A DNA stretch of 38,908 nt from Thermoproteota archaeon (GTDB lineage Archaea > Asgardarchaeota > Jordiarchaeia > Jordiarchaeales > Freyrarchaeaceae). The notes beneath the pieces were generated by a model, which was not told where the DNA came from, ran no database searches, and saw only the letters and a list, made by a program, of their open reading frames with translations. Made by a program: the position numbers and the translations under genes. Below are positions 1 through 38,908 of this stretch, one piece after another (position 1 is the stretch's first letter; each line of letters starts with the position of its first letter). Where the stretch lies: contig JAPDJY010000084.1 in NCBI GenBank assembly GCA_029258835.1, positions 1 through 38,908 on the forward strand. The letters are read 5' to 3'.

Positions 1-405
1 ATAAAGCGTTTTCACCCCGATTCTCAACGCTATGTAGCCTAGTGTCTGGATCAGGTTTAAACCAAGCCCTTTCCCCTGCCACTCGTCTGAGACGACTATT
101 CCTATTTCAGCTCTCCCCGTGCCCTTATCAAGGGAGAAGCGTGCTTCTCCAACCAGCTCCTGCTTCTCCGTGAACGCGCCTAAAGCAATGTTATCCTCGA
201 AGTTAACGTTTGCAAGCCCCTCCAAAATCCAGTCTGAGGACGGCCTATAATTGAGAAATCTAAGGTAGTTGGTTTCGACGGAGAGGGATCCGTAAAATCT
301 TAAGAGTTCGCTTGCATCCGCAGGGGTTAAAGACCTTATCAGAACCCTGGACCCGTCCCTTAACGTTACCCTCCGCTGGAAGCACTGGATCTCCGACGGA
401 CGCAA
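1..405 (-). CDS. GNAT-family N-acetyltransferase (Pat-like protein acetyltransferase domain), 3' end runs off the window
   Basis: Not in the ORF track. Manual translation from TTG at 405 (GGTGG RBS upstream): MRPSEIQCFQRRVTLRDGSRVLIRSLTPADASELLRFYGSLSVETNYLRF...AEIGIVVSDEWQGKGLG; the latter is the acetyl-CoA-binding motif A (QxxGxG). Confidence 0.88.
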   Translation of the reverse strand, partial: MRPSEIQCFQRRVTLRDGSRVLIRSLTPADASELLRFYGSLSVETNYLRFLNYRPSSDWILEGLANVNFEDNIALGAFTEKQELVGEARFSLDKGTGRAEIGIVVSDEWQGKGLGLNLIQTLGYIALRIGVKTLY

Positions 406-427
406 GCAACCACCATCTTCTTAAATT

Positions 428-1063
428 TTATCCTCCTCCGGCTTCTGCCCTGCGGAGGATCGCACTTATAATCTCCTTATCACCCCACGTTAAAGCTAGG
501 TTAAGTGCCAAGTCTGATATTTTATCGGTGAGCTCAGCTGTCGCCTTAATAAGCTTCTCCTTAACTTCAGCCTCCCCGACCTCATCGACTATTTTGAGAA
601 CTCCGCTAAGGGCGTCATATACGGCTTTAAAGCTCTCATACACTTCACTTGGAAACTTCTTTGGGCCGACAACTAGCCCGTTGATTTGGTCGTAGAGCTC
701 CCTAGCAATACTGTGAGAGTCCACTCCCTTCTTAAGCTTCTCAATCCCCCTGTTAAGAACCTCTTCCAGCTCGTCCTTAAGTTGCCATACGAGCCCCCCA
801 TCGTCCGAGTCGAACAATGCTAGGAGAGCATAGTTTACGTTGTTCTCGCAGAACCTAACATATGCGAGTTTGCCGAGCTCCCCGTAAACCTTCTGGTTAT
901 TCTCCTCTGTTATCTCCCTTGAAAAGATGCTCATCCAGACGTCGAGCGAAATGTCCCACATTTTATCTCCAGGTATAATTCCTTCCGGGAAAACCGCCTC
1001 AACCACCGGGCCCAGCCGGTAATCGAAACTCACCACCGCAACCCCTCTAAACAACCCATACAC
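428..1063 (-). CDS. Putative uDENN/longin-like domain protein with helical C-terminal extension
   Basis: N-terminal VAVVSFDYRLGPVVEAVFP fits the hydrophobic-strand-FDxxxGP pattern of uDENN/longin domains (NPRL2, C9orf72, AVL9 type), followed by a helix, strands ending NYALLALFD, and a long helix. Confidence 0.55.
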   Translation of the reverse strand: MYGLFRGVAVVSFDYRLGPVVEAVFPEGIIPGDKMWDISLDVWMSIFSREITEENNQKVYGELGKLAYVRFCENNVNYALLALFDSDDGGLVWQLKDELEEVLNRGIEKLKKGVDSHSIARELYDQINGLVVGPKKFPSEVYESFKAVYDALSGVLKIVDEVGEAEVKEKLIKATAELTDKISDLALNLALTWGDKEIISAILRRAEAGGG

Positions 1064-1086
1064 CTCTTCCAGCCAAGTTTAGCAAA

Positions 1087-2514
1087 CTAGTAAATGTCTA
1101 AATCCTTAACTTCGATCCCTCCCTCTTTGTACTCGATCCTCCTAATTTTATCATCATGAGCTTTACCCTTCATTTTAAGGGTGCAGATCCTCCTGTCCAT
1201 GCTCCCCCTCTCCCTTTCAACCCACATGGCAATCACGTTGTCCACTACCTTCGCCACCTCGTTATCCATGCCCTTCGTTAAGTCTACCGAAGCACTCATC
1301 ATCACAGTTGCCCCCTTACTCTTGAAGAATGAAATCATGTCGTTAAGCAGCCTCACGTACTCTCCCCTTGGAAGCCAGTCCATGATTGATATCTCATCTA
1401 TCACAACCCTGTCAGGACGGTGTGCCTCGTAAGCCTCCTTTAAAGCCAGATAGTTCCGTCCGGGAGTGTTTCTAGAAGGGTCTATGTAAACTATCCGTAA
1501 CCCCTTCTTCTCCAATTCTTCTACATCATGGCCTAGGTCGCTGAAAAACCTTCTCACCTCGTCTACAGCATCCCTGTACGTCACATATAGAACCCTCTCC
1601 CCGTTAAGTACGCCTGAAACGGCAAACTCGGCTAAAATTACCTTCTTACCTGTTCCTACTGGTCCGGAGATAAGCGTAATGGTTCCTCTTTTGACTCCGC
1701 CCATGAGTATTTTCCTGTCGAAGTCCGGAACCCCTATGCCGACGTCTCCGTCTAACTTCACCGCCGCGAGGCTTCTCACAGGGGTATGCATGACTATTCC
1801 CCTATCGGTTATAACGTACTCCACCTTCGAATAAGTTGTTCGACGCCCCCTCACCTTCTCCACTCTTAAAAACCTCTGAGTAACTTCACCCAGCCTTTGC
1901 GCCTCCAAGACTAGCACTGCGTCAGCCATGAAGCTTACCTCACTATTCACACCATTAGGGCTCTCCGGGATCACGTCCCCTATCAGCAGCCCGGTAATCT
2001 TGTTAATTTTACATATGCCGATAATCGTTGCCGTTATGAACGCCCTCAACTCACCTGGGTCTATTATCCTCTCTATGGCTGTCAGCGAATCCACAACCAT
2101 CCTCTTAAAGTCGATTGCAGATAACTCCTCCAAAATATGGGAGAAAACAAGGTCTAAAGCTCTCCTATCCAGAACGTTAAGTGCGTCAATAAATCTGAAT
2201 TTCCCCTCCTTCTCGAGACGCGAAAAATCCATCCCAAGCCTTAGCATGTTCCGGAAAAAATCAGACTTGCTCTCACTAAAACTAATATAAATCCCAACTT
2301 CATTACATTTTACCACTCCGTTGTATATGAACTGTGCTGCAAGAATAGTCTTACCGGATCCATGCGGCCCAGCTAGCAGAATCACGCTTCCCTCATCAAA
2401 TCCTCCTCCTAAAAGTTCGTCCAATCCCTCGATTCCAGTCTTAACCAGCCTAACAGGGCCTTCACCAGTCCAGGGTGGACCATTAGGCTCATTGCTAGCT
2501 TCCTCCATTCCCAC
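1087..2514 (-). CDS. Two-domain KaiC/RAD55-like ATPase, C-terminal domain degenerate
   Basis: KTGIEGLDELLGGG, Walker A GPHGSGKT, Walker B MVVDS, EKVRG. Second domain has GPVGTGKK, TYRD in place of the usual FEE/YEE, and KMKG. Confidence 0.9.
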   Translation of the reverse strand: MGMEEASNEPNGPPWTGEGPVRLVKTGIEGLDELLGGGFDEGSVILLAGPHGSGKTILAAQFIYNGVVKCNEVGIYISFSESKSDFFRNMLRLGMDFSRLEKEGKFRFIDALNVLDRRALDLVFSHILEELSAIDFKRMVVDSLTAIERIIDPGELRAFITATIIGICKINKITGLLIGDVIPESPNGVNSEVSFMADAVLVLEAQRLGEVTQRFLRVEKVRGRRTTYSKVEYVITDRGIVMHTPVRSLAAVKLDGDVGIGVPDFDRKILMGGVKRGTITLISGPVGTGKKVILAEFAVSGVLNGERVLYVTYRDAVDEVRRFFSDLGHDVEELEKKGLRIVYIDPSRNTPGRNYLALKEAYEAHRPDRVVIDEISIMDWLPRGEYVRLLNDMISFFKSKGATVMMSASVDLTKGMDNEVAKVVDNVIAMWVERERGSMDRRICTLKMKGKAHDDKIRRIEYKEGGIEVKDLDIY

Positions 2515-2614
2515 CTCACCAGCTACAACTTATTTTGCGATGAAGGTTATCACTCCTTCTTCTCCTTTATCTCTTTCTTCAGCATTAATTTCCATCATGA
2601 CATTTTACACCTTT

Positions 2615-3340
2615 CTACTCAACTTCTATTCCTTTTTCAGTTATTTTGAATACGTGCTCATTGAGGTCGTGCTTGGTCCCTCTCATTTTAACCACTTGTA
2701 TTTTTCTAACCCATTTCCCCTCTTCTTTCTCCATTGATAATTTTATGACTCCACTAGAGAGAAACTCCTCCACTCCATACCTACTAAGTGCTCCTCCACC
2801 CCCCGCTATCTCCGTTATTACAACACTAGTGCATTCGAACCTCTCCAGTATGGAGTATATCCTAAAGAGTAGCTCCCTCAGTGCCTCCGCCCCTTTAACT
2901 CTTAAAGCTAGCGCCGGCACAGAGTCCACAACAACCCTTCTCACGTTCTTCTCCCTTATTGCCTTACCCATAAGCATAACCAAGTCCATGTCTATGTTGG
3001 CTACACGGGGCTGAAACTCCCTATACTTCGTGCTAGTTGGCATACCCGCCTTCGTACTAGCGACGTCTATAACTACCAGCTTCCCCTCCTCCTCGAACTT
3101 CTTAAGATCCCAGCCGAACTGCTCCATTTCCCTGTAAAGCCTATCGGGCTCCTCCTCGCAAGTAATCAATAAGCCATTTTCCCCGTTCTTAAGGCCCTCT
3201 ACCAAGAACTGTATTGCAAACGTGGTTTTCCCTGTGCCAGTACCACCAGTAACGAGCACCGTTGCCCCCTTCGGGAATCCTCCACCAATAATCTCGTCAA
3301 ACCTTTCAATCCCTGTCTTCACTCTCTCCAAGCGCCGCAT
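2615..3340 (-). CDS. Single-domain KaiC/RAD55-like ATPase
   Basis: KTGIERFDEIIGGGFP, GGTGTGKT, TCEEE, VVVDS, YGVEEFLSSGVI, KMRGTKH. Confidence 0.92.
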   Translation of the reverse strand: MRRLERVKTGIERFDEIIGGGFPKGATVLVTGGTGTGKTTFAIQFLVEGLKNGENGLLITCEEEPDRLYREMEQFGWDLKKFEEEGKLVVIDVASTKAGMPTSTKYREFQPRVANIDMDLVMLMGKAIREKNVRRVVVDSVPALALRVKGAEALRELLFRIYSILERFECTSVVITEIAGGGGALSRYGVEEFLSSGVIKLSMEKEEGKWVRKIQVVKMRGTKHDLNEHVFKITEKGIEVE

Positions 3341-3521
3341 CCCCCTCTACAGCCTTTAAAGCCCGTGCTTCCCATTCCTATTAACCCCTTTAACACTATT
3401 AATTCCTTTTTGAAGAACTAATAAAATGTTTCGTTACACCCGTTAACAAACGTAATTATTTTCCCTCCTTTAGGAAAATCTAATGGGAATTCGGTGGAAA
3501 CATTGCCTACTTGCATGAAGG

Positions 3522-3890
3522 TTAGTAAAGTTTCTTCTCCGCTTCCGATGCAACCTTCACCCATATTTCTTTAAGTTTCTGCTTGGCTTCTTCGCTTTCT
3601 TCCCTTAGAAGTGTTAACAGCTCACGGGGTGATACGTCCACGTTGTATTCCTCAACGAGCTTCGTGGCTAGCATGTAAATGAATACTTCAACTCCTCCTG
3701 AAAGAGTTTTTTCCAGCTCGGAGTAGAATGACGCTGGCTTACGTAAAGCAACCTCGTATGGGTCGTCTGCCAGTTTTTTCTTCAAGTGCAAGGTTATGAG
3801 CGAGTAGAAGAATGGGCTGATGTGAGAGCAAGCAACATCCTTAAACACGTTCTTGACAACTCTAGCTAGCTTTTTTTCCTCCTCCGCCAT
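3522..3890 (-). CDS. Small helical KaiC-associated protein (DUF3227-like, tentative)
   Basis: Likely start ATG 3890 (MAEEEKK), overlapping the upstream ATPase stop. DPYEVALRKPASFYSELEKTLSGG pattern, similar to ORF 7106-7510. Confidence 0.6.
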   Translation of the reverse strand: MAEEEKKLARVVKNVFKDVACSHISPFFYSLITLHLKKKLADDPYEVALRKPASFYSELEKTLSGGVEVFIYMLATKLVEEYNVDVSPRELLTLLREESEEAKQKLKEIWVKVASEAEKKLY

Positions 3891-5235
3891 AAACCCGTAT
3901 CCTCCCGTCTTCAAAGCTGAGCTCTTTAATTTCCACGCCATGAGGAGACCTTCTCTCCTTGAGAACCGTGATTTTCCTCTTCACGGTGTTCTTCTCCACT
4001 TCGAACCACAATGCTATGATGTTATCTACTATTGTGGCAATGGGCACATTCTCTTTAACGATGTCCTTTGCAATAGTTAGCATGGTGGTGGTTTTGTTAG
4101 CTTTGGAAAGAATCGTTAACCCTCTAATCATCTCGAAAAACTCTGCTTCAGAGTAAGCCTTCTCCAAGGTTGTTAAGCCATCCACCACTAGCCTGCTAGG
4201 TTTTTCCTCATCGAACAACCGCCTGAACATGTCAAAGTGGGCGCCCGGCGTCATCCTCCTCGGAGAGGCAGATATAACATGCACCTCCCCTTCAACACCC
4301 CTCTTAAACTCCCTGATAAGCGACTCAACTTGGCATGCTGGCTCCTCATAGCTGAGGAAAACCGCCTTCTCGCCTCTGCTAGCTCCAGAAATGCAGAACT
4401 GCATTGCCAGTAAACTTTTACCTGTGCCGCTAGGCCCGGCTACTAGGGTTACGGATCCCCTCTTTAACCCTCCATTAAGCATCTTATCGAGCTCATCCAC
4501 CCCAGTCTTCAACCTTTCATCCTCTACCGCACCAACCATAGATAGGTCTGGTGGGACGTAAACTCTAATTCCTCTCTTAGATATGATAAACTCGTAGCTT
4601 GCGTGCTCAACGTTCACCCCTCTCATCTTCTCGATCCTCAGAACCCTCTTAATCAGCCCCGTCTCCGTAGGTATAACCTTCAACATAATGACGGCATCGA
4701 CAATGAACTCTTCAACACCCCATCCAACCTGCTCGGCTCCGAATGGCACCTCTGCAATAAGCAGAGCGGTTAAATCGTTAACCTTTATGATCCTCGTGAG
4801 AACAGAGTGGAGAAACCCCCTGATCTCTCTTCGACCGAGAATGTTAGTAATAGCCGTTATTGAATCAAAAACTATCCTCCTCGCCTTGATCTGGGTCACA
4901 GCGTCCAAAACCTGCGATATAACAGCCTCAATAGCCTTCTCACTCCTCAGGTTCAACCCTTCAATAAACCTGAACATTCCCGCCTCTTCCAGCCCATCAA
5001 AGTTCAACCCTATATTCCTCATGTTCCTTAAAAACTCGTCTTTGAGCTCGATGAAGCTCACGTACACGCCCGGCTCACCAAACCTGATGCCGTTGAGGAT
5101 AAACTCGGCCCCAAAGGTCGTCTTCCCCGAACCAGGATTTCCTGCCAACAAGACGACACTGTTCTTAGCAAACCCTCCACCAGTTATCTCATCAAAACCA
5201 ACAATACCAGTCCTAACACGCTCCAACACTGCCAC
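3862..5235 (-). CDS. Two-domain KaiC/RAD55-like ATPase
   Basis: Two RecA-type domains: GNPGSGKT/IVFDS/EKMRG and GPSGTGKS/SYEE/LVVDG/KERRS. Confidence 0.92.
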   Translation of the reverse strand: MAVLERVRTGIVGFDEITGGGFAKNSVVLLAGNPGSGKTTFGAEFILNGIRFGEPGVYVSFIELKDEFLRNMRNIGLNFDGLEEAGMFRFIEGLNLRSEKAIEAVISQVLDAVTQIKARRIVFDSITAITNILGRREIRGFLHSVLTRIIKVNDLTALLIAEVPFGAEQVGWGVEEFIVDAVIMLKVIPTETGLIKRVLRIEKMRGVNVEHASYEFIISKRGIRVYVPPDLSMVGAVEDERLKTGVDELDKMLNGGLKRGSVTLVAGPSGTGKSLLAMQFCISGASRGEKAVFLSYEEPACQVESLIREFKRGVEGEVHVISASPRRMTPGAHFDMFRRLFDEEKPSRLVVDGLTTLEKAYSEAEFFEMIRGLTILSKANKTTTMLTIAKDIVKENVPIATIVDNIIALWFEVEKNTVKRKITVLKERRSPHGVEIKELSFEDGRIRVYGGGGKKAS

Positions 5236-5283
5236 TCATCCTCATACAACGCTCATTATCCATTATTCATCATTACATTCTTC

Positions 5284-5327
5284 TTTAACGTTTTTTAAAC
5301 GTTTTTTAAACGTTAGTTAAACACTAA
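5284..5327. repeat. Four imperfect 11-bp tandem repeats (TTAAACGTTTT), three containing the palindrome AACGTT, upstream of the KaiC cluster
   Basis: tttaacgtttt/ttaaacgtttt/ttaaacgttag/ttaaacactaa; conserved C at 5289, 5300, 5311 and 5322. Confidence 0.7.
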
Positions 5328-5477
5328 ATTAAAAATATCTGCTACACTAAGTCAAGTAGTAGGACTTTGTAAAACAGATACTTAATAGTCCTTCGATTAC
5401 AAAACTTTGAATGTAGAATTCTAAACACGGTTTAAATTTCCTTAAATTTCCGTTAAAGTTGCAATCCTCAATTTCTT

Positions 5478-6359
5478 TTAAGGTTTACAGGTTTTCTCTG
5501 CTAATTTTTCTGCTAACTGTAAGAGTTGCTTCATTGCCGCCGTCCCGTCTGCTTTCCTTAAGCTTATTCGTCCTTCAGATGAAACATTAAACTCATCCGT
5601 TTCTATTTCCAACAATGGTCCTGCAGCCCAGAAGTTCAGCTCCTGCCGCGACCTAAGCTTTTCCACACCTTTAAGGATGTCGTCTCCTTCAAGGACGACT
5701 CTACTCAAGCCTTTAACTCCTGTTATTTGCCCGTCAAGAAGAACAACTGCCCTCTTAACTTTACCTTCCTCCGCCAGCTCCCTTAGTATAAACGGCGGAA
5801 TCATTAATGGCTCAATGCTTACGCCTAAGGCGTCAGAGATCATTTTAACCACCATTTCCGCCCTACCCGCCTCCTCTACGAGTAGTAAACCATTGCTCTT
5901 TACTAAACACTTCACATGGTCTGTGAACTGCTCCGCCCTAATTCCCATCCATCCCTTCACCAATCCATCCTCTCTCCTATACCTATAGAAGACGTAAAGC
6001 AACCCCTTCTCGACTCTTAACACTCTAAAGTAGCATGTTTCCTCTTTCACCTTGCTGAGAATCCTGTTAAGCCTCTTTTCTAAAATGCTAGGTGTAATCC
6101 TCTCTAAAGGGGGAAACCTGTAAATTCTCCAATAGGTAAATGGAAGCTTCTCTGCAAAATCTGCAAGGGCTAGAAGCTCCTCCAACCTTACAGGTGAAAG
6201 CCCCGCCTTAAGCATCACCTTAACGGCGTCCCTCTTACTTTTAACATCCCTCACGCTAACTTTCCAACTGCTCATAACCCTCTTAAGATCATTTAAGTCT
6301 ATGCGTTCCACCAGAAGCTCAAGCACCCTCCGGCTAACCTTCATGCCTAACCCATCCAC
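5478..6359 (-). CDS. Hypothetical protein, candidate CENP-N/Chl4-like fold
   Basis: 293-aa ORF 27 bp downstream of yjbQ. Helical N-domain (IDLNDLKRVMSSW...KRDAVKVML...LALAD), YWRIYRF strand, alpha/beta core and C-terminal VVLEGDDILKGVEKL motif. Functional call rests on by-eye comparison only. Confidence 0.55.
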   Translation of the reverse strand: MDGLGMKVSRRVLELLVERIDLNDLKRVMSSWKVSVRDVKSKRDAVKVMLKAGLSPVRLEELLALADFAEKLPFTYWRIYRFPPLERITPSILEKRLNRILSKVKEETCYFRVLRVEKGLLYVFYRYRREDGLVKGWMGIRAEQFTDHVKCLVKSNGLLLVEEAGRAEMVVKMISDALGVSIEPLMIPPFILRELAEEGKVKRAVVLLDGQITGVKGLSRVVLEGDDILKGVEKLRSRQELNFWAAGPLLEIETDEFNVSSEGRISLRKADGTAAMKQLLQLAEKLAEKTCKP

Positions 6360-6386
6360 CCTTCACCCTTTAACCCCCCTCAAAAC

Positions 6387-6815
6387 TCACTCCCCAATTA
6401 TTTGGAGTATAAGCTCCCTACTTCTAGGTCTAACGTCTAGCTCCACGAACACTATCTGCTGCCATGTTCCAAGCTCAAGCCTCCCATCGTTAAACGGAAC
6501 CGTAAGGCTTGGACCTATAAGCGCAGCCCTACAGTGACTGTGCCCATTCCAATCGTGCCACCGCAAATGATGCTCGTATTCCTCGCCCTTAGGAGCAACC
6601 CTTTCAAGTATTCTAGGAAAATCCTTCAGAAGCCCCGGCTCATACTCTATGGTAGTTACTGCCCCCGTAGACCCCGGGACAAAGACCGTTACGATGCCGC
6701 TTTTCAACCCCGACTCTTCAACAGCCCTCTGAACTAACCGTGTCACGTCAACCATGTGAACTTCCCCATTCGTCGAAAACCTCACACGCTTAGATACAAC
6801 AACCACCTTCAACAC
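6387..6815 (-). CDS. yjbQ: YjbQ/UPF0047 family protein (secondary thiamine-phosphate synthase family)
   Basis: VFVPGSTGAVTTIEYEPGL, YEHH, NGHSHCRAALIGPS, LELGTWQQIVFVELD. Confidence 0.93.
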   Translation of the reverse strand: MLKVVVVSKRVRFSTNGEVHMVDVTRLVQRAVEESGLKSGIVTVFVPGSTGAVTTIEYEPGLLKDFPRILERVAPKGEEYEHHLRWHDWNGHSHCRAALIGPSLTVPFNDGRLELGTWQQIVFVELDVRPRSRELILQIIGE

Positions 6816-7105
6816 CCCGAACGCTTAGAAAAATTCCATCATAAACAACTTATTAAACCATTTATTCGTCTTTTGAATTCCCCTGAAAAGCCCTAACCGC
6901 CTACACCCCTCTCGACTTAAAATTATTAATTTTTCAACATGCTTCCATTTTTTCCTTTAATTTTCACCTTTCAATCCATTTTTTACATTTTTTATTTTTT
7001 ATTGCCGTTTTTTAGAATCAATACTTAAATTTTTACACCACTTACTCAGAAAATTTATATATACTATTTTCTACTTAATTTTTAGCTGTGTGGTGGGGGG
7101 ATTAT

Positions 7106-7510
7106 GTGGAAACATTAGAGTATGCAAAAATTATCGCAGATAAAATAAAGGAATCTTCACGGTTTTTTCAACCAAAAATATGCGGTTTTAAATATACTCT
7201 TAAGCTTCTAAAGATGGAGCTTAACGTTGAAACGCTAGACGAGGTTGTATTACGTTTCCTTGAAAAGCCGAGGGAATCATATAATTGCCTTGTTAAGGTG
7301 TTGGGGGGATTTGAGTGCTCCGCTGCGGTTAACATAATCACGATAATAGGAACCCTAGCTAGAGTATATGGCTTCCGTAGGGTGGATGCACTTACAGTTC
7401 TCAACGCGATTAAAAGGAACGACGCTAAAGCCCTCATAAAATACGCCTTAACGTTTAAGGAAAAGGTAGCATCCACCGTTATCTCTCAAAGCAGCCAATA
7501 CCATCTTTAA
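7106..7510 (+). CDS. Hypothetical helical protein, probable paralogue of 3522-3890
   Basis: GTG start after a GGTGGGG RBS (the track starts at 7088). LDEVVLRFLEKPRESYNCLVKVLGG aligns with DPYEVALRKPASFYSELEKTLSGG. Confidence 0.55.
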   Translation: METLEYAKIIADKIKESSRFFQPKICGFKYTLKLLKMELNVETLDEVVLRFLEKPRESYNCLVKVLGGFECSAAVNIITIIGTLARVYGFRRVDALTVLNAIKRNDAKALIKYALTFKEKVASTVISQSSQYHL

Positions 7511-7573
7511 GTGCCTGTGGAGTGCCTCCTCTTGCCAGCTCCACTAGCTCTTTTCCCCTGCTCTCTCAGCCAT

Positions 7574-8248
7574 CTACTTAATTGTTAGCTTTATAGGCTC
7601 GGTCTGGAACATTGTTAAACCTTCTTTGTACTTAAAGAACTGCGTTTCCCCTCTTAGAAGAATGTTTCCTTTAAAGTCTTCTATGTTTAACGTGAACTCT
7701 TCGGTTATCTCCATCCCGGGATCCACTTTAAACACGTCTTCCTCCTCTGTGTCGTCTCCTTCTATAAGGAGCAGGTCTTCATCGTTAAGGTCTGTTACTC
7801 TAACCTTAAACGGTGTATTCTTTTTCACCACTATGTTAACGGTTTCACTCGTGTTATTTTTCAGGGAGAGCCTTATTGGTATAGTGACCGGTCCATCATA
7901 AATCGTTCCATTTGGAAGTTCTAGGGAGAACCTTATCTCCTCGTCGCCGTATTCTACCACCGCTGTTTCCTTTTCAGCCTCCTCGTCCTGGACGAAGAAA
8001 ACCGTAACGTTTCGCTCCTTTTCTAAAGCTTCTAACACCTCCTCGAAAAAACTCTTATACGGTACAACATCCCTGCTTCCAGCTACAACTACGTCAATCA
8101 AGTATGGTGGTGTTTCAAAGTAAAATGCGTTCTCCTCGTCACCCAACCTGTAATGTCGTATCTTAAACCCGTATGACTTCACTATCCTGCATATTTCAGA
8201 GTCAGGGGAAAGATTTGGACCAGAAATCTTCAACATCATCTTATCCAC
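7574..8248 (-). CDS. Acidic two-domain hypothetical protein; C-terminal Ig-like (BsuPI-like) beta sandwich
   Basis: C-half IRLSLKNNTSETVNIV...PFKVRVTDLNDE...VDPGMEITEEFT is a beta-sandwich pattern; the N-half alternates strands and helices. Confidence 0.55.
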   Translation of the reverse strand: MDKMMLKISGPNLSPDSEICRIVKSYGFKIRHYRLGDEENAFYFETPPYLIDVVVAGSRDVVPYKSFFEEVLEALEKERNVTVFFVQDEEAEKETAVVEYGDEEIRFSLELPNGTIYDGPVTIPIRLSLKNNTSETVNIVVKKNTPFKVRVTDLNDEDLLLIEGDDTEEEDVFKVDPGMEITEEFTLNIEDFKGNILLRGETQFFKYKEGLTMFQTEPIKLTIK

Positions 8249-8826
8249 GTCCAGAACCTAAAGGCTGTGTATATCCTAAGTTAAAGCCCACCTTAGATAT
8301 CCTTTCTGATAAATTATTTCAGGGAAAGCAGATCAACCATGAACGCTTGAAAAGCTGAAAACCGTCATTTAATAAACACTACATTCACTGCAATGTTTCC
8401 CTATAATTGATACATCCGATTGTTAAAAGAGAGATTAACTGCGAGACATCTCTCAAGGGAGTGGAAGAAGATCTCTAGGTAACTGTGATGTACCTACTAC
8501 TTTTGCTGGATGTAAAAACCTAAAGGCCAAAGGGTATTAGAGTATGCTGGAGGGATGTAACACGTTAAATTTAGCTCACCTCTCTGCCGACGTGTTGCTG
8601 GTGTCCATTAACGGGCACCCTAACGGAATGAGGCCTTTAACTAAGGGGATTTAAAATTATTTAAAATGTAATTGTAGACTTGCTGGGTGAGAATAAGATA
8701 CTAAAACACATACTAAAACACTCTTACCTCCATCTTACTGCGACGATTAGGAGTAACACTTTTTCGTAGGAGAAGCTTCTCTTTCACCTGTTAATGATGG
8801 GTGGAGTTTGACGGGTGGCGAATTAA

Positions 8827-9921
8827 ATGAAGGACAGCGTATTGCTATTCTTCGCCGACTGTGCTGTTTCAGCGTCAATAGTGGTAACCCCTCTTTTCGC
8901 TAAGGGTCTTGGAGCATCAGACTTTGATCTAGGATTAATAGGTGCCACGTACGGTTTAGCCCTTCTTTTCTCATCTTACGTCTTCGGGTGGGCTGCAGAC
9001 GTTTTCGGAAGAGGAAGGCTTCTTAAAGTTGGCCTTGCCATAGCAGTTTTCATATTCCCCCTCCATGCATTCTCGTTTAACCCTCTCTGCCTTATCGCTC
9101 TAAGAGGATTAGCTGGGTTCTGCGCTGGAATGTATCCTCCAGCAGTGGCGGCGCACGCCTACGAGGCCCGTGGCCGTTTAGGAAGGCTGATATCCTTCGG
9201 AGCGCTCGGATGGGGGGTTGGAAGCCTCCTCATATCCTTCATACCTCTCTACCGTGACGTGTTCCTGATCTGCGGCGCTCTTTTCCTCGCAAGCTTCCTG
9301 ATATCGTTAAAACTGGAAATAAAGGATGTTAGGCTGGATGTGCCACTGTTTCCAAGAGACGTAATAAAGCGGGGACTCCCAGTCTACCTATCATTTTTCC
9401 TGAGGCATATGGGGGCTAACGCCATCTGGGCTATATTCCCTCTCTTCCTTAAAGAAATCGGTGCAAACGACTTTTGGATAGGCGTAACCTACGCAACCAA
9501 CACATTCACTCAGTTTCTCATAATGCCATTGGTTGACAGGTTTAAGAGTAGCCGCCTCGTCGCATGCGGACTCGCCTTCTCCACCGCGACGTTTCTAGCC
9601 TACAGCTTAGCCGAGAATTACCTACAAATAGTTCCTGTTCAGCTTCTCCTCGCATGCTCCTGGTCATTTCTGTACGTTGGAGCCCTAACCTACGTTGCTG
9701 AGAGAGGGGAGGAGAGGGCTACGTCAATAGGCTTCCTGGGAACGGTTAGGGGGCTAGCGGTAACCATAGGTCCCTTCTTCGGCGGCGCCATCAGCCAGCT
9801 CTACGGCTACAGGTCAACCATGATTTTCGCGGTTGCAGGGAGCACTTCGGGACTCGCACTTTTTATGGGTTACCTTGCCCGAAGAAAGCGTTTTGAAAAT
9901 CGTGCAACCCATCAGCCCTAG
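8827..9921 (+). CDS. Major facilitator superfamily transporter
   Basis: About 12 hydrophobic segments; motif A GWAADVFGRG; RGLAG in TM4; repeat motif LVDRFKS. Confidence 0.92.
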   Translation: MKDSVLLFFADCAVSASIVVTPLFAKGLGASDFDLGLIGATYGLALLFSSYVFGWAADVFGRGRLLKVGLAIAVFIFPLHAFSFNPLCLIALRGLAGFCAGMYPPAVAAHAYEARGRLGRLISFGALGWGVGSLLISFIPLYRDVFLICGALFLASFLISLKLEIKDVRLDVPLFPRDVIKRGLPVYLSFFLRHMGANAIWAIFPLFLKEIGANDFWIGVTYATNTFTQFLIMPLVDRFKSSRLVACGLAFSTATFLAYSLAENYLQIVPVQLLLACSWSFLYVGALTYVAERGEERATSIGFLGTVRGLAVTIGPFFGGAISQLYGYRSTMIFAVAGSTSGLALFMGYLARRKRFENRATHQP

Positions 9922-9922
9922 C

Positions 9923-10480
9923 TTACACGGCCTTTAACCTATCCCAAATCCTCTTCAAGGTCGCCATGTCCTCTTCAATCAGCTTTTCATTCCTTGGGTT
10001 GTAAAGGGCTGAGGCAGGATGAAGAGTTGGCAGGAACGTTACATCGCCTTTAACTATAGGTTTCCCCCTTAAAGAGGTCACGGGGCGTTTTTCGCCGACA
10101 ACCCACTTAAGGGCTACCCCGCCAAGAAGCACTATCAGCTTTGGACGTATAAGTGAGATTTGACCTGAAAGATACTCCATGCAAGCCTCTACCTCACTCC
10201 TCCTAGGAGCCCTATTTCTTGGAGGCCTACACTTAACAACGTTAGTTATGTAAACCTCCTCCCTTCTAATACCGGCTTTTAGTAAAACCCTGTTTAACAG
10301 TTGCCCTGCGCGTCCGACAAACGGCCTACCGTGAACGTCCTCCTCCCTTCCCGGAGCTTCGCCGATAAGCATAACCTCTGCTTGAGGGTTCCCCTCACCA
10401 AAGACGACGTTCTTCCGCCCTTTCCATAGGGGACACTTCCTACACCTTTCAGCTTTCGCCTTAAGCTCCTCCAACTCCAA
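9923..10480 (-). CDS. udg: Uracil-DNA glycosylase family 4 (Fe-S)
   Basis: CRKCPL, GEAPGREED, PFVG, NVVKCRPPRNRAP, C-terminal HPAS. Confidence 0.95.
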   Translation of the reverse strand: MELEELKAKAERCRKCPLWKGRKNVVFGEGNPQAEVMLIGEAPGREEDVHGRPFVGRAGQLLNRVLLKAGIRREEVYITNVVKCRPPRNRAPRRSEVEACMEYLSGQISLIRPKLIVLLGGVALKWVVGEKRPVTSLRGKPIVKGDVTFLPTLHPASALYNPRNEKLIEEDMATLKRIWDRLKAV

Positions 10481-10817
10481 CCCTAACCCTCCTAGAGAGA
10501 ATCCTTATTCCTACCCTGCCGCTACGAAGAAACCGGTCAACCCAATCCACCTTTCCGGAAAAATTTCCTGCCTCTCCGTAACCCTTCTTACCCACACCTA
10601 TAAGTTTTCCTCAACACGCCACGAATGAACACGATTCCCCACCTTCCTACACTCCTTCTTCGATGGCTGGGAGACAGGTCAACCCTTCCCGTCTTGTAAT
10701 GGTTTAAGCGTCGTTCAACCGCAATTGATGACGCAACAGAGAAGTCTATATATGAGATTGCTTAAATTATACCTGGGTTTGCCGGTGAAAACCTAACTGG
10801 CGGCGGAGCGTGTTTAG

Positions 10818-11606
10818 TTGCCCTGGCTCATGCGTTTCCTTAAGTTTGTAGGTTTCTTGGCTGTTTCATCGGTCTTCGTGTACTCTCTTCTGGGAGTCTA
10901 CTACCTTATACCACCTAACGTCCTCGTCACACCATCGCCATTTGAGCCACCAGCAATGGAAATTGGAGGCAACGCTGTTAACATGTCATTTCCACTGCTA
11001 GTGATTAACTCCGGCTTCTCCCCAATAGACAACATAATGATCTTCTTCAGGATGGTGAACGACGCAGGGGAGCCAATAGCCGAGGTTCCGACAATCTCAA
11101 CGGTTATTCCGGCGAAAAGCATCGTCCCACTACACTTCACCTTCTACCTTAACTTCTCACAGATACTTAACAATGAAACCATCATCAAGTTCATTAATAG
11201 CTCCATCTCGTTCAAATACCATGCTTACGTAGCCTTCAGGTACCTGCACTCTAGAGTCGGATTCGCCGCCTCCCTCATGATACCCTTAGAGGTTGGCTCG
11301 CCAATGCAAAACTTCAACGTGACAAATGTGACCGTCACGGCTTCAACGATCAACGTAACCTTCTCGTTTACGAACAGGTTCAAAGAGTACCGGCTAAACT
11401 TCTCCTCATACATTCTGAACCCCGACGGCGACCCCGTAACAGACATTGTTAGCTATTCCTCCACCGTTCCGGTTGGAAACTTCACCGACACCATAACTTA
11501 CACGGTAACTGCCTCCTCCCTTCCCCTAACAGGAGACTACACCGTGATCTTCAACTTCACCGAGCCCTTCGTGTTCGTCATACCATTCATCTACACCATA
11601 TCGTAG
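10818..11606 (+). CDS. Membrane-anchored surface glycoprotein with beta-sandwich domains
   Basis: N-terminal hydrophobic anchor, Thr/Ser/Asn-rich beta pattern, ten N-x-S/T sequons. Confidence 0.7.
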   Translation: MPWLMRFLKFVGFLAVSSVFVYSLLGVYYLIPPNVLVTPSPFEPPAMEIGGNAVNMSFPLLVINSGFSPIDNIMIFFRMVNDAGEPIAEVPTISTVIPAKSIVPLHFTFYLNFSQILNNETIIKFINSSISFKYHAYVAFRYLHSRVGFAASLMIPLEVGSPMQNFNVTNVTVTASTINVTFSFTNRFKEYRLNFSSYILNPDGDPVTDIVSYSSTVPVGNFTDTITYTVTASSLPLTGDYTVIFNFTEPFVFVIPFIYTIS

Positions 11607-11618
11607 GAGGAGTATCGG

Positions 11619-12083
11619 ATGGGTGAGGTAAAATCCATTTTTAAAGGCTTCCTCTTCCTCGGCTTCGGCATCCTAATCTACGTGGTGATACCCATCGGCC
11701 TCATCAGCCTCGCCCAGTCAATACTAATGTTCCTCGGCACGTTTTACCCGTTTAACCCCGTCCCAGTGGTGCTTTTAGGCATACCCGCTGCGGGAACCCT
11801 ATTCCTCCTAGGGTTCTTTAAGGGTGAGAGCGTAGGCCACGGAATAGCTGGCATGTTAAGAAGCCTAGTGACAGCCGAGTGGTTTGCCTCGGCTTTCCCA
11901 GGAGTATTCTACATCTACCTGCCGTTACAGCTAATGGAAATAGTAAACGTGATTGTTTTCACAGTTCTAGACGTTAAAGGGCTGATAATGCTCACCGCAT
12001 ACGTCATAGCGGCTACAGCACTAATATACCTCGTAGAAGTATACATAGGCATAAGAAACAAGCAATACTGGGTTTACAGTTAA
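11619..12083 (+). CDS. Hypothetical integral membrane protein (about 4 TM)
   Basis: Hydrophobic segments; 12 bp downstream of the previous gene with a GGAGG RBS. Confidence 0.7.
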   Translation: MGEVKSIFKGFLFLGFGILIYVVIPIGLISLAQSILMFLGTFYPFNPVPVVLLGIPAAGTLFLLGFFKGESVGHGIAGMLRSLVTAEWFASAFPGVFYIYLPLQLMEIVNVIVFTVLDVKGLIMLTAYVIAATALIYLVEVYIGIRNKQYWVYS

Positions 12084-12200
12084 CCGTTCCAACTCTCCGC
12101 TACTTTCATAGCTTTTGATGTGTGTAGCGGGGGAGTCTCCCCTCCTCCCCTCCTCCCCCCATCTTCATCGGAGGGCTTTCGGGGGGACGGGACTCCCCAC
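12084..12200 (-). ncRNA. Putative TnpB omega/reRNA scaffold at the IS right end
   Basis: Overlaps the tnpB 3' end up to the element boundary; GGGGAGTC/GACTCCCC stem (about 12130-12137 with 12191-12198). This is the position established for TnpB guide scaffolds; the 5' limit is uncertain. Confidence 0.45.
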
Positions 12201-12733
12201 ATTCATCTTTAAACCTCTCAACATAATATTCCAGCTACCGATTACGTCTCCATCCGCGATCAAACCGCATTCACATTTTAACAGCCTATGCTCATTCGGG
12301 CTTAATTTTCTCTCACATATCGGGCAGAGGATTGAGGTTTTGCAAGGATTAACGTAGATGGCTTCAATACCATTAAGCTTAGCCTTATACTTTAATATCT
12401 GCTGGAATTTTTCTAAAACTCCACCTATGCAACCTTCCGTTTAATTCCCTCGAGTAATTTATCTTCTTTCTAATTTTTTGGAGATTTTCTAAGGCTATTG
12501 CTAAATTCGTTTTTAATGCAATTTCAACAATTTTGTTAGCAACCTTATGGTGGATGTCCAGGAACTCTGTTTCTTTTCCTATCACGATATTTCTCTGTTT
12601 TTAACCTCTTGAATGATGTGATCCCCTTGGAATGAGCATAATCAAGTAGCCCGTTAACTATTGCTTTATACGTTTCAAATAAGCTTTCATCCACTTTTCC
12701 ATCAAGTTTAAACTTCGCTGTTAGTTTAACCGT
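12165..12733 (-). pseudogene. tnpB: TnpB remnant with a large internal deletion and a frameshift
   Basis: ACG at the expected start overlapping the tnpA stop. N-terminus VKLTAKFKL...KRLKTEKY joined near 12585 to HHKVANKIVEIA...IALENL...LHRWSF; extra A near 12410; then YKAKLNG...VNPCKTSILCPIC...CECG...DGDVIGSWNI. RuvC-I is missing. Confidence 0.88.
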
Positions 12734-13335
12734 CTCTAATCGCTTGCTTGACGCTTTCCACCACCTTTTTCTTCTTGTGACTTCTCACTCCGTATAACCG
12801 ACCAGTAAATGAAGTTACAACAGCAATTAAGTCTTCAACTAGCTCTCGTTGCAAATCCTCAGGTTCTTCCCCGAATACTACTTCAATCCTAACTCCATGT
12901 GAGTTGAAGAACTCTTCTAAATACCTGAACCCAAATCTTGTAAGTCTGTCTTTGTAGCTGATCACTGCAACATCAACATTTCCATTTATAACATATTCAA
13001 ACAGCTTTTCCAAACCTCTTCGCTTTTCATTTAATCCGGAGGCTACGCCTGTTAGAATATCAACAATGTTGCATCCTTTAGTTGAGCAATACTCTTTAAG
13101 ATATTCAACTTGCCTCTCTAAAGTCTCTTTTCCAGTCTGAAGAACTTACGCGAGCGTAAATAACCGCTGTATTAGCAACCTTGCCCTTAAGCAATCTCCT
13201 CACTTCATCCTCTGGAATCCTGAACTCTTTACCAACCCTCACCGATTTAATCCTACCACGCTTAATCCACCTAATTACTGTAACCCTACTCACTCTAAGC
13301 ATCTCTGCAGCTTTCCCAGTCCTATATAACCTCAT
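12726..13335 (-). pseudogene. tnpA: IS607 TnpA (HTH + serine recombinase), frameshifted
   Basis: MRLYRTGKAAEMLRVSRVTVIRW HTH and IYARVSS catalytic motif. One extra T near 13120 separates these from LERQVEYL...ASGLNEKRRGL...YKDRLTRFGF...ELVEDLIAVVTSFTGRLYG. Confidence 0.92.
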
Positions 13336-13363
13336 CGCCGCCTTATAAAACGTAACAAAAGTA

Positions 13364-13819
13364 TTAAGTGTTACGAATGCAACGTTGTATGTTTCTACCC
13401 CCGTCACCATCTATCTTCACCACCGCCCCTCCCTCCATAACTTTTTCTCCCTCCTGATTTGTCGCCCAAACATGACATTCCACATTCCCTCCCTCATGGT
13501 CTCTCTTCGTCACTCTTCCATGGAACGTTACGGTGTCACCTACATAGACTGGTGCCATAAACCTGACAGCTAGGCGCTTCACGCTTCGATAACCACCAGC
13601 CCAGTCACACAGCATTTTAACCATGTACGAGAACGTGAACACTCCTTGGACGACGATGCCTTTGAAGCCCGCCCTCTTCGCGTACTCCTCGTCGAAGTGT
13701 AAAGGGTTAACTTCCCTAACCAGCCTGCAGTACCTTGCCAGCTTGTCCCCGGTGAACTCCACCTTCAGTGGCGTGACTTCAACTCCCTCGTCAACACCTC
13801 TCTCAACACCCTCCTCCAC
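13364..13819 (-). CDS. MaoC-family hot-dog dehydratase (HadB-like); last residues contributed by the IS end
   Basis: EVNPLHFDEEYAKRAGF...QG, VRFMAPVYVGDTV, NQEGEKV. Confidence 0.9.
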   Translation of the reverse strand: MEEGVERGVDEGVEVTPLKVEFTGDKLARYCRLVREVNPLHFDEEYAKRAGFKGIVVQGVFTFSYMVKMLCDWAGGYRSVKRLAVRFMAPVYVGDTVTFHGRVTKRDHEGGNVECHVWATNQEGEKVMEGGAVVKIDGDGGRNIQRCIRNT

Positions 13820-13830
13820 GCCTCCACCCC

Positions 13831-14283
13831 CTACCCGGCTTTAAACAGGACTACTCTTTCATCCTGCGCCACGATTCTTCCCTCGGAATCGATTATTCTT
13901 AGGGGAGACTTGAGAACGTAATAGACGCCTTTCCTCCCCCTCTTAACACCGACGTTGCCAATGTCCATTTCAACAGTGTATGTTTCACCCACGCGTAAAG
14001 GCTCGTAAACATCCAGCTTTGACTCAGCGTGGATCATTGCTCTGACAAGGCTGGGGAACACCCTACTTACAGCTTTAAGGATGACCTCCCTAAGGTAAAG
14101 GGAATAGTAGGCCGTTATGAAGGCGGGTGAAACGTCATCTCCCTCATTGACTTCCCCTCTCTCACCTACCAGCTCGTAGAACTCTCGAACCATTTCCTCA
14201 CCAACTTTAATCCTCACCCGTCCAACCTCGCTCACTGCCTCCACCAAGGTGGCCTTAAACTCTGAAACTCTACCTTCATCCAT
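13831..14283 (-). CDS. MaoC N-terminal-type hot-dog protein (HadA-like partner)
   Basis: VREFYELVGE, SPAF, MIHAES...YEPLRVGE; directly upstream of the MaoC gene. Start moved to ATG 14283. Confidence 0.75.
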   Translation of the reverse strand: MDEGRVSEFKATLVEAVSEVGRVRIKVGEEMVREFYELVGERGEVNEGDDVSPAFITAYYSLYLREVILKAVSRVFPSLVRAMIHAESKLDVYEPLRVGETYTVEMDIGNVGVKRGRKGVYYVLKSPLRIIDSEGRIVAQDERVVLFKAG

Positions 14284-14363
14284 CACAGCCACCTCTAAAT
14301 AGCTGATTAACCCAGACAACACTTTTAAGCTCTTCCCGGAAAATGTTTGAGTGGTGACCTAGG

Positions 14364-15257
14364 TTGAACTTCGACTTCCCCCCGTTCAGGCCGCCATCGG
14401 AAGCCCAAAGCATACTTATAAGGGCGACCAGAGGATGCCCATGGAACAAGTGCACATTCTGCATAATGTATAAGGGGATGCGCTTCTCCCGCAGACCAGT
14501 TAGAGAAATAAAAAGAGACATAGTGGCTGCTAAAAGCATATTTGGCCCTAGACCCACAATGTTCATAGGAGACAGCAACTCTCTCGTAATGAAAACAGAA
14601 GACTTGGTTGAGGTCTTGAGGTTCGCCCGTAAAGTCTTCCCGGGTCTTCGGAGGATAACAAGCTATGCTAGGGCGAAGACGCTTCTACGCAAGTCCTTAG
14701 AAGACCTGTTAGAGCTAAGGAGAGCTGGGTTAACTAGGCTGCACGTAGGCCTCGAAACAGGCGACGATACCCTCTTGAAATACGTCAATAAGGGTGCCAC
14801 GGCGAGCGAGATGGTGGACGCCGGGAGAAAGGCGATGGAAGCCGGCTTCGAACTCACAGAATACGTGATCCTCGGCCTAGGGGGAAAAGAAGGATACCGC
14901 CGCCACGCGAGAGAAACCGCTAGGGTGCTGAACAAGATAAATCCAACCTTCATAAGAGTGCGAACACTCGTCCCCATACCCGGAACACCCCTCTACGAAA
15001 AGGTCGTCAGCGGAGAGTTCAAGGTGTCATCCCCCCTCGACGTGCTCAGGGAAACCAAGATTCTCATCGAAAACCTCAACGTTACAAGCTGGTTCCTAAG
15101 TGACCACGTATCAAACTACTTACCAGTAAACGGGAAACTACCAGACGACAAAGAAGACCTTATAAACTTCCTAGACCTCCACATCGACATACTCGAAACG
15201 GATCCTGCATTGGGCCGCCGCCTCCTCCAGCCAGAACACCTAAGGCAGCGCCTCTAA
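14364..15257 (+). CDS. Radical SAM protein of unknown substrate
   Basis: FRPPSEAQS, GCPWNKCTFC (Cx4Cx2C), GLETGDD, ILGLGG, SDHVSNY. Confidence 0.9.
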   Translation: MNFDFPPFRPPSEAQSILIRATRGCPWNKCTFCIMYKGMRFSRRPVREIKRDIVAAKSIFGPRPTMFIGDSNSLVMKTEDLVEVLRFARKVFPGLRRITSYARAKTLLRKSLEDLLELRRAGLTRLHVGLETGDDTLLKYVNKGATASEMVDAGRKAMEAGFELTEYVILGLGGKEGYRRHARETARVLNKINPTFIRVRTLVPIPGTPLYEKVVSGEFKVSSPLDVLRETKILIENLNVTSWFLSDHVSNYLPVNGKLPDDKEDLINFLDLHIDILETDPALGRRLLQPEHLRQRL

Positions 15258-15740
15258 AAAGGACGGCAAAAGAATGTTTTCACGCCGCCCCCCTCGTAAC
15301 TTCTATTAACCAAATCTTCAAACTAATCTTTAATCTTGGTAGTACGCGGATCCAGACAGAGGGTTATTCAATCCATCTTAGAGAATACTCCTTTCCCCTT
15401 ATCAGGAGGCTTATGGAAGCTAACGTGGTTTTCATCGTCAACAATCTAAATTCAAAACAGAGTTTCACCTTCAGTCTGTCTATTTCTCTTTAACAGTTAA
15501 ACATGTCTTCATGCGGCCTTCCATATGTTTTTCATCTTTCCGGAGCACCCTTAACGATTCGTCTAAAAATTCTCTTAGCTACCTATCAGCATTTCAGTAG
15601 CCTCCAAAAGGCACCGGCCTTGTTAAACCTCGTAAAACACCTGGTTACGTAAGTGTTACTTGGATGGTCTCGATGCGAATTAATTCGGTGATTTAATGAT
15701 AAGTTTTTTATATTTTCTAGGTCTCTTTTTCACCTGAAAA

Positions 15741-15758
15741 ATTTAGGTATACCTAAAT
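15741..15758. promoter_or_regulatory. DtxR-type operator (autoregulatory)
   Basis: Perfect 18-bp palindrome ATTTAGGTATACCTAAAT between a TATA-like TTTATAT (about 15707) and the regulator start. Confidence 0.8.
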
Positions 15759-15774
15759 AAATGGAGTTGGTAGG

Positions 15775-16221
15775 TTGAATGTTTCAAGTAGGGCTGAGGA
15801 CTACCTCAAAGGTATACACGAAATAATAAGGCGAAAGGGCTATGCACGCATAAAAGATATTGCTAACGAGTTAAATGTTAAGCCGTCAACAGCTGTGGAC
15901 ATGGTGCGCCGTCTTGCGCGTAGCGGACTAGTAGTTTACGAGAAGCGTGGCGCCGTCACCCTTACCCCTAAGGGAGGGGAAGTGGCTGAAGCGGTTAAAA
16001 GGAGGCATGATATCTTCCTGAAGTTTCTTGAATTAATCATGGTTCCCCGCCAGATAGCTTTAAAGGACGCTCACATTTTGGAGCATCACCTAGACCCTAA
16101 AACCATCCTTCAACTTTCCCGTTTCGTCGACTTTTTGAATGAGCGGAAAGCTTCGGACCTGGTTAATGAGCTAGTAAGCCAGTTTAAAGAGTACTGTAAG
16201 AGTAAGGGAGTGCGGCTTTAA
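15775..16221 (+). CDS. DtxR/MntR-family metal-dependent repressor
   Basis: EDYLKGI...ARIKDIANELNVKPSTAVDMV winged HTH; RRHDIF, DAHILEHHL metal-site motifs. Confidence 0.95.
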   Translation: MNVSSRAEDYLKGIHEIIRRKGYARIKDIANELNVKPSTAVDMVRRLARSGLVVYEKRGAVTLTPKGGEVAEAVKRRHDIFLKFLELIMVPRQIALKDAHILEHHLDPKTILQLSRFVDFLNERKASDLVNELVSQFKEYCKSKGVRL

Positions 16222-16292
16222 CCTGTTAGGCTCTCCTTTTTATCTCTAACTTTATTAGGGTAACTTATATTTGCATCTAACTCATTCCTAAG

Positions 16293-16322
16293 TTTAGGAT
16301 AACCTAAATTAGGTTGCCCTAA
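16293..16322. promoter_or_regulatory. Tandem DtxR-type operators upstream of feoA
   Basis: TTTAGGATAACCTAAA (16293-16308) and TTAGGTTGCCCTAA (16309-16322), consensus TTAGG-N4-CCTAA, downstream of TTATAT at 16265. Confidence 0.8.
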
Positions 16323-16328
16323 AAGGGG

Positions 16329-16607
16329 ATGTGCATGGAGAAAAAGCTAAGCGACATGAAACCCGGCGAGAACGGCGTAATAACAAAGGTTACCGGAGTA
16401 GAAGAACTAAGAAGAAGACTTCTCGACATGGGGCTAGTGAAAGGAACGAGAATACACTTGATTAGAAATGCGCCGTTAAAAGACCCAATAGAAGTTTCCG
16501 TGAAAGGCTACAACTTGAGCCTAAGGAGAAAGGAGGGTGAAAACGTCTACGTCATGGTGGAGGATGAGCACAGTGAAGATGCCGTTAGCAATGCTACCCC
16601 AAAATAA
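16329..16607 (+). CDS. feoA: Ferrous iron transport protein A
   Basis: LSDMKPGE, RRRLLDMGLVKG, APLKDPIEV, LSLRRKE. Confidence 0.95.
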   Translation: MCMEKKLSDMKPGENGVITKVTGVEELRRRLLDMGLVKGTRIHLIRNAPLKDPIEVSVKGYNLSLRRKEGENVYVMVEDEHSEDAVSNATPK

Positions 16608-16824
16608 GGAAGCTGTCATCGTCGAGGTTAAGGGAGGAAAGCGTCTTACAAGCCGTCTCCTAGAGTTGGGCTTCACGCCGGGGGCAAAAGTAAAGGTCCT
16701 CTCAAACTCTGGCCCCGCAGTGGTTGATGTTAGGGGCTCGAGAATAGCCCTAGGATGGGGTGTACTCTCCAGAATAATCGTGAGCGTGGATGAAAGGGGT
16801 GACTGTCAAAGTGTTGGTATCTGA
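16564..16824 (+). CDS. feoA: Second FeoA-family protein
   Basis: MPLAML...RLLELGFTPGAKVKV...GPAVVDVRGSRIALGWG. Start moved to ATG 16564. Confidence 0.9.
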   Translation: MSTVKMPLAMLPQNKEAVIVEVKGGKRLTSRLLELGFTPGAKVKVLSNSGPAVVDVRGSRIALGWGVLSRIIVSVDERGDCQSVGI

Positions 16825-19018
16825 AAAAGAAACGATAAAGGTCGCGTTGATAGGAAATCCAAACGTCGGAAAAACCCTCCTGTTCAACGACCTTACCGGT
16901 GGCAGGGCTCACGTGGGTAACTGGCCTGGGAAAACCGTTGAGAAAAAAGAAGGAAAATACACTTTCAGAGGAGTAAAGGTAGAACTTGTTGACCTTCCAG
17001 GAACTTATAGTTTGACAGCCCACTCCGTTGACGAGTTAATTGCAAGGGAATTCATCGTAAACGAGAAACCCGACGTTGTAATAGACATAGTCGATGCATC
17101 CAACCTTGAGAGAAACCTTTACCTGACCATGCAATTGCTAGAGCTGGGAGCAAACGTCGTTATAGCACTTAACAAGTTTGACTTAGCGGAGGGATTAGGC
17201 TACCAGATAGACGTTAAAGCCTTAGCGTCTTCCCTCGGCGTCCGAGTAGTTCCAACGGTTGCAACAACCAAGAAGGGAGTGGAAGAGCTTAAGCAGGCAG
17301 TAATTGAAGCTGCTAGAAAGAAACCATCCAAATACGAAGTAAGCTACGGCAGGGCGTTAGACTCTGTTATATCGAAAGTGGAGGAGGTCATTGTTAAAGA
17401 TCCGACGCTTTCACGTTTCCCGTCACGATGGCTTGCCGTGAAAGCGCTAGAGAAGGATGAAGAAGTTCTCAAGCTGATCAGGGCGAGTCCGCATGCAAAT
17501 GAAATAGAAAAAGTTGTAGCGGAGGCTAGCGAAAAATTAGGTGATGACCCTGAAGTGGTGCTTGCAGAGAAAAGATACGAGATCATAGGTTCAATACTCT
17601 CTAAGGCATTAGAGAGGGAGGAAAAGCCCGTTACGTTTTCAGACCTCATAGACAGGGTTCTTCTTAACAAGTATCTTGGCATACCAATCTTCGCAGTAAT
17701 ACTATGGGCTATGTTCACCTTTACATTTGAAGTTTCAGCTCCGCTATCAGACCTGATAGACTTAGCTATAAGCTGGCTTGGAGGGGTTGTTAACGAAGCA
17801 CTCACCCACGCAGACACCATTTCAAACATGTTCTTTATAGCCACGGGAGCGGAAATAAACGATTTTCTAGCCAACTTGGTTGCTGGGTGGCTGCCTAGCC
17901 TCCCTGAATGGAGCAGTAATTTCGCCTCCTCGCTTATCGCAGACTGGATGTACACCAACCTCTTTCAGAGTGAACTATCATCCCTGATAACCGACGGCGT
18001 AATAAGCGGGGTTGGAGCAGTACTAGTGTTCATACCTCCAATCTTCTTCCTATTCTTCGCCCTCTCAATCCTAGAGGACAGCGGCTACCTTGCGAGGGCA
18101 GCGTTTGTAGTCGATAGGATACTGTACAAGGCCGGTCTTCACGGGAAATCGTTCATACCACTCCTACTGGGCTTCGGATGCAACATTCCAGGGGTGATGG
18201 CCACTAGAAGCATAGACAGCGAGGAAGATCGAATCCTAACAATTCTCGTCAACCCCCTCATGTCATGCAATGCCCGTCTCCCAGTGTATGTTCTAGTGGC
18301 TGGAGCAGTGCTGGGAGCCTACGCCACCTTCGGCGTCTTCTCCATGTACGTGCTTGGAATGGTGCTTGCAGCCTCCATGGCCTTACTCTTCAGGAGGACG
18401 ATTCCATACTTTAAGAAGAAGCCATCCCACTTCATCATGGAGCTTCCCACGTACGCGTTGCCAACTGCCAGAAACACGTTGACGCACATGTGGGAGAGAG
18501 GCTACGTGTTCGTAAGAAAGGCTGGAACGATCATAGTAGCCGGAGTAGTGGCCGTCTGGTACCTTTCAACCCACCCCTGGGGGCTCCCGATATACTGGAG
18601 CCACGTTGCAACTATAGGATATACCCTGGAGCCCATCTTCCGCCCCTTAGGGTTTAACTGGATGAGCATTGTAGCACTGGTGTTCGGCTTCGTAGCCAAG
18701 GAAATGGTTGTAGGAACATTCGGCGTGCTGCTGGGATGCGAGGAGGAAATGTTGGGTACGTTGTTGGCGTCTTATGTCTTCACTCCTGTGACAGGGTTAG
18801 CCTTCATGGCCTTCACGTTAATCTACATACCATGCTTAGCGACGATCGGCATCATATACAGGGAAACAGCATCATGGAAGTGGACTGCCTTCACTGTTGT
18901 TTACGGAATAATACTAGCATACTTGGTTGCACTACTAATAGTAAGCGTTGGCCACCTCCTCGGAGTCGAGTCAGTTTACATCTTAAACTCCCTATTACGG
19001 CAGATCGCTGCAACCTAA
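16790..19018 (+). CDS. feoB: Ferrous iron transporter FeoB
   Basis: G motifs GNPNVGKT, GNWPGKTV, DLPG, NKFD; LEDSGYLAR, GFGCN, MSCNARLP, YIPCLAT. Confidence 0.97.
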   Translation: MKGVTVKVLVSEKETIKVALIGNPNVGKTLLFNDLTGGRAHVGNWPGKTVEKKEGKYTFRGVKVELVDLPGTYSLTAHSVDELIAREFIVNEKPDVVIDIVDASNLERNLYLTMQLLELGANVVIALNKFDLAEGLGYQIDVKALASSLGVRVVPTVATTKKGVEELKQAVIEAARKKPSKYEVSYGRALDSVISKVEEVIVKDPTLSRFPSRWLAVKALEKDEEVLKLIRASPHANEIEKVVAEASEKLGDDPEVVLAEKRYEIIGSILSKALEREEKPVTFSDLIDRVLLNKYLGIPIFAVILWAMFTFTFEVSAPLSDLIDLAISWLGGVVNEALTHADTISNMFFIATGAEINDFLANLVAGWLPSLPEWSSNFASSLIADWMYTNLFQSELSSLITDGVISGVGAVLVFIPPIFFLFFALSILEDSGYLARAAFVVDRILYKAGLHGKSFIPLLLGFGCNIPGVMATRSIDSEEDRILTILVNPLMSCNARLPVYVLVAGAVLGAYATFGVFSMYVLGMVLAASMALLFRRTIPYFKKKPSHFIMELPTYALPTARNTLTHMWERGYVFVRKAGTIIVAGVVAVWYLSTHPWGLPIYWSHVATIGYTLEPIFRPLGFNWMSIVALVFGFVAKEMVVGTFGVLLGCEEEMLGTLLASYVFTPVTGLAFMAFTLIYIPCLATIGIIYRETASWKWTAFTVVYGIILAYLVALLIVSVGHLLGVESVYILNSLLRQIAAT

Positions 19019-19056
19019 ACTGTAGGCGAAGTGTGTGGAGCGTGTGAGGTGGGAAA

Positions 19057-19716
19057 ATGGGTGAAGTAAAGGTAAAGCATGTGCGTGAAGCATACGTTAA
19101 GTCGTTAGCAGTATACTCTGTTTCCCTAGGGTTACTGTACCTTCTAGTCGGCATCCTCGAGTTTGGCAAGTGGGCTGCCACGGTCACCTCCGGTATAGGC
19201 GAACTCTCCTGGTACATTTGGGCTTTAAACGGCTCGCCTCTTGGTGCTATCTGGCTTCCATCGGATGCCATTGGAGGATTCGCCATGGCCGTCATCGGCT
19301 CAGTATACCTTGGAGGCTTCCCTATTTGGAGGCTCAAATACGACTCGCTTGGCTTCCCCATCGTAGGCTTTATGTTGTCTGCACTCTACGGAGTACTCTA
19401 CCTTCTCATCTTGATCTCAAGGTCCCTCGGTAACATCATACCTTACATTGAATTCACATCTGAATACCTCTCTTTGAACTTTCTAATACGCTTGCTCACA
19501 GGCAACCAGTTTGAGGAACTATATGCAGCTGTAAGTGGCCTATTAATAGAAAACATAGCATGGCAATGGACTTGGACTGCCAGCATGCTGAGGCCTGAAA
19601 TATGGCTCTTCATAGTAGCCCTCCCCCTCGGAGCATTGGCATGGAGAACATTTAAGTCCATTCAAGCAGCCCCTCAAATAGTTAAATACGGAAGGCCATC
19701 GCGCAGTCAGCAATAA
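19057..19716 (+). CDS. Hypothetical membrane protein downstream of feoB
   Basis: About four hydrophobic segments, GAGGTG RBS, 38 bp after feoB. Confidence 0.7.
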   Translation: MGEVKVKHVREAYVKSLAVYSVSLGLLYLLVGILEFGKWAATVTSGIGELSWYIWALNGSPLGAIWLPSDAIGGFAMAVIGSVYLGGFPIWRLKYDSLGFPIVGFMLSALYGVLYLLILISRSLGNIIPYIEFTSEYLSLNFLIRLLTGNQFEELYAAVSGLLIENIAWQWTWTASMLRPEIWLFIVALPLGALAWRTFKSIQAAPQIVKYGRPSRSQQ

Positions 19717-19922
19717 GTGAAGGACGCAGGGACACATGCTAACAACCACAAAAAGAAAAACCCTTCCACCTTTTTTTAAATCATAAAAGTGTCTAGAGCT
19801 TGGAACTGCACGAGAAACTTCACTTAATAAGGAAGCCATGTTGTTCTCTTCGGTGCCTACCCTCTTGAAGGAAACCTTTCACTTAAGTTAAGCGTTTTCC
19901 CCTTCCCCTTTCCTTAAACATT

Positions 19923-21113
19923 TCACTTAGTTTCACTCATTTTTCCAAGTTCAGCTTGAATTTCTTGGAGTTTTTCGAGTATGAGCTTTCCATACTTTTC
20001 AAACACTTTAAATCTCGTGACCAACCTCTCAGATATAAATCTTAAAAAGCTACTTTCAAGCACATCAGCCACCCTGAAAAGGATCACACTTCTTTCAACC
20101 ATTCTTGAAGCCTTCAACCATGCGTCTTCAAGCTCTGACAATGCCTGATTAATTGCAAACGCCACGTCTTGCACGTTTAACTCTCTTGGAATCACTTTCT
20201 CAGGGTCGACTTCGTCTACTATAGCTTTCTTAAATGTTTCTTCACCGACATCAAAACTGTTCCCAATCATGGATAAGAAAGCAACCAGGTAATTGAATGC
20301 CGACTTGTGCACGTCTCTCCAGTCTCTTATCAGAGACTCGACTTCCCAGTAAACTTTCCCAATAAGTTCGTCAGCCTCCTCCTCTCCATTTACCAGCTCC
20401 GCTATCCTAGAGGTAAAACAGTGAGTTACCTCTTCCATCCCCTTTACGAGCGGAAAAAGGATTTTAAGGATCCTCTTAAGGCTGTTAACGGCTTCCTCAA
20501 CCCCACCAGCCTCTGCTTTTTCAGTAAGACTCTTAACCTCCTCCTCAACCTTTCTCCAGTAGTTAACTTGCTTCTCTAAGCACGGCATGATCTTGGTGGG
20601 AAGTTTAGCGTCTAAGCTTTCTGCCGCTATTCGAAGCTCCTCTAGTGGGGCATAATTGAAGAATCCGTCGGTTAACGGTATAAGGACGTCCATCGTAGAG
20701 CGCACCTGGTACTTTAAAAAGAACTCGTCAAGTATGTCCACCTTTTCATCATCAAGCTCTACATCACCTCTAAGAAGACTCCAATACGCGTGTTTAAGTC
20801 CAATGGATGAAAGCAAGTCCATAATAAGCCCTCTAAGGGTAAAGTTAATTGAAACATATTTTTTAAAAAAGTTTATCAGAAAAAACGCCTTAATCTGACA
20901 GTCGGTAACCCTCTTTATTAGATTTTCTTGCATAAATTTTTCATATATTTTTCCCTTTTCCTCCTTAAAATTTTCAGAAAGAACATACATTTCTTTCGAA
21001 AAATCAACACTTAACTTGTATAATTCCACAATTTTATTTCTAATAGCATCCATTTTTCTCGACTCCTTCACCACGTTTACCAGAAAAACAAAACTAATTA
21101 TTTTTTCTCTCAA
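19923..21113 (-). CDS. Hypothetical alpha-helical protein (start uncertain, possibly MDAIRNK)
   Basis: Long ORF with amphipathic helical pattern and no recognised motif. Confidence 0.65.
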   Translation of the reverse strand: MREKIISFVFLVNVVKESRKMDAIRNKIVELYKLSVDFSKEMYVLSENFKEEKGKIYEKFMQENLIKRVTDCQIKAFFLINFFKKYVSINFTLRGLIMDLLSSIGLKHAYWSLLRGDVELDDEKVDILDEFFLKYQVRSTMDVLIPLTDGFFNYAPLEELRIAAESLDAKLPTKIMPCLEKQVNYWRKVEEEVKSLTEKAEAGGVEEAVNSLKRILKILFPLVKGMEEVTHCFTSRIAELVNGEEEADELIGKVYWEVESLIRDWRDVHKSAFNYLVAFLSMIGNSFDVGEETFKKAIVDEVDPEKVIPRELNVQDVAFAINQALSELEDAWLKASRMVERSVILFRVADVLESSFLRFISERLVTRFKVFEKYGKLILEKLQEIQAELGKMSETK

Positions 21114-21264
21114 AACAATCCCAAGATAAAAAACACTACCACCTGAAAAAGGAACCTTTATAATTTATTTGACTTTGCCAGAAAAGCAAGAGATAATTGA
21201 AGAATTAAAAACCAACCTACTTAAGGCTACTAAAGGCTTGTTAAAGACCTTATTCTCCATCTGG

Positions 21265-22131
21265 TTACTTCCCTAAGGTTTCTATTCCGAATCCACCTAC
21301 CGTTTCAGGCGTTTCTACAGGCCTATACCATTTTTTCATCGTTCCGAGCTTAGCCCTAGCCCTCCACTTAGCGCTTTTTTTCTCCTTCTCGATATATTCC
21401 ATTAATACATCGATCTTCTCGTTTACGTCTTTCAGGTCCCCTCCTTTAACCCCTAAGCTTGGAGCCAGCTCCCTCAGCTTCTTCAGGTTCGTTGTGACGG
21501 TATACCAGAACCCCCAGTCCTTTGAGAGGAGGGAAGCAATGTACTTCGCATTGACGCATTCCTCGTCGCCTTCCCCAACGTCATGCCCTCTTATCAGGAC
21601 GCATGCGTCCTTCAAGTCCTTCTCTGATATGAAGACGATCTGCATCTTCTCTAAGAGCAGGTCGGAGACGCTTATAGTCGGGTAGTCGACTTCAAGCCTC
21701 TCTCTAAAATCTATGTCGTGGTTCATCCTTAAAACGTCGAAGAACACGTCAACGTGGAACCACCCCTTGCCGTGATAGTAAATTTGCCTTTCAGAGGCAG
21801 CCGACGATAGAGTCGTCACCCTTTTAACGTAGCCAAGAGACTCGAAGAATCCTGGCATAAGCTTGCGCTGCCTACGGTAAGCCATGAAGTCTAGGTCGGT
21901 GAACTCTTGCCCCTTACCCGTCATGCGTCCAATTTTCTTAGCGAAGTCGGAGATATTCTCGGTATGAATTCTTATCGCAACCCCTCCCATAAGCCGCATT
22001 ACAATGTTCCTCTTCGAAGCCTCCTCAACCAGCCTCCTACCCTCGCTAAGAAAAACCTCGCTTGGGACGATGCCTCCCCACTCCTCAGGCATCTCAACCA
22101 CTATTTCCCTTCTCCTATCCAGCCAAACCAA
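21265..22131 (-). CDS. Nucleotidyltransferase-fold protein of unknown function
   Basis: MRLMGGVAIRIH...TDLDF...HVDVF...DLLLEK...KDLKD: GG/DxD/D pattern of the Pol-beta NTase superfamily. Confidence 0.7.
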   Translation of the reverse strand: MVWLDRRREIVVEMPEEWGGIVPSEVFLSEGRRLVEEASKRNIVMRLMGGVAIRIHTENISDFAKKIGRMTGKGQEFTDLDFMAYRRQRKLMPGFFESLGYVKRVTTLSSAASERQIYYHGKGWFHVDVFFDVLRMNHDIDFRERLEVDYPTISVSDLLLEKMQIVFISEKDLKDACVLIRGHDVGEGDEECVNAKYIASLLSKDWGFWYTVTTNLKKLRELAPSLGVKGGDLKDVNEKIDVLMEYIEKEKKSAKWRARAKLGTMKKWYRPVETPETVGGFGIETLGK

Positions 22132-22349
22132 ACAACCACCTCCACCTAGAAGATAAAGTTACGCTTCACACTCTAAAAATCTTCCCTACTATGGCCTTAG
22201 AAGTAGGTTAAAGGTTTTGCTTGTCCCGCGGGAAGCGATCACACCATCAAACCGAAGTTTTGAAGGGGGTTCGGGAAGGACTTACCACAGGAAACTAGCA
22301 TAAAAATGTAAGGGGGTTAAAGCTTGTGGACACGCGTTTAGCAGCCTCG

Positions 22350-23112
22350 TTAGTCGAAGCCTTCAAGGAATGCTTTGACGTTCCTTCCAAGAACCTTATG
22401 GTTGTAGCCTCCCTCCAGCACCGCAAACCTTCTCCCCTTACATTTCTCCTCCGAAAAATCCTTTAGGAAAACGCCTATCTCCATGTAGTCCTCCGTGGTT
22501 AATAGTCCCCCCCCAGTCGTCTACGTGCCTGTCGAACCCCGCCGACACCGCTAGAATGTCGAATCCTCCGCTGAGCGAGTTAAGCGTCCTTTCCATGTTA
22601 CCCCAGTAATCTTCCCTGCTAGCCCCCTCTGGGTGGACATACTTGACCTCGCTTCTCCCGTGAAAAGCGTTCGCCGTCCCGTCCCCGTAGTGGAGGTCGA
22701 AGTCTACTATCAAGGCTGACTCGATCCTTCCCTGCCTTATGAGCCTCTCAATGGCTATGGCTATGTTATTGAAGTAGCAGAATCCCCAGCTGGAGTCAGG
22801 GCTGGCATGGTGTCCTGGAGGTCTTATCAGCCCGAACGCGCTCTCCCCGTTCATCGCTATTTCAGACGCCGTTATTGCTCCGCCAACCGCGAGCAAGGCC
22901 ACCTCGAAAAGGACGCTGTCCCTTTTAACGTATTCCACGTGGCCTTCATGGTGGATCAGCCTCACGTCCTCCTCACTTGCAGGCTTCGCCTCCACGAAGT
23001 CGAAGACTCCTTTCAACTCGTCACGTATCGCCTCGATCCTCCCGGGGGCGGATGCAGGGTCACCCGAGTAAACGGTCGTGTACTTCTCATGGTAGACAAC
23101 CTTCATGGCCAC
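22350..23112 (-). CDS. Histone deacetylase/AcuC-family deacetylase, +1 frameshift in a G8 run (22507-22514)
   Basis: RPPGHHA, GFCYFNN, DFDLHYGDGT, SAGFD. Removing one G gives WGGLLTTEDY...AVLEGGYNHKVLGRNVKAFLEGFD-stop (22350). Confidence 0.9.
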
Positions 23113-23193
23113 TCCTCCATCAACCTCATTAAAATTTTAATAGTAGCAGATATTACCTTTTTCCAAGCTTGGAGGCTTCTAAGGGTGGTAGCG

Positions 23194-23883
23194 GTGCGCT
23201 TCATAGAAGTCGAATGGGATAGGAGGGTGGCGACCTCCCACCCTGAACTCGTAATAGTGGCCGCGAGGTTCGTCGACGTGCATGCGGAAGTAAACTTTGA
23301 AGTGGTTGAGAGGCTTGAAGCCTCAGCCTTCCAGGAGATAAGGTCAAAGTACACCCTTGAGGGCCTGAAGAACGACCCAGCAGTCAGGGCTTACAGGGAT
23401 TTTTACTGGCGTCTCTCCATAGACCCAACCAAGCAGAGGCCTGCAGCCGAGGCCCTCATACGAAGAGTGCTAAATGGACGTAAACCGTGGCGGATAAACA
23501 CCTTCGTAAACTCGTACAACTTGGCCTCCGCCTTGACGGGCGTAACCTTGGGGGCGTACGACCTGGACAGGGTTAAAGGAAAAATCAGGATCCGCTTCGC
23601 CAGCCCAGGGGAACCCTTCCAAGGGATAGGTATGCACGAGCCTAAACCCCTTACTGGAAAGGAAATAGTTGTCACTGACGATGAAGGGGTAATAGCGATA
23701 TACCCATACAGGGACGCTGAAAGAACAAAGGTCACAGGATCAAGCAGAACAGTCCTCCTGATAGCATACGGCGTCCCAAAACTCCCCAAAGAAAAACTAG
23801 AGGAAGCAGTAAAGCTGACGGATGAAATAGTGAAGAAGGCCTCTGCCGGGCGGCTTGAAAGCTACTTCACGTCACGCCCCTAA
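23194..23883 (+). CDS. Stand-alone B3/B4 (PheT-like editing domain) protein
   Basis: VRAYRDFYWRLSIDPTKQRPAAEALIRR, INTFVNSYNLAS, GAYDLD, YPYRDAERT. Start taken at GTG 23194 after GGGTGG. Confidence 0.9.
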   Translation: MRFIEVEWDRRVATSHPELVIVAARFVDVHAEVNFEVVERLEASAFQEIRSKYTLEGLKNDPAVRAYRDFYWRLSIDPTKQRPAAEALIRRVLNGRKPWRINTFVNSYNLASALTGVTLGAYDLDRVKGKIRIRFASPGEPFQGIGMHEPKPLTGKEIVVTDDEGVIAIYPYRDAERTKVTGSSRTVLLIAYGVPKLPKEKLEEAVKLTDEIVKKASAGRLESYFTSRP

Positions 23884-23894
23884 CCTCTCACCCC

Positions 23895-25736
23895 CTAACC
23901 TCTCACCCTAACCAAACACTTCCTCCACCCAAAAACATCCCTAAAACGTAACTTTACATTTCTCCCTCCCCTAACCTCTCTAACCCTCAGCTTAACCACC
24001 TCGCCCCCCTTCACTCCCCTCAGGGAGAGCTCCACCCCTCCCTGTGGCTCCTCGAAGAAGACGCCAACCTCGAAGCATGGCCCGCCACGGTTAAACAAGA
24101 CGGCCTCACCACTCTCTCCCCTCCTTACACCTATGATGGGGACGAGCCCTGCCGCGGATTCGACCATCTCAGCGAACTCCTCCATCCCCCCCTCCTCTAG
24201 CACGCCCACAACCCCCTTAAGTATCTCGGACGTCAGCCTACTTGCAGCATCTACGAGCCCTCCCCTGGCAAGCGTGGAGGCTGCTTCAAGCAGGAGGCGT
24301 GTGGCTGAAGCACGGTCACCAGCCTTTCCGGCGAGGAGTGGCAGCACACACGCCATGCGTTCAGCATCATCCGTCCTTCCAAACTCTGTTAAAGCCTTAA
24401 TGGTGAATGTTAGGAGGGCTAGCCCATCCTCCACCCTTTGAAGAGACCCTGCAGCTCTAAGGGCAACCCAAGGAATGCTTGAAGAGGCTATCCTCCGTGA
24501 AAGCTTCCCTATCACCTCTCGTCCTCCACCCGGCATTTCTCCGATGATCCTCACCGCCTCGTCGAAGCACCTCAATGCCTCCTCCACCTTCCCTACGCGA
24601 GACCACGTGGCGCCAGCATCCATCATCAAAAACAGCCTTCTCTCTTTCCTCATCCCCCTAACTTCATTGCAGGCCTGTTCCAGCAGCTTTTCAGCCTCCC
24701 CTACCCTACCTATCATAACGAAAACGTCTGCAATCTTTACGAGCTCCACCCCCCTTGCAGCCCCGGAAGCCCTCCTTATCGTTTCCTCCGCTTCTTTCAC
24801 CATGCCCGCTTTGGCCTGGACGGCGGCCAGCCTAACCGCTAACTGAGTGTACACCGGGCTACCAGCAAGCCTCTCAACTTCTCTAGCCGCCTCAAGAATG
24901 ACTTCACGGTTCAAGCTTACCTCCGCCCCTCTTAACATGAAAAAGGCTTTGCCGTACCCTTCAAGTCCTTCAGCCAGCCTGACCGCCTCTACCCCTGCCT
25001 TTTCAGCGGCCTCCTCAAGGTAGTGGAGGGACGTGACCCCGAGACTATTGGATAGTGCCAGCGCCTCGGGAAGCATTTCCGCCTCAACCATGACGGACAT
25101 AACCTTTAGAAGCGCCATTCTACGTGAAAACTCGTGGTAGAGGCTCCTAGCAATCCTTTCAGCCTCCCTAATCATCCCTCTTGCCTCATCCATCATGCCC
25201 ACTTTGGCGAGGATGCGTCCAGCCTCTAGAAGCAAGCCGACCTTAGCCTCCTCGTCGAGAACCCCCCTAATACCCTCCTCCATCACCTTAAGCACATTCT
25301 TGGGAACGGGCTTCCCTTCCTCCATCAGGGCGGCTGCCACCCCTAAAGCGGCTTGGCATCGCAGGTAATCGTCCTCCACCGCTGCGACGCTTAACCCCTC
25401 CTCCACCCCCTCAGTAATCGTTTTCGAGTACGCCAACTTTAAAGCTAGGCTTTCACCTCCCCCATGTTCATCTACCTTTCCCGCAAAATAGCTTAGAACG
25501 CTTCTGGCTTCGTCCGTGAACCCCCTCCACCCCAAGACCTCAGCGACGCTTAGGCCTGCGCAAACACTTACCAGTCCATCCTCCACCCTATCCAACATGC
25601 TTAAAGCCTTCTCAACCTGACCGTAAGCGGCGAAAACCCTCGCTAAAACAGCTAGCACCCTATCCTTCAGGTTAGGGCTAGTGACCTCGCCCACCCTACC
25701 TGCAAGCTCCTCGAAAAAATCACCCAACAGGTTCAC
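23895..25736 (-). CDS. TPR-like alpha-solenoid repeat protein with short C-terminal beta domain
   Basis: Recurrent roughly 35-40 aa helical repeats (AKVGMMDEARGMIREA, AKAGMVKEAEETIRRA, SRVGKVEEALRCFDEA); last about 70 aa beta-rich. Confidence 0.75.
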   Translation of the reverse strand: MNLLGDFFEELAGRVGEVTSPNLKDRVLAVLARVFAAYGQVEKALSMLDRVEDGLVSVCAGLSVAEVLGWRGFTDEARSVLSYFAGKVDEHGGGESLALKLAYSKTITEGVEEGLSVAAVEDDYLRCQAALGVAAALMEEGKPVPKNVLKVMEEGIRGVLDEEAKVGLLLEAGRILAKVGMMDEARGMIREAERIARSLYHEFSRRMALLKVMSVMVEAEMLPEALALSNSLGVTSLHYLEEAAEKAGVEAVRLAEGLEGYGKAFFMLRGAEVSLNREVILEAAREVERLAGSPVYTQLAVRLAAVQAKAGMVKEAEETIRRASGAARGVELVKIADVFVMIGRVGEAEKLLEQACNEVRGMRKERRLFLMMDAGATWSRVGKVEEALRCFDEAVRIIGEMPGGGREVIGKLSRRIASSSIPWVALRAAGSLQRVEDGLALLTFTIKALTEFGRTDDAERMACVLPLLAGKAGDRASATRLLLEAASTLARGGLVDAASRLTSEILKGVVGVLEEGGMEEFAEMVESAAGLVPIIGVRRGESGEAVLFNRGGPCFEVGVFFEEPQGGVELSLRGVKGGEVVKLRVREVRGGRNVKLRFRDVFGWRKCLVRVRG

Positions 25737-25746
25737 CCAGAATGTT

Positions 25747-26613
25747 TCATGACTGTTCAGGGACGAGTATCCTGAGGTTCCTAAGTATCCTGTAGTTCGC
25801 CACGAAGGACGCCTTCCGCTCTAAGCTCGCCTTCAGCAGGGCCTCCTCCACGGTAGCCCCCCTCAACAGTTCCACAAGGATGGGCTTCAACCTTTCCTTT
25901 ACATCCTCGGGGAACGCCTCTAGGGGTGCCATGAGAACCCTCATCCGCCTCCACCTATCCGAGACGATCCTAGAGGCGTCCATGGCCGCAGCTAGAACCT
26001 TAACGTCGCTTAACACGGCGAGGGTTAAATGGTGGAATAGGCGGTCTTCCGCGGCGTCGACGCCTTCAAACCCGTTAAGAAACTTGGAAATGTACTCTAA
26101 GTATTCTCCCTGCCAGTCCGCCTCCCTTGCAACCACAAGCCTATTTCCTCCAAAGCCTAAAGCCCAGACTTCAACGTCATCGAACCTGAAGATCGCCCCT
26201 CCCCTCTCAACGTTAGATATCACGTTGGTTGCGGGGATGTTCATCCTCCAGTACGAGTCGCAATAGCGTTTCTTATCGTAGTTCAAGAAGATAACGTTGT
26301 TTTTCGCCTCCTCAACCGGAGCCACACTCACCCTAGTCCACTCCTCGGCGAGCGCTGCTGCTTGCGCCTCCTGAATCGGGTGGGCGTAGCTCGCCCTAGC
26401 AGCCATGTACCTGTCAACATAGACTATTAAGATATGGTCCCCATGGTTAAATGAGAGGGGGGCGACTCCAACTCGACTTACGGTCTCTTCGAACGCTTCA
26501 AGCCTCTCCCCTTCAAGCTCGACTTCATGCTTTAAAGTTCTCTTACAAATAGGGCACTCCGCTAGGAATGCAACCTTAACAACTTCAGACTGCCTTGAGC
26601 CCAATAATTGCAT
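25747..26613 (-). CDS. Hypothetical protein with N-terminal CxxC...HxxH putative zinc domain and possible C-terminal winged helix
   Basis: ECPICK...GVAPLSFNHGDHILIVYVDRYMAAR; C-terminal GATVEEAL...YRILRNLRIL. Confidence 0.65.
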   Translation of the reverse strand: MQLLGSRQSEVVKVAFLAECPICKRTLKHEVELEGERLEAFEETVSRVGVAPLSFNHGDHILIVYVDRYMAARASYAHPIQEAQAAALAEEWTRVSVAPVEEAKNNVIFLNYDKKRYCDSYWRMNIPATNVISNVERGGAIFRFDDVEVWALGFGGNRLVVAREADWQGEYLEYISKFLNGFEGVDAAEDRLFHHLTLAVLSDVKVLAAAMDASRIVSDRWRRMRVLMAPLEAFPEDVKERLKPILVELLRGATVEEALLKASLERKASFVANYRILRNLRILVPEQS

Positions 26614-26725
26614 CCCCCAACGACGGCGTCAGATCACTTTTTTGTGGATTCGCTCAAAAAAGTTTTTGGGTGGTAAAATCGTGAGCAATCCTCTAGGGGA
26701 TGAAGGTGGAAGGACGGTGTGAACA

Positions 26726-27430
26726 GTGAACCAATCGGATGACCATCAACAGTTAGGCTTTTACGGTGAAGGATGGGAACTAATAGAGCTTCTGACGTGG
26801 AAGCATGACCGCTACCGCTTCCTGAAGTCGTACAAGCTTCTCGAGGGAGAGAAGCCTGGGAGGATCTTGGACGTCGGATGCCTGGCTGGAGGCGCCATGC
26901 TCCCCCTAATGGCTTCCGGGTGGGAGTGCTACGGCGTCGAGCTGTCAGACGCATACAAGGTCGCCGTTCAGAGGGGTGTTCATTGTCTGCAACATGACGT
27001 ACGGGAAGGCCTCCCCTTCGACGACGGCTTTTTCGACGTTGTCTGGGCTGAGGAAATAATAGAACACCTGCTAGACACCGACGCCTTCCTAGACGAGGTT
27101 CACAGGGTTCTCAGGACGGGCGGCGTCCTCATCCTCTCAACCCCAAACCTTGCCTCCATGGCTAACAGGCTAAGGCTGCTGGCGGGAAAGTACCCGAAGT
27201 ACGTCCAGTACAGCAACGAGGGCGTCGGGCACGTCCGATACTACACTGCGGGCGTGCTTAAATCCCAGTTGAAACGCCACGGGTTCACCGTGGAAAAAAT
27301 TGTAGGTAACTTCCTCGGCGCCCCAGATTGCCTCCTCAAAGACTGGCTTAAACGCCTCATCCTAAGCCCTCTCGGAACGCTCATGCCAACCCTGAGCGAG
27401 GTGCTCATCGTCAAGGCGAGGAAGCGTTAG
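26726..27430 (+). CDS. Class I SAM-dependent methyltransferase
   Basis: ILDVGCLAG, GVELS, LPFDDGFFDVV, IIEHL, RVLRTGGVLILSTPN. Confidence 0.92.
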   Translation: MNQSDDHQQLGFYGEGWELIELLTWKHDRYRFLKSYKLLEGEKPGRILDVGCLAGGAMLPLMASGWECYGVELSDAYKVAVQRGVHCLQHDVREGLPFDDGFFDVVWAEEIIEHLLDTDAFLDEVHRVLRTGGVLILSTPNLASMANRLRLLAGKYPKYVQYSNEGVGHVRYYTAGVLKSQLKRHGFTVEKIVGNFLGAPDCLLKDWLKRLILSPLGTLMPTLSEVLIVKARKR

Positions 27431-28922
27431 CCATCCTGTAAACCAGTATGCCACCATACACCAGCACCCTTTCAAACATCTCCGGGTGAGCCTCCACGTA
27501 CATCAACGCGTCAGGAGGACAATACCTGTAAAGATTGAATAGGACGTACTTAACGTTTAAATTTTTTAACGTGAAGTCCCTCAGCCACGGAACCTGGGGG
27601 AACCACATAGCAATCCTGTCAGTATAATAGCTTACCATTGGGTAAACGTTTGACAATATGGTTTCACATGGAAGGGTCGTAGCCTTCATGTACCCATACA
27701 CTGGAATAGGCACCGATATCCCCGGCTCGCTTCTGACGACATATACCCCTGCTAGACCTGCTACAAAGTTGACGGCGATAAGAGCCAACGCGACCTTCCT
27801 TTTCCCCGCCATGAGTGAACGTACACCGTCGAGTTTAACCTCTCCCTCTCCTAGCAGGACTGCTATTCCCATGGCTGACAGGACTGCAACGGCAGGGAGC
27901 GACGTCTCATTATACCTAAGGTAATCAACCAAGCGCGCCATCCTCATCAGAACCCCATAGGCTGCAGCGTACGATATAACCCAGAAGATAAGCGTCCTCC
28001 CTTCAACCTTCATCCTACCAGCTTTAACACCCCACAGGAAGTATGGTATGAGCGTTCCCGGGATCGCCGCCATAGCGATCAAATCGTAAACACCACTTAC
28101 AGCTAAGTCTAAGGGGGTCGTTGCAAGGATCAGGTAGGGGTTCCGCGTCCATTGCTGTGTTGAAGCAAAGAAGACCTGCAAGAAGCCTAAGTACGCGCCT
28201 GTCACGTTTTTACTATAAATAAGCCATGGCGTCACGGTGGCTACAGCAGCTCCTATGCCAGCGTAAAACCATGGAGACTTAACAGTTACCCTAGCGTTCC
28301 CAAGCGACACGGTTAGAAATACTCCAACTAGGATCATGAGAAAACCCGGGTAACGTGTTAGCGTGGTGAGGGTTAACGTAACCCCGGACAAAACATAGTA
28401 GTAGGGTTTCTTCTGTGCTCTATAAACCGAGAGCAGGAAAAGGGCTGCGAAGAGCATGAATGGGGGCTCGGTGAGAACCCCCCATGAGGAGACGAGAAGG
28501 AATGGGCTGCACGAGAATGCCAGAGCCGAAAGGCATCCGACTCTTTCACCATACATGTCTTTTCCCAAAAGGTAAACCATGTATACTGCAGCAACGGAGT
28601 AAGCATATGTTACGAGCTGGGCAACCGTGTGGTTTGGCCCGGTTAAGAGGAAGGCCACGTATATTGAGAGTGGTAGCACGGGGGCCCTAGCGAAGTCAAG
28701 AACCACTTGAAATGGAAAGTAGTAGTAGAACCCCAAGTAGTAGTAGTCTCTCGCCAGGTTGGTGTAAACCGCTTCATCCCATGTCACAGGAATGGGTATG
28801 AACGCTAGTATCCCCCTAACCACGGTTAAGAGCACTGTTAGCGTAGTAGCCCAATCCCTAAAGCACCCCCTCACAAGCAAGACGGCTTTCTGTAGCAACG
28901 TTCCCCATCCCAAACCAGCCAT
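27411..28922 (-). CDS. GT-C fold glycosyltransferase (ArnT/PMT_2-like)
   Basis: WDEAVY, RAPVLP, LTE, LTRY, PW; polytopic membrane protein. Confidence 0.85.
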   Translation of the reverse strand: MAGLGWGTLLQKAVLLVRGCFRDWATTLTVLLTVVRGILAFIPIPVTWDEAVYTNLARDYYYLGFYYYFPFQVVLDFARAPVLPLSIYVAFLLTGPNHTVAQLVTYAYSVAAVYMVYLLGKDMYGERVGCLSALAFSCSPFLLVSSWGVLTEPPFMLFAALFLLSVYRAQKKPYYYVLSGVTLTLTTLTRYPGFLMILVGVFLTVSLGNARVTVKSPWFYAGIGAAVATVTPWLIYSKNVTGAYLGFLQVFFASTQQWTRNPYLILATTPLDLAVSGVYDLIAMAAIPGTLIPYFLWGVKAGRMKVEGRTLIFWVISYAAAYGVLMRMARLVDYLRYNETSLPAVAVLSAMGIAVLLGEGEVKLDGVRSLMAGKRKVALALIAVNFVAGLAGVYVVRSEPGISVPIPVYGYMKATTLPCETILSNVYPMVSYYTDRIAMWFPQVPWLRDFTLKNLNVKYVLFNLYRYCPPDALMYVEAHPEMFERVLVYGGILVYRMANASSP

Positions 28923-28933
28923 TCGACCTCCCC

Positions 28934-29629
28934 CTACCCCTCGCTTCCTTTAATCTTCTCCTTTATAAGCCACCAGAGGCACACCACCCCGTCACTCCAC
29001 CTTATCTTAGCCACCCCATTCCGCCTTACACTGTAAACTATCGGCGTCTCGACTATTTTCACCCCTCTTTTGAGAAGTTTTGCCGTCACTTCGGGCTCGA
29101 ACTCAAACCCTTTAGACTTCAACTTCAACCCTTCAATGACGTCTCTTCTAAACGCCTTATACCCAGTCATCATGTCGGTCACGTTGGCTCCGAAAAGGAT
29201 CCTAGTAGCCCAAGAGAGGATTTGATTGCCAACATAGTGGCTCAGCGACATTCCCTTTATGCTTCCAAGAAACCTGGAGCCATAAGCCACGTCCGCCTCC
29301 CTCCTCAGGATTGGTGCGATGAGAGCAGGTATGTCTTCAGGGAAGTACTCCATGTCGGCATCCTGAATAACTATCACATTCCCTGTTGAATGCCTTATCC
29401 CAGTTCTAACCGCCGCACCCTTACCCATGTTTCTCTCATGCCTTACAAGGATAATGCCATCATGCTTTCTAGCCTCGTCGAATGACTCGTCAGTTGATCC
29501 GTCATCCACGACTATTATCTCCTTCTCCACGCCAAGGTCAACCCGTTTAACCCTTTCAATTACCTCTGATATGGTTGCCTCCTCGTTGAAGCATGGAATT
29601 ATTATGGAAACCTTATCCTGCGACCGCAC
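28934..29629 (-). CDS. GT2 polyprenol-phosphate glycosyltransferase (DPM1-like)
   Basis: IIIPCFNEE, VVDDGSTD, NMGKGAA, QDADMEY, GSRF, TDMMTGYK, FEFEPE. Confidence 0.93.
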   Translation of the reverse strand: MRSQDKVSIIIPCFNEEATISEVIERVKRVDLGVEKEIIVVDDGSTDESFDEARKHDGIILVRHERNMGKGAAVRTGIRHSTGNVIVIQDADMEYFPEDIPALIAPILRREADVAYGSRFLGSIKGMSLSHYVGNQILSWATRILFGANVTDMMTGYKAFRRDVIEGLKLKSKGFEFEPEVTAKLLKRGVKIVETPIVYSVRRNGVAKIRWSDGVVCLWWLIKEKIKGSEG

Positions 29630-29868
29630 AGTTAAAACCCTCCAACAACCCTATATTTCCCAGTAGAGAAAAAATAAAACTTTTTCGAAGAATCTAAACC
29701 AAGAAATTACAAGTAGAATTTTACTCAATAAGATTTCACCCAACGTCCTCCAGCATCTTAAAAATTCTCTGAAAGGTGGAAAGGTAGGTGTGAAAGGCAT
29801 TTTAGAGTCATTGTCTCATGGCAAAAGGTTATATTTGCTTCTGTAGAAGTGGCGTTGGAGGTTTAACC

Positions 29869-31011
29869 TTGCCAGGTAAGGGGTCGCTTCCTAAAGCAGC
29901 AGCTTTCACCCTTTCCATACTTGTTATAATTGCCGTTTTATGGTTCATAGGTGTTGACCTGTTCTTGGCCTTAGCTTCACGGCTTAACCCTACTTGGGTT
30001 TCTGTTTTCATCGCCGCCTATACTTTCTCTTTCCTCTTAAGAGCTTTGAGGTGGAAGATTATCGTTGGGGCTACTGGTAAAAATGCTAGCTTCTCCAGAC
30101 TTATGACGATCAACTTTTCAGGATGGTTTGTAAATCAGGTTACTCCTGCGAAAATAGGTGACTTTCTCCGTATATCCCTCCTAAGCTCGCAGGAGCGCGT
30201 TTCTCTCGGCGAGAGCACTTCAACCATAGCGGTTGAACGGGCGTTAGACATCTCCACCATAGTTTTAGTCTCATCTATCCTGTTGTTCTCAGCAAACTTC
30301 AGCCAGATGATCCCCTCGCACATCAAACTCCTATCCATTATAGGATTTATCTTATTAGTCGCAATCCTCGCCCTCATCATAGCCTTCTGTGTAGCCGGAC
30401 CAGGAATAGTAAACACTTTTAGAATACACAAGGTTTCTAGAAGGATTCACAGCGCCCTCTACGAGCTCGCCCTAGGGTTAAGAGATGGGGTGCAGAAGCT
30501 TTCTAAAAGTCCAAAGGCGCTTCTCCTCTCGGCGTTGCTGTCCCCTCCCATATGGGTCATCGACGCCCTCTCAATATACATTTTCGTTAACGCTACAGGG
30601 ATCCCGCAGACCATTCAAACCTACACGCTAGCCATACTTCTCGGCTTTTACCCTCAAGCCCTCCTTCCCGACGCACTTTTACTGTACATTTCCACAGCAC
30701 CCTTCTCCTCGGTTTCAGCCGGCTTCTGCCTTCTAGCGGCGATCTTAGGCTTCGCATCAAAGCTTTTCCCCATAATACCGGGAGGCTTCGGAATATACGA
30801 ACTCGTAGTAGCAATAATACTCAACATAACAGGACTTTCGTTACATGTTGGGCTAGCGGTAGCCCTCATAGACCACATGGCAAGGTTAACCTACTGTTCA
30901 GCCGCAGGAATACCCTCTCTCATCCACAACGGAATAGGCCTAAGAACGGCGTTGTTCGGCCGGGTACGAGAGCCATCCCTGAACTACCAGCCGGAACACG
31001 GTCATGAATAA
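29869..31011 (+). CDS. Lysylphosphatidylglycerol-synthase-TM/UPF0104 flippase-like membrane protein
   Basis: LRALRW, NQVTPAKIGDFLR, ERALD, PGGFGIYE. TTG start after GGAGGT. Confidence 0.88.
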   Translation: MPGKGSLPKAAAFTLSILVIIAVLWFIGVDLFLALASRLNPTWVSVFIAAYTFSFLLRALRWKIIVGATGKNASFSRLMTINFSGWFVNQVTPAKIGDFLRISLLSSQERVSLGESTSTIAVERALDISTIVLVSSILLFSANFSQMIPSHIKLLSIIGFILLVAILALIIAFCVAGPGIVNTFRIHKVSRRIHSALYELALGLRDGVQKLSKSPKALLLSALLSPPIWVIDALSIYIFVNATGIPQTIQTYTLAILLGFYPQALLPDALLLYISTAPFSSVSAGFCLLAAILGFASKLFPIIPGGFGIYELVVAIILNITGLSLHVGLAVALIDHMARLTYCSAAGIPSLIHNGIGLRTALFGRVREPSLNYQPEHGHE

Positions 31012-31088
31012 ACTAGTAGGAGAGGATCGTCGAAGGATATAATTGTGAGTAATAGGTAGAGTCCATCAAGGCGTAAGGAGGCATCGTT

Positions 31089-31862
31089 ATGGATGAAGTT
31101 ACGATAGTTCAGATCTCAGACATACACGTGATGACTCCCCACTTCTCCAAGGAGCTTGAAGTGAACGTTGTGGAGGAGGTTAACAGTTTAAGCCCGGACC
31201 TCTTGGTGGTTACAGGCGACCTAACGGACGACGGCCTCTACTACCAGTACGAGGAAGCCCTGTCCCTGCTGGAGAAATTCGATGTCAAAAGGAAGCTCGT
31301 GGTCCCGGGAAACCACGACTCTAGGAACGCAGGCCACATGGTCTTCGAGGAGCTCTTTGGCACACGCTACCCTCTCCAAACCGTTGGATCGGTTAGGGTG
31401 GCTGGAGTAGACTCCACCGAGCCAGACCTAGATGATGGACACGTGGGCAGACTCGCGTACGGAATAGTCAGGAGAAGCCTTGAGGGGTTCAAGGGCGTCA
31501 GGGCAGTCGCCCTCCACCACCACCTTGTACCCGTTCCCGGAACGGGGAGGGAGCGGAATATTCCATCAGACGCAGGGGACTTCCTAAAGCTCCTCTCAGA
31601 CCTGAAGGTCCACATTGTTCTCTGCGGACATAAACACGTCCCATGGCTTTGGAGGCTAAATGGAATGGTGATCCTAAACGCCGGGACGGCGACGACTCTA
31701 AGGCTGAAAGCCCGCATACCCCCATCATTCAACGTAATAACGTTCAACGAAAAAATAAGGGTGGAGAGGGTCAACTCCAGAACACTTGAAAAACAGGTGA
31801 TCTATGAAGCACCCATCACGTATTCCGTAGGCCAGCCGGGCACTCCACTCGACGATCCATAG
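31089..31862 (+). CDS. Calcineurin-like metallophosphoesterase (CpdA/Icc-like)
   Basis: SDIH, TGDLT, PGNHD, HHH, GHKH. Confidence 0.93.
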   Translation: MDEVTIVQISDIHVMTPHFSKELEVNVVEEVNSLSPDLLVVTGDLTDDGLYYQYEEALSLLEKFDVKRKLVVPGNHDSRNAGHMVFEELFGTRYPLQTVGSVRVAGVDSTEPDLDDGHVGRLAYGIVRRSLEGFKGVRAVALHHHLVPVPGTGRERNIPSDAGDFLKLLSDLKVHIVLCGHKHVPWLWRLNGMVILNAGTATTLRLKARIPPSFNVITFNEKIRVERVNSRTLEKQVIYEAPITYSVGQPGTPLDDP

Positions 31863-31928
31863 CTCAGAGGCTTAAAGAGTCTCGCCACGATAACAGACGA
31901 CACGTCTGAACCAGCAACAGTTCATCAA
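31862..31928 (-). ncRNA. Candidate box C/D methylation guide sRNA
   Basis: Minus strand reads TTGATGA-ACTGTTGCTGGTT-CAGA-17 nt-TGGCGA-GACTCTTTAAGCCT-CTGA (C, guide, D', C', guide, D). The D guide is complementary to the recalled archaeal 16S motif GGGCUUAAAGnGUC. Confidence 0.6.
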
Positions 31929-32051
31929 CCCTTTCTCGCCGCTTCACTGCACCGTGAAGCGTCGCCGCCCTGAGGGCGCCTCGCCGCCCCCATGGTGGAA
32001 CCAAGCCTTCCATTGGGGTCCAGAAAGCACATGCGAGGCAGACTGGGAGGG
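31929..32051. other. GC-rich multi-stem intergenic element (possible structured RNA)
   Basis: Stems CGCTTCAC/GTGAAGCG and CGCCC/GGGCG; GCCTCGC/GCGAGGC enclosing CCCCA/TGGGG and TGGAA/TTCCA; possible closing stem CCCTTTC/GGGAGGG. Confidence 0.45.
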
Positions 32052-32164
32052 CTTAGCGTGCTTCAACGTTGCCGCTAATCCTTCTACCGTCTATGCTTCA
32101 ATTTGCCCCCGCTCGAAAACTACTTATTTTAATTTCGGTTTTTGTTGGGTGGGAAGTGAGGGTG

Positions 32165-32470
32165 ATGGGTAAGAGGGATCGGGCTAAGCTGGCCTCCAGG
32201 ATGCTTAAGCTCCAGTTAGCTGCAGGCTACCTCATATACTTCGTAGTTATAGGGATGGTGACGTTAAACATGTTTTTCATGGCTAACTGGTGGGCTCCGC
32301 TGATCCCTCCAAGCATGTTCCCCGTTCCGCTGCATATTCAAGACGCCATCGGGATAGCCTTACTGTCCATCCTTATAGCCTTACAGACCGCGTTCGTACT
32401 CTCCCTCTACCTTCTCGGGAAGGAAAGAGGGTCTGAAGGCGATGGTGAGGGAGGGCCGCGTCAGCCCTGA
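32165..32470 (+). CDS. Small two-TM membrane protein
   Basis: ATG 32165 after GAGGGTG; two hydrophobic segments. Confidence 0.65.
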   Translation: MGKRDRAKLASRMLKLQLAAGYLIYFVVIGMVTLNMFFMANWWAPLIPPSMFPVPLHIQDAIGIALLSILIALQTAFVLSLYLLGKERGSEGDGEGGPRQP

Positions 32471-32958
32471 GTGTACTTGTAGAACGCGCAGTGTATGTCC
32501 TTCACTATGGAGAACCTTATGTCAAGCGAGGTTTTCCCCAGCACCTCTCTTTCTACGCCATCCATAGCCTCGGCGAAGAGCTCCACGTCGCCCTTCTCAA
32601 AGGCTTCGAGAAGCTTATCGCTCACCTGGAAGACTGGGTTTCCGACGAGCTCAGGATATTTCTCTCCCTTCTTCTTAAGCAAGTCTATGACTTTTCTAGG
32701 TGGCTCAAGGTTGTTCACCATGATGGACTGCACAACCATGTCGAAGACGTATTCTGCCGCTCCCTTCATGTCCCCTCCCCTAAGCTTAGCGCTCACGGAG
32801 TCGGCGGCGCTTCTAGCCGCGTCTAAAAACTCGTCGACCCCGACGTTCCTCAACATCTTTTCGAAAAGTTCCACATCTGCATCGTCTGGAGGGTTAAGAT
32901 ACCTGCTCAAAAACCCCACCACTCGCATCGTCCATTGCATAGGAAAAACAAGTTTCAC
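32461..32958 (-). CDS. Hypothetical helical protein
   Basis: 165-aa ORF with host-like composition and no recognised motif. Confidence 0.65.
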   Translation of the reverse strand: MKLVFPMQWTMRVVGFLSRYLNPPDDADVELFEKMLRNVGVDEFLDAARSAADSVSAKLRGGDMKGAAEYVFDMVVQSIMVNNLEPPRKVIDLLKKKGEKYPELVGNPVFQVSDKLLEAFEKGDVELFAEAMDGVEREVLGKTSLDIRFSIVKDIHCAFYKYTQG

Positions 32959-33043
32959 CCAATAAAAACCTTCCGTTAGAGATCCAAACTACCGAAGTGT
33001 TATATACTTTTCCGGCTATTCTTTAGTTGGAAGCGTATGGAGC

Positions 33044-33625
33044 TTGAGTGAACATAAGTATGGAATGGTTCCTTCAGATCTGAGACAGCTACTGGGCCGT
33101 TTAAACGTGGATGATGATGGGAGAATAGCATTTGAAGGCGAAAGGTATGCTTTCATACTCCAAAAACTTCTGGTGAACGCCCTCTTCATTGAAGCCCTAA
33201 GTGTTCTCGGCGTATCGCTTAAAACGTTGATCCGGCCCTTCTCCGTGCTGGTAGGGGGGTCTCTGGCTAGGCATCTAATCGATAAGCTGGGTGTTCCACC
33301 TGAGAACGTACTTGAAGATTACGCTAAATTTAACAGCATACGCGGGTGGGGGGGCATTGAGGTAGTTGAAGTCGACTTGGATGCGCCTAAGGTTATTGTT
33401 AGGATGCGTAATTCCGCCTTTGCAAGGGGGGTAAGAGAAGCGGTTAGCAACGTTAAAGAGGTGTTCCCATTCTACGATTGCCCGTGGGGGTGCACCTTCG
33501 CTGGCGTTCTTAAGGTTGCTCTAGAGAAGACTGGACGGCAAGTTCCAGAATTGCCCTACGAGGAAGTTAAATGTGAAACCCTAGGAAACGAGTGCTGTGA
33601 GTGGCATGTAAGGAGGGAAAACTAG
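33044..33625 (+). CDS. V4R (4-vinyl reductase) domain protein
   Basis: GRIAFEGERY, RGWGGIEV, NSAFA, CPW...AG, EEVKCETLGNECCEW. Confidence 0.88.
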   Translation: MSEHKYGMVPSDLRQLLGRLNVDDDGRIAFEGERYAFILQKLLVNALFIEALSVLGVSLKTLIRPFSVLVGGSLARHLIDKLGVPPENVLEDYAKFNSIRGWGGIEVVEVDLDAPKVIVRMRNSAFARGVREAVSNVKEVFPFYDCPWGCTFAGVLKVALEKTGRQVPELPYEEVKCETLGNECCEWHVRREN

Positions 33626-34163
33626 ATGCCCATCGAAGAAGCCGTTAAATTGCTCAGTAAGCTTAAGCCCGCTGGTGAGGGGTCATTAATGTTTGAAGAG
33701 GAACGCGTGATATTAACGACAGCCACGTTTCTGGTGGATGCTTTGAAAATGCTTCCGGAAGAGCGTTTTGGCAAAATAAGTAGAAACCATATACCATAAA
33801 GCATTCGTTAAGTATGGCCGCTGGCTGGCTGAGGAGAAAGAATTCCTTGGACCACGCGGCGTGGTAGAGGATCTTTTAAGGCTTTTTGCCGCATATGGAT
33901 GGGGTAAAACGGAGCTTGTAAGCTTCGATGAAGAAACTCTCAGCGTCTCCTTCAGAGTGTACGCGTCAATTTATGGGGAAAGGTATAGGAAGCTCTCTGA
34001 ATATAAAGACGAGGCGTTCACTCCTCAATGCCCCATGGGGTACGCTGTGGAAGGAGCCTTGAGCTTCTTCGCCCAAAAGAAAGGGTTTCCTCCCCCGGTA
34101 TCGGAGGAAGTCAAATGTATCGCTAGAGGGGATCCATACTGTGAATTCGTTATAATAACATGA
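33626..34163 (+). CDS. Second V4R domain protein, +1 frameshift near 33780
   Basis: ATG 33626 MPIEEAVKLLSKLKPAGEGSLMFEEERVIL stops at 33799. Removing one A joins it to VETIYHKAFVKYGRWLA...YGWGKTEL...CPM...EEVKCIARGDPYCEF. Confidence 0.82.
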
Positions 34164-34531
34164 TTACGAGTCCTCTTACAGCTCAAAATCACCGAGGCAT
34201 GATCCAGAACCTTCAGATCTTATACAGAGTGAAGTATTTTTCTCCATTTGTGAACGTTTTGTGGAGGAGTTTAAGAATGAATTCCTGCAAGCGGTCCATC
34301 TCTACGAAATTTCATAGGCGACGCTGCTCATCAAACAACCCGTAAGTGTTGGCTGGCTGGCTGCTTAGCGTTAAACGCTGTACTCTGACCATCCTATTTA
34401 TTAATCTAAGATAGGTAACGTTTAATTGTCACGTAAAGCAACTTCTAGTTTGAATACTTCCTCTGCTCCTCCCTCTCGGGCTTTAACGATTTTATCATTA
34501 TTACTTTCTTTGTGAGGAGATGTTCTAGCCT

Positions 34532-36789
34532 ATGCGGTTAAAGATATTGGCTCCTGCGGGAGGATGGAACTCCCTCCTGGCTGCGGTCAAGGTCGGAGCT
34601 GACGTGGTATACCTTGGAGGTAAGGCTTTTAATGCAAGGCAGTACGCTGAAAACTTTTCCTTGGATGAGATGAGGAGAGCGGTAGAGTTCTCTCACGCCC
34701 ATGGAACAGAGGTTTACGTTACCGTTAACACTTTGATCTTCGACGAGGAGCTAGAAGCCGTCGCACACTATCTTGAAGACCTCTATGACTCCGGGGTGGA
34801 TGCAGTCATCTTCCAGGACCTAGCCGTACTCAAGCTGGCTAAACGCTTCAGCCCAAAGCTTAAGCTTATAGCAAGCACGCAAACCACCACCCACAATGTT
34901 GAAGCTGTGAGATTCTTCGAGAAGTTAGGGGTTGACGGAGTGATCTTATCAAGAGAATTGTCCCTAGACGAGATAAGAGAAATAAGGTCGAAGACGGATC
35001 TATGGCTGGAGACGTTCGTTCACGGAGCCCTCTGCTTTTCATATTCTGGAGCCTGTCTCATGAGTAGCATTATAGGAGGAAGAAGCGGTAACAGGGGGCG
35101 TTGCGCTCAGCCGTGCCGTAAAAGGTACTCTCTGCTTTCTTCGAAGGGGAAAGTACTGGCTGAGGGCCATCTTCTGAGCATGAAGGACCTAAATCTCTCC
35201 AAGCACCTACGCGAGCTGGTCGATGCAGGAGTAGACGGCTTGAAGATTGAGGGGAGGATGCGCCGACCAGAGTACGTGGCAACCACAGTTGACGTTTATA
35301 GGAAATCCTTAATAGCAGCCTTGAAGGGGTTAAACCCTAACCAGAGGGATATAAAACGCCTCAGCCTTGTTTTTAACAGAGGCTTCACGGAAGGGTACCT
35401 CTACGGGGGACAGGGTAGAGAAATGATGAACTACGAGCGCCCAGATAATGTGGGAGTGAAGGTTGGGGTTGTGTCCTCTACTAAGAGAGGCTTTCTCACC
35501 ATCAGCCTTTCAGAAGACTTACGGGTTGGAGATGGGGTGGAAATCGCCTGCAACGGTGAGAAGGTCGGCTTCATAGTACGTGAACTCCGCGTTGGAGGAA
35601 GGAAGGTTGAAGTAGCGAAGCCTGGCGAAGAGGCTGCATTGCCATTTAACGGCAATGTGCGGGTTGGAGCGGTGGTTCACAAGACCAGAGATGTTTTAAC
35701 AGTGGAGTGGACCGAGCAACTTATAAGGAACGCTCTCAGGGAAGCAAGCCATTCAAAGGCTAAGCTGCATGGGCGAGGCCGCTCACATGGCTGCGAGGAG
35801 GCCGTTCCAACTACCCAGTCCAGTGGCTCCATATTAGCTGTCATACGCGGCGGCGTGGCGTACTCCCCGGCTGGTGAACGCACCATTCAACGTCCTGCCT
35901 CGGCGGAGGGAGAGTCGGCGTCGCTTCTGAAGCTTTCCGTCAGCGTCGGAGACTTAGAGTCCATACGGAGGGCTGTGGACGCCGGCGCTGAACGTGTGAT
36001 TTTTGGAGGAGACTTCTTTAAGCCTAGGAAGCCTTTAAGCTTCAACAGGCTGGGGGAAGGTGTAGACTACTGCAGAGAGCATGGTGTAGAGTTCATACTT
36101 TCGACGCCGAGGATAACCCGGAACAGGGAGCTGCAGCTCATCAAGGAATCGTTAAACCACGTGAAATCGCTTAACCCTGACGGTGTGATCGTGGGAAACT
36201 ATGGCACCCTAAACCTCTTCTTGGAGGAAGGCTTCTCCCACGTTTACGCGGACTACTTCCTTAATGTTACGAATAGTCTTTCTATTTCCATCATGAGGGA
36301 GCTTGGTGTTAAGGGAGTTACTTTGAGCCCGGAGCTAACCTTGAAGCAGATCGCCTCGCTGCATAAGGACGGCGTGGAGGTTGAATGCATCGTCCATGGG
36401 CCCCTTGAACTGATGGTTTCAGAACACTGCATTTTAAGAAGCATCCTTTCCCCTAGTGGAAGGTGCTCCTCCCCATGCGTTAAGGACTCATACTTCCTCC
36501 GCGACGAGAAAGGCTTCCTTTTCCCCCTGGCCTGCGACCAGTCATGCAGGCTTCACGTTTTCAACTCACGAGACCTATGCATGGTCGATGAGCTCGGAAG
36601 GGTTGCCGACGCAGGCGCCGACTATGTGAGGGTGGATGCCCGCCTCAGAAAGCCGGAACACGTCCAAAGCATGGTTAAGGCGTACAGGGAGGTCATCGAT
36701 GGAAGGGTGGACTCCTTTGAAGCCAAAAAGAGGCTGAGGGGGTGGGGGCCTCCTTTACCAGAGGACACTTCTTTAGGGGGGTCCTCTAG
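34532..36789 (+). CDS. U32-family protein (RlhA/TrhP-like putative RNA hydroxylase) with second degenerate U32 barrel; frameshift near the C-terminus
   Basis: LAPAG, ASTQ, LSREL, HGALCFSYSGACLMS...NRGRCAQPCR, LKIEGRMR. Adding one G at 36738-36742 gives the family-typical end FTRGHFFRGVL-stop (36789) and removes the overlap with the next gene. Confidence 0.88.
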
Positions 36790-36790
36790 C

Positions 36791-37021
36791 TCACGTGGCA
36801 CCATGGGCTTTAACAACCCTGTACACTGTTTTTCCCTTCCAAAAGATCGGCTCCACCACGACGCCCTTACCATACCTTCTAATTAAGAGTGAAAGCTTTC
36901 TAGGCGAAACCCAGACCACCTCCCCCTCATCAAGCTTATTTAGGGCTTCAATTATACCATTGTCGTAGCCAACAACCTCGTCTTCGCGAGGATATCTTCT
37001 ACTCTCCAATTTCAATGCCAC
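36791..37021 (-). CDS. Small hypothetical protein
   Basis: 76 aa with a G-rich RBS and an AT-rich promoter-like stretch upstream; abuts the corrected U32 stop. Confidence 0.55.
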   Translation of the reverse strand: MALKLESRRYPREDEVVGYDNGIIEALNKLDEGEVVWVSPRKLSLLIRRYGKGVVVEPIFWKGKTVYRVVKAHGAT

Positions 37022-37452
37022 CCTTCAACCCCCTTCCGCGAACACCTAACTTCTTTACACTTAACCCAATTTAAATTTTTGGGGGTTTAACTCGGCGGGT
37101 AGGAGAGCACTCCACGCCCTGCAGCAGCTAAGCCACCTATCCTATGGAAGGGCTATTCCGGCAGTGCTGCCTGTAATGTTAGATGAACAGCGCGTTCACG
37201 GCATTTTTCGTTACCTTCAGGCGTAAGCTGTCCCTAGGACTGCTTAGAAGCAACTTCAGGGGGAGGACTGTGACGCATGGAAGGAACATTACTTTTCATT
37301 CTCTTCCTACGATAGATTTATATGGTTGTTCCTCCGTTTCTCTCACGGAAATTGCGAAAAATTGAATATAAAAGAACATGTTGCCAGGTTTGAATGGGTT
37401 CTAATGTTACATTAGTCAGTTCCATCCAGAGAAGTAGTATGAGGTGCTGCAG

Positions 37453-38908
37453 TTGCTATCAGACAGTAATATGACGGTCGAGAGAGGAGTAGATGGAGTT
37501 TTCCTTCACGGTTTCCGTGTAAGCGGATTCGGCGGCTTCCCCTCCAAGTCAGAGTGGTACATGCTTCCTAAGGGACCATTCAAGATCTCTGGACGTATGG
37601 GTGCTGGTAAAACATCTACGGCACGCCTTATCCTCTTCGGCTTGATTGGGGACCCCGAAATCGTAAAGGACTACCTCGTGGAGGCGAAGGGCGTAGTAGA
37701 GGTTGAACTTGAAGACCCCTTAAGCAAGGAAGCGAGGCTTATCAGGGTCGTCAGGGAGGTTGAGCGCTTACCTGACGGCTCCATATCCGTTAAGAGCCGC
37801 GTCTTAGACCCTAGCACAGGAAGGATAATTTCGGAGGATGGCGGGGTTCAGAGGTTCCTAGAGAAATTAACTGGTGAGCCTGTGCTGGAAGGACTTAAAG
37901 ACGTTTTCATTTTGAGAAGCGACCTAGAGAAAAGCTATCAGCAGCTAAGGGAGAAGATCAGGTCTCTAACATGCCTTGACATAGTTGAAAGCTTGCAAAG
38001 CGACCTTGAGTTCCTCGCATCAGGTGCCGGGATGAGGTTTGAGGAGCTGGAAAACGAGCTTTCAAGCTTTGAGGAGTACTTGATAGAGGAAGGGTTCAAG
38101 GCGCCTAGTAGATCCAGAAGCCTATCCGACTACGCTAGACGGCTTAAAGTAGCATTCTCAGAGCTTATATCTAAGTGGAGCCGAGAGGTGGACGAGCTCA
38201 AAGGGGAGATAGAGGCGGTGGACAGGGAGCTCGAGTCCCTAACAGCTAGACTTAACGAGTTAAACGTCAAGAAGAGTAGCTTGGAGAACTTGGCTAGTAA
38301 CATCAAGGTGAAGGAGGAGCAGATAGAGCTCATGAGGAAGGCTTACGAGGATGCTGCGAGGCGTGTGGGCCAGCTTGAGAAAGAGGTAAGCCTGCTGAGG
38401 GATGACCTCAATAGGTCTGAGGAGAAAATAAGGAGAACCGAAGCCGAGGTGGAATCGCTTTCTAAAAGGCTTGAGGTCGTGGAGTCCGAGCTGGCAGGGG
38501 AGAAGCCGGAAGGGGACAGGGGAGTGTACGTTGAAAGAGAGAAGCAGCTTGCCGAAGCGGTGGCTAAGCTCAAGCCGGAACTGGAGAGATTAAGGGAGCA
38601 GATAAGGGTTAAGAGGTTCAACCTTGATAAGGATCGCATTTCACTCCAGAGGCTCCTTGAAAACTATGCTTCCATGAGGAAGCGGATTAAGGATCTGCCT
38701 GAAAGCATAGACGACGCATCAGCACTAGTAGCCATCAGGGAGAAGTTCTCCGATGAGCTGGAGAAATCCGTTAAGCCGTCCCTGTCATCCTTCTCCTCGG
38801 AAATACGCTTCCTTAAGGCCTTCAAGTCTTGGCTTGAAAGGAAGGGGTTCTGCCCCCTATGCAATGTTGAAATAGTTAACCTTTCCAAGGAGATGCGTGA
38901 GCTGGAAA
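37453..38908 (+). CDS. Rad50/SMC-like coiled-coil ATPase, 3' truncated by the window end
   Basis: Not in the ORF track. Open frame from TTG 37453 (GAGGTG RBS): VFLHGFRVSGFGGF...ISGRMGAGKTSTARLILFGL, long heptad coiled coil, CPLC at 38851-38862 (zinc-hook-like, about residue 467). Confidence 0.85.
   Translation, partial: MLSDSNMTVERGVDGVFLHGFRVSGFGGFPSKSEWYMLPKGPFKISGRMGAGKTSTARLILFGLIGDPEIVKDYLVEAKGVVEVELEDPLSKEARLIRVVREVERLPDGSISVKSRVLDPSTGRIISEDGGVQRFLEKLTGEPVLEGLKDVFILRSDLEKSYQQLREKIRSLTCLDIVESLQSDLEFLASGAGMRFEELENELSSFEEYLIEEGFKAPSRSRSLSDYARRLKVAFSELISKWSREVDELKGEIEAVDRELESLTARLNELNVKKSSLENLASNIKVKEEQIELMRKAYEDAARRVGQLEKEVSLLRDDLNRSEEKIRRTEAEVESLSKRLEVVESELAGEKPEGDRGVYVEREKQLAEAVAKLKPELERLREQIRVKRFNLDKDRISLQRLLENYASMRKRIKDLPESIDDASALVAIREKFSDELEKSVKPSLSSFSSEIRFLKAFKSWLERKGFCPLCNVEIVNLSKEMRELE

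Follow-up and report, generated by a model that had tools for sequence, protein, structure and literature searches.

The window analysed here, 38,908 nucleotides long and an entire contig from a Jordarchaeia (Ca. Freyrarchaeum-like) MAG, carries what we read as two KaiC-based signalling modules that are neighbours by happenstance in this Jordarchaeia genome, the longins of module B serving as an adaptor or read-out of KaiC, a reading that we consider on balance probable. The evidence, all of it computational, comes from the genes present, their folds and motif status, the spacing within the operon and the conserved linkage. Module A (3522-5235) consists of a double KaiC gene overlapping a small NitrOD5-like helical gene. 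Module B (1-3340), which runs on into contig C34, holds a single KaiC, a double KaiC, longin A, a GNAT and longin B, and would be a five-gene operon in which the single KaiC is active, the C domain of the double KaiC dead and the GNAT of Pat type. The contig break separates the GNAT from longin B, and the contamination of the MAG is estimated at 6%. The features are as follows:

3862..5235, minus strand: double-domain KaiC-family ATPase P0001 of module A, 457 aa, two PF06745 domains
3522..3890 (ORF 3522-3941), minus strand: small helical partner P0002 of module A, 122 aa from ATG 3890
3341..3521, minus strand: AT-rich intergenic region, likely promoter of module B, with TATA-like TTTTATTAG
2615..3340, minus strand: single-domain KaiC ATPase P0003 of module B, 241 aa, one PF06745 domain
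1087..2514, minus strand: double KaiC P0004 of module B, 475 aa, two PF06745 domains, likely start ATG 2508
428..1054 (ORF 428-1063), minus strand: longin A, P0005, of module B, 211-aa ORF, start at TTG 1054 taken from homologues
1..405, minus strand: Pat-type GNAT of module B, N-terminal 135 of ~171 aa, the rest cut off by the contig end
contig C34, locus L006:3-488: tail of longin B, continuation of module B

The first-pass annotation had described six co-oriented genes, and both its coordinates and its spacings hold, all six ORFs lying on the minus strand. The ORF coordinates likewise confirm the gaps of 23 and 22 bp that it had claimed among the last three genes, the former (P0004 to P0005) becoming 32 bp with the TTG start and the latter separating P0005 from the GNAT; wider gaps precede the single KaiC P0003 (181 bp) and the double KaiC P0004 (100 bp). 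The assignment of three genes to the KaiC family is corroborated by Pfam, in which PF06745 matches P0001, P0003 and P0004 with E values of 6.9e-88, 6.6e-72 and 7e-82 and with 294, 242 and 275 bits, respectively, all above the gathering score of 26.6. The cut-offs of the circadian KaiC equivalog (NCBIfam NF006799/TIGR02655) are not reached, the best scores being 273.5, 194.9 and 243.8 bits against 408 and, in a second comparison, 175.6 bits against 546.

The catalytic motifs distinguish the domains of the three ATPases, only P0003 and the C domain of P0001 having a full Walker and Glu set. In P0003, whose orthologue in relatives is 74% identical, the set comprises GTGKT (32-40), EEE (62-64), Walker B D139 and KMRG (218-221). 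For P0001, the motif assignment drew on the domain alignment and on an alignment to solved KaiC: its C domain has GTGKS (267-275), an EE pair (297-298) and Walker B D352, with Ala400-Thr401 at the S431/T432 positions of KaiC, so that Thr401 lies at T432, and in its N domain a GSGKT Walker A (32-40) is accompanied by only one Glu (IE, 60-65). The N domain of P0004 also combines GSGKT with one Glu (SE). Its C-terminal domain is degenerate, with a GTGKK Walker A, RD where the EE pair would stand and KMKG for KMRG, and is predicted to be a dead ATPase; the RD motif is kept in orthologues, and a residue-level alignment to solved KaiC (8zn5) places Ala-Lys at the S431/T432 positions, which are occupied by Ser-Thr in the homologues P0029 and P0031. 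In the tree, P0004 and its Jordarchaeales orthologues form a clade with 100/100 support, outside which P0001 falls.

P0002, the small partner of P0001, has its likely start at ATG 3890, which is preceded at 8 nt by GGAGG and overlaps the last 29 nt of P0001. The initial Pfam search returned no match at E <= 0.1, and the sole database entry has the 122-aa length and stems from this genome or from near-identical copies. A comparison with NitrOD5 (PF11537) gave 15.7 bits (E 0.017) for P0002 and 26.4-26.6 bits (E 7e-6) for its relatives, all below the 27-bit cut-off. Small TACK proteins resemble P0002 in their atlas features, one such cluster carrying NitrOD5, and P0002-like domains adjoin KaiC genes in another Asgard family (f24). 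In alignments, P0002 is ~27% identical to small genes lying downstream of P0001 homologues, the closest non-self homologues of P0001 itself being 49% and 41% identical, the latter in a cluster named Thermoprotei/Thermoproteales. The nearest relatives of module A are gene pairs on Thermoproteota-type contigs.

The longin/uDENN-type fold that had been suggested for the ORF at 428-1063 is substantiated by an AF2 model, built from an 18-sequence alignment, with a pLDDT of 82.7 overall, rising above 88 for most of the stretch 1-130. A longin domain (beta-beta-alpha-beta-beta-beta-alpha-alpha) spans residues 1-135, and a three-helix tail follows at 136-211. The longin domain has its top match in a Lokiarchaeal longin (8yqg; Z 14.9, rmsd 2.4 A over 128 residues; Foldseek, VIA-align), followed by Lst4 (Z 11.3), C9orf72-SMCR8 (11.1), GATOR1 (10.8), DENND1A (9.7) and FLCN-FNIP (9.3). 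The tail matches generic helical bundles alone, and no DENN module is seen in P0005 by this comparison or by Pfam. An FDxxxGP motif (F13-D14-x3-G18-P19) occupies the beta1-beta2 turn, G18-P19 opening beta2 (18-25), with Gly in 18/18 and Pro in 17/18 aligned family members; a GP pair at the loop or start of the second beta strand is the position known from GAP-type longins (PMC12290439). According to alignments, rather than residue-level superposition, there is no conserved arginine finger, no position of the longin domain keeping an Arg throughout the family. Because P0005 showed no significant profile-profile match to the folliculin-like and small longin families of its own genome, its class assignment rests on the fold and a short motif. 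The family is small, with 13 representatives among 1.84 billion proteins. Longin B, the next protein after the GNAT in relatives, is 33% identical to its paralogue P0005.

A neighbourhood survey bears out the supposed conservation of the linkage, the KaiC-longin pairing being kept across Asgard families. In family f1, the complete core of single KaiC, double KaiC, longin and GNAT, then a second longin, is present in the own genome and in three sister-genus genomes (G113-G115); the fourth (G112) shows longin B only, its contig ending just past that gene. Public Jordarchaeales contigs keep the core at ~68% protein identity. Family f6, which includes contigs named Baldrarchaeia, has in 4/4 genomes a longin after a double KaiC together with a divergently transcribed longin, and family f4 has two tandem longins adjoining a single KaiC in 2/3 genomes. 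With about a dozen KaiC genes in the 2.7 Mb of the own genome, the chance of direct adjacency to a KaiC gene is of the order of 1-2% per gene, and the arrangement exceeds chance, as judged from the conservation of the module B core in relatives. Members of the longin family without KaiC in the flanks examined occur in G001, G003 and at two loci of G005, and stand-alone relatives of ~130 aa in family f20 have no KaiC within 1.5 kb. The Baldrarchaeial KaiC beside longins has a very long branch and has partly lost its own Walker and Glu motifs. Since the KaiC subtype beside the longins varies, the link may have arisen more than once, or may concern KaiC rings generally and not one partner.

Among solved structures, the nearest relatives of the GNAT are Pat-type protein lysine acetyltransferases, as a PDB search with its full-length orthologue (171 aa, 84% identical to the fragment) indicated: all nine matches are Pat-type or protein acetyltransferases, including 4nxy, 4ava, 4orf, 9isq and 3f8k. 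In Pfam, Acetyltransf_3 and Acetyltransf_1 exceed their cut-offs. The NCBIfam Pat cut-off of 460 bits is far from reached (58.8-68.8 bits; E 3.9e-16 for the fragment in the window), the model being covered over 131-269 of 317, which is its GNAT part. Acetylation had been proposed as an output; in the survey the GNAT belongs to the operon only within the window's own family, f1, and is absent outside it, and we therefore regard it as a local addition rather than a general output.

Mixed assemblies are possible among KaiC paralogues, and this capacity, together with the co-orientation and closeness of the genes, favours the view of the first-pass annotation that the three KaiCs, the small helical protein, the longin and the GNAT are one six-gene system. 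We hold this to be highly improbable. In every sister-genus genome with a complete locus module B is kept and module A is missing from this site, between u289 and the single KaiC gene. The two modules are separated by the 181-bp AT-rich region, whose TATA-like element is conserved; a TTTTATTA[CG]TT element in it can be aligned with the sequence preceding the single KaiC gene in relatives without module A, and 3341..3521 is likely the promoter of module B. Furthermore, homologues of P0002 follow homologues of P0001 elsewhere, in unrelated contexts, without longins or GNAT. Given its own promoter-like region, its absence from this site in the sister genus and the homologous pairs in unrelated contexts, module A is, on sequence grounds, separate from module B, and the triple KaiC cluster does not hold as one system.

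The pairing within module B could itself be inherited synteny with no functional link. The whole 20-kb neighbourhood is syntenic within f1, so that conservation within f1 alone carries little weight. Nevertheless, we give this explanation little credence, as KaiC-longin adjacency recurs in three Asgard families, appearing in f4 and f6 with different gene order, strands, KaiC subtypes and unrelated flanks, and the gaps are of 19-32 bp. A further explanation, which we judge unlikely, is that the longin pair is a GAP, GEF or platform for a small GTPase encoded elsewhere, with the KaiCs upstream or parallel and not direct partners. GTPase-regulating longins are the best fold matches of P0005, the Ras superfamily has at least a dozen genes in this genome, a further longin gene and a Roadblock gene lie downstream of the operon on C34, and a KaiC-like::GTPase fusion flanked by KaiC genes on contig C6 means that KaiC-GTPase crosstalk exists in this organism. 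Against this, no small GTPase gene is found on C23 or the examined part of C34, and the constant neighbour across lineages is KaiC, not a GTPase. The beta4-beta5 loop also lacks a conserved Arg, being CENNVN in P0005 and without Arg in its paralogues, whereas the local folliculin-like protein has an Arg-rich loop there (DRTARGGAR).

We therefore return to the two-module reading, for which the following mechanism can be envisaged. Module A would be a self-contained pair of ATPase/autokinase and small effector with its own promoter, in which a double KaiC whose second domain retains its full catalytic set and has a Thr at the KaiC T432 position is translationally coupled to the small helical NitrOD5-like ('archaeal death-domain-like') P0002. 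In module B, we infer that the KaiC proteins form ATP-driven rings, and that the two paralogous longins, with FDxxxGP as in C9orf72 and no arginine finger, pair like eukaryotic longin heterodimers. Such longins could dock on a KaiC domain as its nucleotide state dictates and in this way act as an adaptor or read-out, with KaiC replacing the small GTPase that they bind in eukaryotes. In Jordarchaeia, the GNAT may add an acetyl-CoA-dependent lysine modification to one component or to a recruited target. A bolder version, which we put forward tentatively and with more doubt than belief, is that a C9orf72/FLCN-like longin heterodimer reads or controls the nucleotide state of a KaiC ring instead of a small GTPase, that the Pat-type GNAT tunes this switch by acetyl-CoA in Jordarchaeia, and that GP-motif longins were general P-loop NTPase regulators whose GTPase specificity came later, in eukaryotes.

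If true, this would place general NTPase regulation before the GTPase specificity of eukaryotic longins, and a KaiC-longin partnership as such bears on the origin of eukaryotic longin-based GTPase regulators. Asgard longin and Roadblock proteins are many, are counted as eukaryotic signature proteins and are assumed to have small GTPases as partners; archaeal KaiC paralogues are proposed signalling hubs of which few partners have been tested. The conserved operon names testable partners, four or five small soluble proteins, and the two-module split prevents an assignment of the third KaiC to the longin system.

At the level of known systems, the closest framework is that of archaeal KaiC/RAD55 ATPases, proposed as signal-transduction hubs that include live/dead KaiC pairs and small NitrOD partners (Makarova, Galperin and Koonin 2017, in the passages of PMC5847659 that cite it), NitrOD5 being assigned there to the 'death-domain-like' family of the 2017 KaiC paper. 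The three PF06745 ATPases, the one inactivated domain and the KaiC with a NitrOD5-like protein in module A agree with this framework, whereas the partner in module B is a longin pair. Among the papers searched, in which the 2017 study was represented by its citation in PMC5847659, none links longins with KaiC. Module A is also reminiscent of haloarchaeal GvpD-GvpE, in which a KaiC-like ATPase controls a small helical activator; a near-identical public protein carries the name GvpD, and Pfam GvpD_P-loop gives a weak match (29 bits). However, the window is without gas-vesicle genes, the score for KaiC is ten times that for GvpD, and no similarity of P0002 to GvpE was detected. With Mycobacterium Pat (Rv0998), the GNAT domain of Streptomyces PatA and Sulfolobus Pat, the full-length GNAT orthologue shares its highest similarity (E 1e-13 to 1e-5), but it is a stand-alone 171-aa protein with neither a cNMP-binding nor an NDP-forming acyl-CoA synthetase-like regulatory domain (69 against 460 bits). 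The Lokiarchaeal Roadblock-Longin protein (8yqg), the best structural match to residues 1-135 of P0005, is 12% identical and has an N-terminal Roadblock domain, whereas P0005 consists of a longin and a helical tail. From the longins of C9orf72-SMCR8, FLCN-FNIP, GATOR1 NPRL2-NPRL3 and the Asgard 'FLCN/SMCR8-type' (PMC12290439), P0005 differs in having a three-helix tail, no conserved arginine finger, no DENN module and no significant profile link to the genome's own folliculin-like protein, and in having as its neighbour a RecA-type ATPase and not a Rag, Arf or Rab GTPase. It nevertheless shares with them the longin fold, the occurrence as paralogous pairs and the GP pair at the start of beta2, with an aromatic-Asp three residues before it, as in the WD-x3-GP of C9orf72.

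The six minus-strand open reading frames that the first-pass annotation had placed in 1-5235 were recovered as the same list, with the intergenic gaps of 23 bp and 22 bp as given there. Pfam and NCBIfam likewise agree on three KaiC-family ATPases, with two domains in P0001 and P0004 and one in P0003, and on a GNAT acetyltransferase. The window is an entire contig (C23) of a metagenome-assembled genome that comprises 2.72 Mb in 91 contigs and is estimated to be 94.7% complete and 6% contaminated. By the names that close homologues carry, the genome falls in Jordarchaeales, near Candidatus Freyrarchaeum guaymaensis.

Genes of the KaiC locus in the window and in locus L006, a second contig (C34) of the same genome
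3862-5235, minus strand: P0001, double KaiC (two KaiC domains in Pfam/NCBIfam)
3522-3941, probable start 3890, minus strand: P0002, no Pfam/NCBIfam family match
2615-3340, minus strand: P0003, single KaiC (one KaiC domain in Pfam/NCBIfam)
1087-2514, minus strand: P0004, double KaiC (two KaiC domains in Pfam/NCBIfam)
428-1063, probable start TTG 1054, minus strand: P0005 (longin A), sole family match a weak one to EntA_Immun
1-405, minus strand: GNAT fragment (Pfam/NCBIfam), truncated by the contig end
L006 1545-2069: small protein with weak longin matches (Fuz_longin_1, Clat_adaptor_s), several paralogues in the genome
L006 2156-2539: Roadblock/LC7 gene, downstream of the operon
L006 8174-9316: folliculin-like protein of 380 aa; GP motif, Arg-rich loop DRTARGGAR

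P0003, P0004, P0005 and the GNAT belong to an operon, hereafter module B, in and around which the gene order is conserved as YjbQ, a 290-aa unknown, single KaiC, double KaiC, longin A, GNAT (171 aa), longin B, small longin and Roadblock, the last on the opposite strand. Jordarchaeales contigs of ~68% identity show this order, as do G113-G115, the three genomes of the sister genus with a complete locus; in the fourth, G112, the contig stops just beyond longin B and the downstream genes alone are visible. In the window's own genome, module B leaves the contig and, beyond a gap of roughly 0.4 kb, resumes at the start of C34 with the C-terminal 161 residues of longin B, a P0005 paralogue at 33% identity, followed by the small longin, the Roadblock and the folliculin-like genes. 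These three genes are all syntenic within the family (f1). On the other side of the KaiC genes, a conserved 293-aa protein (5478-6359, minus strand; 48% identity to its sister-genus counterpart), for which an Atlas look-up returned unnamed clusters only, and a YjbQ/UPF0047 gene (6387-6815, minus strand) are invariably found upstream of the KaiC operon in f1.

A gene-neighbourhood survey of relatives upheld the KaiC-longin part of the linkage proposed in the first-pass annotation, which is kept in f1 and in two other Asgard families, f4 (two of three genomes) and f6 (all four), but not its acetyltransferase part, since the GNAT was found in f1 only. In f4, two tandem longins stand immediately beside a single KaiC. 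In f6, and in two metagenome contigs whose protein cluster bears the name Baldrarchaeia, a double KaiC is followed after ~20 bp by one longin; these loci have a second, divergently transcribed longin, often with a third, shorter one after it. Inspection of the flanks found no adjacent KaiC for the longin-family members of genomes G001 and G003 and at some G005 loci. Family f20 has a stand-alone ORF of ~130 aa in 80 of 135 genomes (loci L026-L040), which matches the longin part of the family only, and weakly (E 1e-4 to 1e-7), with no KaiC within 1.5 kb. KaiC genes number about twelve in the 2.7 Mb of the window's own genome, and the repeated KaiC-longin adjacency in three families with differing gene orders is far beyond chance.

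Motifs in the ATPase domains were located by residue-level alignment with solved KaiC and in a domain alignment that included orthologues. No motif is missing from P0003, which carries GTGKT, the two glutamates (EE), a Walker B Asp and KMRG. In P0001 and P0004 alike, the N domain retains Walker A and Walker B together with just one glutamate of the pair. The P0001 C domain lacks none of the motifs and has Thr401 at the T432 position, where its homologues have Ser-Thr. In the C domain of P0004 the corresponding residues are GTGKK, RD for EE (as also in orthologues), KMKG, and Ala-Lys in the places of KaiC S431/T432; judged by these residues, the domain is almost certainly inactive. Two further KaiC loci were seen in the same genome. 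On contig C6 (71300-77200), a 380-aa ORF joins a partial KaiC domain (75970-76422) to a Ras-type GTPase domain (75316-75765) and is a direct KaiC-GTPase fusion; it has KaiC genes on both sides (76465-77157 and 74231-74875), with two small GTPase genes nearby (72547-73023 and 71322-71801). On contig C32 (3486-6500), three KaiC-domain matches follow in series (3486-4064, 5172-5807 and 5865-6500). The middle one lies in a reading frame that stays open for 1044 aa, and this stretch may be either a gene cluster or one large protein with several KaiC domains.

P0005 belongs to a small family: a word-based search turned up only eight close relatives, which are either unnamed or Jordarchaeales proteins, and an exhaustive profile search gave just 13 representatives out of 1.84 billion. 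An AF2 model built with seven close homologues was unusable (pLDDT 45.6), which an 18-sequence alignment remedied (pLDDT 82.7). In this model, residues 1-135 form a beta-beta-alpha-beta-beta-beta-alpha-alpha arrangement followed by three helices, and the top structural match in both VIA-align and Foldseek is the longin domain of a Lokiarchaeal Roadblock-Longin protein (Z 14.9, rmsd 2.4 Å, 128 residues; Foldseek probability 1.00), ahead of Lst4, C9orf72-SMCR8, GATOR1 subunits, DENND1A and FLCN/FNIP. The earlier assignment of this 211-aa ORF to the longin/uDENN type is thus corroborated by its fold. The family's conserved F-D-x3-G-P sits precisely at the beta1-beta2 turn, the position of the "GP motif" that is specific to GAP-type longins and one class of Asgard longins, and has the same spacing as the WD-x3-GP of C9orf72 (PMC12290439). 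The family alignment shows no conserved arginine in the longin domain, in contrast to the folliculin-like protein of the same genome with its GP motif and Arg-rich loop; the P0005 proteins are therefore GP-motif longins that lack both a catalytic finger and a DENN module. At the profile level, a search of PDB sequences with the family retrieved no longin, only helical-repeat or designed proteins on the C-terminal tail, and hhalign against the genome's own folliculin-like and small longin families gave probabilities <1%. The EntA_Immun match (23.3 bits, residues 98-141) is located in helices alpha2-alpha3 and was taken to be a spurious helical match.

The nearest solved relatives of the full-length GNAT orthologue are all protein lysine acetyltransferases, namely Mycobacterium Pat/Rv0998, the GNAT domain of Streptomyces PatA, enterobacterial Pat and Sulfolobus Pat. 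The orthologue lacks the regulatory domains of these Pat-type enzymes and falls far under the NCBIfam Pat cut-off; protein acetylation is a reasonable guess at its role.

The first-pass annotation had regarded the three KaiC genes as one cluster, a reading that was not supported. P0001 and P0002 (module A) are missing from the equivalent intergenic space in all sister-genus genomes with a complete locus, a 181-bp AT-rich spacer comes after P0002, and the tree places P0001 outside the well-supported clade of P0004, so that the third KaiC is part of a different module from P0003 and P0004. Together with the 33% identity between P0001 and P0004, this position rules out a recent tandem duplication. 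P0002 starts inside the 3' end of P0001, downstream of GGAGG. In the intergenic alignment, otherwise mostly uninformative, the TATA-like TTTTATTAG element of the spacer that follows P0002 lines up with sequence in front of the single KaiC gene of relatives. A tandem ACGTTTAAAAA repeat (about 5283-5314, minus strand; two full copies and one partial), 50-80 nt upstream of the P0001 start, may serve module A as its TATA/BRE region or as an operator. The closest P0001 homologues (49% and 41% identity, the latter in a cluster named Thermoprotei/Thermoproteales) are both followed by a gene of 101-114 aa with ~27% identity to P0002, which matches Pfam NitrOD5 just below its cut-off. In a set of 400 Asgard genomes, P0002-like sequences were confined to the window's own genome, with three copies, and family f24, where they again have KaiC genes beside them. 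At the f24 loci (L064-L066), one or two KaiC genes lie immediately next to a gene for a protein of 248-261 aa that contains a P0002-like domain; the KaiC-plus-NitrOD5-like pairing is thus seen there independently. The second copy in the window's genome is a weaker paralogue, a 140-aa ORF at 7088-7510 (plus strand; E 4.7e-6 and 3.4e-8) with no Pfam match, and the third lies at C37:13722-13961. Module A was possibly acquired laterally; a search for flanking repeats as mobile-element footprints around it found none.

We lean slightly towards a reading of module B in which the KaiC ring would work as a switch, a heterodimer of the paralogous longins A and B would serve as its read-out or adaptor, and Pat-type acetylation would form an additional layer specific to Jordarchaeia. 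A complex prediction for P0004 and P0005, each supplied as an alignment, scored 0.00 and counts neither way on binding. The main rival, that the longins regulate a small GTPase encoded elsewhere, draws on the many GTPases of the genome and on the KaiC-like::GTPase fusion of contig C6 with KaiC genes on its flanks; however, no GTPase lies near the module B operon and the longins lack the arginine finger, and we consider it unlikely. One single six-gene system, extending across the spacer to P0001 and P0002, is very improbable, and we give equally little credence to the KaiC-longin neighbourhood being pure inherited synteny, the adjacency recurring in f4 and f6.

Every part of the KaiC-longin locus falls in known families. 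The idea of KaiC as a hub was reportedly already published in a 2017 KaiC paper; a literature search, outside which this key paper lay, found no paper joining KaiC and longins. Asgard GP-motif longins have also been published (PMC12290439). What the window contributes is the neighbouring module A and its separateness from the KaiC-longin operon; this module looks like a member of the already outlined KaiC-plus-small-partner type.
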